Positions 1 through 64,000 of a stretch of DNA of 64,000 bases are shown here, piece by piece; position 1 is the first letter of the stretch; each line of letters begins with the position of its first letter. Source of the stretch: an uncultured delta proteobacterium (GTDB lineage: Bacteria; Desulfobacterota; RBG-13-43-22); contig CAWDKY010000017.1 in the NCBI GenBank assembly GCA_963802945.1, positions 96,001 through 160,000 on the forward strand, given 5' to 3'. A program made the position numbers and the translations under genes. A model generated the notes under the pieces. That model had not been told where the DNA came from. It made no database searches and saw nothing but the letters and a program-made list of their open reading frames with translations.

Positions 1-259
1 AGGAAAGGAAAGATATGAATCTCCTTACACTTATCTGCTATTTGTTATACACTGGCTATATTGTGGGGCAGTTCCAATTTAATATTAATGAAGCTCCCCC
101 AATAGAATCAAAACCTATCGTGTCAATGCAGAGCCAACCCAACCCGGGTGCGGATACCGCCGCGTCTTCGCCGCAAAAAGAACCCCCGCGGACGGAGGAG
201 CTTCCCTAAGACCAGAAGGGATCCAGGCTCCTGCTGCCGGTCGCAGGAAGGCACACGAC

Positions 260-796
260 TCAATAGATATAGGGCAGAAACCTCCAGGTTTTCCGGCGGT
301 ACTCTCGATAATCCGGAAACTGTTCGGCCAACAGATATTCTTCCTGGGCCACCTTGAGGACATAGAGGATGGAGAATCCCACCCATAGGGGCACGCTCAA
401 CAGGCTGCCGAAGAGCAGGATCCACCCGCCGAATATCGCGAAGCCGGCCAGATACATGGGGTGGCGGATCTTGGAGTAAACCCCGGAAGTGACGAGAGAT
501 CCCTCCACCCTGGGCTGGGCATGGATGCGAAAATTCCTCCCCAAGGCCCGGAAGCTGAAGAATGTCAGGATCAGGCCAGCGAGAAGAATGGAAAGGCCAA
601 GGACCTTCTGCGACCCGGCCACGGGTCGCTTCCTCATGGCGCCCTCCAGGGGTGCCAGGATCAGGATGAGGCCTTGAAGGATCAGATACGCAGTGCTGAT
701 CCATTTTCGCTCGACAGGGCGTTTCCCAGATTCGGGATGGGACCTGATAAAAGAAAATGGGCCGTTCCCGCATTCATCCATTCCGAGGAAAATCAT
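260..796 (-). CDS. Isoprenylcysteine carboxylmethyltransferase (ICMT/PEMT)-family membrane methyltransferase
   Basis: Hydrophobic protein with LVTSGVYSKIRHPMY, EE..L...F.DYREY and RFLP motifs; exact start uncertain. Confidence 0.85.
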   Translation of the reverse strand: MIFLGMDECGNGPFSFIRSHPESGKRPVERKWISTAYLILQGLILILAPLEGAMRKRPVAGSQKVLGLSILLAGLILTFFSFRALGRNFRIHAQPRVEGSLVTSGVYSKIRHPMYLAGFAIFGGWILLFGSLLSVPLWVGFSILYVLKVAQEEYLLAEQFPDYREYRRKTWRFLPYIY

Positions 797-1191
797 TTAG
801 AGCAAACCCCCCTTTCAGATGGTAAACGTTGCTGAAGCCCATCTTTGGTAACATGACCGCGATCAAGAAAGCGCTGCCCGGAAAGGCACAAGACCAGCAC
901 CGGCTGATTCTTCGGCTTCGTCAGGCTGGCTTCGACAACCCCTTTCCCCAACGGGTAGTTCTCAGCCCCCTGCAGCCAGTTCCAGTGGGATTCCGAGCGG
1001 GTGCGCACATCGATGATCCACGTGTCATTCGGCAGGGTGAGCATCTGGCGGGGGTGCAGTGTCTTGACTCCCGAGATCAGGGTCAACATATCCTCGCCCA
1101 CCATCAGGTTAAAAAAAGACCAGATGCTCCCGGCGTCGAGGCCCGTCGATCCGTTTGCCAGGGAATCTTGCTGGGCGTGCCTTAAGATCAA
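793..1191 (-). CDS. Rhodanese-like domain protein (C-terminus frameshifted)
   Basis: IIDVRT and VLVLCLSGQR motifs; an alternative frame supplies GFSNVYHLKGG. Confidence 0.65.
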   Translation of the reverse strand: MILRHAQQDSLANGSTGLDAGSIWSFFNLMVGEDMLTLISGVKTLHPRQMLTLPNDTWIIDVRTRSESHWNWLQGAENYPLGKGVVEASLTKPKNQPVLVLCLSGQRFLDRGHVTKDGLQQRLPSERGVCSK

Positions 1192-1541
1192 TATGGTTTG
1201 GAGTCATGAAGCGCAAGCAGGCCGGCCCAGAGCACCCCGCCGGCTCGGCTGCGGGTGTAAAGGCATAAGGCCGCCAGGCCAAGGACGATCGAGGTCTTCA
1301 GGGGGTGCAAGAGGTGGCTGGCATGTAACTGCAGAAAGAGGTAGCTGTTCTGTGAAAGGTATGGTCGGGGGAAAAAACAAGAGACCAGTTCAACGAGCGA
1401 GATGATCAGTACGAATCCCGCTGAAACAAGGAGCAGCCCAAGGAAGGCGAGTTCCAGGAAACCGGACGGCCGTCCAGAGAACCCCGTATCCAAACCCGTC
1501 GCCAGCACGACAGTCGCGGCCGCCAGATAGAAAAAGAGCAC
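1188..1541 (-). CDS. Small hydrophobic membrane protein, possibly the N-terminal part of the rhodanese gene
   Basis: Several hydrophobic segments; stop overlaps the next ORF start. Confidence 0.4.
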   Translation of the reverse strand: MLFFYLAAATVVLATGLDTGFSGRPSGFLELAFLGLLLVSAGFVLIISLVELVSCFFPRPYLSQNSYLFLQLHASHLLHPLKTSIVLGLAALCLYTRSRAGGVLWAGLLALHDSKPY

Positions 1542-1744
1542 CGGGATGAGGCTTTGTGCAAACCGCTCGCGGATTAAACACCACCAATAGGCAAATCTTT
1601 TCCCGAGTATACTTCCCCCCCATTGAACAAACAGACCGTTCCCCTCCTTTTTCCTTTATTCTTATTCGAATTGAGGAAACTCCATTCCACCTCTCTCTAT
1701 GGGCGAAGACCGGTTGCCTTGCTTAAAGTATGAGCGGAGCAGGC

Positions 1745-3257
1745 TCATTCTTGCGGCGAAGGGGAGGCGTAATGCTGGGCCGTTTCACGCAGGAATTGGT
1801 TCTTGAAGACCGGCCAGGCGCACACCGGCATGAACCTGATTTCCCGGGTCAAGGGGTGCTCGTAGGCAAAGGACGCGGGGCAATCCTTCAAACGCTCGCT
1901 TTCCAGGTTGGCGGTCTCCTCAAAGGGCAGCACCATGATCCGCAGGATATTGTGGCACTGGGTGTGGCGCCGCAGCAGATCCTTCAACTTAACTCCCCTC
2001 AGGAGGCCCCAAAGGATCAAAGCCACCTTCAGGACTACCTGGTTGCCAAAAACCTCCTTGAAGCGGATGGTCCGGTTAAACAGCCCCAGCACTGCGCGTC
2101 CCGCCACCCATTGCCGGCCGCGTCGGCCGAACCATCGGGCCATCAGGCTATGTTCCAGTTTTTTTCCCAACAACCGGTCCGCTTCGATCATGAGGCGCAC
2201 CATCTCGGACAAGGGCATCTTCAGGTAACGGGAGAGGGGATGGTAAGCCTGACCGTCCGCTATCAAGAGGGTGGCGGACTCGCAGTTCGGATGCGCCCCG
2301 CCGAAGGTGAGCCGCCCTAAATCGAAGGTCGCCGTCAGGTTAGGCAATCGGTACAGGACCGCCGAAGCAATGAATTCTGTACCAGGCACGGCGTCAGCGA
2401 TCATCCGTTCCACGTCCTCGATCGTTGTGTCTTCGGCTTCCACCGGTTCCGGGCCCCAGGTTTCGGTCAGCGGGATCAAGTCAAGGGCCGCGATATAATC
2501 CTGCCCTTCGTAACACATCCGGATCAAATCGGCCATGTCCTTATCGTTTACGCCCAGACCCGCGAACACATGATCGTGATCTTGTATTGATGATATTTCC
2601 GGATGTTTTCCAGGGCCTGGAGTTTGTTTTCATAGGCCCGCGGGGTTTTGCGAATCTTGTTGTATATCTCGGGATTGCGCCCGTCGAAGGCGAACATGAG
2701 CTGGGTGCCTGTTGCCAGAAGCTTCTGGCAGTACTCGGCGTCCGCGAGGCGTATTCCATTGGTCACTACACGCGCATGCAAGCCGTAGGAGGCGGCCAGC
2801 TCAATGATCTCAATCAAGTCGTTACGAACGGTCGGTTCCCCCCCGAAGAGCTGGATCTTGGGTCGAGGATTCATGAGGGTGAGCTTTTGAAATATTTTTG
2901 TAAAGTATTCCATCGGCGGATTAAATTGGAATCCCATGGCCGGGATGTTGGCCAGGCAGATGGGGCAATTCATGTTGCAGCGATTGGTCACGTCGAGAAA
3001 GACGAGGGTCGGAGGTTTACCGTGGTTGCAGTCTGTCGCAATTCAAGCCGCAGAAGCCCGGATTCGCCGTATACCCCAGCAGGTCGCGTTTCTCCTGATA
3101 GTGGGTTGCGTTCGAGGAGACGAGGGAGGCAGAAACGCCGCATTTCTGGCACTGCTTCTCGAGGTAGACCTTGCCGTTACTGATCTTATGCCGGACAGGG
3201 ACGACCTGACTGCACGTGGGGCAGATACCCAGATTCTCCTGCTTGATGATGCTCCAT
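1745..3257 (-). CDS. Radical SAM protein of the tetraether synthase (Tes/GDGT-MAS)-like family, split by about 3 indels
   Basis: Joined frames give ICPTC..VYLEKQCQKC, CGLNC.DCNH, FLDVTNRCNMNCPIC, GGEPT, TNG, HPNC, DCPASFAY and RFMPVC; ATG at 3257 with a purine-rich RBS. Confidence 0.8.
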
Positions 3258-3270
3258 ATCCCTCTCTTTT

Positions 3271-3858
3271 TTATTTCTCCAGGTCATCCCGCAGAAGGTC
3301 CAATGTGGTCCAACCTAAAAGGAAATCAATAATATCGAACCAACGGGTGGTCTCTGTGAACCCAATCCAGCCCAGGTGGAGAATCCGGGGACCGCATTCC
3401 ATGAACCACAACTCGGGAGGCGGGTTCTTACCCATGAGGGCGCCGACAAAGCCAACATCGTATTTTTGCCGTTCCGTGATGTTTTTTTGATTGCTGCGTG
3501 CCTGATGAGGATCAGCGGGATTGAACTTGCCCGCCCCGGACTTCCTCTGGCCCCAGGCCAAGAGGCCCCAGGCCTGAAATTCATAATCCAGCCATCCAAA
3601 TTGGCGATTTCCCAGCCCAAGGTATTTGCCCTTAACGTCGGCGTATCCGAAGGGGGTTAAAGAGGAAAAGTCAAAAAAGGCGGCAAACTGCGGCTTCAAC
3701 GCAGGCGTCACCGTTATTCCTATGTCCATGATATCCAAGGCGTCATTGACCCGATTTCGCAGATAGGGGCTGCTACTGCTACACCCTTGGCTGAAGAAAG
3801 CTACGGACAAGATGGAAATGATCAAAAACCTGAGGTGCCGGTTATCTTTCTTTTCCAT
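3271..3858 (-). CDS. Putative lipoprotein of unknown function, co-transcribed with the radical SAM gene
   Basis: MEKK + hydrophobic stretch + SQGC lipobox; 13-bp gap to the downstream ATG. Confidence 0.7.
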   Translation of the reverse strand: MEKKDNRHLRFLIISILSVAFFSQGCSSSSPYLRNRVNDALDIMDIGITVTPALKPQFAAFFDFSSLTPFGYADVKGKYLGLGNRQFGWLDYEFQAWGLLAWGQRKSGAGKFNPADPHQARSNQKNITERQKYDVGFVGALMGKNPPPELWFMECGPRILHLGWIGFTETTRWFDIIDFLLGWTTLDLLRDDLEK

Positions 3859-3979
3859 GACGCCTAAGACTCCTCTCGATTTAATCGGTTTAATATAGCA
3901 AGAGACGGCCAAGAGTCAAGAAAAAAGTCGGTAAGTGTTAAGGTCATCTTAGTTACAATATTTCGACAGAAAATAGTGG

Positions 3980-4420
3980 GCCTAATCCGCATCGTCCCTG
4001 GCCTTGGGGCAGGGTAGAGGGTCGCCCTTCCCGGATCAAGTCAGGGACAGGCTCCAATTTTTTGAATCAACCATACCTATTTCCAGTTGGATTTTTGCTT
4101 TCATCTGGTCGTTCGACCTGGAGGCTCTCGACAGGTCCCAGGACACAGGGAATGAGACCATCCACATTTTTTTTTTGACGAAAACCACGAGAGATGTTAC
4201 TAAAGAAGACGTAATAGCGAATCCCGCCAACGGCGGGACTCGCTATGGTCGGGTATATGAGGGGGTCATAGCCGCCAACCAATCTAAGGCGTCGAATATT
4301 TTTCGGCCGGTTGTCCTTGGATCGATAGATGACTTAAGACCTTTCCGGGAGATAGGGCTTACCTTCCTGCGAGAAAGAAACCTGGATGATATAGCGGGCT
4401 AGGTTTATTCTCCGATTGTT
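3980..4420 (-). pseudogene. Degenerate IS91-like (Y2) transposase C-terminal fragment
   Basis: Broken frames read NLARYIIQVSFSQE..YLPERS*VIYRSKD, IFDALDWLAAM, IRYYVFFSNISRG and LIPCVL, ending in a decayed zinc-ribbon-like tail; internal stops present. Confidence 0.7.
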
Positions 4421-4450
4421 CCCGGATCGTCTGGTTTCGCACGTCAATCG

Positions 4451-4488
4451 TTGGCTGACCGGCGTGGAGATCCACGCCGGTCAGCCAA
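4451..4488. repeat. Perfect GC-rich hairpin (18-bp arms, 2-nt spacer)
   Basis: ttggctgaccggcgtgga-ga-tccacgccggtcagccaa. Confidence 0.9.
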
Positions 4489-4529
4489 GAACGGAAAAAA
4501 TCTTGTTAGTCTTGGATAGACCACTTGTC

Positions 4530-6574
4530 ATGATTTCGAAAGGGTATTCACTATCGCGCCAGACCGAAGCGTTGGCAGAGCTAGAGCGAGGAGTGCATGC
4601 GGCACTGGAGACTTATTCCAATGTCCACCGGGGCAGCGGGCACAACTCGATGGTGTCCACGCATTTATTCGAGCAGGCCAGGGACATTGTCCTGGAATAC
4701 CTGGGGCTGAACAAAGACAAATACGTGGTCATCTTTTGCACCCCCAGAAGGGCAGAGGTGCTCAAGGCACAACTTGAGCCTGGAAGTTATCAAAGCGTGT
4801 CGAGCCAGGACATCGGCCTGCCGCTGGGTGTAAGGGCGTTGGCTGTCGAAAGCAAGGCGTTGCCCAGAGGCACTCCTTTCCAGACCGGTGGAGGGACGGC
4901 CAGGCTTGTCTCCCCCGGTTGGGTCATCTGGGCCAATGCGCCGGACAAATTCGAGGCCGGCACGCCCGCGATCGTCAACGTCATCGCGTTTGCCAAGGGC
5001 CTGCGGCTGATCCGGCATTTCGGAAATGACGCTTTCCAAGATAATGGCGATGACACAGCCGACAGAGGTGGACGGCCGCTGAAATTCTGTACCACGACGA
5101 ACTGGAGAAATACTCCGGGCGGGAACTGTTGGATGAACTCAGGCAGACCCTGATCGGTCGCGGTGTTCGTGTCCCAACGGTGGAAGGCGCCAGGCCCTAT
5201 ATCAACCTGGACAACGGCGCCAGCACTCCCACATTCACGCCGATATGGGACGCGGTCTGCCAGACATGGCGCCAGCCCAGGCAAGTGCAGCAAGAGATCA
5301 TTCATGAGGTCAAGTCCATCTGCGCCGAGTGTCCTGGGTGCGCCTTTGGCAGCCTATGATGTGATCTTTACTTCCAACACCACTGAAGCCATCAACCTGG
5401 CGGCCGAAAGTTTGCGATCACAATGAATCTCGAAGCACGAGGCGATCGAACCGGTCGTGCTCAACACGCTCCTCGAACACAACTCGAACGAGCTGCCGTG
5501 GCGCATGGTTCCCGGCTTTTCGCTGATCCGGCTGCCGGTGGACGCTGAAGGCTTTGTGGATTTGAACGAGCTGGAGACGCTCTTGCGCGCATACAACCAG
5601 AAGGGTCAGCACGGAAAGAAGCGCATCAAGCTTGTGGCTGTGAGCGGCGCTTCGAATGTCCTCGGCGTATTCAACGATCTGGCGGAGATCAGTCGAATCG
5701 TTCACCGCTATGGGGCGCGCTTGCTGGTGGATGCGGCGCAGTTGGTCGCCCACCGCAAGGTCGAGATGGAAGAATGCGGGATTGACTATCTCGCCTTCTC
5801 TGCCCATAAGGTGTACGCGCCATTCGGCAGCGGCGTGTTGGTGGTTAGAAAGGGGCTGCTTAATTTTAGCCCCGCCGAACTGGAGCTGATCCAATCGTCC
5901 GGCGAGGAAAACGTGGGGGGCATCGCCGCGTTGGGCAAGGCGCTTGTGCTTTTGCAGCGGATCGGCCTGGACGTGATCCAAGAGGAAGAACAGGCTTTGA
6001 CCGGGCGGGCATTGCGCGGCCTGGCGCAAATACCGGGCCTCAAGATTTACGGGATACAAGACCCGGACTCGCCCAGGTTCGCCCAAAAAGGCGGCGTCAT
6101 TGTCTTTGGCCTGAAAGACATCATGCCCAACCGGGTGGCCAAAGAACTGGCCGAGCAGGGCGGGATCGGTGTGCGATACGGTTGCCATGTGCGCTCATCT
6201 GTTGATCAAGCGACCTGCTCAAGATTCATCCACTGCGTACGGGCATAGCTGGCCAGGGCCTGATCCTGTCCCCTCGATTCGCCAGCGTCACCCTGCCCGG
6301 CCTCGTCCGCGTGAGCCTGGGCATCGAGAACAGCGAAGAGGATGTGGACACATTGATTCGTGTGTTGGGCAAAATCGCCCGGCAGTCCCGGGCCTGGGTG
6401 AACAGGCTTCTCGGTTCGAGTCGCAATGGAACGCCCTTCTTGCCGCAAACAGAAGTCGAAAGCGAAATACAAGAGTTTGTCCGGGCTGCAATCGATCGAG
6501 TCTATTCATTCGATGGTGTTTTAAATTCTGAAGAATACTGCATTAAGCGGAAAAACACGCCCCTCGGAACCTAA
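4530..6574 (+). CDS. Class V aminotransferase / SufS-like cysteine desulfurase with an N-terminal partial duplication, split by several indels
   Basis: N part has SNVHRG and KFEAGTP; C part has YINLDNGAST, IFTSNTTEAIN, EHNSN, DAAQ, FSAHK (PLP Lys), RYGCH/CAH and RVSLG; visibly GC-richer than the rsmA-rml region. Confidence 0.8.
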
Positions 6575-6650
6575 TCTGGTAGGAGGCGACCCAGATGACC
6601 AGCCCCTCCCAACAGAACGGCACATACCGGTCAGGTAAGCCGCTCTTCGA
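6574..6650 (-). ncRNA. Group II intron 3' remnant (domains V and VI only)
   Basis: Minus strand GAGCGGC-ttacctgaccggtatgt-GCCGTTC (D5 stem, AGC triad) followed by tgttgggagggg...ctcctaccagAT (D6 and AY end); no RT ORF. Confidence 0.65.
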
Positions 6651-6683
6651 TTTGCGACTGAACTGCAGTTCAAGGCAATAGGA

Positions 6684-6737
6684 GACATCCTATATTAACC
6701 CTGTCAAGAAAAAACGATAGGGGTAATATAGGATGTC
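6684..6737. repeat. 14-bp inverted repeat, REP-doublet-like
   Basis: gacatcctatatta ... taatataggatgtc. Confidence 0.75.
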
Positions 6738-6770
6738 CACTTCGTCTCTTTTCACCGTCTTCTTATTTAG

Positions 6771-7601
6771 TCAGGGAGTTTTTAACAGGTTGGCTATTGT
6801 GTTGGACAGGGTTACAAATTGGGCAATGGTCAAGGTTTCGCCCCGGCATTGGGGATCGGTTTGATTCCAATCCAGTGCTTTTAAGATCAGAGAAGCAGGA
6901 AAGCGGGCATCGGCGGTTAAGGCATTTTTGATCTGTTTGCGCCGTTGGGCAAAGGCGGAGCGAACCATCCACCGAAAGAGGTTCTGGTCTTCAATCTTTG
7001 GAGTTGGCTCCTGAAGAAAAAGCAATTCAATAAAGGTCGAAGAGACTTTAGGCTTTGGGAAAAAAGAACCTGGTTTGAGTTGCAGCAGGGATTGAATATG
7101 GGCATAATAGCCGATCAGGATAGTCATCACCCCATATTCTTTTGTCCCTGGCTGAGCCAGAAGACGATCGGCCACCTCTTTTTGCAGCATCACATAAGCG
7201 GCCTTAATGATCAGTCGGTTTTCGATGACCTTAAACAGGATGGGTGTGGAGATATGATAAGGAAGGTTGCCGACTATAAAGAAAGGACCATTCAAGGTCT
7301 TGAACCATTCATTCCAATCCGTCTTCAATAAATCTTCGTGGGCCACTTCTATATTTTTCTTCCCCACCTGCAACACTTTTTCTTTTAATTCCGCCGAGCG
7401 ACCGGCATCGATTTCCACAGCCAGGACCCTGGATACTTTTTCGGCCAATAAAAAAGTCAAAGACCCCTGGCCGGCCCCTAATTCCACAACCGTATCTAAA
7501 GAAGTCAGGGGTAGTCGATCAACTAGATTTTTGGCTTGGGTTTCATTTCTCAAGAAATTCTGGCTGAGAGATTTTAATGGAGGGTATGATGATCGATTCA
7601 T
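6771..7601 (-). CDS. rsmA: 16S rRNA adenine dimethyltransferase
   Basis: SQNFL, VELGAGQGSLT, VGNLPYHIS, MLQKEVADRL and AFAQRRK. Confidence 0.95.
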   Translation of the reverse strand: MNRSSYPPLKSLSQNFLRNETQAKNLVDRLPLTSLDTVVELGAGQGSLTFLLAEKVSRVLAVEIDAGRSAELKEKVLQVGKKNIEVAHEDLLKTDWNEWFKTLNGPFFIVGNLPYHISTPILFKVIENRLIIKAAYVMLQKEVADRLLAQPGTKEYGVMTILIGYYAHIQSLLQLKPGSFFPKPKVSSTFIELLFLQEPTPKIEDQNLFRWMVRSAFAQRRKQIKNALTADARFPASLILKALDWNQTDPQCRGETLTIAQFVTLSNTIANLLKTP

Positions 7602-7900
7602 GATTTTATAAGAAGGTAAGAAACCCTACTTCATAGTGGGTTGTTGCCCTTTATATTTTTCCTACTTGATACTATAGGAGCGGTTCGTTTAAGGCCACTG
7701 AACCCGGACAAAAAAAGCATAAGAGCACCATAGATTGAATTATGTAGAGACTCCTTTGCTTGAATAAGTAAAACTCTTTAACAAAAATAAATTGGGAAGG
7801 CAAGGGAAACCGTAATTGAGACCCCTTTCAATAAGCGAACATTTTCCCAATTAAAACTTAGAGATGTTTGAAAGTGAAGCGGGGAACTCAGCCAAGAGGC

Positions 7901-7929
7901 TTGACTTTCCGGATCAATCCCGGTATAAC
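7901..7929 (+). promoter_or_regulatory. sigma70-type promoter of the rml operon
   Basis: TTGACT-17bp-TATAAC, 32 bp upstream of the ATG. Confidence 0.65.
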
Positions 7930-7961
7930 CAACTAAAATATCTAAAGAAGGAAGATTACTT

Positions 7962-9029
7962 ATGAAGGCCCTGGTACTATCCGGCGGGAAGGGGACCCGG
8001 CTGCGGCCGATCACGTACACGATGGCCAAGCAATTGGTCCCGGTGGCCAATGAACCTATTCTGGGTTATGTCTTTCAGCACCTTATGGAAGCCGGTATCA
8101 AAGAGGTCGGGGTGGTGGTAGCACCGGAGACCCAGGATGATGTAAAAAAATTTTTGAAAAATGGTGGGCGCTGGGGACTTAAGATCCAATATATTCTCCA
8201 GGATAAACCCCTCGGCCTGGCCCACGCCGTTAAAACCGCTCAGCCTTTTTTAAGGACTTCTCCTTTTGTCATGTATCTGGGAGACAATCTTCTATCCGAA
8301 GGCATTAAGGGCTATAGAGAACAATTTTTGAAAGAGAAACTCGACGCCTTTTTGTTTTTAAAAGAGGTGGAAAATCCCAAGGCCTTTGGAGTGGCGGTCT
8401 TGAATAAGAAAGGACATATCACCCGCCTGATTGAAAAACCTGAAGATCCGCCCTCCAATCTGGCCTTAGTAGGGGTCTATTTCTTTTCTTCCAGGATTCA
8501 CGAGGCGATTGCCCATATAAAACCCTCGGCCAGGGGAGAGCTGGAGATCACGGATGCCATCCAGGAACTCATGAATATGAAGGGCCTAGTCAAAGGTCAT
8601 ATCCTGGAGGGATGGTGGCTGGATACCGGAAAGAAAGATGATTTTCTGGCGGCCAACACCACTGTCCTGGACGATTATATTAAGCGTGACATCTGCGGGA
8701 ATTGCGACGACAAGAGTCAGATCATCGGTCGGGTCCGTCTGGAGAAAAAAGCCAAGGTCGTCGGCAGTATTATTCGAGGGCCGGTAGTGATCGGAGAAGG
8801 GGCTCAGATCATCCATTCTTTTATCGGCCCTTATACCACCATCGGCCCTTACAGCCGGGTGATCCATTCGGTGATTGAACATTCGGTATTGATGAACCAT
8901 TGTCTGGTGGAAAATATCGCCCGCATCGAAGATAGTCTGATCGGCCGGGAAGCACACGTAATCCAGGGACGAAACCATTCTAAAGCCCTTCGATTGATGA
9001 TCGGGGACAATGCGATTGTTGAAGTTTAA
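7962..9029 (+). CDS. rfbA: Glucose-1-phosphate thymidylyltransferase, long form
   Basis: LSGGKGTRLRPIT, KQLVPVAN, PSARGELEITD, WLDTG and a C-terminal beta-helix. Confidence 0.93.
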   Translation: MKALVLSGGKGTRLRPITYTMAKQLVPVANEPILGYVFQHLMEAGIKEVGVVVAPETQDDVKKFLKNGGRWGLKIQYILQDKPLGLAHAVKTAQPFLRTSPFVMYLGDNLLSEGIKGYREQFLKEKLDAFLFLKEVENPKAFGVAVLNKKGHITRLIEKPEDPPSNLALVGVYFFSSRIHEAIAHIKPSARGELEITDAIQELMNMKGLVKGHILEGWWLDTGKKDDFLAANTTVLDDYIKRDICGNCDDKSQIIGRVRLEKKAKVVGSIIRGPVVIGEGAQIIHSFIGPYTTIGPYSRVIHSVIEHSVLMNHCLVENIARIEDSLIGREAHVIQGRNHSKALRLMIGDNAIVEV

Positions 9030-9143
9030 AAAACAAGACAAGGTACAAGGCATAAAGTACAAGGTACAAGGTGCAAACTTTAATATGGGTTACCGTAAAC
9101 CTTATACCGTGGACCTTGCGCCTTTTTGTAAAAGGCAGGATGT

Positions 9144-10182
9144 ATGAACAAGACAATCCTAATCACCGGCGGGATGGGATTTATCGGATCCAATTTTATC
9201 CATTATTTTTTAAAGGCCCACCCCTCCTGTCAACTGGTCAACTTGGACAAACTCACCTATTCGGCTAATCCCGAAAACCTCCAAGACATTTCTTCCGACC
9301 CCCGTTACCGATTTATTCAAGGTGACATATTGGATGAGGCTTTACTTTTTCGGCTATCTCAAGACTATCCTATTCAGTCGGTGGTTCATTTTGCCGCTGA
9401 GTCTCATGTGGATCGTTCCATCTTGGGATCTAAAGAGTTCATCCAAACCAATGTCCTTGGTACACACACTTTATTGGAATTCTTTAAACAATATTGGCAC
9501 GTCACTTTGGCCGAAAATCCAGAGTTCCGATTCCTCCATATCTCCACCGATGAGGTCTATGGCACCCTCGGACTAAAAGGGATTTTCACTGAAGAGACAG
9601 CCTTTCAACCCAACTCCCCTTATTCGGCCAGTAAAGCCGGGGCCGATCTTTTAGTTCGGGCCTATTTCGAAACCTATGGTTTTCCGGGGCTGATTGTCCG
9701 CCCATCCAACAATTACGGCCCTTATCAATTCCCTGAAAAGTTTATTCCATTGATGATCACCAATCTTTTGGAAGAATAAACCCATCCCGATCTATGGACG
9801 GGGAGAAAATATCCGCGATTGGCTTTTTGTGGAGGATGCCTGTCAAGCTATTGATCAGGTCCTGACCAAGGGGAAGATCGGTGAGGCCTATAACGTTGGG
9901 GGAGAATCCGAAAAAACGAATATCAATGTGGCCCACCAATGCCTGTCTTTTTTGAAAAAAGGAGATGAAAACCTTCATTTTGTCACTGACCGCCCTGGTC
10001 ATGATTTACGTTATGCTTTGAGTAATGACAAGATCAAAAGAGAGATCGGCTGGCAACCTGGGGTACGATTTTCGGAAGGCCTCTCCCGGACCGTCCAATG
10101 GTATCAGGATCATGTCGAATGGTGGAAGCCCCTCAAAGAAAGACTGCAACAGGAAACCAAGGGCTTCTGGAGCAAGTCATGA
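9144..10182 (+). CDS. rfbB: dTDP-glucose 4,6-dehydratase (one indel near 9779)
   Basis: GGMGFIGSN, AAESHVDRSI, ISTDEVYG, YSASK and DRPGHDLRY. Confidence 0.93.
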
Positions 10183-11016
10183 AGGTCCTGGTCACCGGTT
10201 ATCCTGGTTTACTGTCCAAAGACCTGGTCCCTATCCTGCAGGCTGAACATGAAGTGATCCCCCTTTCTATTGACGACCTCGATATCACCCGAAAAGAAGA
10301 GGTCTTCAAAACGATAGAAACCCTTCAACCGGAAGTGGTGATCAACTGTGCCGGCTATACGGCAGTGGATCAGGCGGAAAAGAATTGGGAAGAGGCCTTT
10401 CGGGTCAATGCCCTGGGGGTCCAGTATTTGGCCCTGGCTTGCCAAAAATTCAAGGTGATACTTTGTCATATAAGTACCGACTATGTTTTTGACGGTCAGA
10501 TTCGCCGACCCTATCAACCCTGGGACATCCCCAATCCGATTAGTGTCTATGGGGCCTCCAAACAAGCCGGGGAATTTTTTATAGACCGACTGCTGAACCG
10601 CTATTATATCATCCGGACCAGTTCCCTGTATGGAAAACACGGCAGCAATTTCGTACAGACCATCATTAACAAGGCCGAACAAGGCGGGCCTTTAAAGATA
10701 GTCTGTGATCAGGTTATGTCCCCGACCTGGAGCGTCAATCTCTCTCAAGGGATTCTGCAGATCATCGAGTCAGATAATTTCGGGGTTTATCACCTGACGG
10801 ATCAGACCGATGGAGGGATCAGTTGGTTTGATTTCGGTAAGGCCATATTAAAAATCAAAGGATTGAATCAAGAAAGTTCTTCCCATCAGTTGTCAGGACC
10901 TTGACCGCCCGGCGCCCCGGCCAGCCTATTCGGTCCTGGATACCCGCTATTTGACCCTGGCCACAGGCTATTCTCCCCTTCATTATCAGGAGGCCCTGGA
11001 GCAATTTCTGAGATGA
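10179..11016 (+). CDS. rfbD: dTDP-4-dehydrorhamnose reductase (indel near 10875)
   Basis: NCAGYTAVDQAE, HISTDYVFDG and YGASK; the other frame supplies PAPRPAYSVLD. Confidence 0.9.
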
Positions 11017-11814
11017 ACGAAGACCCGATCTCAAGGAACAGTCCTTAAAGGAGTGGGCCGATCTTTTTTCTGATCCTGGCCTCAAGCCTGTCTACTTTGG
11101 GAAAAGGGAACCTTTTTGAGCGGCCCTATTCTGTCCCTTTGCATTTAGCCCTGTGGTTGGAATTTTTTCTGATCGCCGGAGAGGAACCGGTGAAAGGAAA
11201 GTGGTCCTTGTTGCCCTTGGAGGAGCAGACCGATTTAGGGATTGAACTGCTCAAATGCTATCTCTTCCAGCCCCTTTATATCCGGCTTTCCGAGGAAGAA
11301 AAGTCAACAGCCATAAAATCACCCCTGAGGTTGGAAAGCCAGGGGAAATTCTTTCAAGTCGAGCATGGGACCGGAACAAACCGGAAAATAGAATTATTAT
11401 ACCCCTTGGACCATCGTCGGTTCTGGCCGGATTTGTTCAGATTATTTCAGGAGGATTTTTTTTCTTCCGAAAAAGTTTTTAAGGCCCTCGAACCGGGGAT
11501 AAGCCTGACGTCTTCTTCCCGTCTGATAAAAATCAGACAACGGGCAGAAACCCTTAGCTCCTTTCTTCGTGAAAGGAAAAAACAAGGAAATTTCCACTCA
11601 TTTGCCGCCGAAAGATCAATCAAAAGCAAAAATTACCCTGGAAGATACTCCTGGGCAAACTCACGAGGAGATTCATCCCTCCAAGGAGATTGAACCCAAC
11701 ATACCGGCACCTGCGTTTTCGGACCTTCCTCCTTCCCCCCTCCTGCCATCCAGAGAAAGAAGAAGAAAACTTCACAAGAGCAGATGGAACTGTTTTAATC
11801 GAGGAATTTCTTGA
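11013..11814 (+). CDS. Hypothetical protein, probably one gene split by indels
   Basis: ATG overlaps the rfbD stop; ORFs 11097-11693 and 11569-11814 tile to the next gene. Confidence 0.45.
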
Positions 11815-12467
11815 TGAAAATTGCTGATAACCTCTATGCCTTTATCTGGCGCAATCCCCAAGACAATAATTGCAACACTTATCTGATCAAAGGATCAAAA
11901 ACGATTCTTATCGATCCGGGACACATCCATCTTTTTGATCATGTCCGGTCCGGTCTTTGGGGTTTAAACCTTACACCCGATCAGATAGATCTGATTATCA
12001 TCACCCACGCTCATCCGGATCATCTGGAAGCGGCGGTTCTTTTCAGAAAACCCACCTTATTGACTATGAGCCTGGCCGAGTTTGAGTTTATCAAACAATG
12101 GTTCGGCCGTTATGGCCAAGAGGCAGGGACTGGTTTTGAACCTGATTTCTTCTTGCAGGATGGAGAATTAAACATAGGGGACCTGAGTTTCCAGGTGATG
12201 ACAACCCCCGGGCACTCACCGGGTTCCATCTGTCTCTACTGGCCAGAGCACAAGGCCTTATTTACCGGGGATTTGATTTTCAGCCAGGGCATAGGACGGG
12301 TTGATCTTCCGGGAGGAAACGGGGGTCTTTTAAAAGAAAGCATTCTACAAATCGCCGTTCTGGATATCGAGTATTTACTCAGCGGGCATGGAGAAGTGAT
12401 CAAAGGGAAAAAGGCCGTGGAGGCCAATTTCCGGATGATAGAAAGCAGCTGGTTCGATTACCTCTGA
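11811..12467 (+). CDS. MBL-fold metallo-hydrolase (glyoxalase II-like)
   Basis: THAHPDH, TPGHSPGS, FTGD and SGHG. Confidence 0.92.
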   Translation: MMKIADNLYAFIWRNPQDNNCNTYLIKGSKTILIDPGHIHLFDHVRSGLWGLNLTPDQIDLIIITHAHPDHLEAAVLFRKPTLLTMSLAEFEFIKQWFGRYGQEAGTGFEPDFFLQDGELNIGDLSFQVMTTPGHSPGSICLYWPEHKALFTGDLIFSQGIGRVDLPGGNGGLLKESILQIAVLDIEYLLSGHGEVIKGKKAVEANFRMIESSWFDYL

Positions 12468-12612
12468 TGGCTTCGTAAAAAGGCCATCTACTTTGTTGCA
12501 CAGCGCCCTTTCCCGGCTTTCGCCGGGGCAGGCTTATTGCAGCGTACGAATAAGTACGCCTCACTCCTCAGGGCTTGTGCGCCTCGCCTCTGGACCTTTT
12601 TACAAAGCCATC
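12466..12612. mobile_element. Non-autonomous MITE-like element
   Basis: Ends gatggcttcgtaaaaagg / cctttttacaaagccatc; related ends at 57512-57704. Confidence 0.7.
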
Positions 12613-12622
12613 CCGATTTTGA

Positions 12623-12928
12623 ATTATTAAGGCTCTCAAAATAATATCAACATAATAGGACCTGGGGTCTTTTTGGGGGGGTTGTCCAAAGGGTAACATA
12701 TCGCGCCCTATCCCGGCCCGTCCAGCAAAGTTTGATTCGAGGCAGGACATACACCCTAGCCCGTTTCCAGCTCAGGTGAAGGCCTGCTTCTGATTTAGTT
12801 AAATAATTGGCCCGGCAAAGAAGCCCCCAGATTCAGGGTGGACAACCCCCCCCCAAAAGACCCCAGGTCCTATGTTAGGCAAGCCCATCCGCTTCATATC
12901 AAGATTATTATGAGACCCTTAATAATCA
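12623..12928. mobile_element. Nested MITE-like element with two pairs of inverted repeats
   Basis: Outer attattaaggctctca..ataat / attattatgagacccttaataat; inner taggacctggggtcttttt-G-run-ttgtcca / tggacaa-C-run-aaaagaccccaggtccta. Confidence 0.7.
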
Positions 12929-12938
12929 ACCGCTTTTA

Positions 12939-13442
12939 TTAAAGACCAACCAGTTTTTCTTTACAGACCTGTTTTTCCTGACCATAAAAACTCTTCCAGG
13001 CGGGATCGCGGTCCACATTGGGAATAACTGCCGGGCCTGAAATCCCTTGAACTGACAAATCCTTTTTCAAAAGATCTGCCTGGCGGTCCTTCCCCTCGTT
13101 CACTTTTTGGTTGAATGCCTCCAGAATTTTCATATAGGGCTTGCCTGATATTTTCAGGAGTTCGTTGATTAATTGAAATCTTTTTTCGTTATCCCCTTCA
13201 GGTTCCAACCCATTGATTAATTCCCATTTTAAAAATTTTTCCCATTTCGAAGGGTATTCCTTGCTTAAAAGTTCGCTCTTGAGCTTATCCATATCCACCC
13301 GATCGTCCAAAAATTTTTGAATCAAACCTTTAGCTTTTTTCAGCCATTCCTCCCGACGGATCCCTTCTTTTTCTTGCGGACTCATGGTTAAGCCCTTGGT
13401 CTTTTCCATGATTAGATCCAAGGTGCTTTTAATCTCGGCCAT
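12939..13442 (-). CDS. Conserved hypothetical protein (MAEIKSTLDLIMEKT type)
   Basis: Clean 167-aa ORF with aggtgg RBS. Confidence 0.7.
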   Translation of the reverse strand: MAEIKSTLDLIMEKTKGLTMSPQEKEGIRREEWLKKAKGLIQKFLDDRVDMDKLKSELLSKEYPSKWEKFLKWELINGLEPEGDNEKRFQLINELLKISGKPYMKILEAFNQKVNEGKDRQADLLKKDLSVQGISGPAVIPNVDRDPAWKSFYGQEKQVCKEKLVGL

Positions 13443-13627
13443 TAACCACCTATCTCAAAATGAAAGTTTAGTAATTTCTCTCGTTTTGCTTTTTTACAAT
13501 GTTTAGAATTCAGAAGTCAGGAGTCAGAAGCTAGAATGAATCATTTTAAATCTCTTAAAGGATTTTTCCTTATTCTGGATTCTGGATTTCCATTTTTTTG
13601 TTTCTCTCGTCGCCCGTCAATATTTCA

Positions 13628-14203
13628 TTAAGCATGTCCGACGGTTTCACCCAGCAGGCTGATGTCGATGCCAAGTAGTTTAGCAGACTGTTCCCAACGG
13701 TTTTCCGCCTGGGTCTTAAAAAGGATAGTTTCATTCACCGGGCTGGTCAGCCAGGCATTAGCCATGATTTCCGATTCTAACTGTCCTGGTCCCCAGCCAG
13801 CGCAACCCAAAGCGAAAATAAACTGACCTGGTCCTTTCCCTCGGGAGAGGGATTCTAGGATGTCTTTGGAGTTGCTCAAGGCCAGTGAAGGAGTTACCGG
13901 GTGGAAGCCCTCCCATTTAAAAGGTAGCCCATGGAGTATGAAGATCTGTCCTTTATGCACCGGGCCGCCTAAGTAGACTGGACTGGAATCCATATCAGGA
14001 CTGGATTCCAGCCCAAGTTCCTGAAAAACCGTCCCGCAGGTCAAATCAGGTAAAATCCGGTTTATGACCAATCCCAAGGCTCCTTCGAGGGAATGTTCAC
14101 ATATGCAGATTACGGATTGAAAAAAATTCGGGTCTAACAGACTGGGCATGGCAATGAGGAAATGGCCTTTAAGAGAAGATTCAGTTTCTTTTTTCCAACT
14201 CAT
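13628..14203 (-). CDS. YqgE/AlgH family protein
   Basis: FLIAMPSLLDPNF, GGPV, GCAGWGPGQLESE and GHA terminus. Confidence 0.92.
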   Translation of the reverse strand: MSWKKETESSLKGHFLIAMPSLLDPNFFQSVICICEHSLEGALGLVINRILPDLTCGTVFQELGLESSPDMDSSPVYLGGPVHKGQIFILHGLPFKWEGFHPVTPSLALSNSKDILESLSRGKGPGQFIFALGCAGWGPGQLESEIMANAWLTSPVNETILFKTQAENRWEQSAKLLGIDISLLGETVGHA

Positions 14204-14572
14204 GGGGTCTCCAATGTAGGGTTTTTCTCAAGAGTAGAGTAGTCGCTTTGGGTCATCTCCGGGTCAAATCTTGAATAATGAGGTTCTTCTTGCCATTTAG
14301 TTGGTAGAAAGGAATCAAGGATTCAAAAGGTTAGATTAATCCTCGAACCTTCGAAGCCTCCTGGAATCGCCAACTCTTTTTAGATTAGAGATGATCTTTA
14401 ATTAATAACTAAACTCTTGCACTAATAACGAGGGATGTTTCCTTTTAAGATTGATGTCAAAATGAATTATGTTAACTATCCAGCTCATGTCTCCCAACTA
14501 CAACATTTCTCAGTTAAATCATTATATCTCACAAAATGATTTATCACTATTAGGCGGGTTTAATAGGGCCCG

Positions 14573-15487
14573 TTATATGGATTTTAATTTTTTCTGTGCC
14601 AGCTTGGCCCGACCGGATTTGGGGAATTCCTTGATGATTTTCTCCAGAAGGAGCCGGGCACTGCCGGTATCCTTCAAAGCGATGAAAGACAGGGCCTGCT
14701 TATACAGGGCTTCAGAAATAAACTTACTTTTAGGATAGGACTTGATTAATTTTTGATAGGCCAGAATGGCCTCTTCGTACTCTTTACTCCCGTAAAGAGA
14801 TTCGGCCAACCCGAATCGGGATTCTTCAACCTTTTTGCCTTTTGGAGCTTTTTTTAAATAGTCTTCATATTTTTTTTGGGCTCCTTCATAGGCCTGTTTT
14901 TTTAATAAGGCCGCGGCTTCCTCGTAGATTTCTTCCGGCGTTGTCTTGGCCTTCTCTTTTTCTTTAACCGGCTCTTTAACTTCCTTTTGATCCTCTTTGG
15001 AATCTCGGGTTATTTCTTTGGCCTTTTCCGGTTTAGACCCCGGTTCGGTGGGCGGTACCGGGGGGGTTGGAGGAGGAGGAAGAGGCGGCGGCATTTTTTC
15101 CAGACGTTGCAGTCGGTCTTGGAGGTCTTTCAGATCCTTGGGCAGAGATTCGCTTAGCTGCGCCTGCTCCTTTTTTTGGCTGTGTTCAAGGGCTTCGATA
15201 CGGCCCTGAAGGATCTGGATCTGCGCTTTGAGGGATTCAAACTGAATCGTGGAATCGGCTTGATTTTGGAGGACTGGTTGCAACTGGGAATCCGTTTTTT
15301 TTTCGGTTTGTTCTATGCGTCGGGAAAGCTTGGTTGTTGTTTCTTCATTCGAATCTCTAAATTGATACAGATTCCGTTCCAAAGAAGAGGTCCTGTTGGC
15401 CAGGATAATAATATCTTCCCTGGTGGCACAACCGGCCAGAATCATGAAAAGAAAACCAATCCACATCAGCCGATATAGAAACTTCAC
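14573..15487 (-). CDS. cpoB: Tol-Pal system coiled-coil/TPR protein CpoB (YbgF), lipoprotein form
   Basis: LAGC lipobox, coiled coil, Pro-rich linker and TPRs; follows pal; GTG at 15487 has a gggagg RBS (the longer ORF start lies in a repeat). Confidence 0.88.
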   Translation of the reverse strand: MKFLYRLMWIGFLFMILAGCATREDIIILANRTSSLERNLYQFRDSNEETTTKLSRRIEQTEKKTDSQLQPVLQNQADSTIQFESLKAQIQILQGRIEALEHSQKKEQAQLSESLPKDLKDLQDRLQRLEKMPPPLPPPPTPPVPPTEPGSKPEKAKEITRDSKEDQKEVKEPVKEKEKAKTTPEEIYEEAAALLKKQAYEGAQKKYEDYLKKAPKGKKVEESRFGLAESLYGSKEYEEAILAYQKLIKSYPKSKFISEALYKQALSFIALKDTGSARLLLEKIIKEFPKSGRAKLAQKKLKSI

Positions 15488-15666
15488 GCTTAAACCTCCC
15501 TTTCCAACGACAATAGGGTCAAGTATTCGAGGATTCAAGGGGGTTTTAATTTCCAAGACTTTCACTCGAATCCCTGACCCCTAGGCCCTTTGAATCCTTC
15601 GATTCATTATCATGTTTCATGGCCCCAACTTCAGACGGGCATAAGAGTTAGATACGAAAAAACATT

Positions 15667-16257
15667 TTATTTTAATACAAAATGAGCCCGGCGATTTTTA
15701 GCCCAAGCGGCTTCTGTGTGCCCTAGGTCTATAGGTTTTTCCTTGCCGAAACTGATGGTTGACAATCGGTTGGCGCTGATCCCCAGGGACACCAAGTACT
15801 GCATGGCCGCATCGGCCCTTTTCTGCCCCAGGGCCAGGTTATATTCGGCGCTTCCCCTTTCGTCACAATGGCCTTCGATCAATGCCTTGGCCGCCGGGAA
15901 GTCTTTTAACCACTGGGCTTTTTTATTTAAATTTTGTTTGGCCGTATCCGATAAGATATACTGATCAAATTCAAAATAGATATCCTCGGATTCAAAATGG
16001 GCCTTATCAGAGGCTGCCTGCAAACGCTTAGCCTCTTCTTCTCTCAGGGCTCTTTCCCTCAACTCCTGTTCGGAAAGTTCCTGTTCTTTAATACGTACCC
16101 GTTTCTTGGCCTTTTCCGCCTCATCCTCCACGGCGGTGGGGGGCTGGGAAACAATCCCTTCGCTTTTGACCGCCTTTTTACTGCAAGAATAAAGAAAAAG
16201 ACTGGAAATAAAAAACACCAAGATCAATGCCCAAAAACCGGTTTGTTTTGCCTTCAC
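15667..16257 (-). CDS. pal: Peptidoglycan-associated lipoprotein
   Basis: IYFEFD, IEGHCDERGSAEYNLALG and NRRA. Confidence 0.96.
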   Translation of the reverse strand: MKAKQTGFWALILVFFISSLFLYSCSKKAVKSEGIVSQPPTAVEDEAEKAKKRVRIKEQELSEQELRERALREEEAKRLQAASDKAHFESEDIYFEFDQYILSDTAKQNLNKKAQWLKDFPAAKALIEGHCDERGSAEYNLALGQKRADAAMQYLVSLGISANRLSTISFGKEKPIDLGHTEAAWAKNRRAHFVLK

Positions 16258-16355
16258 AGTGCCATCCTCCTTTTGGAATAAAAATTAACTGATTGTATCT
16301 CATTTTAGGAAGAAATTATAGTTAAAAAGTTTAAAAATGTTAAAAAAAGATAGTC

Positions 16356-17675
16356 CTATTCACCCAATTTTCTGGGACACCAGGAAGGGCTGGTTTGTTC
16401 TCCGGACAAATAAGTGATCCGCTTTTGATTGGCTCCATTGGTATTCATGACATAAATAGCCGACTTGCCGTGCCTGTTGGAACTGAAAATGATCATCCCG
16501 CCATCCGGAGAGAAGTCTGGGGACTCGTTGTTTCCCGAAGCGGTCAGCCGTTGGGGGTCACCGCCGGAAGGAGAAATAGTAAAAATCTGGAATTGACTTC
16601 CAACCCTACCAGCATAGGCGATCAGATTACCTTTGGGGGACCATACCGGGCCGACGTTATAATTGCCTTGAAATGTTAGCCGCCTTACTTCAAGTGTAGC
16701 GACATTCAAAATATAAATCTGTGGGCTCCCGGAGCGGTTGGAGACAAAAGCCATTTGTTTCCCATCCGGAGACCAGCTCGGGGAGACTTCTATGCCCCAG
16801 CTTTGAGTTAATTTTCGGATAGAGGTCCCATTACGATTCAGGTGAAGGATTTGGGAAGTACCTTGATAATTCAAGGCAACGGCTAAAGATTCTCCGTCCG
16901 GATACCAGGCAGGGGTGATATTGACCCCGGGATGGCTCGATATCCTGCTGGATTGCAGCCCTGGGAGATGAAGCAGATATACGACCGGGGTTCCGTCCTT
17001 GTAGGAGGTGTAGGCAATCTCGTCGCCTCGAGGAGACCAGCGGGGGGTCAGGGTGATGGAATTGTGATTGGTTAAACGTTGGGAATTACTTCCGTCAAAA
17101 TCTGCGGAATAGATTTCTTTTTTCCCGGTTGTGGTGGAGATAAAGGCGATCTTTGTTTGGAACGGGCCATGTTCTCCGGTCAGCAGGAACAGGATCTCGT
17201 CGGCAAAACGATGGATCGCCAACGGGTAATCCCTGGATGAAACCTGATATTCTTTTCCCAATATAGACTTGCCCTGCAGGAGGTCATACAGCCTCATTTC
17301 CAGCTTGAGTTGAGCCCCTGATAGGTAATAAGTTCCTTTAACCAATAAATCGGCACCGGTCAAAGTCCAGGCATTGAAATCTATGGATCCTGGTTCGTCG
17401 GGGCGTCCCAGAAATCCCTTGGGATCGATTGTTTGAAAATAGCCTGTAAAAACAAGATCCCGCATCAAGAGGGATGCAGTTGCATTTCCCAAGGCGGCAT
17501 CCAAAGCCCCTTGATTTTTAAAATCCGGAATGACAATCGGGATTTTTTTTGCAGTGGGAGAATCGATGTTGAGATAAACCCGGTCAGAATGGGCATAAGG
17601 GACAACCAAAAAGCCAAGGCCGGATATGGCCGTCAGGGCAAATATCAGGGAGAATTTCAGGATTGATTTGCACAT
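16356..17675 (-). CDS. tolB: Tol-Pal beta-propeller protein
   Basis: HRFADEI..LTG, TKIAF and PD40 repeats (PxWSPDG). Confidence 0.95.
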   Translation of the reverse strand: MCKSILKFSLIFALTAISGLGFLVVPYAHSDRVYLNIDSPTAKKIPIVIPDFKNQGALDAALGNATASLLMRDLVFTGYFQTIDPKGFLGRPDEPGSIDFNAWTLTGADLLVKGTYYLSGAQLKLEMRLYDLLQGKSILGKEYQVSSRDYPLAIHRFADEILFLLTGEHGPFQTKIAFISTTTGKKEIYSADFDGSNSQRLTNHNSITLTPRWSPRGDEIAYTSYKDGTPVVYLLHLPGLQSSRISSHPGVNITPAWYPDGESLAVALNYQGTSQILHLNRNGTSIRKLTQSWGIEVSPSWSPDGKQMAFVSNRSGSPQIYILNVATLEVRRLTFQGNYNVGPVWSPKGNLIAYAGRVGSQFQIFTISPSGGDPQRLTASGNNESPDFSPDGGMIIFSSNRHGKSAIYVMNTNGANQKRITYLSGEQTSPSWCPRKLGE

Positions 17676-18533
17676 TTAATTTCCAGACAGATCTTTGGAG
17701 TAAAAGGTTAAACCAAAATCATAACTGTTTTTAGGATAGCCTTCGGGCAAGGCTGGCAAGGGATCGGATTTTTTTAAAGTCCTAAGAACTTCCTGGTCAA
17801 AGGCCTCTATCCCGGATTTCCGTTCGAACCGATAATTTTCGATGCGGCCATTTCGGTTGATGTTAAGGATGACAACGGCTGAGATGTCTTTCCTTTTTAT
17901 TAGCCCTTCAGGTAAAACCCAATTTTTTTTAATCCGACTCAGCAAAGAGGCATGATATAACTGCAATTGAATCCCCAGACCATCCTGCAACCCTTGACCG
18001 TAAGAAGAGACGTTCCCTGGACCGCCGGGCCCTGCCCCTTGCCCGGCCGGGGAAGCCGACTGTTTTTTCTTTTCGAGTTGAGTCAAAGCCCTTTCCAGCG
18101 TTTGTTCATTTTTGACCTTGTCTTCCAGCCGGCCTAAGGTCTTTCCCAGGGATTTTTCCTGTTGGACCTTTTTCTTCAATTGTTCCATGGCCTGATCTAA
18201 AGTCTTTGACCGGTCTTCAACCTTAAGAGGTTTTTCCTGAACCGGCTTGGGGATGGAGACGGGTTTGGATTCTTCCCGGGAGAAAGGCGGAGAAGGGGCT
18301 ACGATGGGTTGTTCTGATTTTTGAATACTGCCGATCGGTCCACTGCCGGGCAAGGAGACCAAATTAACAATATAGGACGGCTCTATTTTTTTGGCTGTGC
18401 CCCCCCCTCCTGGAAAAATATTCAGGAAGATGGCCAGGGCGAAAAGGTGAAGGCCAAGAGAAATGGAAATCATCTTCATCCATTGTTTTTCCCAGGAAGG
18501 TCTATTCCAGGAAGAAAACGTCTTGACGGTCAT
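17676..18533 (-). CDS. tolA: TolA/TonB-family protein
   Basis: SxxxH transmembrane helix, helical linker and C-terminal IKKNW..SG..AFD; lies between tolR and tolB. Confidence 0.8.
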   Translation of the reverse strand: MTVKTFSSWNRPSWEKQWMKMISISLGLHLFALAIFLNIFPGGGGTAKKIEPSYIVNLVSLPGSGPIGSIQKSEQPIVAPSPPFSREESKPVSIPKPVQEKPLKVEDRSKTLDQAMEQLKKKVQQEKSLGKTLGRLEDKVKNEQTLERALTQLEKKKQSASPAGQGAGPGGPGNVSSYGQGLQDGLGIQLQLYHASLLSRIKKNWVLPEGLIKRKDISAVVILNINRNGRIENYRFERKSGIEAFDQEVLRTLKKSDPLPALPEGYPKNSYDFGLTFYSKDLSGN

Positions 18534-18943
18534 TTCTTTTCTTCAGTTGGCTCGGTTACCATGCCCAGTTTCTCAATGCCTGAATTCTTAATGTCGCTCA
18601 TGATTTGAACGACAAAACCGTAGGGAAGGGATCGGTCGGCCCGCAAAAAGACCTCCCCCTCTTTTTTATTTTGATAAAGAATCTTTAATTTTTCCTGCAG
18701 TTCCTCGCGACTGACCCGGTATTCATTGATAAAGATTTCCTGTTTTTTGTTCAGCGTGATGACCAGCCGTTCATCCTGAGAGGGGATGGCTTTGGCTTGG
18801 GTTTGGGGGAGTTGGACATCCATGCCCTGCATCATCATCGGCGCCGTTACCATAAAGATGATCAGCAGGACCAGCATAACGTCCACCAGAGGCGTTACAT
18901 TGATCTCCGACATTAATTTTCTATCGCCGCCGCCGACATCCAT
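18530..18943 (-). CDS. tolR: TolR
   Basis: SEINVTPLVDVMLVLLIIFMVTAP and LRAD. Confidence 0.93.
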   Translation of the reverse strand: MDVGGGDRKLMSEINVTPLVDVMLVLLIIFMVTAPMMMQGMDVQLPQTQAKAIPSQDERLVITLNKKQEIFINEYRVSREELQEKLKILYQNKKEGEVFLRADRSLPYGFVVQIMSDIKNSGIEKLGMVTEPTEEKK

Positions 18944-18954
18944 AATGCTGCCCC

Positions 18955-19692
18955 TTATTTTTTTAGGCCTGCCTTTTTAAACTGGTCCCTCTCGATAATG
19001 TTCAAAAAATCGGAACTAAAAGTTATTCATCTCCGATTCCAGAACACGAACCTGATTGGAAAAATAGTTATAGCCGATCACCGCTGGGATGGCGGCCGCC
19101 AGACCGGTGGCCGTGGCGATCAGGGCCTCGGAGATCCCCGGAGCGACCACCGCCAGACTGGCCCCCCCTCGAAGACCAATACTCTGAAAGGAATTCATGA
19201 TGCCCCAGACCGTGCCGAAAAGCCCGATGAAAGGAGAAGTATTTCCCGTAGTGGCCAGGAAGGTCAGGGCATATCCCAACCGGGTGACCTGAGAATTCAT
19301 GGCCGCCCGCATGGCTCGAGGGATATTTTCAAAGCGGACCAGACTAGTGGAAAGGATATCCGGTGCTTCTCTTTGGGTGATCTCTTCGGTTTCCTGCTGC
19401 ATTTGTAAAGCCTTCCCAATTCTTGATAACCGACTCGAAAAACCTCAGCCACGGGACTGTAGTGAAGGTTTTTGGATTCCATGTAGGCCACGGCCAGACT
19501 TTTACTTTTCCAGAAAATCTCCTGAAAGAGGTTGGTCTCCTTTCTAGCCCTGTGGATAATCCGGTATTTCATAAAAATGATCGACCAGGAGATGATGGAA
19601 AAGGATAAAAGCAAAAAAAGGACCAGTTTGACCATTGGTCCGGCATTCCAAACCATGGAAAATATTTCGTTTTGATTAATCATCGAACTCAT
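18955..19692 (-). CDS. tolQ: TolQ (two indels)
   Basis: SPFIGLFGTVWGIM and APGISEALIATA; tail SSDFLNIIER in another frame. Confidence 0.9.
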
Positions 19693-19893
19693 GCGATTCC
19701 TTTTCTTTATAAACTTTTATTTTCTCTCCTTTGATGCCCAAAGAATGAAGCCCTAAGGAAGAAAGGAAGGGATGCTGATATTATTGATTGGCGGAAGTCT
19801 CCTTTTGAATAACCGGATAGAGTTCCCGAAAGAGGATGGGTTCCAAAAAGACAACACCGGGTTTCATGATTCCCTGGTGGGCGCAAAAAAATA

Positions 19894-20319
19894 TTATTCT
19901 TCCTCTTCCTCCTCCTCTATCGGCTCCTCTCCGATAATCTCCTTAAGGTATTCATCATATTCTTCGGCTGTCAGCAGTTCATAATATTCCGTCGTGGACG
20001 TGACATCGATTCGAATGATCCAACCGTCTTGATAGGGGTCTTCATTGATGATTTCCGGGGAGTCCGGAAGTTCATGGTTGATTTCGACAATTTCCCCGCT
20101 CAAAGGAGAAAAGAGATCAATCCCTCCATCTTGAGATTCTAATGAACCAAAAGATTCGTCTTTGACCACTTCCTCCCCTTCTTCAGGAAGGGTAATCCCG
20201 GAAATTTCTCCCAGATCTTCCTGGGCATAATCGCTGATTCCGATGGTGATACGGTTGTCGTCATCCAAGCGTGCCCAGGCATGATCCTTACTGTATCTTA
20301 GCTCTTCTAAGATAACCAA
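19894..20319 (-). CDS. GcvH-like protein lacking the lipoyl-lysine
   Basis: YSKDHAW, IGISDYAQEDLG, SPLSGEIVEIN and INEDPY.DGW; ESQDG stands in place of ESVKA. Confidence 0.85.
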   Translation of the reverse strand: MVILEELRYSKDHAWARLDDDNRITIGISDYAQEDLGEISGITLPEEGEEVVKDESFGSLESQDGGIDLFSPLSGEIVEINHELPDSPEIINEDPYQDGWIIRIDVTSTTEYYELLTAEEYDEYLKEIIGEEPIEEEEEEE

Positions 20320-20540
20320 AATGGTCCCCCTTGTTCCAGTGATTTAGGATCTTTTCTCCTCTTGATTCTTTAGAATTAAATTATTTTTATTATTAACCCC
20401 TCATTTCCGCTTAATGACTGGGGCGCAGAGGAACATAAAAATTATTCTAAGGATTTAAGTCCCGCCACCGGCGGGATCGAACCCTATTTTCTTATTAAAT
20501 TGAGGTCTAATATAACCAAGTAAAATTAGCAAGTTTTTTT

Positions 20541-21311
20541 TTAGCTGGGAGGGATTTTTTTGTTCTTTAAATAACAAGCTGAGATCATTGAAAAAAAGAC
20601 TAAGAAAATACTGATATATTGCGTATCGGACCAACCTCCCCCCAAAAGAGTTCCCCGATAATCTCCCCTGAAAAATTCCAAGGCCCAACGCCCGAGACCG
20701 TATAAAAAAAGATAAAAAAGGAGGACCCGTCCCGGGAATCCTGGCCTATTCTTAAGAAACCATAAAATAAAAAAAATAATCAGGGCGGTTAGGGCCTCAT
20801 AAAGCTGTGTGGGGTGCAGTGCAATTCCGGTCGGGGCCAAGGAATCGGGATGAGTGAAAATGACTCCCCAGGGCAGGTTGGTTGGCTGTCCAAAGCAGCA
20901 ACCGGCAGCGAAGCAGCCCAGGCGGCCGAACACCTGGCCAATGGCGATGGAAGGGGCCAGCAGATCGGCTGTTTCCCAGAAAGGCAGTTTCTGTTTCCGT
21001 AGGTACCAAAGACCGGTCAGAAAGGAAAGGATCAATCCCCCATAAAAGACCAGGCCTCCTTCCCAGATCTTGAAAAAGTCCAAGGGGTGTTTAAGATAAT
21101 GTTGATAATTGATTACTACATAGAGGAGTCGCGCCCCAACGATGGCTGAAAGGATGACATAAAAGGAAAGGTCCAGGATTTTTTCAATCGGGATCCCTTT
21201 TCGACGGGTCTCTTTGACAGCCAGTCCTATACCCAGCAGAAAACCGACTGCAATAAAAAGGCCGTAACTGTGAAAAGAAAAACTTCCGAGTTGAAAAAGG
21301 ATCGGGAACAC
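20541..21311 (-). CDS. lgt: Prolipoprotein diacylglyceryl transferase
   Basis: GARLLYV, EGGLVFYGG, GRLGCF, HPTQLYE and EFFR. Confidence 0.95.
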   Translation of the reverse strand: MFPILFQLGSFSFHSYGLFIAVGFLLGIGLAVKETRRKGIPIEKILDLSFYVILSAIVGARLLYVVINYQHYLKHPLDFFKIWEGGLVFYGGLILSFLTGLWYLRKQKLPFWETADLLAPSIAIGQVFGRLGCFAAGCCFGQPTNLPWGVIFTHPDSLAPTGIALHPTQLYEALTALIIFFILWFLKNRPGFPGRVLLFYLFLYGLGRWALEFFRGDYRGTLLGGGWSDTQYISIFLVFFSMISACYLKNKKIPPS

Positions 21312-21313
21312 CT

Positions 21314-21796
21314 TCAGACCTCTTTCGTAACCATATAGCTGAATACCAGGAAAAGGACTCCCAGGGTGATGGCCGAGTCGGCCACATTAAAGGCTGGCCA
21401 ATGATATTTCCCCCAGTAGATATCCAGAAAATCGACAACCGCCTGGAAACGGAAGCGGTCGAGCAAATTTCCCAGGGCCCCTCCAATAATCCCCCCCAAG
21501 GCCAAAAGGATGCCTGCTTTTTGTTGAGGATAATAAAAGGCAAAGATCAGGATACCGGACATAGCTGCAATGGGGAACAGAAGCAGTAAGATATCTCTCC
21601 AGACAGGGGCTGATCCCCCCAGGATTCCAAAAGCTATACCATTATTTTGAATATGGACCAGATTGAAAAGACCGGGGATCACCGGTCTGGAATAGTATAG
21701 GGGAAATTGAGTGATAATATATTCCTTGGTTGCTATATCCAGGATAAGCACTCCGAGACAGGAAAGGCCTAAAAGCCAATATTTTTTCATGCCCAT
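21314..21796 (-). CDS. lspA: Signal peptidase II
   Basis: NNGIAFG, GGALGNLLDR, VVDF and AFNVAD. Confidence 0.95.
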   Translation of the reverse strand: MGMKKYWLLGLSCLGVLILDIATKEYIITQFPLYYSRPVIPGLFNLVHIQNNGIAFGILGGSAPVWRDILLLLFPIAAMSGILIFAFYYPQQKAGILLALGGIIGGALGNLLDRFRFQAVVDFLDIYWGKYHWPAFNVADSAITLGVLFLVFSYMVTKEV

Positions 21797-21931
21797 AGAG
21801 ATCCTTTGGTCAATTGTTAAATCCAAATATTATTTGGCCTTGAATTCAATGAATTTATTTCAAGCCATTTCAAATGGAGTATTGGATTATTGGATTTTTC
21901 CAAACCATTATTCCATTCTTCCACTACTCCA

Positions 21932-24731
21932 TTACTCCACTAAGGTTTTAATAGCCTGATGACATCGTGAACAGATGGTCGGATGTTCCGGAAAACTGCC
22001 CACCTCGGTCCGGAAATTCCAGCAGCGTTCACATTTTTCTCCCCGGGCCTTTTCGATCCGGATGACCAGACCGGGGATTTCCGAACTGGCAGCCCCTTCC
22101 AACGGTCCGGTCTCCGAATGGATTTCAACTTGCGAGACGATAAAAAGGGTCGGCAAAAACCCTGTGTAAGGCCGGATAGACGGCTTCAAGGAATCCGGCA
22201 GGCTCAAGATCACCCGGGCCTCCAGAGAATTGCCGATGAGCTGGGCCTTACGGGCTTGTTCCAGGGCCTTGGTTACTTCGGCCCGCAAGGCAAGAAGGAC
22301 CTTCCACCGCTGATCCAGTTCTTCATCCACCAGGGACGGATCATAAACTGGAAATTGGCTCAGATGAACACTCTCCACTTCTATATCGTCAGTGGACAGA
22401 CAGGACCAGACTTCCTCGGCCGTAAAAGATAGAATAGGGGCTATCAGACGGACCAGGGCCTTGAGGATAATCAGCAGGGCCGTTTGGGCGGATCTTCTTT
22501 CCCGGGACTTGGGGGCCGAAGTATAAAGGCGGTCTTTAAGAATATCCAAATAAAAGGCGCTTAATTCATTGGTACAGAATTGATAGAGGGTATGATAGAC
22601 CACATGAAAATCATAATTTTCATAGGCCCGCCTGACCCGGGTGATCACCTTCTGCAATTGAATCAAGGCCCATCGATCCAGTTCTTCCAATTCTTTTATG
22701 GGTACCTGGTCCTGAGCGGATTGAAAGTCGGAAATATTCCCCAGCAAGAAGCGGCAGGTGTTGCGGATGCGACGATAGGCCTCGGTCAGTTGCTGAAGGA
22801 TATTCTGGGAAATACGGATATCGTCCCGATAATCCTCGGCTGAAACCCAAAGCCGAATGATCTCCGCCCCATATTTTTTGATGACCTCCTCGGGATGGGT
22901 GACATTCCCCAGAGATTTGGATTCCTTCTTGCCTTGGCCGTCCACCACAAAACCATGGGTCAGTACGGCTTCATAAGGGGCCTCACCTCGGGTCCCGACC
23001 GCGGCCAGCAGGGAGCTGTTAAACCAACCCCGGTGTTGATCACTGCCTTCCAGATAAAGGTCGGCCGGGGCACCGAGATAGGGACGGGCCTCCAAAACCG
23101 CAGCGTAACTCACCCCGGAATCGAACCAGACATCCAGGATGTCGGTTTCTTTTCGAAACCTGGTCCCCTGACAATGGGGACAAATGGTGCCCGGGGGTAG
23201 GAGTTGTTCTTCCGAAGAGGAAAACCAGATATCGGTTCCCTGTTTCAGAACCAGGGCCTCCAGATGACTGAGGATCTCCTGCGTAATGATCCAGTTGTTG
23301 CAGTTCTGGCAATAAAAGGCTGGGATAGGGACTCCCCAGGACCGCTGGCGGGACAGACACCAATCCGGGCGGTTTTCCATCATGCCTCGAATCCGGTCCC
23401 GGCCCCAGGCCGGCATCCAGGTCACACGATCAATCTCGGCCAGGGCCTTTTTTCTCAGATCATTGGCTTCCATGGAGATAAACCATTGCTCGGTGGCCCG
23501 AAAGATAATCGGTTTTTTACAACGCCAGCAATGAGGATAGCTGTGTTCAATGGTTTCTTCCCCTTTCAGGGCCTTGACTTCTCGCAATCGTTCCTTAACC
23601 GAATCATTGGCCTCGAAGACAAACTGACCGGCAAAAAATTCGACATCAGGAGTAAAATTCCCCGCATCGTCCACCGGGGAATAGATGTCCAGGTGATAGC
23701 GTAATCCGCTTTCATAATCTTCCTGACCGTGGCCTGGTGCGGTATGGACGATCCCGGTGCCATCCTCCAGGGTTACGTAATCGGCCAGGATCATAACCGA
23801 CTCCCGCGGATAAAGGGGATGCCGGCATTTTTTGCCTTCCAGGGCTTTGGGATCCAGACTGGTCAGGATATGAGGTGCAGCCCAGGAAAGCTTTTGAGCG
23901 CATTTTTCCAACAACCCCTTGGCCAGGATAAAGACTTCCTCTCCCTGCTCGACAGCCACATACTCATAGTCGGGGTGAAAGGCCAGGGCCAGGTTGGCCG
24001 GAATGGTCCAGGGGGTGGTGGTCCAGATGAGGACCGAGACCTTTTTACCCTTTATGGCCGGATAGGCGTCCGACAAATCAGAGATCAAGGGAAAGGCGAC
24101 ATAAATAGAGGGGGAAGTATGCGAGTTCGTATTCCACTTCCGCCTCAGCCAAGGCTGTCTTGCAGGAGGCGCACCAGTAAATGGGTTTTTTACTTTTATA
24201 GACACTTCCCTGTAGGGCAAAGCGTCCGAACTCGCGGATGATAACCGCCTCATAGGCATAATTCATGGTCAGATAAGGATTATCCCATTCACCCAACCCC
24301 CCCAGCCGTTTAAACTCGTTCCGCTGGATGTCGATGAATTTTTCGGCATAAGCCCGGCAGCGTTGCCGGATTTCGATTAGGGAAAGGTCCTTTCTTTTCG
24401 GACCCAATTCCATGTCCACCTGATGTTCTATAGGCAGGCCGTGGCAGTCCCAACCCGGGACATAAGGGGCATCGAAACCTGACATCTGTCTGGATTTGAT
24501 AATGATATCTTTTAATGTTTTATTGAGGGATGTGCCCATATGAATATGACCGTTGGCATAGGGAGGGCCGTCGTGAAGGATGAATTTTTTCCGGCCTTCG
24601 GAAGATTCCCGTATCTTCTGATATAAATGTATGCTTTCCCAGTGCTTCAGCCATTCCGGCTCCTTTTGGGCCAGATTGGCCTTCATGGGAAAATCGGTTT
24701 TGGGCAGATTCAAGGTCTGTTTATAATCCAT
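21932..24731 (-). CDS. ileS: Isoleucine--tRNA ligase (one indel near 24120)
   Basis: [27 protein letters not shown] (KMSKS variant) and a C-terminal Zn finger. Confidence 0.97.
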
Positions 24732-25074
24732 TTGTCCTCCAGGAAAATATCTCTTGCTTTCCTTATCATAACAGAGGGATATGTCAAGGAGAAAGCAGAT
24801 TTTTCTTCAAAAGGCCCTATATTTCCTATGTCAACCTTGAAAATATCTCCCCAGTCCTTATTGTCCTTTCCGATTGATTTTGACCGGTTGTTGTGATTTA
24901 TAATATCCATCTTCCAAACAAGTTTTTTTAAGGACAACCCCTAAATCAAAAAACTGGTCCATGAATCAGTCGTGCGAAGGGAAAGACATTAGGCATTCAT
25001 CGGACAAGGTGTAGTTAGGCTATCCAGTATTCTTAATAGTCAGACGGCCGTCCAGGTCATTATTAGGAGGAACC

Positions 25075-26109
25075 GTGAAGGAATTTATCGATCTGAGAAG
25101 TGATACCGTCACCAAACCCACGGCGGGTATGCGAAAGGCGATGGCCGAAGCCGAGGTGGGAGATGACGTTTATGGGGAAGACCCAACGATTAATAGTTTG
25201 CAGGAAAAAGTGGCCAAGTTATTGGGAAAAGAGAGGGCTGTTTTTGTTCCCTCAGGAACAATGGCCAATCAGTTATCCATCAAGGCCCACACCCAACCCG
25301 GGGACGAGGTCATCATTGATGCTTCTTCCCATGCCTATAATTTTGAAGGCGGTGCCGGGGCCGTTTTATCAGGTGTCCAGTTTTTCTGTCTTCCGGGGAC
25401 ACGTGGGATTCTCGAGGTCTCGCAGGTCGAGGAGGCCATCCGACCCATTGACGCCCACTTCCCGAAGACCAGACTGATCTGTCTTGAGAACACCCATAAC
25501 CGCGGGGGAGGGTCCGTCTATCCCATTAAGAACATGTCCGAGATTTTTAAACTGGCCAAATCCAAGGGCCTTTTGGTCCATCTGGATGGAGCGAGACTCT
25601 GGAACGCATCAGCGGCCTCAGGAATCAAACCGAGAGCATATGCCCAATGGGCGGATTCTGTAGCGGTGTGCCTTTCGAAAGGATTAGGGGCCCCTGTCGG
25701 CTCCTTGGTAGCCGGTTCTGAAGGCTTTATCGACCGAGTCCACCGGTTTCGGAAAATGTTCGGTGGCGGGATGCGTCAGGCCGGGATCCTGGCGGCTGCC
25801 GGTATCTATGCCCTGGACCATCATCTGGAAAAGCTGCAAGCAACCCATGATCAGGCCAAACGCCTGGCCCGCGGCCTTTCCAGGTGTCAAGGGGTCTCCA
25901 TCGATCCCGGTCAGATTGAGACGAATATCGTCATCTTTGATGTGACTCACAGCGGAAAGACGCCGGCACTAGTAGCCGCAGCAATGAAGAAAAAGGGTGT
26001 GTTGATCCATGCCTTGGGCAAGACCCGGATTCGTCTAGTCACCCATATCGATATCTCCGATAACGATATTGAAAAGGCCCTGGAAGCCTTTAAGCAGATA
26101 TTCCATTAA
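25075..26109 (+). CDS. ltaE: Low-specificity L-threonine aldolase
   Basis: [29 protein letters not shown] and CLSKGLGAP. Confidence 0.95.
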
Positions 26110-26154
26110 TCGTTAAAAGGGTACAACATTTTCTGGCCAATAGACCGGATTAAT

Positions 26155-26925
26155 TTAAGCCAGCAGTCCTCCGTCCATGACCAGGGTATGTCCGGTAATA
26201 TAACTGGAGGCGTCCGAGACTAAAAATAGGACTGGTCCAAGGACCTCTTCCACACCGGCCAATCGACGCAAGGGATAACTTTTCTCCGCTTTTTTGCGGG
26301 TTTCCGGGTCCATCCTGGCCCGAACCCGCTCGGTCAGGGCCTGGGAGGGAGCCAACGCATTAACCCTGATATTATATTTGCCCAGATCCCAGGCCAGATT
26401 TCGGGTAAGCATAATAATGCCTGCCTTGGCAATATTATAGGAACCTCTCTTGGTAAAGGCCTTCATCCCGGCGGCCGAGGCCATGTTTAGGATGTTTCCC
26501 TTCTTCCGTTCGATCATCCCCTTGACTGCGGCCTGAGAGCAGAAAAAAGCGGCTTTAAGATTGTTATCCATGACCGACTGCCAGTCCTCCTCTGAGGTTT
26601 CATGCAGCAAGGGAGAAAGACCGGCCCGTCCACCGGCGTTATTGACCAGGATATCGATTCCGCCCAACTCAGCCTCCACCTGTTGGACCAGATTTTCGAC
26701 CTCTGCCTTGTGAGTGAGATCGACCCGAACCGCCAGGGAGCGACGTCCAAATCCCCGGATGGCATCAAACACTCCAGTCAGATCGCCCTCTTCCTCCACC
26801 CGGTCACAAACAGCCACATCGGCCCCTGCTTCGGCCAAAGCCAGGGCAATCGCTTTGCCCAATCCCCTTCTGCTCCCGGTGACCAGGGCGGTTTTTCCTT
26901 CCAAAGACAGATTTGTTATGCTCAT
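26155..26925 (-). CDS. SDR family oxidoreductase
   Basis: TGSRRGLG, NNAG and YNIAK. Confidence 0.92.
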   Translation of the reverse strand: MSITNLSLEGKTALVTGSRRGLGKAIALALAEAGADVAVCDRVEEEGDLTGVFDAIRGFGRRSLAVRVDLTHKAEVENLVQQVEAELGGIDILVNNAGGRAGLSPLLHETSEEDWQSVMDNNLKAAFFCSQAAVKGMIERKKGNILNMASAAGMKAFTKRGSYNIAKAGIIMLTRNLAWDLGKYNIRVNALAPSQALTERVRARMDPETRKKAEKSYPLRRLAGVEEVLGPVLFLVSDASSYITGHTLVMDGGLLA

Positions 26926-27153
26926 TGTTCCCTCTTAATTAGTCAATGTTTTTTAACTTCCTTGATTTTGGAATTCATAATATCAAATATTTTCCGAAAT
27001 ATACTACTTTCCTTCATCCTGAATTCCACTAACCATAAAATGAAGTCCCCTCTTTCTTGAATCTTGACAGTCAAAGAGGAGATGAGTTAGATATAATCCA
27101 AACGTTGCAATAATTTTTGGGGCCAATACAGAAGTAAGCAAAGGATCGTAATC

Positions 27154-28116
27154 GTGGATTTGAATTCAAAAATATTCACTGTTAGCTTTCTTGTCTGTTC
27201 GTTTTTTTTCTTTATGTCCATTTCCCCGGCGTTGGCCCAATCGAAGCCAGCTCCCTTTTTTCTCATGGGCGATGGCCGGATTCATATTCAAAATGTTCAG
27301 ACCAAGCAAGAAGCCGATGTGATCTTACTTCTTCCTGACGGCTCCTTTAACGAACCGGCTTGGGAAAAGATCGATTCTGTTTTCGGTTTTTCCGGCCAAA
27401 GAAAAGGGGAACATATTTCCCCAAGACTGATTTTTATGCTGGATTATTTTTCAGACCTCGTCGCTCCAGGGAAGACCATCTTTCTGACATCGGGTTACCG
27501 GAGCCCGGAATATAATGAAGGTCTTAAAAAAGCCGGTGGGATTGTTGCTAAAACCAGTACCCATATGGATGGATTGGCTTTGGATTTTTTCATAGAAGGT
27601 GTAAACGGTAAGGAGCTCTGGAATATGATTCGCCAAAAAAACTGCTGCGGTGTGGGACATTACGGAGGGAAAGAGATCCATCTGGATGCCAGCCGTCCCC
27701 GATTCTGGGAGGCGGCCACTTCCAAAGTGGATACTAACGAAAGCGACTACAACCGCCGCATGTTTCTTTCCACCGACTTCGACCGTTACAGTCCCGGTCA
27801 AGCCTTACGGCTTTCTTTTTCTTCCGTCAGCGATTTTGGATTCGGGATCAGAAAAAAGGCGGCTTTGATTTCTAAGTCAGAAGGAAATATTCCTGCAGCC
27901 GAGATCGCAATCCTGACCCAGGATACTGGAGATTGCTTCCCGATCAATGACCGTCAGACCTCTCACTTCATCAACCTCACCCTCCCACAGAATATCAAGG
28001 AAGGTCGGTACCGCATTCAACTGGATTTCTGTCAGCGGCCTTTCGAGCAGATGCCCTTAAATATTTTATCTAATGAGATCGAGATCGTTTCCATTTTTTC
28101 TTCAGGTCGCGAATAA
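27154..28116 (+). CDS. DUF882/YcbK (peptidase M15) family exported protein with C-terminal extension
   Basis: Signal peptide; SGYRSPEYN, STHMDGLALDF, GVGHY and IHLD. Confidence 0.82.
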   Translation: MDLNSKIFTVSFLVCSFFFFMSISPALAQSKPAPFFLMGDGRIHIQNVQTKQEADVILLLPDGSFNEPAWEKIDSVFGFSGQRKGEHISPRLIFMLDYFSDLVAPGKTIFLTSGYRSPEYNEGLKKAGGIVAKTSTHMDGLALDFFIEGVNGKELWNMIRQKNCCGVGHYGGKEIHLDASRPRFWEAATSKVDTNESDYNRRMFLSTDFDRYSPGQALRLSFSSVSDFGFGIRKKAALISKSEGNIPAAEIAILTQDTGDCFPINDRQTSHFINLTLPQNIKEGRYRIQLDFCQRPFEQMPLNILSNEIEIVSIFSSGRE

Positions 28117-28163
28117 ATAAATTGGGGGAAAAACATTACCAGGATGCGGAAAAACTCATTTTT

Positions 28164-28302
28164 ACAGGTTGCTGAAAAAGGTTCAGATACAAGGCGCCCG
28201 AAATTTCGAGGAATGAGCCGTACATAGAAGTACGTCGCAATGACGAGGGATGAGGGCAACCCCGCCCTTGGCGGGATTGATGGGCCTTTTTCAGCAACCT
28301 GT
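28164..28302. mobile_element. MITE-like element with 18-bp perfect TIRs
   Basis: acaggttgctgaaaaagg / cctttttcagcaacctgt. Confidence 0.75.
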
Positions 28303-28340
28303 TAAGATAATAACTTAAATTTCAACAGCAGGAAGGCTCT

Positions 28341-29099
28341 ATGAAGAATAGTTTAAAACAAAAGGTAATTCAATTTCTAGGTGACCAGGTTTCTGTCGTA
28401 GGGTTTGCACCCATTGAAAGGTTCAGCGATGCGCCTGAAAAACATCATCCGACCCGGGTCTGTAAAGATGGGGCAACGGTGATCGTCTTTGGTATACGCG
28501 TTCCCCGTGGGGTGTTGTCGTCTCCGGACTATAACCTGTATGGTCTGCACCGTTCGTATCATACGGTCTACCGGCGCTTGGACGAAATCGGTCTGGCCTT
28601 GTGCAATTTCATCGAATCGCAGGGAGCTCATGCCGCCGTTCCTGTGCCGAGTTATGCCCCGATGGTGTTTCATGGTTTGGAACCGTGGGGAATTATTTCT
28701 TTAAAGCATGCCGCGGTCCGGGCGGGCCTGGGGGCTTTCGGCAAAAGCGGGCAGATGTATCATCACGACTATGGCTCAATGCTGCGTTTGGCTGCAGTAG
28801 TAACCAGCGCGAAAATGCCTGATGATCCGGTAATGGATATCGACCCCTGCCCCAAGGGGTGCAGAGCCTGCCAAAAAAAATGTCCGGCCCGTGCATTTAC
28901 CGACTCGGGCGATTTTCAGAAGATGGTCTGCCTCCCTTACTCCGTCAAGCATGCCATCTATCCCCTGGCCTTGAAGGATGAAGCGGGCCTCAAATATATT
29001 GAACGGATCATCAACACCGCCGGACACGATTACTGGCTGGCCTGCGATGAATGCCTGAAGGTCTGTCCCAACAACCGTCCCAAGAAAAAGGCCAACTGA
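28341..29099 (+). CDS. Epoxyqueuosine reductase (QueG)-like 4Fe-4S protein
   Basis: SLKHAAVRAGLGAFGK, CxxxCxxCxxxCP and CDECLKVCP. Confidence 0.8.
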   Translation: MKNSLKQKVIQFLGDQVSVVGFAPIERFSDAPEKHHPTRVCKDGATVIVFGIRVPRGVLSSPDYNLYGLHRSYHTVYRRLDEIGLALCNFIESQGAHAAVPVPSYAPMVFHGLEPWGIISLKHAAVRAGLGAFGKSGQMYHHDYGSMLRLAAVVTSAKMPDDPVMDIDPCPKGCRACQKKCPARAFTDSGDFQKMVCLPYSVKHAIYPLALKDEAGLKYIERIINTAGHDYWLACDECLKVCPNNRPKKKAN

Positions 29100-29262
29100 C
29101 AGGGGAGATCGCTCATAAAGATATCATTAATCCCGGAAAAACATTTTGACATTCTGTCCGGTTGTCCTCTTGGAAATGGTGGATCAGAAAAAAGCCATCT
29201 CATCATAAGTTATTAATAAATTAGATGTGTGTGTAAATCGGAATGACCCCGAAATAGAACAA

Positions 29263-30168
29263 TTAGCCTTTGTCTAATGTCGCGGCAACCCGATCTCTAT
29301 AATCCCTGCTCTTTTCGTCGGCAGCGATCAGATCAATCTCCGCAGGCGACGAAACCCCTATGCTCAGCTCCACGGCCCGGGCAATCTGCTCCTGATCGAA
29401 AATCCTGGTATTCATGATGGCCGGATTGCTCCCCAGGTTTTTCAAAATAGCCACGCCCACCGCATCCGTGGCCACTCGGTCGACAGAGGCCACAAAGACC
29501 TCTCCCTTGGCCATCTTTCCGAAGGCTGGCCCGCCATCCACAAAGGCATCCACTCCATCGAGGATAACAAGCTGAGGAGTGAAAGGCCGATTGAGCTCGG
29601 CGATCAGTTTCCGTTGATAGGGAGAACTGTGGAGTTCCTGCATGTAATTGAATCCATGACGGTTGGTTGGGACCACGCCCACATGAAGCTTGAGAGACAG
29701 GGTGAAGATGCCTCCGAATTGATGGGTCTTGAGGCAGCAGGTGGAAACCAGACATTCGGCCTCCAGAACAGGCCTGGCGATTCGAAACCCCTTCTTCCAG
29801 TGACTATCTTTAGGAATCACCTCAATCCAGTCCTTTTTGTCCAGGTTGTCAAAATTGATGATCTTGACATTCAATTTTGCCAACAGAGGGAGGACTCCCT
29901 TTTGATCCATTACCTCCTGAGTCAAGGGAAAACTCCTTTCCCCCAGGCTGATCGACTTGGCTCCCATGGCCCATATTTCTTCCACCAGGGCCGTCAGAGT
30001 GTCGTTGTGAGTGGAGCCGGGGGTGATATCGGCGGTATTGAAGTTCGGTTTGATGAGGACATTTTTCCCTTTAACCGGATTGATTCCTAAAGCCCTTAGT
30101 GATGCCTGCACTCCTTCTTTACGATTGCTTGTCTTTTTTAAAGCTACTACGCTTTTTTTATTGGCCAT
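29263..30168 (-). CDS. DUF362 domain protein
   Basis: VLIKPN, LKTH, TLSLK and DRVATD. Confidence 0.82.
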   Translation of the reverse strand: MANKKSVVALKKTSNRKEGVQASLRALGINPVKGKNVLIKPNFNTADITPGSTHNDTLTALVEEIWAMGAKSISLGERSFPLTQEVMDQKGVLPLLAKLNVKIINFDNLDKKDWIEVIPKDSHWKKGFRIARPVLEAECLVSTCCLKTHQFGGIFTLSLKLHVGVVPTNRHGFNYMQELHSSPYQRKLIAELNRPFTPQLVILDGVDAFVDGGPAFGKMAKGEVFVASVDRVATDAVGVAILKNLGSNPAIMNTRIFDQEQIARAVELSIGVSSPAEIDLIAADEKSRDYRDRVAATLDKG

Positions 30169-30409
30169 AGTGTCCTCTAAGCTTGATATTATTATTTTCT
30201 TCTAATTTATCATAATATTTCAATGGGGCCAAGAGTTATCCATTGATAACTCCGGTGCCCTCTTCCATTTTGGGAAAAATTGTTGTATAATTATATTGTT
30301 TTCAGTTTAAAATTCCCCCCGGATGCTGCCGGGGTTTCCTAATTTAGAGTAGGCAGGACACCTGGATTGGCTCGCACTTGTAAATTCACTCTTAAGGAGG
30401 TACCAACTT

Positions 30410-30997
30410 ATGGCGGAGGTTGAAGTTCCAAGCCTTGAAGAATTGGAAGAGATGAAAGGGAAAGCCTTTACCCGAAGAGTGGCTTTGATAACGGCTATCT
30501 ATGCCGTCATTCTGGCCGTTACTTCCCTGGGGGGAAACAAGGCCATGAAGGAGATGCTGCTGGCCCAGCAGCAGGCCTCGGACCAGTGGAGTTTTTATCA
30601 GGCCAAAGTGATTCGGGAGCATCTCTATCGAAATGAAAAAAACCGAATGGAGGCGGAGTTATTGGAAAGAGGGGCTTCCATGAAACCGGAAGTCAGAAAA
30701 CATTATGAAAACCTATTAAAAAAAATGGGGGAAGAAGAGGGCCGTTATAATACGGAAAAAAGAGAGATACAAAAGGAGGCCAAATCTTTGGAAAAGGAAA
30801 GGGACGTAAATCGGAACAAGGACCCCTATTTTGATTTTGCCGAGGCCTTATTGCAAATTTCAATTGTCCTTGCTTCTATCGCTATCCTTGCTACCTCCTG
30901 GCCGATTTTCATCTTCTCCCTCATTTCGGCCGGATGCGGATGTATCCTTTCCCTTAATGGGTTTCTGATGATCTTTCGATTACCCTTTCTGAGCTGA
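30410..30997 (+). CDS. DUF4337 family membrane protein
   Basis: ASDQWSFYQAK and LLQISIVLASI; aggagg RBS. Confidence 0.78.
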   Translation: MAEVEVPSLEELEEMKGKAFTRRVALITAIYAVILAVTSLGGNKAMKEMLLAQQQASDQWSFYQAKVIREHLYRNEKNRMEAELLERGASMKPEVRKHYENLLKKMGEEEGRYNTEKREIQKEAKSLEKERDVNRNKDPYFDFAEALLQISIVLASIAILATSWPIFIFSLISAGCGCILSLNGFLMIFRLPFLS

Positions 30998-31026
30998 TAA
31001 GGGTGCAGGAAATGAGAGGATAAAGG

Positions 31027-31419
31027 CTACACTTGTTTTTTATCCGAATCTTTTAAAGAAAGCCTCTCCATGACTTTTTGGCAATACACCTGGTTTTCTT
31101 CCAGCAGGGGGGAAGCTCGGCGCATCATATTCAGTTTCATGATCTGAAAGTTGAGCCGCTTCATCAGGCGGTATTGCTCTTCCACATCTTCCAAGCCCGC
31201 CAGTAAATCCCGTAATTGCACAATTTCCTTTTTTAGTTCCAGTTCAGGAGGCAGGCAATCGGCATTTTTTAGAATCTTATAGGCCAGCCGCAATTCTTCG
31301 GGAATACCACTCTCATCATCCAATGGCAGGGGCTTGCCTTTTCCGGGCAGGTTATCCAGTTCCCCTTTCAGGATGGCTTCCTGGATTTTTCTTTCGGCGA
31401 TGATATGTGAAAAAAACAT
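31027..31419 (-). CDS. DUF1992 domain protein
   Basis: IAERKIQEA..GELDNLPGKGKPL and LKNA..LPPE. Confidence 0.85.
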   Translation of the reverse strand: MFFSHIIAERKIQEAILKGELDNLPGKGKPLPLDDESGIPEELRLAYKILKNADCLPPELELKKEIVQLRDLLAGLEDVEEQYRLMKRLNFQIMKLNMMRRASPLLEENQVYCQKVMERLSLKDSDKKQV

Positions 31420-31528
31420 ATCGAGAAAAGTTCCTTGTTGAGTCCGGTGACTTCCTTCGTTCCGTGGATGGAGGGAAAATGGATTTATGAACTTTTATGG
31501 ATTCATCATAGCATGGTTAAGAAAAAGA

Positions 31529-32515
31529 TCAACCGCCAATTTTAGACATCTGACGTTGACACTTTCGATAGAGGGCATTCAACTGAACGGGATGCTCTTT
31601 GGGTTTTTTGGAGATGGCCTCCTGGATGATGGCTTCCAATTCCGCGTCCGAAGCCCCCTGACGCATGGGAGTTCGCAGGTCGGTCTCATTATCGGAAAAG
31701 AGACAGACCCTCAGACGGCCTTCGGCTGTGAGGCGAAGCCGGTTGCAGGAGGGACAAAAATGTTCGCTGATGGGGCTGATCAAACCGATTTCACCCCGGG
31801 CTCCGGCATAGGCCATCCGTTTGGCCGGACCGTCCAGGTCTTGATCGTTAACCGGGAAAAGCGGCCCCAGGGTTTGTAGTTTTATCAGGGTTTCTTCCGA
31901 TGAGAGGAACCGTTTGGTGTTCCAACCATTATCATTACCAACCGGCATAAACTCAATAAAGCGGATATGATAAGGTTTTTCATAAGACAAGCGGCCGAAA
32001 GGGAGGATTTCGTCGTCATTGATCCCCTGCAAGGCCACCACATTGATCTTGATGGGTGAAAAGCCGATTCGTTCGGCCTCCTGTATCCCTTCCCAAACCT
32101 GGTTAAAATAATCGAATCGGGTGATCCGGGCATAGTTTTGCGGATCCAGGGTGTCCAGGCTGATGTTGATTCTATTAATCCCGGCATCCCATAAGGACTG
32201 GGCCTTTTCCGCCAGAAGCACCCCGTTGGTGGTCAGGCTAATTTCCTTGATACCTGGGATTTGCTTTAAAGCGACGATCAGATCGGTAATGTTTTTCCGG
32301 ACCAGAGGTTCTCCGCCGGTCAGGCGAATTTTTTCAATACCCAGGCGAACACTCAGTCGGGCCAGCCTCATCAATTCTTCATAGGTCAGGATGTCCTCGT
32401 GAAAAAGTTTCGGTACACCTTGTTCCGGCATACAATAGATACAACGCAGATTACAGCGGTCGGTCAACGAGATACGCAGGTAATTGAGGCGGCGATTATA
32501 GGAATCAAGAAGCAT
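31529..32515 (-). CDS. moaA: GTP 3',8-cyclase
   Basis: YLRISLTDRCNLRCIYC, FCPSCNRLR and terminal IGG. Confidence 0.96.
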   Translation of the reverse strand: MLLDSYNRRLNYLRISLTDRCNLRCIYCMPEQGVPKLFHEDILTYEELMRLARLSVRLGIEKIRLTGGEPLVRKNITDLIVALKQIPGIKEISLTTNGVLLAEKAQSLWDAGINRINISLDTLDPQNYARITRFDYFNQVWEGIQEAERIGFSPIKINVVALQGINDDEILPFGRLSYEKPYHIRFIEFMPVGNDNGWNTKRFLSSEETLIKLQTLGPLFPVNDQDLDGPAKRMAYAGARGEIGLISPISEHFCPSCNRLRLTAEGRLRVCLFSDNETDLRTPMRQGASDAELEAIIQEAISKKPKEHPVQLNALYRKCQRQMSKIGG

Positions 32516-32672
32516 GAGAGCAACATTAACTGGTTTTTAATCTTGCAATATTATGCCTTTTTTTACATAATAATTCAATAAGAATTTGTAAGACTATAAA
32601 ATCAAAAAGAATTCTATGGCTTTGGCACAGGGGAATTAATGATTTTCACTCAAACCCTTGACTCCTTGAAAC

Positions 32673-32815
32673 CTAGTGTACTGTAACAGTATTCGGTTTA
32701 CAAAGTTGTCATTCCGGACTTGATCCGGAATCCAGTATTTTTAACCTGGATTCCTGCTTTCGCAGGAATGACGGATCAGGAATATTGTAAACCTGTTATT
32801 GTGACACTACACTAG
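32673..32815. mobile_element. CTAG-bounded MITE carrying a REP doublet
   Basis: ctagtgtactgtaac ... gtgacactacactag enclosing gtcattccgg..ccggaatccag / ctggattcc..ggaatgac. Confidence 0.7.
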
Positions 32816-32829
32816 AAACCAAAAATTTT

Positions 32830-34057
32830 ATGAAACCATTCTTTCAGGTCAAAACCTCCCAAGAAATTTTTGAACTCATTAAGGTCTTTCCCCCTTTACC
32901 TGCCGAAAAAGTATTGCTATCAGAAGGTTTGAATCGGGTCTTAGCAGAAGACGTCATTTCTCCAGAGGACCTCCCCCATTTCCCAAGGGCGACCATGGAT
33001 GGTTATGCTGTACGGGCCAGGGATACCTTCGGGGCCTCGGAGGCTGTTCCGGCCCTACTGACCCTGTCCGGAGAGATTACCATGGGTCAGGAGGTGAAGG
33101 CCCCGGTTGAACCGAATCATTGTTTCCGTATTGCCACCGGCGGGATGGTTCCGCCTGGGGCCGACGCTGTGGTCATGATCGAGCACACTCAACAGCTTGA
33201 TTCGAGAACCATTGAGATATTCAAATCGGTTTCTCCTTTGGATTGTGTCATTCAAGTGGGGGAAGATATCAAAAAATCCGAGACTGTTTTGATTGCCGGG
33301 CAGAGGCTTCGCCCACAGGACTTGGGTCTCCTGGCCGGCCTGGGTGTGGTTGATATACCGGTTTACCGTCAACCCAAAGTGGCGATTATTTCCACCGGTG
33401 ATGAAATCGTGCCGGTAGAAGAGCAACCCCCACCTGGTTTTATCCGGGATATTAATGCCGTTACGCTACAGGCCCTGACCGTCGAGACCGGGGCCAAAAC
33501 GGAATTTTTTGGCCGCGTCCAGGATACTTTTGAGGAATTGAAGGCAGTTTGTCAAAGAGGGTTTGAGCAGTCCGATATGGTTCTGATTTCCGGAGGCAGC
33601 TCCATGGGGATGCGGGATTATACCTTAGAGGTTCATTCGGAGTTTTCCAGAATCGGAAATTCTGGCCCATGGCATTTCGATCAGTCCGGGAAAACCGACC
33701 ATCCTGGCCCGAGTCGGAAATAAGATCCTCTGGGGTCTGCCAGGTCATACCGTTTCAGCTATGATTGTCTTTGCCCTTTTCGTCAAACCCTGTTTGAAAC
33801 ATTTGGAAGGAGAAAAGGTCAGCAGACAAATACCCGGGGTCAAAGCCCGATTGACCCGGAATATTGCTTCGGCCCAGGGACGGGAGGAATATATACGAGT
33901 GGCTCTTAAAAAAGGGGAGGCAGGTTGGGAGGCCGTACCCGTCCTGGGAAAATCGGGACTTATCTCCACCATGGTCCGGGCCGACGGCTTGATTCGAATT
34001 GATCAGAATTGTGAAGGGCTGGAAAAGGGAGAGTGGGTGGAGGTACTTTTGTTCTAA
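32830..34057 (+). CDS. moeA: Molybdopterin molybdotransferase (indel near 33630)
   Basis: ATMDGYAV, IATGG, STGDE and ISGGSS; the other frame supplies PGKPT..LPG. Confidence 0.92.
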
Positions 34058-34304
34058 TAGGGAAAAACGAATGTCGAACACCGAATTTCGAATCATGAAT
34101 GGATTTTTTATCCATACTTCAACATTCCTTATTCGATATTCGAAATTCGAAATTTTCATGATTCATGGTGCCCTATAGGGGCATGAGGGATAAAAGAGAA
34201 AGATTCCAGGGTTCGAGGGTTATTACTTCCATGCCTTCCCATCCGCTCTGCGGTCCTTGAATCCTTGACCCCTCGACCTCTTGAATCCTTTATTGAGGAG
34301 TTTT

Positions 34305-36225
34305 ATGAAACGAAAAATATATTTGCACATGAAATCCTTGGAAGAGGCCCGGGAACTCTTTTTGAATTGTCTGGACTATGGCCGGATGTTGACCGGGGAA
34401 CGAATATCCACAGTGGAAGGCATGGGGCGCATCCTGGCTGAGCCGGTCTTTGCCCGGTTTTCTTCACCTAATTTTCACGCCGCGGCCATGGACGGTATTG
34501 CTGTTTTGGCTGAAGATTCTTTTGGAGCAAGCATTGACCAACCCAAACAATTTCGGATCGGGAAACAGGCCTTTTGGATCAACACCGGTCAGCCAATGCC
34601 TGCGGGAACTAATGCCGTCATCATGGTCGAGCAGATCAATCTGATCGAAGAAGATCTGGCGGAGATCCAGGCGGCGGCCTTTCCCTGGCAATATGTGCGC
34701 AAGATGGGGGAAGACCTGGTGGCTACCGAACTTCTCCTGCCCCAGGGGCACCGCATAACCGCTTATGATTTGGGGGCCTTGATCGCCGGGGGAGTTTTTG
34801 AACTTCCGGTGATCCAAAAACCAAAAGTGGTGCTGATCCCAACCGGGTCCGAGCTGATCGAATGGCAGGAAATGGCCAAATCATTGCCCCCCGGAAAGGT
34901 CCCTGAATATAATACCCTGATCCTTTCCGGACTGGTACATGAATGCGGGGGAGAGCCGGTTCGCTGGCCCATCACCCGAGATAAAAAAGAATTGATCCAG
35001 GGAACCCTGGCCAAGGCAGTGGACTCAGATTGTCAAATGGTCATCATCAACGCCGGTTCTTCTTCCGGCAGTGAGGATTACAGCCTGACGGCCATTGAAG
35101 GTCTGGGAGAAGTCCTGGTCCATGGCGTGACCATCATGCCCGGAAAACCTACCATCCTGGGAATCATTCAGGGCAAGCCGGTGATCGGAAATCCCGGCTA
35201 TCCGGTATCGGCCACCATATCCTTTGAACAATTCGCCCGTCCGGTGCTTTTTAAGATGCAGGGCATCGCGGCACCGGATCGGAAAAAGGTTCCGGTCTAT
35301 CCGGCCCGGGCTTTTCCTTCTAAACTGGGGCAAGAGGAATTTCTCAGGGTCAATCTGGGCCGGGTGGGGGATAAGATCATTGCCAATCCATTACCTCGCG
35401 GGGCCGGGACCATTACTTCTTTGACCCGTGCCGATGGCATTATTCGCATTCCCATGAATTCGGAAGGCATTAACTGGGAGGAGCCGGTTCTGGCCGAACT
35501 CCTGCGGGAGGAAACAATCCTTGCCCACACCGTGGTCATTGTCGGCAGTCATGACAATACATTGGACCTACTGGGGAATTTTTTATCCAGACAATATCCG
35601 AAATTTCGTCTGACCTCCAGCAATGTGGGCAGTACCGGGGGCTTGATGGCCCTGAAGCGGGGGATTGCCCATGTGGCCGGTTCTCATTTGCTGGATCCCG
35701 AAACCGGCGGGATATAATATCACCTATATCCGGCGTTTGATCCCGGATGTGCCGGTCAAGGGCGTCAATCTGGTATTGCGTCAGCAGGGATTGATTCTGG
35801 CCAAAGGGAATCCCAAAAAGATAATCGGCCTGGAAGATATGGCTCGAAAGGATGTGGCCTTCATCAATCGACAGGCCGGGTCTGGGACCCGTATTCTACT
35901 GGATTTTCGATTGAAGGAATTGGAGCTTGATCCGTCCGATATTCGCGGTTATGAGGAAGAAGAATTCACCCATATGGCTGTAGCCGTGGCCGTCCTGAGC
36001 GGACGGGCTGATGCGGGCCTGGGGATTTATGCCGCAGCCCGGGCCTTGGATCTGGATTTTATCCCGGTGGTTCAGGAGGAATATGATCTGGTCATTCCTG
36101 ACAAATATTATGAAGAGGAAAAAATTCAAGCCTTGTTATCGGTCATCCGGTCAGCCAATTTTCAAGAGGCCGCGAAGGCCCTGGGAGGCTATGACCTTTC
36201 TTTAACCGGGAAAATCATTTTTTAA
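34305..36225 (+). CDS. MoeA fused to a C-terminal substrate-binding (PBP) domain (indel near 35712)
   Basis: AMDGIAV, PGKPT, GNPGYP, then GSHD, GSTGG, NRQAGSGTR and EEYDL. Confidence 0.9.
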
Positions 36226-36259
36226 TTCTAAAGAGAATGCCCCTCTTTTGGGATTGGCT

Positions 36260-36841
36260 TTAACTAACTGGAGACGGAGTGGTTGCCTTGCGGCCAAGTT
36301 CAAAGGCCTCACGCTTGGCTGCTTTGTTCCCGGCAATTTCACCTTTATCCGTGGCTGAGGCCATAACGGTTCCGATCCAGCGGAGTTTGGTGAAGTCCGC
36401 AGTGTTTTTAAAGGAATGAACGATAGGGTCGGCCGTATGTACGTTCGTATCTCCGCAGACCGTGATCAGCCCGATGCGTTTTCCCTTCACTCGGGGATAG
36501 TAAGCCTTATGCCATCTCCACTGGGCGTCGAAAAAAGCGCACCACCTGTCCAGATAGGCTTTCATTTGGGAGGTCATGGACCAAAAATAAACGGGTACAC
36601 TGTGGATAACCGCATCCGCCTCCAGAATTTTCTTGTGGATTTCAGGCATGTCGTCCTTAAGGACGCAGAGGCCCGTTTCGTTACACTTCTTGCAATCATG
36701 GCAGCCTAAAATTTTTTTCTGATTGAGAATAATCTTTTCCACCTCCGCACCGGCATCCCTGGCCCCGGCCAGGGCCTGATCTAAAAGTATATCGCTATTA
36801 CCCCCGATGCGTGGACTCCCCAAAATACCCAGAATTTTCAT
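36260..36841 (-). CDS. Iron-sulfur flavoprotein / multimeric flavodoxin family
   Basis: GSPRIGGNS, CxxCxxCxxxxxC and PVYF. Confidence 0.88.
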   Translation of the reverse strand: MKILGILGSPRIGGNSDILLDQALAGARDAGAEVEKIILNQKKILGCHDCKKCNETGLCVLKDDMPEIHKKILEADAVIHSVPVYFWSMTSQMKAYLDRWCAFFDAQWRWHKAYYPRVKGKRIGLITVCGDTNVHTADPIVHSFKNTADFTKLRWIGTVMASATDKGEIAGNKAAKREAFELGRKATTPSPVS

Positions 36842-37067
36842 TTTCGTCCTCCTGATTTTTTCATCTTTGTATTAGGTTAGCAAAAAACGGCCGGGAAGGG
36901 AAGACGGCAAGTAATTTTTTTAGATGAAAAAATGAATCGGTGCCTGGACCTGTTTCGGGTTGACACACCCTTTTAAAAACTGGTAATCTTAAAAAAGATT
37001 TTTCTAAAGATAAAGACTGAACATCTTGTCATAAGTATCCAAATTAGAAGAAGGAGACCAGAGCCCT

Positions 37068-37985
37068 ATGAAAGCAGCAATATATCATGGCATTCGTGAT
37101 TTGCGGGTTGAAGAAGTCCCCGAACCAATGTCCAAATCGGGGGAGATAAAGGTTAAGATTAAATACTGCGGGATTTGCGGATCGGATTTACATGAATATC
37201 TGCATGGTCCATTCCCCCAGAGTCCTTTCGGCCATGAGGCCTGCGGTCAGATCGTTGAAATAGGACCAGGGGTGAGCGGATTTCAGAAAGGTGATCAGGT
37301 TCTGGCCTTTCAAAAAGGGGCCTACGCCGAATACCTCGTGTTAGAGCAGGAAAGGGTGATCAAAAAACCCGACAACATGACTTGGGAACGGGCGGCAGTG
37401 GTCGAGCCGTTGTCCGGTGCCGCTTATGCTATTGAAAGAGGTGGCGTCCTGCCTGGTGACACTGTTCTCATTGCCGGAGCCGGGCCGGTGGGCCTTATGG
37501 CCTTGCTGGGTCTCAAAGCTATTGGAGTGGAAAAAATTTACCAGACGGATATTTCGGAAACCCGAAGAAAAAAAGCCGAAGAAATGGGGGCCACCCTGGT
37601 CCTGAATCCTCTGACAGAAAAAATTCCAGCAAAAATGAAAGAACTTTCGGTCGGAAGGGGGGTGGATGTGGCCATCGAGGCCGTGGGTATCGAGGCCACT
37701 TTGAAGGATTGTCTGGCTTCCGTACGCTATCAGGGAAAAGTGATTGTTCAGGGGATTTTTACTGACCGGATTCCCGTGCATATGCTTGGATTCGTGACCC
37801 GGGAAACGTCCATGATCGGTACAAACTCTATCAATGCCTCTTTGGCCATGTCTTGGATCGAGACTCAAGGGATCAGGCCGGAGCTAATCATAACAAAAAT
37901 TTTGCCCTTAGATCAGACCGCTGAGGGATTTGAACTGCTGACCCAAAAGACCAAGGAGCAGATTAAGATTTTGATTGAACCTTAG
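37068..37985 (+). CDS. Zinc-dependent medium-chain alcohol dehydrogenase
   Basis: CGICGSDLH, GHE and GAGPVG; the structural-Zn loop is absent. Confidence 0.9.
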   Translation: MKAAIYHGIRDLRVEEVPEPMSKSGEIKVKIKYCGICGSDLHEYLHGPFPQSPFGHEACGQIVEIGPGVSGFQKGDQVLAFQKGAYAEYLVLEQERVIKKPDNMTWERAAVVEPLSGAAYAIERGGVLPGDTVLIAGAGPVGLMALLGLKAIGVEKIYQTDISETRRKKAEEMGATLVLNPLTEKIPAKMKELSVGRGVDVAIEAVGIEATLKDCLASVRYQGKVIVQGIFTDRIPVHMLGFVTRETSMIGTNSINASLAMSWIETQGIRPELIITKILPLDQTAEGFELLTQKTKEQIKILIEP

Positions 37986-38045
37986 TTCAAAGAGACGTTG
38001 ATTAGTTTTGATAGATTACTAAGAAGTCGTTAACATAGAATTCAT

Positions 38046-38288
38046 GTCATTCCGGAGAAGAGACTGTGTCGTAATTATATTTTTGTCATTCCGTGCAAGC
38101 GAAGCGCGACACGGAATCCAGTATTTTCATTAAGTTCTGGATGTCGGCTTTCGCCGGCATGACGGCTTTGATGGCGCTGTCCGCTATTACGACACAGTCT
38201 CGAAAGCCGGAATCCAGTGTTTTTAGTTTAGACATATACTGGACCCCGGTTGGAGTTTATCCCGCACTTGATGCGGGGCCGGGGTGAC
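38046..38288. repeat. REP doublet interrupted by a 142-bp MITE (38060-38201)
   Basis: TIR gagactgtgtcgtaat / attacgacacagtctc, flanked by GAA on both sides. Confidence 0.85.
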
Positions 38289-38350
38289 GACTTGTTATGA
38301 ACTTTTCTATTTTCAATATTCAAGTTGCCCCTCGTCAACAAGCAGGGGTA

Positions 38351-40087
38351 TCAAGTTATTCTGCCAGTATATCTGTTCGTAATCGGCAGGCGCCAGTCCT
38401 TGCCGAAGGCCCGGGAGGTGATTTTGATGCCCGGCGGGCTTTGACGGCGTTTGTATTCGTTACGATCCACCATCCGGATCACCCTTTGGACCATTTCCCG
38501 GTCGAATCCTCGCTGGATGATTTCATCCACTGAACAACTTTCCTCCACATAGGCCGTCAGGATAGGATCCAACTGTTCATAGAGGGGCAGGGAATCCGAA
38601 TCTTTTTGATCGGGACGCAGTTCGGCCGAAGGGGGCTTTTCCAAAACACTTTGGGGAATAAGCTCCTTTTCCTGACGTTGATTGAGATAACGGCACAAAG
38701 AATAGACCAAGGTTTTGGGCACATCCTTCAATACCGCAAATCCACCGGCCGTGTCTCCATAGAGAGTGGAATAGCCCACACCGGTTTCGCTTTTGTTGCC
38801 CGTGGTCAAAACCAGCCAGCCGAATTTATTGGACAGGGCCATGAGCAAGGTCCCGCGGATCCTGGGCTGGAGGTTCTCTTCTGTCAGATCTTCAGACACC
38901 TCTTTGAAATGGGGTTTCAAAATTTCCAAATAGGATTGAAAAACTTTTTCGATAGGAATGTTTAGGAAATGGATCCCCAAATTTCCGGATAACAGTTCGG
39001 CATCCTTCAGACTGTGATCGGAAGAATAACGGGTGGGCATGGCAATACCGTAAACCTGGTCCGCGCCCAACGCATCGGCAGCAATGGCCGCGGTCAAGGA
39101 ACTGTCAATACCACCGGAAAGACCGACCACCACTTTTCTGAACCCGTTTTTCCGGCAATAGTCTCCGGTGCCGAGCACCAGGGCCTGATAGACTTCGGCC
39201 TCCGGTGAAAGGGGTACTGCTTTTTGAGGAGAAACCGGTTTTGTTTTTTTGGGGGGTTGGGTTTTTGGGATTTTAATTTCCTGAATACCCAGCCCTTCCT
39301 CCTTAACCTCTTTGCGCCGGCGAGGATCAAATAGTCGCCAGCGTAAAACTTCCTTCAGGTCCAGATCGGCGACTAAAAAATCTTCCACGAACTGACCGGC
39401 TCTGGCAATCATTTCACCTTGAGGATCAAAGATCATGCTCTGGCCGTCAAAGATCAACTCGTCCTGGCCGCCCACCAGATTGCAGTAGGCCAGATAAGCG
39501 CGATTATCAGCCGCTCGTGTTGAGAGCATCCTCTCCCGGTCCTGGCCCTTTCCCAAGATAATAAGGGGAAGAGGAAATATTGATCAGTATTTGGGCTCCT
39601 CCTTGAGCGGCTTGTGATTGAGGAGGACCGTTAGGGTACCAGATGTCTTCACAGATACTGATCCCGATCAGGGTTTTATCAAAACGGAAAACCGGGTTTT
39701 TTTTACCGGCCTGAAAATAGCGGTTTTCGTCAAAGACGCCATAGTTGGGCAAGAAATGTTTGGCATAAACCCCTATGAATTGCCCGTCGGACAATACGGC
39801 CGCCCCGTTGTAGAGGTCATCTTCCATCCATAGACAGCCAATAACGGCCACCAAGTCCTTTGGTTGGCCGGGACCAGTTCGGTCAGAATTCCCTGGGCCG
39901 ATTCCACAAAGTCCGGTTTAAGCAGAAGGTCTTCCGGCGGGTAGCCGGTAATGGCCAGTTCCGGGAAGGCCACCACCTGAACCCCAGCCTGGCGGGCCTT
40001 TTCCAGGCCTTCCATGATTTTGTTGCGGTTGCCGGACAAATCTCCCACGGTGGCATTGATTTGGGCCAAGGCAATGCGAAGAGTCAT
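38351..40087 (-). CDS. nadE: Glutamine-dependent NAD+ synthetase (two indels)
   Basis: FPEL..TGYPPED, ICEDIW, LSGGIDS, TGNKSE and [10 protein letters not shown]. Confidence 0.95.
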
Positions 40088-40149
40088 GATTTTTCTTCCT
40101 TATAGTAATACCTTCGATTGTTGAAAGCTAATTTTCGAACTCTTTGTCT

Positions 40150-40869
40150 TTAAGTTATTTTCTTTTTACCATAAGGGCATACTCGAATGCAAACTCCACA
40201 GATCCTTGTGCCGATACCGGAAAGATTTTTAAATTCGATCAATTTTTGGTAACATTTTTCTAAATCCAAAGCGGCCTCCCTGGATTCATAAAAACTGTCG
40301 GTCGAGGTATTTTTTATAGCCGAGGCTGGACAGGCCTGGACACATTCCAGGCATTGGCCGCATCGGTTTTTTATCGGCCGGTCCGGGGTCAGAGGCATGT
40401 CGGTTAAAACGGTAACCAGCCTGACCCTTGGGCCGTATTCTGGATTGATCAAAAGGAGGCTCTTTCCCTGCCACCCCAATCCGGCCATCCTGGCCACAGC
40501 TTTATGGGAGATACTGCCCAGGAGGGAGGTTTCATTCACCGTTTCAGCGGCCGGGATGGCCGTCACCCGGAATCCTTTTTCCTTGACCCATTGGACAACC
40601 TGAGCGGAAATTGTGTCCAGCGATGTATTGACATTTCTATAGTGTTGGGCATATTCAGGTGTCGGCCTATCCACAATATCCTCGATGACTTCATCTTTTA
40701 ACCGAACCCCTATAGATAGGCCATGGCAATAAGATTCTATCAGGTTTTCGGGGAAAAGGGGCAGTCCTTTTCGGAGCGGGTCCAGATTGGCCACTCCGAT
40801 CAAATCAGCGCCAAGACTTCTGGTAAAAGTTTTAAGGTCTGAAGTAGTGTCTATAAATTTATTTTTCAA
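40150..40869 (-). CDS. Epoxyqueuosine reductase (QueG)-like 4Fe-4S protein
   Basis: SHKAVARMAGLGWQGKS, YGPRVRL, CGQCLECVQACP and CGVCIRVCP. Confidence 0.82.
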   Translation of the reverse strand: MKNKFIDTTSDLKTFTRSLGADLIGVANLDPLRKGLPLFPENLIESYCHGLSIGVRLKDEVIEDIVDRPTPEYAQHYRNVNTSLDTISAQVVQWVKEKGFRVTAIPAAETVNETSLLGSISHKAVARMAGLGWQGKSLLLINPEYGPRVRLVTVLTDMPLTPDRPIKNRCGQCLECVQACPASAIKNTSTDSFYESREAALDLEKCYQKLIEFKNLSGIGTRICGVCIRVCPYGKKKIT

Positions 40870-40896
40870 AATAGCCTTTCATGAAAGTCGCGAGAC

Positions 40897-41068
40897 GTCA
40901 TTCCGGCGGAGAGGCTGTGTCGTAATTCCATTTTTGTCATTCCGTGCAAGCGAAGCGCGACACGGAACCCAGTATTTTCATTAAGTTCTGGATGCCGGCT
41001 TTCGCCGGCATGACGGCCTTGATGGGGCAATCTGCAATTGTGACACAACCTCGGAAGCCGGAATCCAG
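40897..41068. repeat. REP palindrome interrupted by a second copy of the 142-bp MITE (40911-41052)
   Basis: TIR gaggctgtgtcgtaat / attgtgacacaacctc, flanked by GGA on both sides. Confidence 0.85.
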
Positions 41069-41071
41069 GCC

Positions 41072-42250
41072 TCAATACATCATATCCTTTAACAACGCTC
41101 CCAACCGTTTTATGCCCTTCCTAATGGTTTCTTCATCGACGCTGGAAAAATTTAATCGCAAGGTATTGACCTCTTTTTTATTGATATAGAAAGGGTCGCC
41201 GGGCACAAAAGCCACCTTCTTGTTGATCGCCTCATTAAAGACCTCCATGGCCGACAACCCTTCCGGCAGGGTAATCCAGAGGAACATCCCTCCTTCCGGT
41301 TGGGTATACTGGGTTTCTTCTGGAAAGTATTCTCTGATGGCCGACACCATGGCATCTCTTTGCCTTCCATAGGCTTGCCTGATTTTGGCGATATGTTCAT
41401 TGATATCATTATCCTTCAAATATTGCATAATGATTCTCTGGCCGAAATAGTTGGTATGGAGGTCAGAGGCCTGTTTGGCGATGATAAGCTTGTCCATAAT
41501 TTCGTCCTTGGCCACAATCCAGCCGATCCTGAAAGACGGCACGACAATCTTGGAAAAAGATCCCAACAGGACCGTATTTTCCGGAATGAGTTGGTAGAAA
41601 GAGGGTTGGTCTTTTCCTAAAAACCGCAGCTCCCCATAAGGATCGTCTTCAATAAGGATCGTTTTTTTGTCTTTCAATATACGGGCAATTTCCTTGCGAT
41701 TTGGCTCCGAATAACTGATCCCGGAAGGATTTTGAAAGTTCGGAACACCATACATTAACTTGATCGGGTGTTGGGTTGTTGTCTGCTCAAGCAGGTCGGT
41801 GACCATCCCTTCCGGGGTCACCGGTATCGGGAAAAACGTGGCCCGGTAAATGGAAAAGGCCTGAATGGCGCCGAGGTACCCCGGTTCTTCGATAACGACC
41901 TTGTCTCCCTCGTTGAGAAAGGTCTTGCCGAGAAGATCGAGCCCCTGCTGGGAGCCGGTAGTAATCAGGACATTATCGGCCTGGACCGTAATATGTTTTG
42001 ACTTATACCGGTTAACAATCCATTCCCGTAATTCTTCAAAGCCTTCAGAGGTGCTGTACTGGAGCGCATCCTTACCGGCGGTTTCCAGCACCTTTTGAGT
42101 GGCCGCCTTTATTTCCTCCAAAGGAAACAGATCCCGGCTCGGCAATCCGCCGGCAAAGGAAATAACGGATTCGTCTATGGTAAACTTCAAAATTTCTCTG
42201 ATAAACGACCTAGGGACATCGGAAATCCGGTCTGAAAAGATATTGCCCAT
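41072..42250 (-). CDS. PLP-dependent class I/II aminotransferase (LysN/ARO8-like)
   Basis: SFAGGLP, GSQQGLD, NFQNPSG, EDDPY and SFSK. Confidence 0.92.
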   Translation of the reverse strand: MGNIFSDRISDVPRSFIREILKFTIDESVISFAGGLPSRDLFPLEEIKAATQKVLETAGKDALQYSTSEGFEELREWIVNRYKSKHITVQADNVLITTGSQQGLDLLGKTFLNEGDKVVIEEPGYLGAIQAFSIYRATFFPIPVTPEGMVTDLLEQTTTQHPIKLMYGVPNFQNPSGISYSEPNRKEIARILKDKKTILIEDDPYGELRFLGKDQPSFYQLIPENTVLLGSFSKIVVPSFRIGWIVAKDEIMDKLIIAKQASDLHTNYFGQRIIMQYLKDNDINEHIAKIRQAYGRQRDAMVSAIREYFPEETQYTQPEGGMFLWITLPEGLSAMEVFNEAINKKVAFVPGDPFYINKKEVNTLRLNFSSVDEETIRKGIKRLGALLKDMMY

Positions 42251-42339
42251 CTGGTTTTATCCTTTATATCTGTGTGGGTCAGTAGATGATGCTAGCTTAT
42301 TTTTTAAATTTGAAAGTTTGTTAATAAGCTCTTAGGGCC

Positions 42340-42403
42340 GTCACCCCGGCGAAAGCCGGGAACAATACAAGAGAACCTAGATTCCAGCTTTCGCCGGAAT
42401 GAC
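42340..42403. repeat. REP doublet
   Basis: gtcaccccggcgaaagccggg ... gattccagctttcgccggaatgac. Confidence 0.75.
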
Positions 42404-42442
42404 AAACATAGATCTACTATTTCCTTTTTTGAATTTCATCAT

Positions 42443-43636
42443 TTATGAAGCCCCACAAAAACCAATAATTGTCTCGGCTACTATTTTAGTAAGGGTTATG
42501 ACCGACTCGAAATCCACGTATTCCGTGGCGGCATGAAACCCCTCCCCGCCGGGGCCGATAATAACCGTCGGTATACCTGCTGCCGTCATGATGGCCGAAT
42601 CCATCCATCCGCTTACGCCGATAAATTCCGGAGCTTGTTTTACGACTTTGGAGTATGCTTTAGCCAAAGCGCCGACTACTAAATGATCCCGAGAAACTTC
42701 GAGGGGAGGCCGGTAAAAAGAGACCTCGAAGCTGGCTTTAAATTGTTCATCTTCCGTACCGATATTTTCGAGCAGGGTTCTCATTTCTTCTTTCACTGTT
42801 TCAACGGATTCTCCCGGTATGGTCCTTCTTTCTAATTCGATCAGACAATAATCAGGATAAGTGCTGAGTTCGGTTCCTCCTTTGATCAGGGAGGCATGGA
42901 TGGAGGGTGAACCCAGCAAGGGATGTTTTTTTTGCACCAAAATGTTATTTCCGAGATTTTCTATTCGGCCTAAAAATTTTCCTGCCTTGACAACGGCATC
43001 AATGCCTTTATCCGGCCGGCTTCCGTGGGCGGCCTTACCGAAAACTTCAACTTTAATCCAGGCGAAACCCTTATGGGCGATACAAACCTTTAAATGGGTT
43101 GGTTCACAGATGATGGCGGCGTCGGCAGAGAAGTCCTTAATCAACATTTCCGTGCCAATACTCAGGTATTCCTCATCGGCTACAAAGGCCAGAATCACAT
43201 CCCCTTTGGGTTTCAGGCCCGCATCCCTAATGGATTTAACGGCGGTCAGCATGGCCCCTAAGCCACTTTTCATGTCAAAGCTGCCTCTTCCGTAAACCTT
43301 GCCGTCTTTAAATACAGGGTTTAAGGGTTCAATGTTCATCCCGGATATGCCGACGGTGTCTGTGTGCCCATTCAGCATGATGGATCTGCCTTCACCGCTG
43401 CCTTTAAGCACACCGATCACATTGACTCGCTTCGGTTTTATTTCCTGATAATGGACCTCCAGACCCATCTTGCTTAAATAATTTCCTAGGTGTTCGGCAA
43501 TCAGGTACTCACCGTTTCCCATACCGGCCAGTTCAGGATTAATTGATTCAATGCGGATCAAATCCTGCACAACCCTTAACAGCTCTTTTTCATCAATAGA
43601 AATATTGCTCAACTCCAAACCCTTTCTAAAATTCAT
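42443..43636 (-). CDS. M20 family ArgE/DapE-like deacylase
   Basis: NGHTDTV, GRGSFDMKSG, DEE, CEPT and AHGS. Confidence 0.9.
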   Translation of the reverse strand: MNFRKGLELSNISIDEKELLRVVQDLIRIESINPELAGMGNGEYLIAEHLGNYLSKMGLEVHYQEIKPKRVNVIGVLKGSGEGRSIMLNGHTDTVGISGMNIEPLNPVFKDGKVYGRGSFDMKSGLGAMLTAVKSIRDAGLKPKGDVILAFVADEEYLSIGTEMLIKDFSADAAIICEPTHLKVCIAHKGFAWIKVEVFGKAAHGSRPDKGIDAVVKAGKFLGRIENLGNNILVQKKHPLLGSPSIHASLIKGGTELSTYPDYCLIELERRTIPGESVETVKEEMRTLLENIGTEDEQFKASFEVSFYRPPLEVSRDHLVVGALAKAYSKVVKQAPEFIGVSGWMDSAIMTAAGIPTVIIGPGGEGFHAATEYVDFESVITLTKIVAETIIGFCGAS

Positions 43637-43673
43637 CAGGTCTTGTCCGACCCCATGTTGAGATGTTGGAAGT

Positions 43674-44150
43674 TCAATTATTTTCCTGGATTTCTTTCAA
43701 TCTGGTTTCAAAGTGCTCCAGATGTTCTTTGAAATGCCTCAGATAATCGGTCAGCAATTCTTCCAGAGAAAAAACCCGTTCGCCAAACCGATCGCCTCCG
43801 AACCAGCGGTTTTTCAAACAATCCGGATTCACATTTTCAATCAGATGGGACAAGTAACGATTATAATATTCGAACAAATTCAAAATGTCGAGCCACCCGA
43901 GCAGATTCCATTTTTCTGCTGCCAGCCATTTTTCATTTTCATAAGACGGGAAATGCAATTTGTTAGCCAGTTGTAATCGGGTAATTCGTTGGTGATTATT
44001 AGAGGCCGAATCAATCAAATGACCGATAATCTCTTTTAAAGTCCACTTGGATTCATCGAGTTTTATTGTCGTTATTGCTTCGGTCAATTGCCGATGCTGG
44101 TCAACGAAGTCACAGGCCAGTTGTTTAAGTGAAGCAGCGATCATTTTCAT
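43674..44150 (-). CDS. DinB family protein
   Basis: KWTLKEIIGHLIDSASNNHQR and DYLRHFKEH. Confidence 0.82.
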   Translation of the reverse strand: MKMIAASLKQLACDFVDQHRQLTEAITTIKLDESKWTLKEIIGHLIDSASNNHQRITRLQLANKLHFPSYENEKWLAAEKWNLLGWLDILNLFEYYNRYLSHLIENVNPDCLKNRWFGGDRFGERVFSLEELLTDYLRHFKEHLEHFETRLKEIQENN

Positions 44151-44262
44151 GCTTCTATCCTTTTCCTTCCAAGCTCAATCCCTCTTCCCGTTGTATCCCT
44201 AATACAGGGGATCTATTTATTGACAAAAAGGATGTCATTAGAACCGTCCTTTAATACTTGTC

Positions 44263-44442
44263 CTATTTCTGAGCTGTAGTAAAAAAATTGACCAAAAATT
44301 CGCTTTCCTTGGGAGACAGGTTGAACCTTTCCCCGGCCTTGTCAATCAGTTCGGCCAGAGACGGCTTGGGAACCAATTCTCGCTGTTCGCTGATCCAGCT
44401 GATGGCCCTTCGCAGCAATTCACCTTCAGGTAATGGGGCAGC
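44263..44442 (-). CDS. Small conserved hypothetical protein
   Basis: PEGELLRRAISWIS..FNLSPKESEFL; aaggagg RBS. Confidence 0.7.
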   Translation of the reverse strand, partial: AAPLPEGELLRRAISWISEQRELVPKPSLAELIDKAGERFNLSPKESEFLVNFFTTAQK

Positions 44443-44628
44443 CATAAAAATCCTCCTTATTAATTCCATTTGGCGGCCAAAAGAAAAACCCGACCGTTAA
44501 TTCAATTCCAATAAATGAGTTCAAATCTTTTTTCTTGACGTTAGGCCGGCGCGCACTCCTCGTAGAACCCCTTTTTTTCTGAAGAAAGGTTATGAATTGT
44601 CAAGATTAAAAATTTGGCCCCAAAGACT

Positions 44629-45268
44629 TTAGCGCTCCATTTTCTTGGCCATGGCGGTAATCCAATTCTTTTGAGGAAGGTTATCAATTTCAACACTATG
44701 GTATCCCGCTTCAGTTAGAAAATCTTTATATTCATCTGGAGTATGAATTCGCATATCGCTTAAGTTAGCCCATTTGGTATTTCGTGTTTCGAATCGATCA
44801 TCTTTATAAACTTCATTGACAAGTAGAAGGGTTCCTCCTGGTTTTAAAACGCGCTTAATTTCTTTCAGATCGTCTATTAAATTCGGCCAAAAATAGTTAG
44901 CTTCAAATGCCGTTGCAAGATCGAACCTATGGTCTGCAAAGGGCAGAGATGAAACAGCGCCATATTTTATTTCCACCAGACCCTTTTTGATCAGAGTCTC
45001 ATTTACCTTTTTTGATAATTGGACCATATCTTCAGAATAATCAATTCCATAAACTTTTCCGTTGGGACAAGACCTGGCTAACTCCTGAACGCCCTTACCC
45101 CCGCCACAGCCAATATCAAGAATGGTTGCATCGGGCTTAATAGACAATGTGACCAATCCCCCAGTGTCTTAATTTAGCATGGCCGAAATTCATCGTTCTA
45201 CCGACAAATCTACCAAATCGGCCTGTCGGTTTTCGGCATTGCTTTACGAATTTTTCAACAAATCCCAT
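44629..45268 (-). CDS. Class I SAM-dependent methyltransferase (indel near 45155)
   Basis: QCRKPTGRFGR..MN.GH N-terminus, LDIGCGGG and YFWP. Confidence 0.88.
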
Positions 45269-45282
45269 GAAAGGCTCCTTTA

Positions 45283-45357
45283 GGGCTTAACGAGGCACAG
45301 GGCAAAGTCCTCAATTGAAAGACATCGTGACCAAGTCGTTCTTTCATGAATGTCCCC
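45283..45357. repeat. 75-bp dispersed repeat, copy 1
   Basis: gggcttaacgaggcacagggcaaagtc...ctttcatgaatgtcccc. Confidence 0.92.
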
Positions 45358-45391
45358 ATTACTCCCAATATTATTAAAACTCCTTCTTCAA

Positions 45392-47029
45392 CTACGTACT
45401 TTTCAATTTCTTTTTCCTCTGTTTCTCTTCATACATTTGGTTGTCGGCCTGGATCAAGAGGTTATCTATAGAAACCGGGTGCTCCGGGTCATAGCGGACA
45501 ACTCCCATACTCATCGATAATGGATAAGGGCGGTTTGTTTTTTCATTAAAAAGATCGAGGTTCTTCTGCAACCTCTTCAACATTAACTCAGGACCGACTT
45601 CCGGGGCCGCTTCTATAGTCAGGATTACAAACTCATCCCCTCCAATACGGGCCAGGATATCCGGATCACGAAAGGTTTCCTTCAGGATACGGGCGGTGTC
45701 GATCAAGGCTTGATCCCCTTGCAGATGTCCAAAGGTATCATTGATGACTTTCAAATCGTCCAGGTCGTTGAAGAGTAAAAAAGTTCCCCGTTTCATACGG
45801 TTGGCAATCTTCAACTCCTGGCTGGCCAAGGTTAAAAATCCTCGGCGATTATAAAGCCCGGTCAGTTCATCCTCTAAGGACATGGCCTTTAAAGCCTCTT
45901 CGGCCAGCTTTCGCTCGGTAACATCCTGGTTGCTGGCCCTTTGGCCAAGAGTTCTTCCGTCGACACTAACAACGGGATAGCAAACATGAGCAATCCAATG
46001 TTCCCGGCCGTTTCGATCGATAATTCTGAAATCAATTGGAAGCACTTCACCCTTTTCTGATATTTCATGATGATGTCTGATCATGATTTCCCGGTCGTCT
46101 GGATGAATGATCTTATATAAGAGATTGGGATCTCTTAGAAAGTCTTCACGAGGATAGCCGGTAATTCGTTGACAGGAAAGAGAACTGTATAGAAATTTTT
46201 GATTCGGGTCCAACCAATATTCCCAATTATAGGTAAAATCGGCTATCGTGCGAAAGCGTTCTTCAGATCTCTTGAGCGCCTCCTTCTCTTTTTTGCGTTC
46301 AGTGACGTTGCGGATATTACATTGAATGAACCTGGTCTTGTTGATCAGATAGATATCGGCATAAATAACTTGCCCGGCCTTATTTTTTATCGAAACCTCT
46401 TCGTTATGAATCAGGCCGTTCTTATTCAAGATATGGTTTATCTTTTGAATAGCATACAGATCAGGAGGGAAACCCACATCCTGAAGCTTGTTCCCGATGG
46501 ACTCCTCTTCCGAATAGCCAAGCATTTTTCTGAAGGCAGGATTAGTATAGGTTATATTCCCTTGACTTTTTTCGAGAAACAATATCCCGCTCTCTGCGGT
46601 CTCAAAAAGACGCCGATAGCGCTCCTCAGGCTCCACTAATAAATCTTCCTGTCGCCGGCGTCCAGTCAGGTCTTCTATGGCCAGTAAGATTATCTCAGAA
46701 CCGACATCTTTTTGAATGATACGGCGGGCATTGAGCAACATGATTTTAGGCCCGATGTTTGGAAAGAAATGTTCAACCTGATAGTTATCGATTTTTTTGT
46801 CTTGGGGGAGAATATCTTCAAGCAACCTTCGAAGCCAAGGAATATCCCATTGCCGGTTTCCGAGGTCATAGATAAGATGGCCTAAGGTTTCCTTGGATGT
46901 TATCTTAAAGGTTTGATAAAAACTCCTGCTGGCCTTAAGAACCTTCAGGTCTGAACCCAACACTAAAAAAGGCTCACTTACGGTCTCAAGAACGTCTTCA
47001 ACTATAGAGCCTACCTGAGCTTTCAACAC
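45392..47029 (-). CDS. PAS-domain diguanylate cyclase
   Basis: Three PAS-like segments; DELTGLYNRR, RDPD I-site and intact GGDEF. Confidence 0.92.
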   Translation of the reverse strand: MLKAQVGSIVEDVLETVSEPFLVLGSDLKVLKASRSFYQTFKITSKETLGHLIYDLGNRQWDIPWLRRLLEDILPQDKKIDNYQVEHFFPNIGPKIMLLNARRIIQKDVGSEIILLAIEDLTGRRRQEDLLVEPEERYRRLFETAESGILFLEKSQGNITYTNPAFRKMLGYSEEESIGNKLQDVGFPPDLYAIQKINHILNKNGLIHNEEVSIKNKAGQVIYADIYLINKTRFIQCNIRNVTERKKEKEALKRSEERFRTIADFTYNWEYWLDPNQKFLYSSLSCQRITGYPREDFLRDPNLLYKIIHPDDREIMIRHHHEISEKGEVLPIDFRIIDRNGREHWIAHVCYPVVSVDGRTLGQRASNQDVTERKLAEEALKAMSLEDELTGLYNRRGFLTLASQELKIANRMKRGTFLLFNDLDDLKVINDTFGHLQGDQALIDTARILKETFRDPDILARIGGDEFVILTIEAAPEVGPELMLKRLQKNLDLFNEKTNRPYPLSMSMGVVRYDPEHPVSIDNLLIQADNQMYEEKQRKKKLKST

Positions 47030-47141
47030 AATGCTTTCCCCGCCAGGTTGAATGATTGATCTTAATTCTTAAACATTCTTTTTCTAAACCAATAGAATAA
47101 CGGGGACAACGTCCCATTTTCTTATAAATATCTTTCTATGC

Positions 47142-48066
47142 TTAATTCCTCTTCCCATAAGGCTTCCGCCCATAAGCAACGATGATATCATCCGTAATTT
47201 TCACGACCCCTTTGCGCTCGAAGTAGTTGCGTGCTTTTATGGTTTCTTTGTTCCTCTCGATCGGAGGGACCTTGGCATACCACCAGTTAGAGGATATAGC
47301 GGCAAAGAAGTCATAGGCTTCCCCTCCGGTCTTGAAAGTGTTCCGCCAGGTGAGCCTGTTGGTCCGGATATCGACCAGGCCGGCTTTCGCCAGGAGTCGT
47401 CGGACCTCTTGTTCCTTCCGAGGCCAGAATTCCAAACGGTAGCCAAGGACATACCGCTTGTTGATTACCCTGAATGAGGCGTCACAGGCTTCCCAATAAT
47501 GCTCGGGACCGTGGGCGCCGACTGAAAGAAGGCCGGCGGGACGAAGAACGCGAACCATCTCGGTCACTGCTTTTTCCGGGTCGGGAAGTAACCCCAGCAT
47601 CATTCCGGTCATGACAAAGTCGAAGCTTCGCATCTTCAAAAGGCAGGGATTCGGCATCAAGCTGACGGAAATCAATGCGGTCGGCGCCGTAGCCTTGTCT
47701 ATCTGCTTTGGTCCGACCTACCTCCAGCATGTAGTTGGAGATGTCTCCGCAGACTACTTTGGACGCACCTTTCTGCAGGGCGAGTAGGGATATGATCCCG
47801 GTGCCGCAACCCACGTCCAGCACTTCCTTGCCTTGGAGATCCACTCCTTCGAGCTGGGCTGTTGCCGCCTTCGTCTGAAACTCCGCTCCCAGCTCATCAT
47901 ACCTGGTCACGTGTTCCGAGAAAGCACCGTCATATCCCTGCCTCATACGGTCCTTCATGGCGGCCGTGTCTCTGGCGTTGCCCGTGAGCCAGGCTAAGAT
48001 GTTATTGGCATTGACCATCAAGGTCATCGGCAGCGAAAGCTTACCGGTCCAAAAAATTGTGGGCAT
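47142..48066 (-). CDS. Class I SAM-dependent methyltransferase (indel near 47630)
   Basis: VLDVGCGTG, DAESLPF and RVLRP; ggagg RBS. Confidence 0.85.
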
Positions 48067-48125
48067 AAGATTATACCTCCTCGTTGGAAAATGGGTGACC
48101 CCAATGACTCCTGCAGTTTCTGCTC

Positions 48126-48200
48126 GGGCTTAACGAGGCACAGGGCAAAGTCATCATTTGAAAGACATCCTGACCAAGTCGTTCTTTCATGAATATCCCT
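48126..48200. repeat. 75-bp dispersed repeat, copy 2
   Basis: 5 mismatches to copy 1 by manual alignment. Confidence 0.92.
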
Positions 48201-48862
48201 CAAGTCCAGTTGACACTGTAAATTGTTTTTAAAGCATAATATAAGGCCATTAACCCAAATATTATTAAAATGATGTTGGAAAAAAGAATCAGGCCTTTTT
48301 TTAACTGGTCGTTTATTCTCTTTTTTAATTTACTGACGATAAAAGTAAGTGGGACAAACCATATCAACACTCCCAGCATGATCAATGATACCGATACTAC
48401 CCCATAATTTCTGTAAGTTGGAAATTTAGTATTCCAAATTAGAAAGAAATTCCCTGACACAACAATCCAACCCGCTATGGTCAAAGGATTAGATAAGGTG
48501 ATCAAAATACCGGAAATAAATGTAGCCAGTGGATTAGATTGAAAACCTGATTTATTTTCTTCGATTCCAAGGTTCTTTCTTATTGAACTTATGGATGACA
48601 TTCCAAGAATGATCAATATTATTCCACAAACAATCCAAAGTACGATTTTTAAATATTGATTGTTTGAAATGAGATTGGCAACTCCAATATAAACGAGTGT
48701 TATATAAAAGATGTCCGAAAGACATGATCCCAAAGTGAAAAAAATACTATTTCTGAATCCATATTGAAGCGCTCTTTGACAAGCGATAATAGTGACTGAA
48801 CCCGGAGGAACCGCAACAACTATACCTAACAAAACTGCCGATATTAAATATTCAGTTAACAT
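48200..48862 (-). CDS. LysE family translocator
   Basis: AVPPG, G..LSD and GILITLSNP; markedly AT-rich. Confidence 0.85.
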   Translation of the reverse strand: MLTEYLISAVLLGIVVAVPPGSVTIIACQRALQYGFRNSIFFTLGSCLSDIFYITLVYIGVANLISNNQYLKIVLWIVCGIILIILGMSSISSIRKNLGIEENKSGFQSNPLATFISGILITLSNPLTIAGWIVVSGNFFLIWNTKFPTYRNYGVVSVSLIMLGVLIWFVPLTFIVSKLKKRINDQLKKGLILFSNIILIIFGLMALYYALKTIYSVNWT

Positions 48863-48974
48863 ATTTACTCAAATCTATTTTCGCCCGATCTCAAAAAAAT
48901 AGGTGACCCGAAGACCAGCGCAGGCTCAATCCCTTTCCTCATGATAAGGATTATGGCTCTTGTTGTTTCTGTTC

Positions 48975-49049
48975 GGACTTAACGAGGCGCAGGGCAAAGT
49001 CGTCAATTGAAAGACCTCCTGGTCAAGTCGTTATTTCATGGACGCCCCC
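48975..49049. repeat. 75-bp dispersed repeat, copy 3
   Basis: About 11 mismatches to copy 1, no indels. Confidence 0.88.
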
Positions 49050-49092
49050 TAACTCATTTCTGAATTAATTGGCCAACACCTTTCCTCATAAT

Positions 49093-49137
49093 AATCAGCC
49101 GCAAGTGTACCGAGTCGGCTGGATGATTCTGTTATAA
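49093..49137 (-). other. Truncated integron attC-like site
   Basis: Minus strand TTATAAC-agaatcatc-cagccg-actcggtacacttg-cggctg-att; the distal GTTRRRY box is missing. Confidence 0.55.
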
Positions 49138-49315
49138 ATAGCAACTTGATTTGTTGTTAAAGTCTAAATAGGCATTATAGTATTCATAGGGGTATTTAAA
49201 TAATCTTATAAAATTAAATAGTTATTATATGTCTCGTGTGAATTAGAATTAGAATTCACACATTTGAAGCAGTATACCATTTTTCAAACCTATCACAAAC
49301 CTATCAAATTTATTA

Positions 49316-50043
49316 GGGACATAATACTTATATCACTTTCTAGATGGCCTACCAGGTTTTCTCTTTGACAGATCTCGAGCCGTTAACCGTTCTATTATTT
49401 TCATAAAAGAAGCCTCACCTACCGGTCGCCCGGTACGGGTCATTTTCCGAATCTCTTGATCTTTGTCTTTGGTCGCCTGACTTAAAAAATCCATCCAATT
49501 CTCCACCAAACCTCTTAGAGTTCGATCTTCGACCAACGGGTCCGTATTTCGTCGCCCTACATGAAAAGCAGCGCTGGACCAGGGATAAGCCCACGCCCTT
49601 TTAGCCATTCCAGCTCGCACTGGATTCAACTCCACGTATGCTGTAGCAGCTAATAAATGCCTCTCATCTAAAACACAAGAATTGAACCTTCCTTGAAAAA
49701 GATACCCCCGTACCCCTTCGGCAAAATTTTTCATCCGCGTATAACGACGATGCCCTTCCCCAAAAGCACGCGCCAGAGAATCTTCCTGCTTTGGAACCGC
49801 AATAAAATGAACATGGTTGGTCATTAAACACCAAGCCAAAATTTCTACTCCAAACCGCTTCGTCTCTTCAGACAAAAACTGAAGATAAGTTTGCCGATCT
49901 AAATCGGTCTGAAATATCTCCATCGACCGAACACCGCGCTGTGTGACATGGTGGGGGTACTTTGGTACCACTATCCTCTATATTCTAGCCATAACCTCTC
50001 AATTACCTTACTCACGATATCAATGATATAAGTATTATGTCCC
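49316..50043. mobile_element. RAYT-type element bounded by 20-bp perfect inverted repeats
   Basis: gggacataatacttatatca (49316-49335) / tgatataagtattatgtccc (50024-50043). Confidence 0.85.
49333..49992 (-). CDS. REP-associated tyrosine (Y1/HUH) transposase with in-frame TAG at codon 5
   Basis: HHVTQRG, CLMTNHVH, FQGRF, YVELNPVRAG and WSS; natural start reads ATG GCT AGA ATA TAG AGG ATA GTG. Confidence 0.85.
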
Positions 50044-50092
50044 CAGATTTAAGCAGAATGCCCTTAAGGGTCGTCGTGCCTGCAGCGAATTG

Positions 50093-50857
50093 TTATGTAC
50101 CGCCAGACCTAATCTTTGACATCTTGTTCACAACCTCTACACATAACCCCCACAAATCCTGTACCTCTTGAATGTCATAGATTTTTTCTGGGTGCTGAGT
50201 CGGATTCCTAAACGACGACCTAATGTTGTCTAGGTTTTTCAGTAGTGCTTCGTTCATCTTCGCTCTTCTGTGACTCAAAAGAGCTTGAACCATTGGTCCC
50301 CATAGCATCGGTTTGATACGGTTTTTTTTAACAAAATAACAGTAAAGCTCTCGCAACTCTGACTCTGTGCCACGCAACAAATGAAAAGCAGCGGCGGTAG
50401 GTCGCTCAAAAGCAATGCATTTCCCGGCCTCCGAAAAATCGTACTGAGCGTGCCTGGATAATAAAGAAAAGACTCCCGGAGCCAACAACGAAGGAACATC
50501 TCCTAACAAGCGATCCGTATCAACCCGTTTTTGAGAAACAACATATGCAGTTTTTAGTGTTATTTCTGAATCAAGAGTTTTGCGGAAAACCTTGATCGTA
50601 TTTTGCAGTTCCATTGCCTGTTCGTTCGTTAATTTTGAACCCTCTGGTAGAGCTTTGAATTTTTTTCGAAGCCGGCGCAAATCTTCAGATGCACCCCGAG
50701 ACACCGGAAGATTAAGATCATCTATATACTTCAGAACTACTTCAATATTACTAATTACAAAGAGTTCCCCATAGAGAGGTTGTCCAGGAGGGGCGCTATT
50801 CAAGTAGCGAACGTGCGCACCAAACTTGTAGAACTTTTGTATAGAAATTTTATTCAT
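50093..50857 (-). CDS. HEPN-like hypothetical protein in an integron-type cassette
   Basis: AAFHLLRGTE and RNPTQH (Rx4H); stop lies within ACATAAC. Confidence 0.6.
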   Translation of the reverse strand: MNKISIQKFYKFGAHVRYLNSAPPGQPLYGELFVISNIEVVLKYIDDLNLPVSRGASEDLRRLRKKFKALPEGSKLTNEQAMELQNTIKVFRKTLDSEITLKTAYVVSQKRVDTDRLLGDVPSLLAPGVFSLLSRHAQYDFSEAGKCIAFERPTAAAFHLLRGTESELRELYCYFVKKNRIKPMLWGPMVQALLSHRRAKMNEALLKNLDNIRSSFRNPTQHPEKIYDIQEVQDLWGLCVEVVNKMSKIRSGGT

Positions 50858-51371
50858 AGGCGCTCTTTAAGGTACAGAACAAGTTATTCTAAAATTTTCC
50901 GTACATCTCCACAAATCAGAAGATTCCTGCGGGTTTCTATTAAATGACAATTCTTTTTATTTGTCTTTTAAAAAGAAGCTTTTTTGTTTCTTCTTCAACT
51001 TACTCATTATAAATTATTAATAATCTTTTGATAGATATTTTATAACCAAGTACTTAACCCTACTGTATATCATTATTAAGGATAGGCAGAAATAGAATGA
51101 TCCTTCATGTCGCCCATTCCCTCCTCAATTCAGATGCAATTTTGGAAATAGTTGTGAAATACAACAACATCAAAATCAAAAGGGTTTTGAGCTTGATTAC
51201 AAAAGAAAGATGTATGACTAAAAGCAACAGGTGTTTGCTTGGGTGGATCTTTTGAGATATGGATCAGGGCCATGAATCTCCTTAAGATCTAAAGAAAGGT
51301 TTTTGTACGAATAAGACTGAAAGGAATCATAGAATATAACTGGCTAATTTGTAAAGGATATTATTTTATGC

Positions 51372-51400
51372 TTGACAAAAGTTAGCAAATTTGCTAACCT
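51372..51400 (+). promoter_or_regulatory. TA promoter with 18-bp perfect palindromic operator
   Basis: TTGACA-17bp-TAACCT overlapping gttagcaaatttgctaac (51381-51398); ATG at 51408 has no RBS. Confidence 0.75.
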
Positions 51401-51407
51401 CATTATC

Positions 51408-51731
51408 ATGAATTATGCGATAAAATATTTCCATGCTCGCGTCAAAGCTGAGATCGAAAGATGGCCGGACGATTTATTGGCTGATTATGCGCGGATAGTG
51501 GAATTATTAATGGAGTTCGGGCCAAATTTGCGAATGCCGCACTCACGGGCTTTGGGCGGCGGACTTTTCGAGTTAAGGCCTCGAGGGCGAGGGGGTATTG
51601 GACGGGCATTTTACTGCTTTATCATTGGTCAGCGCGTTGTATTACTCCACGCCTTCTTGAAAAAAACACAGGATACCCCGGAACAAGAATTAAGAATTGC
51701 CCGGAGAAGAATGAAAGAGGTACAGAAATGA
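51408..51731 (+). CDS. Type II toxin, RelE/HigB (Gp49-like) family
   Basis: MPHSRALGGGLFELR and LLHAFLKKTQDTP. Confidence 0.9.
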   Translation: MNYAIKYFHARVKAEIERWPDDLLADYARIVELLMEFGPNLRMPHSRALGGGLFELRPRGRGGIGRAFYCFIIGQRVVLLHAFLKKTQDTPEQELRIARRRMKEVQK

Positions 51732-52087
51732 CTGATTTAAAATATCAACCCGTTTCCCATGATCATACATCTTTCCTCAAAAAAGCCCTTAAGCGGAAAG
51801 AATTCAGGAAAGTCTACGAGGAATTGGAAGAAGAGTATGCCCTTACCCGGGAAATGCTTTCCGCGCGCACCAGATTCGGCCTAACCCAGGAAGCCGTTGC
51901 GGAGTTGATGGGAACGACCAAAAGTGCGGTTTCACGTTTGGAGGCAGCCGACAAACATGCGCCATCCCTCACAACCCTCAAGAAATATGCTCAAGCCGTC
52001 GGCTGTCGCCTTGAAATCAAGCTAGTTCCTACCTCCCGCTTAACCAAAGGCAAATCGCGGACCGTAAAAAAACAGGCTGCCGGTTAG
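51728..52087 (+). CDS. XRE/HigA-type HTH antitoxin
   Basis: GLTQEAVAELMGTTKSAVSRLE and PSLTTLKKYA; overlaps the toxin stop. Confidence 0.9.
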   Translation: MTDLKYQPVSHDHTSFLKKALKRKEFRKVYEELEEEYALTREMLSARTRFGLTQEAVAELMGTTKSAVSRLEAADKHAPSLTTLKKYAQAVGCRLEIKLVPTSRLTKGKSRTVKKQAAG

Positions 52088-52104
52088 CTTTCGGAGACAT
52101 TGTA

Positions 52105-52185
52105 ATACTGGATTCCGGCCTTCGCCGGAATGACGCCAGGCCCCCGGTGCCTGTTCCAGACTTGATCCGGGATTCGCAGGGGACC
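52105..52185. repeat. REP cluster at the junction of two convergent TA modules
   Basis: ctggattccggccttcgccggaatgac and ccagacttgatccggga. Confidence 0.75.
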
Positions 52186-52186
52186 A

Positions 52187-52378
52187 GACAGTGTAAAGTA
52201 TGCGGTAATTACCAACCCTTATTCTGGTACCCTCACGGCCATGAAGGTTTTTCGAGTTATGAGGGAATGGATTCTCTTTTAAGGAGAGGATGGTCTTTAT
52301 AACTTTGTTATGAATCTTTGCAGGGAGATCGTCTAATTCTTTTTCAACCGATCTTTTTAGTCGGACAGTAAAAGGCAT
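52187..52378 (-). pseudogene. RelE/StbE toxin truncated at its 3' end by REP DNA
   Basis: RIRVGNYRILYTV is followed by REP-derived read-through instead of the usual final strand and GHR-type motif. Confidence 0.7.
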
Positions 52379-52587
52379 TATCTGCCCTTTTTCTTCCTGT
52401 CTGATAGATATTCATCCAGACCCCGGGAGGGTTCTTTACGACGTTGTTCGATAATAACCGTATCTATTAGATCTTCGATAAATTCCTTATCGTTCAGCAT
52501 CTTGCCCAAAACGGCCTCTCTCGCCTTTTTGGGCAAAGCCCGGAAGGCTGTCATAAAAACCTCGGATGTTGCTTCGATGGTACTCAT
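52378..52587 (-). CDS. Putative antitoxin of the RelE module
   Basis: 69 aa, aggagg RBS, stop overlaps the toxin ATG. Confidence 0.72.
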   Translation of the reverse strand: MSTIEATSEVFMTAFRALPKKAREAVLGKMLNDKEFIEDLIDTVIIEQRRKEPSRGLDEYLSDRKKKGR

Positions 52588-52743
52588 GCTAAGTCTCCTC
52601 CTAATCTAGATGGCTTAAATTATAACAAAAGAGGAAAAATTATCAATCCTGTTAATAGAATCACCTGGAGGCCGCGATTATTTAATCTCATATCCTTTTT
52701 GCAGAGCTGTGAAATATAAATAACTGGAACGTCCCTTTTATTT

Positions 52744-53967
52744 TTATTTCCTTATAAGGAGGCCTTCGGCCATGACGGCCTTGGGCAGCGCGGAAAGGTG
52801 AAACGGGCTCTTATTCCACACTGTTAAGCTGGCCAGTTTATTTTTTTCGATGGTGCCAAGAAGATTATCAATTCCCAATATCTTGGCATTGCAATAGGTG
52901 ATAATGGACAGGGCTTTTTCTTCGGACATGCCGGCAATCAGGAAGAATTTCAAACTCTCGCGCAACATGGGTGTCATTATCACCGGATGATCGGTCATAA
53001 GGCCATAAAAGGCCTTTGATTTCATGAGTAGGGCCGCGTTCTTATAATTTTCGTTCTTGAGCTCCACCTTGTAGGGCAGAGAGCCCAGCGGCCCGTACAC
53101 CACTGGGATATGGTTATCAGCCAGCGCATTAAAAATCTCCGTGTGGAAGACATCGGAAAGATGGTCGGCTGTGACGATAAGATCGTACTTCTTCGCCAGC
53201 TCAATAAGATAGAGAACGTCGTCTTCCTTGTGAACATGGACCTTGACCGTTCTTTTATTCACCAAAATATCCAGGATGGCCTTGTCTTCGGTATCGAGTT
53301 CCAATACCAGTTCCTTGTCAATCATGACCTTTTCCGCGTCAACATCTTTTCGCGCCAATTTCTTTTCCTTGGTGCGCGCCTCCAGTTCCTTAAGTTTCTT
53401 TTCCTTGGCCAGCTCAGCCTTTTTATGCTTGTCCAAGACCTGGGAAAACTTCTTTTCTATGAGGGAATAAATGCCCATGCGTGTATTGGGCCGCGCCCCT
53501 TTCCAATCTCTTGTGGAGCGCGGATTATACCCCAGCGCCATTTTATAGCCATAATCTTTAAAGAGCGCCTCCTGACGGTTCGGCGCGAAGTTCCTGATAA
53601 TCATGGCTTTTCCGCCGATCAAATTGCCGCTGCCCGGAACAATGCAGCTATAGAGCACGCCGAAATCCACGGCTTCCGTAAAAGCGCGATCATCGAAGTA
53701 GATGCTGTTCAGCGGATTATTGAGGGGCAGAAATTGGTCCGTATGATCATTGCTTTCTTCTTCGCTTCCGGGTTCGCCGAACCTCACCATGCCGATATGC
53801 GAATGCGCATCAATGAAGGCCGGGGTGACAACACCGGAAAAAGCGGCCCTTAGCTTTTTGTTCACCACATCAACGATTTTGTCGCCCTCCACGATGATGG
53901 AGAAGTTCTCTTTCCGTGTTTTACCGTCAAAGAGTGTTTCAGCGAAAATGATGGTCTGATTTTTCAA
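52744..53967 (-). CDS. Amidohydrolase family protein
   Basis: PAFIDAHSH, HVH, TDHP and GTIE. Confidence 0.88.
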   Translation of the reverse strand: MKNQTIIFAETLFDGKTRKENFSIIVEGDKIVDVVNKKLRAAFSGVVTPAFIDAHSHIGMVRFGEPGSEEESNDHTDQFLPLNNPLNSIYFDDRAFTEAVDFGVLYSCIVPGSGNLIGGKAMIIRNFAPNRQEALFKDYGYKMALGYNPRSTRDWKGARPNTRMGIYSLIEKKFSQVLDKHKKAELAKEKKLKELEARTKEKKLARKDVDAEKVMIDKELVLELDTEDKAILDILVNKRTVKVHVHKEDDVLYLIELAKKYDLIVTADHLSDVFHTEIFNALADNHIPVVYGPLGSLPYKVELKNENYKNAALLMKSKAFYGLMTDHPVIMTPMLRESLKFFLIAGMSEEKALSIITYCNAKILGIDNLLGTIEKNKLASLTVWNKSPFHLSALPKAVMAEGLLIRK

Positions 53968-54094
53968 GGGAAGCCTCCATTCAGGATAGTCTAATATTTG
54001 AAGAACTTGCTTTTTAAGGGAAGACTATAAGGAAAGAAAAAACCACGGTCAAGGAGAAAAATAGGGCGGAAGGTAAGGGGACAGGAGGCGTCTT

Positions 54095-57000
54095 CTATTC
54101 TTTGATTTCGTGCTCTTTTTGCAAGGCCGTTAAATAAAGGAAGGTATGGATCAGGGTGGGATCGATGGAACGGGCATAGGCCAGCATTTCTTTGTAGGCC
54201 AGTAATTGTTCCCGGTACAAAGCGGACTGTTCCTGTAAGAAGGTTTCAATCGATATTCCTTCCGGCAGAGGGGTGGTTTTATAATCCACCAAAAGCCATT
54301 CTTTCCCGTCAAAAACGATCCGGTCGATAATCCCGCTTCGCACCGTGCCTTCATCAGGATGATCTTCCAAGGCCCATTCACAGGCGCAAAACGGGTGATC
54401 GGTCCGGAGGATATTAGCGCAGAAGGGCTCTTGTTGACAGGCACTCACTTCCTCCAATATCGAGACGGCCATTTCTCGGGCGGCATTAGAGGCAACCCCT
54501 TCAGCCATCAAGGCCTGGATTACTGCTTTTTGCGTTGGAGGATTCTTTCCCAGGGACAGATGTTCCAATATCCTATGGGTCACTGTGCCTCGCTCCATTC
54601 CAAAAGGGGTCTGGAATTCTTCCGGAAAGGAATCTTCTATTTCATCTGTTCCATTTATGAACGGGCCTTCTTGATGAAGCCCCGAAGGCGGGATGATCCG
54701 AAAGGGAATCGGTTCAGAGACAAAGGGCAAAGGCCGGATATCTTCTTCCATCTCAGGTTTAGCAAATCCTGGTTTTATTACAGGGGATGGTGGGTCATAT
54801 TCGACTTCCAGGAATTTTTCTTTATCCGGATGGTTCAAAAGATATTCCAACAATGAATTTTTCGAGGCCTTTTCCTCTTCATTTTTAACATGAAAAACCC
54901 CACTCAAAAAAAGGCATTTTTTGGCCCTGGTCAGGGCCACATAATAAAGCCGTTTGGCCTCTCCGAGAACTCGTTCCTTTTTCAGGCTTTTTAATAATCC
55001 ATAGACCCCTGGATCTTGTTTAGTCCGACGATCCGGCCGTAAGGCGATCAGGTGGTCTTCTCTTTCTCCGGGAAGCCGCTCGATAATATAAGGAAGATCT
55101 TCCCGGCCGCTTCCCCCCAAAGGATTCCTGTCCAGATGCGGCACGAAGACCGTGTCGAACTCCAGGCCTTTGGCATGGTGAACGGTCATGATCGAGACTT
55201 GAGAACGGGAGGCCAGGGGATCGGGCGGGGCATAGGCCGTAGTCAAACGAAATTCCAGGCGGGACAAGGTTTCTTCAGGCAGGCCTTTTTCAGCCAGAAA
55301 CAGAAGCTGTAAAAATTGGCGGCAGTTGCGGACGCCCGACAGGCCATAACGCTCGGCCACGGCCTTCGGACCGAAAAGGTCTTCCCAGACTTTCTGCACA
55401 ACCCGATGTAAGGGGAGACGGCCCACCAGTTTCAGATCATCCTCTAAAACCTGGCCAAGAAGTTTAACGGACTCCGGGGCCTGCGGTATTTGAGAGAAGG
55501 TCATGATCTTTTCGGCCAAGGATGAAGCCGGGATTTGGGAGATCTGATATAGATCATTCAGCCCCACCCAGCACCAGGCCGAACGGACCAAAGAGGCCCA
55601 GGCCAGATCGTCCTGAGGTCTGACCAGGGCTTTGGTGATGGAGAGCAGGTCCATGACCTCCGGCCGTTCTCCAAGATTGAGTCCTTCCTGCACCTGGACC
55701 TGTACCCCTTGCTCATAAAGGGCCTTGAGATAAAAGGGCAGATGGGTGCGGGCAAAAAGCAGAATCCCAACCGATCCGTAGGATGAGTCTTGATCGGCCT
55801 TTTTTATTTCCCCGGCCAGCCAGGCCGCTTCTTTTAAGCGGGAGAGGCTGGAATCTTCATCTTGGCTGAAGAGAGTCAACCCTATTTTACCCGGCTCCTG
55901 GGTCAACATCTCCGGAGCCGCCTGGGCTGCCATAAACTGGACTTCATCGGCTTCGAGGTTAGGGTGGGCCATAATGGTCTTGGAAAAGAGGTCATTGACA
56001 AAATCAATGAGGCCTTTCCTGGACCTGAAATTGGTGCTGATATGAACAGGTGTTAAGGGCAATATGCCCTGACCGGGAAGGGGAAGCCCTTCGCGGGCCT
56101 TCAGAAAAAGAGAGACTTCGGCCTTGCGGAATCCATAAATGGATTGTTTGGGATCGCCGACGATAAACAGGGTCCGGCCGTCTCCGGGGCTCCAGCCGGC
56201 ACAAAGGTATTGGATGAGCTGCCACTGGTTCAGGCTGGTGTCCTGAAATTCATCCACTAAAATGTGGTTGATCCTCTGATCGAGCAGGAGCTGCAAATCC
56301 GTTGGCGCCTCTTCGCCGCCCAGGACCTGCAGAGCGGCCTGTTCCAGTTCAACGAAGTCGATGACGCCCCGCCGGTGACACAACTGACGATAGTGATCGA
56401 CCACCTGACTGATCAGGAGGATCAGATCAAAAAGCATGGCTATGTCCACCGGAGACGTTGGCCGGGAAGGGAATGCTTTTATCTTTTGAAGCCATTCTAG
56501 GATCGGCTGAGAGAGGGATTCAATATGATCAGCCCAGGGTGTTTGTTTAAAGCCGGAATAAAAACCGTTACTGGGGCCGAATGATTTGCGGGCCGAACCG
56601 GCCTTGGTGGTGAACAACTCGGCAATGCCCTGCCAGACTGGCAGATCGTTCCAGTCGCTGCCGGGTAAAGAGACCGGTATTTGAGCGGAGGCCGCAGCCC
56701 CTTTCAGGATCAGATGATTACTGAAAGCATTCCACTGCCGGCCAAGTTCTTGAGATTCCATTTGGGCCTTTAATGCCTGCAGGTGCCGGCTGATCAAAAA
56801 TCCCAGACGTTCCCTTAAGACCTGATCCAACTTATCCGGATCGGGATTGGTCCGGACGATTTGAAACAGATCCATCAGCAGGTCTCTCTGGGCAATGAGT
56901 TGAGCCAGGTCGGAGGAAAGGGCCTTCCAATTATTGTTTGAAAAAAGAAGGGCCTTTTCCAAAGCCTTTCGAAGGGGGTCTGTGGAAGACAGGGACATCA

Positions 57001-57487
57001 GGACCTGTTGGCTGCGGCCGAGAGATTCGTAGATCAATTCATCCTGTTCTTCCTCGGCCAGGATGACTGTTTCCAGAGGGACTTGAGCTTCGACCGGGGC
57101 CTGTTTGATGATTTGACTGCAGAAGCTATGAAAGGTGGTGATCTGTAAACCGTCCGGGTCCAGGAAAAGATGTTGGTGAGTTCTGTGTTTCTTTAAAGCC
57201 TTTTTGGCCACAATGAGGAGTTCGTTCTCCCAGTCGGATTCGGATGTATCGTTATTTTCTGCCTGCTGGAGGATTTTCCGGACCCTTTCCAGCATCTCAT
57301 TGGCCGCCTTGTTGGTAAAGGTCAGGGCCAGGATTTCCCGGGGATAATTGACTTGGGCCAACAGGTGGATAAAACGGGCGGTCAGCAGAGAGGTCTTCCC
57401 GGCCCCGGCCGGAGACTCGACGTGAAAGCTCCCTTCAGGGGATAAGACTTGCTTGCGGATGGAAAAATCATTTAAAGGCTGAGTCAT
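54095..57487 (-). CDS. AddA-like UvrD helicase with C-terminal RecB-type nuclease
   Basis: AGAGKT, VDEFQDT, SIYGFR, NFRS, AKGLEF, YVALTRA and IDR..VDYKT. Confidence 0.9.
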   Translation of the reverse strand: MTQPLNDFSIRKQVLSPEGSFHVESPAGAGKTSLLTARFIHLLAQVNYPREILALTFTNKAANEMLERVRKILQQAENNDTSESDWENELLIVAKKALKKHRTHQHLFLDPDGLQITTFHSFCSQIIKQAPVEAQVPLETVILAEEEQDELIYESLGRSQQVLMSLSSTDPLRKALEKALLFSNNNWKALSSDLAQLIAQRDLLMDLFQIVRTNPDPDKLDQVLRERLGFLISRHLQALKAQMESQELGRQWNAFSNHLILKGAAASAQIPVSLPGSDWNDLPVWQGIAELFTTKAGSARKSFGPSNGFYSGFKQTPWADHIESLSQPILEWLQKIKAFPSRPTSPVDIAMLFDLILLISQVVDHYRQLCHRRGVIDFVELEQAALQVLGGEEAPTDLQLLLDQRINHILVDEFQDTSLNQWQLIQYLCAGWSPGDGRTLFIVGDPKQSIYGFRKAEVSLFLKAREGLPLPGQGILPLTPVHISTNFRSRKGLIDFVNDLFSKTIMAHPNLEADEVQFMAAQAAPEMLTQEPGKIGLTLFSQDEDSSLSRLKEAAWLAGEIKKADQDSSYGSVGILLFARTHLPFYLKALYEQGVQVQVQEGLNLGERPEVMDLLSITKALVRPQDDLAWASLVRSAWCWVGLNDLYQISQIPASSLAEKIMTFSQIPQAPESVKLLGQVLEDDLKLVGRLPLHRVVQKVWEDLFGPKAVAERYGLSGVRNCRQFLQLLFLAEKGLPEETLSRLEFRLTTAYAPPDPLASRSQVSIMTVHHAKGLEFDTVFVPHLDRNPLGGSGREDLPYIIERLPGEREDHLIALRPDRRTKQDPGVYGLLKSLKKERVLGEAKRLYYVALTRAKKCLFLSGVFHVKNEEEKASKNSLLEYLLNHPDKEKFLEVEYDPPSPVIKPGFAKPEMEEDIRPLPFVSEPIPFRIIPPSGLHQEGPFINGTDEIEDSFPEEFQTPFGMERGTVTHRILEHLSLGKNPPTQKAVIQALMAEGVASNAAREMAVSILEEVSACQQEPFCANILRTDHPFCACEWALEDHPDEGTVRSGIIDRIVFDGKEWLLVDYKTTPLPEGISIETFLQEQSALYREQLLAYKEMLAYARSIDPTLIHTFLYLTALQKEHEIKE

Positions 57488-57511
57488 GTTTAAACCAAAT
57501 AGTAATTTCTA

Positions 57512-57704
57512 ATGGCTTCGTAAAAAGTTGTCACCCCGGTGAAAACCGGGGTCCAGACATTGTCCTGGCGAATCCCGGATCACGTCCGGGACAGGCACCG
57601 GGAACCAGTTTCAACTCCCTGGATTCCGACTGGAGTCTATCCCGCACTTGATGCGGGGTCGGAATGACGAAAATGGGCTTTTCGACGACTTTCTACGGGC
57701 CCAT
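57512..57704. mobile_element. MITE-like element containing REP palindromes, between the addB-like and addA-like genes
   Basis: atggcttcgtaaaaagt / actttctacgggcccat ends; gtcaccccggtgaaaaccggggtccag inside. Confidence 0.7.
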
Positions 57705-57709
57705 CAACT

Positions 57710-60396
57710 TTAACAAACTCCAGAATCTTTCTTCCAATAGGTGCATAAACTTTTATAGGGGCAATAGGTGCAGGCCCCCTCATTCGTGCCTTTGGGCACA
57801 GGCTTCGGGTCGGCCGGAAATTGACTGGCCTTTAATTTTTCCCCGATCAGGCTGATTTCTTTTTCCCAGGCCGGCAAACAAGCCTCCCAGGACGAGGTCT
57901 CTTTCAAAGGATCTGACACAGACAATTCCCCTTCTGATTTGAGACCGACATACCCGGCCCTGAACCCGGCCAGGTTTTCTTTCTGTAATTCAGGCAGGGT
58001 GATCAAGGCCAGAAGATATAAAGGCAACTGCGGGGCTAAAAAATTTTTGATGATGTCGTTGGTAGAAGGGAGACCGCCGGTCTTGTAGTCCCAACAACAG
58101 GCCTCGTTCAGGGCTTGGTTAAAATCAATACGATCGATGCGGCCTTGAACGGAAAACGACCAGGAGGGAAAGAAAAGATCTTTAAAAGAAACCTCTTCTC
58201 TTTCCCATCGCCAACCTTCTTCCCAACGTTGTCTTTCCTGCTCCAGCCAGGCGCCCAGTATCCCGCCCAAACCTTCCTCTTCGCCGATCAGCCTCTTTTT
58301 TTCTACCTGCCAGTGCGGGTTTTCGGTTTTTTCTTTGAAGACCTCATTGAGGCACTGATCAACAGCTTTTTTTATGACCTCTTGATCCTGGAGAGAGATT
58401 CCCTTTTGCCGCAGGGTCTTGGTTATCAAGGCCATGAGGTTATGTAAGATCTCTCCCCTTTGCAAAGGAGAAATGCCGATGGCTATTTCATCCAGAGGAA
58501 GGATTCGAAGCAACCGCTCGGCAAAAAACTTAAAGGGGCAGGCCAAAAACGTTTCCAAAGAGGTCACGGAAAGGTTGGAAATCGAATTGTCCAGAGCGGG
58601 TTCCGAATCGTCGGGGGGATGGTTTACAGGATAACTTTTTATGCCTTGAAAGGTTTGTTTAAGCCATTCGGCCCGGGGCCAGACATGCCCTGGGACCGTC
58701 CAATAATTTCTTTTCTCTTCTTCGGAGTGTGCCGGCCAAAATGGGGAAGGAGGCAAGGGATCTCCTTTTTCCTCTTGCGGCCGGGTCAGGGTCATTTTCG
58801 GAGAAAGGGTTTTAAGAAGAGAAAAAGCGATCCGGGCAAAATCGAATTGGCTTTTTAAAGTGGCCCCCTGAACCTGCCTTCGTTCTTCCGGGCCGAGAAA
58901 GGGAAAGGTGCGAACCGGCTGAGGCAGACTGCCTTTGGACATGCCGGCCAGGAAGAGTCGGTCAAAGGCCAGTCCCCTGGCTTCGATCAGGCCCAGGACC
59001 TGTATCCCGGATTGTTCATAACCGGGTTCGTTGACCAGGGTTTGACTGAGAAGGTGTTTCAACCAGGTAAAAAATTGAAAGCCGTCCAGAAGCTTGGTGT
59101 TTAAATCATTAGCCAAATTTTTCAGAATTTTTTTAAGGTCTTTATATAGGGTTGCCTCGCCGGCCAAGGTTATGACCGGGAAACCGAGGCCCTGCCAGCA
59201 TTGTTCCAGAGAAGCCACCCATTCGGCAGCCGTCTGTTGGCCCTGATTCAATCGGATGAGAGGTTCCAGGGAGATTCCCTGGAGATTGAGACCGGATAAG
59301 CTAAAAGAATATTCATGAACGAGACCTTTCAAAAGGGCATCCAATCCCGCATCAACAGAATGCTTCCGCCAGATCCGGTCGGCCTGGGCCACCTGGGACA
59401 GGAGGGAGCGATGGGCTTCCCAGGCCCGATAATAGGGGGACAGGAGCAAAGAAAGGAGCAGGATACGGGGCTCCCCTTCCAGGAAAAAGCGTAAGGGCAG
59501 GAGTCCGGCCTGGATCAAAGGCTGATCCAGAAGGGGTTGACCTAGGGAGATATTGTAATTTCCCGTCTGCTCAAAGATCATAGGGCCGATGAGTTCTTTG
59601 AAAGCCGAGGACAGATCCGGGGCATACTGGGAAAGATTGGGCACGACAATCCCGATCCGATGCAAGGGGTATGTTGAGCCTCCAATAAAACTTGCTCTAT
59701 GAGCCAGGCTACCTCTTCTTCTTGATCGGGCAGACTGACGGCAGTAAGGGCCGGTTCTTGATTTATTTTAGAAAGGCAGGAAACCGCCTTGAAATATTTT
59801 ATTAAAAACTTGAGCAAGTCCGTCTCGATGGGCGCCGGGAAGGCGAAGCCCAGGAGAAAAACCTTTTTCGGACGGGGTCGAACTTTGATGATTTTTTCGT
59901 CAAGGACTTTTATCGGGAGTATCGAAGGATGGATCAGCCCCTGTTCAAGAAGCAATTTTTCAAATCTTCTGAAGATCTCTTCCCGCCAGACCATGAGGGG
60001 AGTTTCATGGCCGTTTTTTATGGGAGGTACTTTATCTCGTATCTTGGCCCTATAGGTTTCATCTAAGGTTTGATAAAGCGGGATATCTGCCGTAAGCCCC
60101 TCAGGCAGATCGAGCATTTGAACCGATTTTTCCCAGAGCTCAATAATTTTTATGGGAGAGGCAGGGGTCTCCTCCGGCCAGGAACAACGCCAGGTTTCTT
60201 CAATCCAGGCGTTCAGGCTTAGGACCTTGGGGGTCAGCCAGCCGGACTGGCCTTTTTTTATCCGATCCAGCCGAAAGGCATGACGCAACTGCCGGGCCAG
60301 CCTTCCACCGGAGGTCAGGATCAAGGTTTGTTCATCGGCTTCGGCAACAACCTCAGCCTGTAAGGCTTCCGTAGTTGGGGCAACCCAATCGGTCAT
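57710..60396 (-). CDS. AddB-like PD-(D/E)XK nuclease with Fe-S staple (indel near 59660)
   Basis: ACPFKFF, GRIDRID, DYKT, PQLPLY and CTYCPYKSLC. Confidence 0.88.
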
Positions 60397-60456
60397 GAGG
60401 GATTCTTTTTATCTTATTTTTGGATTGATGGATATGGATGATAAAGGGGGGCACTT

Positions 60457-61092
60457 TTAATAAATTAGTGAATCCTTCACTTCTTTTTCAATTTTTTGTT
60501 CTTCCTTTTCGGTCTGTCCCCGCTCTATTTTAACAATCTTTTCCAAGGTATACGGGTTATAATAAAAAACGCCTCTTTCGCTTGAAAAAACATACAGCTG
60601 ATCCGATTTATATTCAAAATAAGGACTGCTTCGGGCCGTTCCGAAACTTCGGAGGACCCTTCCTTGGGGATATTTTTCTTTTAAGATTCTGATTACTGTT
60701 TCCGGGAAGAACTCCGGGTGATCTTTAAAAAAAATAGCTCTGCCGAAAAATTTTCCTTCAAAAGAGTATCCGAAAAGACGGCCATAAGTTGAGGGATCCG
60801 TTGAAACAAGCAGGGCTGTTACCTTTCCCCTTCTGAACTTTATGGACTTTTCCGGTGTATATTGGAGTTCAATTTCAGACCGGTCTTTGTCTTCTCTGAT
60901 CTGGCCGGTTTTATTTTTTTCCTTAAAGGCCTTATTTAATTCTTCCAGATTCAAGCCCCAAGGAGGAGGCGTCCAGTCAATATCCTGACTGAATGCCGTT
61001 CCAGCCAGGAGGATAAAAAAAACGATAACGGATAGAGGTAAAAATATTTTTCTCCTTTTCTTTCGACTTTTAATTATTTTTTGTTCCTTCAT
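60457..61092 (-). CDS. Exported hypothetical protein
   Basis: Basic N-terminus, hydrophobic core and AFS cleavage site; ggagg RBS. Confidence 0.7.
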   Translation of the reverse strand: MKEQKIIKSRKKRRKIFLPLSVIVFFILLAGTAFSQDIDWTPPPWGLNLEELNKAFKEKNKTGQIREDKDRSEIELQYTPEKSIKFRRGKVTALLVSTDPSTYGRLFGYSFEGKFFGRAIFFKDHPEFFPETVIRILKEKYPQGRVLRSFGTARSSPYFEYKSDQLYVFSSERGVFYYNPYTLEKIVKIERGQTEKEEQKIEKEVKDSLIY

Positions 61093-61137
61093 GCGTCACC
61101 TCCAAAATGGAGAGAAATAAAAGGTTATCTTGTTCGC

Positions 61138-61788
61138 TTAAAAAGCACTCTTTAAAGAAAGATATCCTCTCAGCAGATAATAACCCAGCTTTAGGTATTC
61201 GGTGACAAAGGCCCTAACACCATCGGTGATGAGCCACCAATTATTTGGCTGATAGGAAATATAATAGGGCCGAGGAATAATATGCATCCCCAATTTTGCT
61301 CCTTCTTGCCGATAAACTCCAATACTCCGACGGGTGTGAAATCCCTCGGAAAGTAAGATGGCACTCTGTACTTTTAATTTTTCCAGTTCGGCCAACACCA
61401 ATTTAGCCTCGTTCAAAGTAATCGGATGAATAACAGGGACAGATATCACCAGGAATTGATCTTTCGTAAGGCCCCGCGCCTCCAGTTCTTTTTTAACCAG
61501 TTGAGCATAATTTAAGGGAAGGGCAAAGGGTTCCTCTTTTCTGGGGGTCCGATGAATGACCACGATCAGGCGAGCGGCCTGCCTGTTGAATATTAGCTCT
61601 ATCCCTGTGGCTACACCTCCTTCTGAGACCACCTGAACCCCTTCCAAAATGACCACTTCAGCCTTTCCCTCTTCAGAGGGGGCCAAATAGCCCGCTGTTC
61701 CTCTTAAGATGGGTTGGTAACAAAAAAAGAAAATAATGAGCAAGGCAGCCAAAATCAGACCACTGCGGAATACCTTTTTGACTTTCAG
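61138..61788 (-). CDS. YdcF/DUF218-like protein
   Basis: TLNEA, LLSEGFHTRRS and EYLKLGYY; start uncertain, possibly CTG after an aggagg RBS. Confidence 0.7.
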   Translation of the reverse strand: MKVKKVFRSGLILAALLIIFFFCYQPILRGTAGYLAPSEEGKAEVVILEGVQVVSEGGVATGIELIFNRQAARLIVVIHRTPRKEEPFALPLNYAQLVKKELEARGLTKDQFLVISVPVIHPITLNEAKLVLAELEKLKVQSAILLSEGFHTRRSIGVYRQEGAKLGMHIIPRPYYISYQPNNWWLITDGVRAFVTEYLKLGYYLLRGYLSLKSAF

Positions 61789-62265
61789 CTACACACCTCC
61801 TAAATTTTCTATTTAGCCTTTTTAATACTAAGGGTATCAAACTATGGTTGACCAATAATAACAATACTTCATTCTTTTTAACCATGCAACATGGAAGTTA
61901 ATCTATCGGCTATGTTCTATTTTTTTATCTTAGGTGACCCCTTTGAGGCAACATTTACCCCTTTTCATTTAGAAAGAAAACCCATCAAATATTCCTTCAG
62001 GGTTGCTTTAATCCAGGAACAGCTTTTGATTAATCAGGTTCAATGAAAAAATTTGACGCCGGATAGGTGATCGATTATTATCATTTTATAATTAAGGATA
62101 GGTGATTTAAAGACGTTCCGGAATCTCGCCTTTGTACTAAGCCGTCCCTTTTAACATCACCAGCCATAAAAAGAGGAGGAATCGAAGGATATGACCAATG
62201 GGATTCGGGATTTTAAACAGGACCGGAAAAGAGGGGCCTTGGAATAATTCGGAAAGGAGAAATCA

Positions 62266-63123
62266 ATGAAGTTTGACAATGTTCTGACCAGGATGCTCGG
62301 GGTGAAGTACCCCATCATACAAGGGGCTTTCGGCTGGCCGGGGACCGGAACATCCCAGATAGCCGCACCGGTTTCCGAGGCCGGGGCCTTGGGTATTCTG
62401 ACCACGATCTGTTACAAGAATCCGGAGGCTTTTGCCGAAGACGTCAAACGGGCCAAGTCGATGACCGACAAACCCTTTGCGGTTAACTTCACCCTGATGA
62501 AGGACACCAAGTACGATAATGCTTATCATGAAGAGTTCATCAAGATAACCATGGAGGAAGGGATACGAACTATCTTCACTTCGGCCTATGACGGCTCGAT
62601 TATCGGGCGCAGATTTAAGGAAAAAGGATGCAACTGGATCCACAAGTGTGCGACGATCGAACATGCCGTATCGATAGCCAAAAAGGGGCCGGATGCCGTG
62701 GTCATTGTCGGCCTGGAAGGGACGGGTTATAAAAACCCGAATCAAAACACGACGCTGGTCAACATGACTATGGGACGGAGGTTGATCGGAGTTCCGTTAA
62801 TCGCTGCCGGTGGAATCGGCGATGCCCGGGGCTTTGTCGCCGCCTTGGCCATGGGTGCTGTGGGTATCTACATGGGAACCGCCTTTATGGCCACGGAGGA
62901 GTTTAATGTTCCTGACAAGCTGAAAGGAAAAATCGTCGTCCAGGACATCTTAGACGCCGGGTTCCGCAAAAAAATTTATCAGATGGATCACGGCGGTCAA
63001 CATTCTCTAGCCTCTGGGGTCATCACTGCAGTCAAACCAGTTAAACAATACATCGAAGAGATGGTTCAGGGAGCGGCAGAGATCATGTCCGAATTCAAGC
63101 AATGGGGAATGCTTGAGGATTGA
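62266..63123 (+). CDS. Nitronate monooxygenase / FabK-like flavoprotein
   Basis: YPIIQG, TDKPFAVN, IAAGGIGD and MGTAF. Confidence 0.88.
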   Translation: MKFDNVLTRMLGVKYPIIQGAFGWPGTGTSQIAAPVSEAGALGILTTICYKNPEAFAEDVKRAKSMTDKPFAVNFTLMKDTKYDNAYHEEFIKITMEEGIRTIFTSAYDGSIIGRRFKEKGCNWIHKCATIEHAVSIAKKGPDAVVIVGLEGTGYKNPNQNTTLVNMTMGRRLIGVPLIAAGGIGDARGFVAALAMGAVGIYMGTAFMATEEFNVPDKLKGKIVVQDILDAGFRKKIYQMDHGGQHSLASGVITAVKPVKQYIEEMVQGAAEIMSEFKQWGMLED

Positions 63124-63233
63124 CCTCCCTTATTATTAATTCCTTCTCGATGAAAGATCGTTTTTATTTTAATAGAATCATATGATTTTTCACCAGCAAA
63201 GACAAGTGCCTTAAGAAAGGGGGCAAACAAATC

Positions 63234-64000
63234 ATGTCAAAAAAAGTGATTATCACCGCTGCGCTGGCCGGTGCCGGTACCTTTAAAAATCAGAATCCCC
63301 ATGTACCGTACACCTTAAAAGAATTTGCCGAAGAGGCCCACAAATGCTGGGAATTCGGCGCCGCCATGGTCCATGTCCATCCACGGCAGGATGACGGTAT
63401 TCCGACCCATGATATCGAACGGGTCAAGGCAACCTACAATGCTATTCGGGAGAGAACCCCCGAACTCATCGTAAACTTAAGCTCTGGTTTGGCTTTTGAT
63501 ACAACAAAAGAAAAAAGACTTGCCCAGATTCTGGCCGTCAACCCGGAGATGGCTTCTCTGAACACCAATACCATGAATTTCAGCTTCATCGATCGAAAAA
63601 CGGGCCAACTCTTTCAAGACGGTGTCTTCGAAAATACCTTTACCATGCTCCAGGAATTCGGCAAAGCTATGGAGGCAAACGGGGTCAAGCCAGAAATCGA
63701 GGTTTATGATATCGGGGGCATTGACAACGCCCTACTTATCGCCAAACAGGGCTTTTTCTCTGACCCGATGATTTTTAATTTTGTCTGGGGAGTGGCTGGC
63801 GGTGCGGCCTTCAGGGCCGATGCCTTTGTCGCCATGATGCACGCCCTGCCTCAAGGAGCCATTTTTACCACTTGCGGTGTCGGTCTGGAGCAATTTCCCA
63901 GTGTCACCCAGTCCTGCCTGCTCGGTGGCCATATGAGGGTGGGTCTCGAAGACAATATCCGGATGCCAAACGGTGAACTGGCCAAAGGAAACTATGAGCT
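63234..64000 (+). CDS. Beta-keto acid cleavage enzyme (Kce/DUF849), runs off the window end
   Basis: Not in the ORF track; translates as MSKKVIITAALAGA..VPYT..GAAMVHVH..PEMASLN..KPEIE..GGHMRVGLEDN. Confidence 0.92.
   Translation, partial: MSKKVIITAALAGAGTFKNQNPHVPYTLKEFAEEAHKCWEFGAAMVHVHPRQDDGIPTHDIERVKATYNAIRERTPELIVNLSSGLAFDTTKEKRLAQILAVNPEMASLNTNTMNFSFIDRKTGQLFQDGVFENTFTMLQEFGKAMEANGVKPEIEVYDIGGIDNALLIAKQGFFSDPMIFNFVWGVAGGAAFRADAFVAMMHALPQGAIFTTCGVGLEQFPSVTQSCLLGGHMRVGLEDNIRMPNGELAKGNYE

Follow-up and report, generated by a model that had tools for sequence, protein, structure and literature searches.

The gene described here raises the question of whether a SufS-type cysteine desulfurase can carry both halves of its dimer on one chain, and whether the copy at hand can still give such a protein. 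It lies near the start of the window, as we call the whole stretch of 64,000 nt that was analysed. A first-pass annotation, made from the letters alone, had read it as two SufS-like copies that were duplicated and fused and then lost complementary motifs. We consider it probable that the gene belongs to a family of ~620-720 aa PLP enzymes built as SufS-type single-chain pseudo-heterodimers, and that the window holds a broken copy in a GC-rich foreign island.

When the intact homologues P0001 and P0003 were aligned across the gene by ungapped tblastn, the matches ran through frames 0, 2, 0, 0, 1 and 2 in turn. The ATG at 4530 and the stop at 6572-6574 agree with the intact relative P0003, which also matches the last 120 residues. 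Three pieces of the window scored above the gathering cut-off (21.5 bits) of Pfam PF00266 (Aminotran_5, class V fold-type I PLP enzymes) and belong to this family: the N piece (56 bits, E 4.3e-15), the stretch 5334-5423 (22.1 bits) and the C piece 5427-6194 (156.9 bits, E 9.1e-46). The N copy aligns with the profile in two stretches (~20-80 and 197-279) and is without the ~115-residue PLP core, template positions ~100-215 being missing in the hhalign comparison with single-domain relatives. Taken by itself, the N piece of the window hit 41 different SufS/CsdA-type sequences of known structure (E ≤ 0.01, the best being 7e-10), with residues 29-62 falling on chain residues 58-91 and residues 86-170 on 225-309. 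The likeness of the window pieces to SufS/Aminotran_5 is far beyond chance.

The features of both copies are collected in Table 1. The motifs SNVHRG, KFEAGTP (4947-4967, frame 0), DAAQ (5730-5741) and SAHK (5799-5810, both frame 0), QTWRQP and SSGEEN, all named in the first-pass annotation, were located in the window. RYGCHCA was found only across a frame change: RYGCH occupies 6174-6188 in frame 0 and CAHLLIK 6190-6210 in frame 1, so that the motif is readable only when base 6189 is skipped. The His and Arg of SNVHRG correspond to H55 and R56 of E. coli SufS, and SSQD aligns with SAHK of the single-domain relatives as well as with chain residue 226 of the E. coli SufS entries. The catalytic set is found at 5478 (stacking His), 5730 (Asp), 5808 (Lys), 6174 (Arg) and 6190 (Cys).

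Table 1. Features of the two-part gene, in window positions
Feature	Position	Strand	Basis or remark
Disrupted gene for a ~640-680 aa two-part SufS-like (Aminotran_5) protein	4530..6574	+	ungapped tblastn
N-terminal cut-down copy, frame 0	4530..5063	+	Pfam, hhalign, solved-structure matches
SNVHRG (alpha3-alpha4 loop motif)	4617..4634	+	frame 0; N copy only
SSQD, vestige of the SxHK strand	4800..4811	+	Asp at the former PLP-lysine site
Gly-rich loop (GGG), beta-hairpin and FEAGTP	4887..4967	+	N copy only
Lesion 1, net -1, frame 0 to frame 2	5053..5065	+	lineage-specific linker
C-terminal complete SufS-type fold	5198..6571	+	four frame pieces
QTWRQP, C-copy site without the 10-residue NVHRG loop	5261..5278	+	frame 2; hhalign gap
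Lesion 2, +1, frame 2 to frame 0	5330	+	homologue alignment
Lesion 3, nine extra bases (4+4+1) in a variable loop	5417..5438	+	creates in-frame TGA 5424-5426
DAAQ (PLP N1 Asp) to SAHK (PLP lysine), catalytic copy	5730..5810	+	frame 0
SSGEEN, C-copy site without 19 residues (Gly-rich loop, hairpin, EAGT)	5895..5912	+	frame 0; hhalign gap
Catalytic Cys loop RYGCH / CAHLLIK, with lesions 4 and 5	6174..6213	+	motif search, homologue alignment
Lesion 4, extra G	6189	+	homologue alignment
Lesion 5, one extra base	6213	+	homologue alignment

Full-length uninterrupted homologues, which the first-pass annotation had proposed to look for, are present: proteins of 620-721 aa are encoded by a single ORF in 45 of 50 homologous loci. 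The fusion is therefore real, and halves encoded as unrelated genes are not the pattern. Among the representatives of 50%-identity clusters, dozens are full-length, the lowest at 41% identity. Some giant proteins also contain the two-part unit (887-3349 aa among those scanned, and P0188 with 6923 aa). In the 887-3349 aa set the extra domains are unrelated (HD, HATPase_c, Pkinase, GNAT, NUDIX and others) and gave no functional lead, and these proteins may be merged gene models. NCBIfam profile scoring assigned an intact homologue to no named family at the family's own cut-off, P0001 reaching 263, 185.8 and 164.6 bits against cut-offs of 475.1 (TIGR01979), 661 (PRK09295) and 607 (CsdA), and P0003 staying below the sufS cut-off with 222.7 bits. 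Cluster look-up and the protein atlas returned generic names only. Literature searches yielded no published description of a single-chain SufS pseudo-dimer and nothing relevant on monomeric cysteine desulfurases, tandem-duplicated or pseudo-dimer SufS, Thr278 of SufS, or sequence similarity networks of desulfurases. The two-part family is widespread and uncharacterised.

The nearest sequence kin of both halves are single-domain relatives of ~465-485 aa (P0232, P0233, P0240, P0244 and P0254). They share VHRG[ST]G..S, a GC[FH]CAH loop and a leading 'IG..v.VPt..G' segment with the two-part family, but differ in having one domain with every motif on one chain; they are themselves uncharacterised and presumably ordinary homodimers. 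In hhalign comparisons with these ~475-aa proteins the N-part profile matched with a probability of 99.9% (E 2.9e-34) with the core missing, while the C-part profile matched at E 2e-113 and 39% identity with two major gaps, 10 residues at the NVHRG site and 19 at the GGG-hairpin-EAG site. The gap at QTWRQP stands opposite YSSVHRGtGfKS. In a tree the C parts of 77 two-part proteins formed one clade (support 0.957) with 13 single-domain relatives as its sister. Direct BLASTP of the window N piece against the C piece detected no similarity (E 0.89), so the relation of the halves is visible only through the single-domain family. Both halves thus come from one SufS-like subfamily, in agreement with the proposed origin by duplication and fusion.

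Conservation was counted over 77 two-part family sequences with identities down to 39%. In the N copy the NVHRG loop is kept nearly throughout (H51 73/77, R52 76/77, G53 77/77), as are the Gly-rich loop and EAGT (G138, G139, E160 and G162 77/77, T163 76/77). The former lysine column contains no Lys in any of the 77 sequences, the residues listed for it being D (49), E (18), S (3), A (2) and N (2). The C copy shows the reverse: D412, Q415, S435 and H437 of DAAQ and SAHK are invariant and K438 is present in 76 of 77, H328 and R560 are likewise invariant, and C563 and C565 occur in 74 and 76 sequences, respectively. None of the 77 C parts has HRG at the QTWRQP site, and none has GGG or AG[TS]P at the SSGEEN site. 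The complementary motif loss that had been read from the window copy is hence borne out by the hhalign gaps and by the 77-sequence counts, and these comparisons demonstrate the architecture, conservation and homology of the two-part family.

In SufS both of the segments deleted from the C copy act on the active site of the neighbouring subunit, and T278 binds the partner subunit's PLP phosphate. We propose that an ancestor like the present ~475-aa single-domain relatives was duplicated and then fused. The C copy would have retained the whole fold and the cis residues (PLP Lys, Asp, stacking His, substrate Arg and the GC[HF]CA loop) and deleted the alpha3-alpha4 NVHRG loop and the Gly-rich loop with beta-hairpin and EAGT. 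The N copy would have kept only the trans segments on a reduced scaffold, losing the PLP core and its lysine, and would dock on the C copy at the position of the partner subunit, completing a single active site. The two-part protein may accordingly be read as a one-site enzyme, and it is possibly monomeric.

Structure prediction is consistent with this arrangement. The AF2 model of P0001 reached a mean pLDDT of 93.3 and a pTM of 0.93, and superposing its residues 210-634 on whole SufS chains gave Z scores of 34-36 with an rmsd of 1.9-2.3 Å over ~370 residues, at 28-33% identity. Target-normalised Foldseek TM-scores of the predicted C part against SufS were 0.76-0.88, and the family C part is predicted to have the same fold as SufS of E. 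coli (1JF9, 6MR2) and B. subtilis (5J8Q, 6KFY). The N part (20-195) and the C part (212-637) were also predicted as two chains with PLP riding along, together with three controls. The ipSAE was 0.95, 0.95 and 0.94, compared with 0.00 for the best of the 3 controls. The ipSAE mark used is reached by 116 of 157 solved complexes and by 2 of 215 mismatched pairs, in a calibration set that, unlike the N + C run, had neither custom alignments nor a riding ligand. The runs agreed in at least 94% of contacts, with a partner pLDDT of at least 87. The predicted interface involves residues 52-58 and the Gly-rich loop segment 136-147 on the N side, and 328-330, 435, 437, 556-562 and 565 on the C side, 556-562 and 565 forming the catalytic Cys loop. 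T163 is predicted to contact T299, N297 and H437, which puts the N-copy threonine on phosphate-binding residues of the C copy, and residue 137 to contact 333-334. The N part is accordingly predicted to dock at the partner position, as the first-pass annotation had envisaged, its EAGT threonine and its Gly-rich loop lying against the active site of the C copy. Also in favour of this reading, the N part predicted alone folds poorly precisely in the NVHRG loop and in the Gly-loop/hairpin, with pLDDT values below 50 at 35-42 and 118-140. Since both halves resemble the solved SufS homodimer, the docking score is open to memorisation and may come from the predictor's memory of that homodimer.

The N part might instead be a structural or regulatory appendage, or the protein a canonical homodimer, the N part in either case not completing the active site. 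The docking is a predicted one throughout, and a fold search with the N part alone gave middling matches (best Z 8.1), all 50 of the 50 listed being PLP enzymes. We nevertheless think such an appendage or homodimer improbable, given that the segments deleted from the C copy are exactly those the N copy keeps, that these trans segments are invariant or nearly so down to 39% identity, and that the predicted interface has T163 on T299 and H437 and takes in the Gly-rich loop segment, the catalytic Cys loop being part of its C side.

Compared with the type II cysteine desulfurases, the C copy shares the catalytic set of SufS/CsdA (CsdB), namely PLP Lys, Asp, stacking His, Arg and short-loop Cys, and the type II hallmarks (Gly-rich loop, beta-hairpin, NVHRG loop, EAGT) all occur somewhere in the two-part chain. 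SufS carries cis and trans elements on every chain, and two identical chains make two sites; in the two-part family, by contrast, the trans elements are on the cut-down N copy and deleted from the catalytic copy (0/77). Also unlike SufS, the two-part proteins have an extra conserved Cys (C563) two residues ahead of the catalytic Cys. In a study of E. coli SufS (PMC11507941), R56 was seen to move inwards until it touches T278, G277 and the sulfur of PLP-Cys, and the R56A variant had no activity. The effect of H55A is minimal in the same study (PMC11507941), so the conservation of H51 is left unexplained by that work. We infer that the two-part family most likely desulfurates L-cysteine (or selenocysteine) with the help of PLP, the loop cysteine carrying the persulfide.

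Two other fold-type I systems resemble the two-part family. The homologous halves of GcvP (glycine decarboxylase P-protein) form a fold-type I pseudo-dimer with PLP on the second half only, and GcvP occurs both split into alpha and beta subunits and fused. In 1WYT, chain B matched the C part (Z 23.5) and chain A the N part (Z 7.1). A single-chain GcvP spanning both halves was not among the matches listed, the only GcvP entry there being 1WYT chain B with the C part. GcvP differs from the two-part family in that both halves have the full-size fold, and in family and reaction. SerTA (Ser4/Ser5), a heterooligomeric aminotransferase of Serratia sp. ATCC 39006 (PDB 8Y96), can be regarded as the published analogue in separate chains: as its available description has it, a short lysine-less Ser4 (~210 aa) pairs with a complete Ser5, comparable to the N and C copies (PMC11726168). 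Ser4 is also the top structural match of the window N part (Z 8.1, rmsd 3.0 Å, 118 residues). By the same partial account SerTA differs in being a heterotetramer of two chains from two genes, whereas the two-part family has one ORF in 45 of 50 loci, and in belonging to a sugar-aminotransferase family that carries out transamination instead of to Aminotran_5 (PMC11726168). The passages available from that source do not report a complementary deletion in the catalytic chain (PMC11726168).

As assembled, the window copy cannot give a protein, because its frame is broken five times (Table 1). The first-pass annotation had supposed one erroneous indel near 5100; a frame change was indeed found at ~5053-5065, but it is one of five lesions. 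Compared with at least 7 of 8 aligned intact homologues, lesion 1 carries 11 additional bases; compared with a P0003-type linker, as deduced from the protein, it is one base short. The extra base of lesion 2 is missing from at least 7 of the 8, and related environmental contigs have one base fewer at 5328-5330. At lesion 3, CAATGAATCCGAGC is the reading of the loose ends that related contigs show at 5416, so relatives have these letters shifted by one base. A contig of run X4 is one base short at 6188-6189, the site of lesion 4. We discarded programmed frameshifting or recoding as an explanation, as the five lesions differ in kind and are missing from at least 7 of 8 aligned intact homologues.

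Two explanations remain for the window copy, a pseudogene of recent date and an artefact of the assembly. If the five interruptions are real, which we rate just short of an even chance, the gene is a recently inactivated pseudogene in a decaying, horizontally acquired island. From ~1 kb before the window start to 6600 the GC content is 52-58% per 1-kb block against 39-43% just outside, and the two-part gene was found in 0 of 20 genomes searched from the same family (13 of them of the same genus). Next to it, a radical SAM gene on the minus strand (3169 to 1763) has two frame changes of its own, at ~2563 and ~3037; of 200 other genomes from the phylum, only 3 yielded a gene like it. The large genes beyond the GC-rich island are intact, and the three single-base insertions in the window gene lie outside homopolymer runs. 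However, the broken copy retains 96 of 97 covered residues of at least 90% conservation, the sole deviation being common to P0003. This counts against long decay, as long decay should have hit more of them. The sequence is moreover a mosaic whose junctions coincide with breaks.

This mosaic agrees with interruptions introduced in assembly or polishing when reads of abundant close homologues from other organisms were mixed in, the real gene being intact and P0003-like, an explanation to which we assign slightly less than even odds. P0003-like sequence makes up the N-terminus (4530-4575), the linker (5040-5075) and the tail (6144-6574), and the conserved core between these parts is P0001-like. 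In all, 81 positions agree with P0001 alone and 44 with P0003 alone; 60 further positions in tail and linker exist only in P0003. Breaks 1, 4 and 5 fall at mosaic junctions and breaks 2 and 3 at variable spots. Environmental contigs from four studies span 4554-6401 of the window at 90-99% likeness, P0003 is intact (682 aa) with the same ends as the window copy, and the near-perfect preservation of conserved residues points the same way. Against mixed reads stand the remainder of the 512-kb contig, which looks clean, and the indels, which are not of the homopolymer type. The four sequencing runs compared consist of short contigs of other organisms and have no cover at 4400-4553 or 6402-6555; the best share of sampled window words in any run was 0.30. 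An exact 40-base pattern from the lineage-specific tail had 0 matches in metagenome contigs, where the best match of the tail protein (6212-6571) was 72% identical. Functional annotation of the window gene is unwarranted without a read check.

The genomic surroundings of the family were surveyed as well. The radical SAM and ICMT-like genes next to the window copy are not general companions of the family: ~155 non-window loci, most of them taken from around family members and their relatives, gave 0 radical SAM hits and 1 ICMT hit. SufE, SufU or a suf/csd neighbourhood was not found near two-part genes in 45 loci. The most recurrent neighbour cluster was present in 7 of these 45, and the nine top clusters were ADH, DUF4386, ABC, amine oxidase, SQS_PSY, S9 peptidase, response regulator, MalT-like and DUF6326. 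A canonical SufS is also encoded in 2 of 5 carrier genomes checked. A more speculative picture, which we offer tentatively and hold rather doubtful, is that of a one-chain, one-active-site SufS-type desulfurase with its trans elements on a fused vestigial copy, whose Cys-x-Cys loop (C563/C565) would dispense with SufE/SufU and which would have been transferred among anaerobic Chloroflexota, Bacteroidota, Acidobacteriota and Actinomycetota as a stand-alone sulfur/selenium mobilising module.

The two-part family is abundant in metagenome-assembled genomes from anoxic habitats. Subunit communication via the beta-latch and the alpha3-alpha4 loop and half-sites behaviour are topics of SufS research. 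If the single-chain pseudo-heterodimer is correct, the cis and the trans set would each be present once on one chain, so that each side could be mutated independently, and the family would be a clean case of a PLP enzyme whose two copies, once duplicated and fused, degenerated in complementary ways.

No single open reading frame connects the ATG at 4530 with the TAA at 6574 on the plus strand. The reading path (see table) was traced by translating all three frames and by running two intact relatives through tblastn without gaps, and all motifs quoted for this SufS-like gene in the first-pass annotation were found in the sequence, with QTWRQP in frame 2 and RYGCH and CAHLLIK on either side of a surplus G at 6189. 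Lesions were defined by DNA alignment with eight intact homologues, each feature being missing from at least seven of them. The gene carries one surplus base each at 5330, 6189 and 6213, as well as nine surplus bases (4+4+1) at 5417-5438, through which AAT GAA TC is read out of register and gives the TGA; in the linker near 5053 an 11-base difference leaves the frame one base short. The indel near 5100 suspected earlier is thus one of five lesions. The original observation, though real, was incomplete, and the gene as it stands in the window is broken.

Reading path of the SufS-like gene and features of the surrounding island
Feature	Position	Strand	Remark
Path piece 1	4530-5063	+	frame 0
Path piece 2	5066-5326	+	frame 2
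Path piece 3	5334-5423	+	frame 0
In-path stop	5424-5426	+	TGA
Path piece 4	after TGA to 6185/6188	+	frame 0
Path piece 5	6187/6190-6210	+	frame 1
Path piece 6	6212-6571	+	frame 2
GC-rich island, ~7.5 kb	~1 kb before window start to 6600		inside 512-kb window contig (G000:C17)
Radical SAM gene	1763-3169	-	PF04055 (Pfam) on 2563-3036; adjoins SufS-like gene
PEMT/ICMT-family membrane methyltransferase and lipoprotein-like ORF (signal peptide end FSQGC)	260-796 and 3271-3912	-	flank radical SAM gene

The gene lies in an island with a G+C content of 52-58% per 1-kb block, compared with 39-43% in the blocks just outside, which also holds a TPR lipoprotein-like ORF, a methyltransferase and a radical SAM gene and was probably acquired horizontally. 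The SufS-like gene was found in none of the 20 genomes of the same family searched, 13 of them from the same genus. The radical SAM gene shows 37-73% identity to a 473-aa protein named at its source as a radical SAM protein of Ca. Sumerlaeota, and a search of 200 other genomes from the phylum found its like in only 3. Around other members of the two-part family we found no radical SAM match and one ICMT match.

The breaks may mark a very recent pseudogene or may have arisen during assembly or polishing; on these and the following observations we rate the two explanations about equally. The radical SAM neighbour is itself split into three frame pieces by two frameshifts, near 3037 and 2563. The broken SufS-like copy retains 96 of the 97 highly conserved residues covered. 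The copy is moreover a mosaic, its N-terminus, linker and tail resembling P0003 (an intact 682-aa homologue from a 1.15-Mb contig) and its conserved core resembling P0001, another intact homologue (81 positions P0001-like, 44 P0003-like, plus 60 only in P0003), and the lesions fall at mosaic junctions or variable spots. Contigs from four wetland-labelled sequencing runs span the core only, with 90-99% likeness, and in some of them one base is missing at 5328-5330 and one at 6188-6189; the window's own sequence was present in no run searched.

A search with the 177-aa N piece of the window gene, restricted to longer proteins, returned thousands of proteins named merely class V aminotransferase or selenocysteine lyase/cysteine desulfurase. 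Among the 120 matches listed, the majority comprise 620-720 aa and share 68-93% identity with the N piece. Contigs representing one genome per species yielded 71 matching loci. Among the 50 examined (near full-length matches), 45 encode a single ORF of 620-721 aa, the remaining 5 being broken, so that the proposed fusion is real in other genomes. The genomes that carry these loci were assembled from metagenomes and bear the labels Anaerolineae/Chloroflexota, Bacteroidota, Acidobacteriota, Coriobacteriia and Actinomycetota. At a threshold of E <= 1e-30, an exhaustive HMMER search gave 555 cluster representatives, which include dozens of full-length two-part proteins with identity down to 41%. 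The entire two-part unit was also seen inside predicted proteins of ~1500-6900 aa (P0127, P0150, P0163, P0186, P0187, P0188, P0204, P0223, P0248) with unrelated companion domains (HD, HATPase_c, protein kinase + PMI, GNAT + NUDIX, 2-Hacid_dh), possibly eukaryotic or merged gene models. Two proteins of ~460 aa, P0178 and P0185, consist of the C part alone with the NVHRG and hairpin sites already deleted; either the protein is split in these cases or the gene calls are truncated, and genuine forms would need a separately encoded N part.

The nearest single-domain relatives (~465-485 aa, ~40% identity) carry YS[NS]VHRG, the GGG hairpin, EEAG[ST]P, SAHK and GCFCAH in one chain. In profile-profile comparison the C part matches them with E 2e-113 and 39% identity, with two major gaps, one of 10 residues where the NVHRG loop would be and one of 19 at the Gly-rich loop/hairpin/EAG. 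The N part matches them with a probability of 99.9% (E 2.9e-34) and spans template positions 30-307 without about 100-215, SSQD standing opposite SAHK. As the halves keep different parts, their direct similarity is weak (E 4e-5 between profiles) and BLASTP between the window's N and C pieces detected none. The window N piece aligns to a single-domain relative in two segments (54 and 57 bits; 53% identity around NVHRG) and scores lower, 41.9 bits, with its best solved SufS match, which argues for internal duplication over the capture of foreign sequence. A FastTree phylogeny was built from 77 C parts and 13 single-domain relatives, with four paralogues encoded in the window's own genome serving as outgroup. 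It places the two-part proteins in a single clade (support 0.957), with the single-domain clade (0.952) as its sister. A further atypical class V paralogue of this genome, L002 (G000:C29, 474-aa open frame), has GGHRSRH replacing NVHRG, SIHK, FEVGVQ, and DGLFCVHS at the Cys loop.

Conservation was assessed in 77 sequences with 39-87% identity to P0001. In the N copy G53, G138, G139, E160 and G162 are invariant, R52 and T163 are each kept in 76 and H51 in 73, and Lys never occupies the former lysine site. The C copy has invariant D412, Q415, S435, H437, H328, R560 and T299 and near-invariant K438 and C565 (76 each) and C563 (74), and at the deleted sites HRG, GGG and AG[TS]P are absent from all 77 C parts. 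One 686-aa family member, P0182, carries Met in place of the PLP lysine, with C563 replaced by Ser and H567 by Gln; with 17 deviations at conserved columns (median 2) it is possibly inactive.

An AlphaFold2 model of P0001 (77-sequence alignment; mean pLDDT 93.3, pTM 0.93) had SufS entries as best Foldseek matches, and VIA-align fits residues 210-634 to entire SufS chains (Z 34-36; rmsd 1.9-2.3 A; ~370 residues). Folded as separate chains with PLP, the two halves gave ipSAE values of 0.95, 0.95 and 0.94, whereas the best of three controls scored 0.00; of 157 solved complexes 116 reach the mark, as do 2 of 215 mismatched pairs, a rough yardstick given our own alignment and the ligand. Contact agreement between runs was at least 94% and partner pLDDT at least 87. 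This result may echo the resemblance of the pair to solved SufS homodimers. The lowest-error predicted contacts include those joining T163 to T299, N297 and H437, residues 161-168 to 297, 299, 437, 442-444 and 472, and 137 to 333-334. The predicted C-side interface includes 328-330, 435, 437, 556-562 and 565, that is, the PLP-stacking His region, the phosphate-binding Ser/His, the substrate Arg strand and the catalytic Cys. The window N piece folded alone reached a mean pLDDT of 74, with values <50 precisely in the NVHRG loop (35-42) and the Gly loop/hairpin (118-140), which fits elements that become ordered only in contact with the C part. The 50 fold matches listed are all PLP enzymes (Z 6.1-8.1; top 8Y96 chain C).

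In SufS, T278 binds the PLP phosphate of the neighbouring subunit. One SufS study places H55 and R56 on the alpha3-alpha4 loop, with R56 swinging inward to touch the PLP-Cys sulfur, T278 and G277; catalysis is impaired in the R56A variant and little affected in H55A (PMC11507941). The two-part family is distinct from a plain SufS orthologue, since no NCBIfam model reaches its cut-off (sufS, 263 vs 475 bits), no Suf component is among the nine most recurrent neighbour clusters of 45 loci, and 2 of 5 carrier genomes checked additionally encode a canonical SufS that scores above its cut-off. No neighbour gene is conserved, the top cluster occurring in 7 of the 45 loci. Literature searches found no published description of the family. 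GcvP is a fused analogue. The principle has a published analogue in SerTA, where the short lysine-less Ser4 and the full copy Ser5 pair and together make a single active site; unlike the two-part proteins, these are separate chains of another family (PMC11726168).

At the level of the family, the pseudo-dimer reading of the first-pass annotation agrees with the fusion, the common origin of the halves, their complementary deletions, the conservation and the predicted docking. Computation thus gives good support to the two-part family as a putative single-chain pseudo-dimer of the SufS type.
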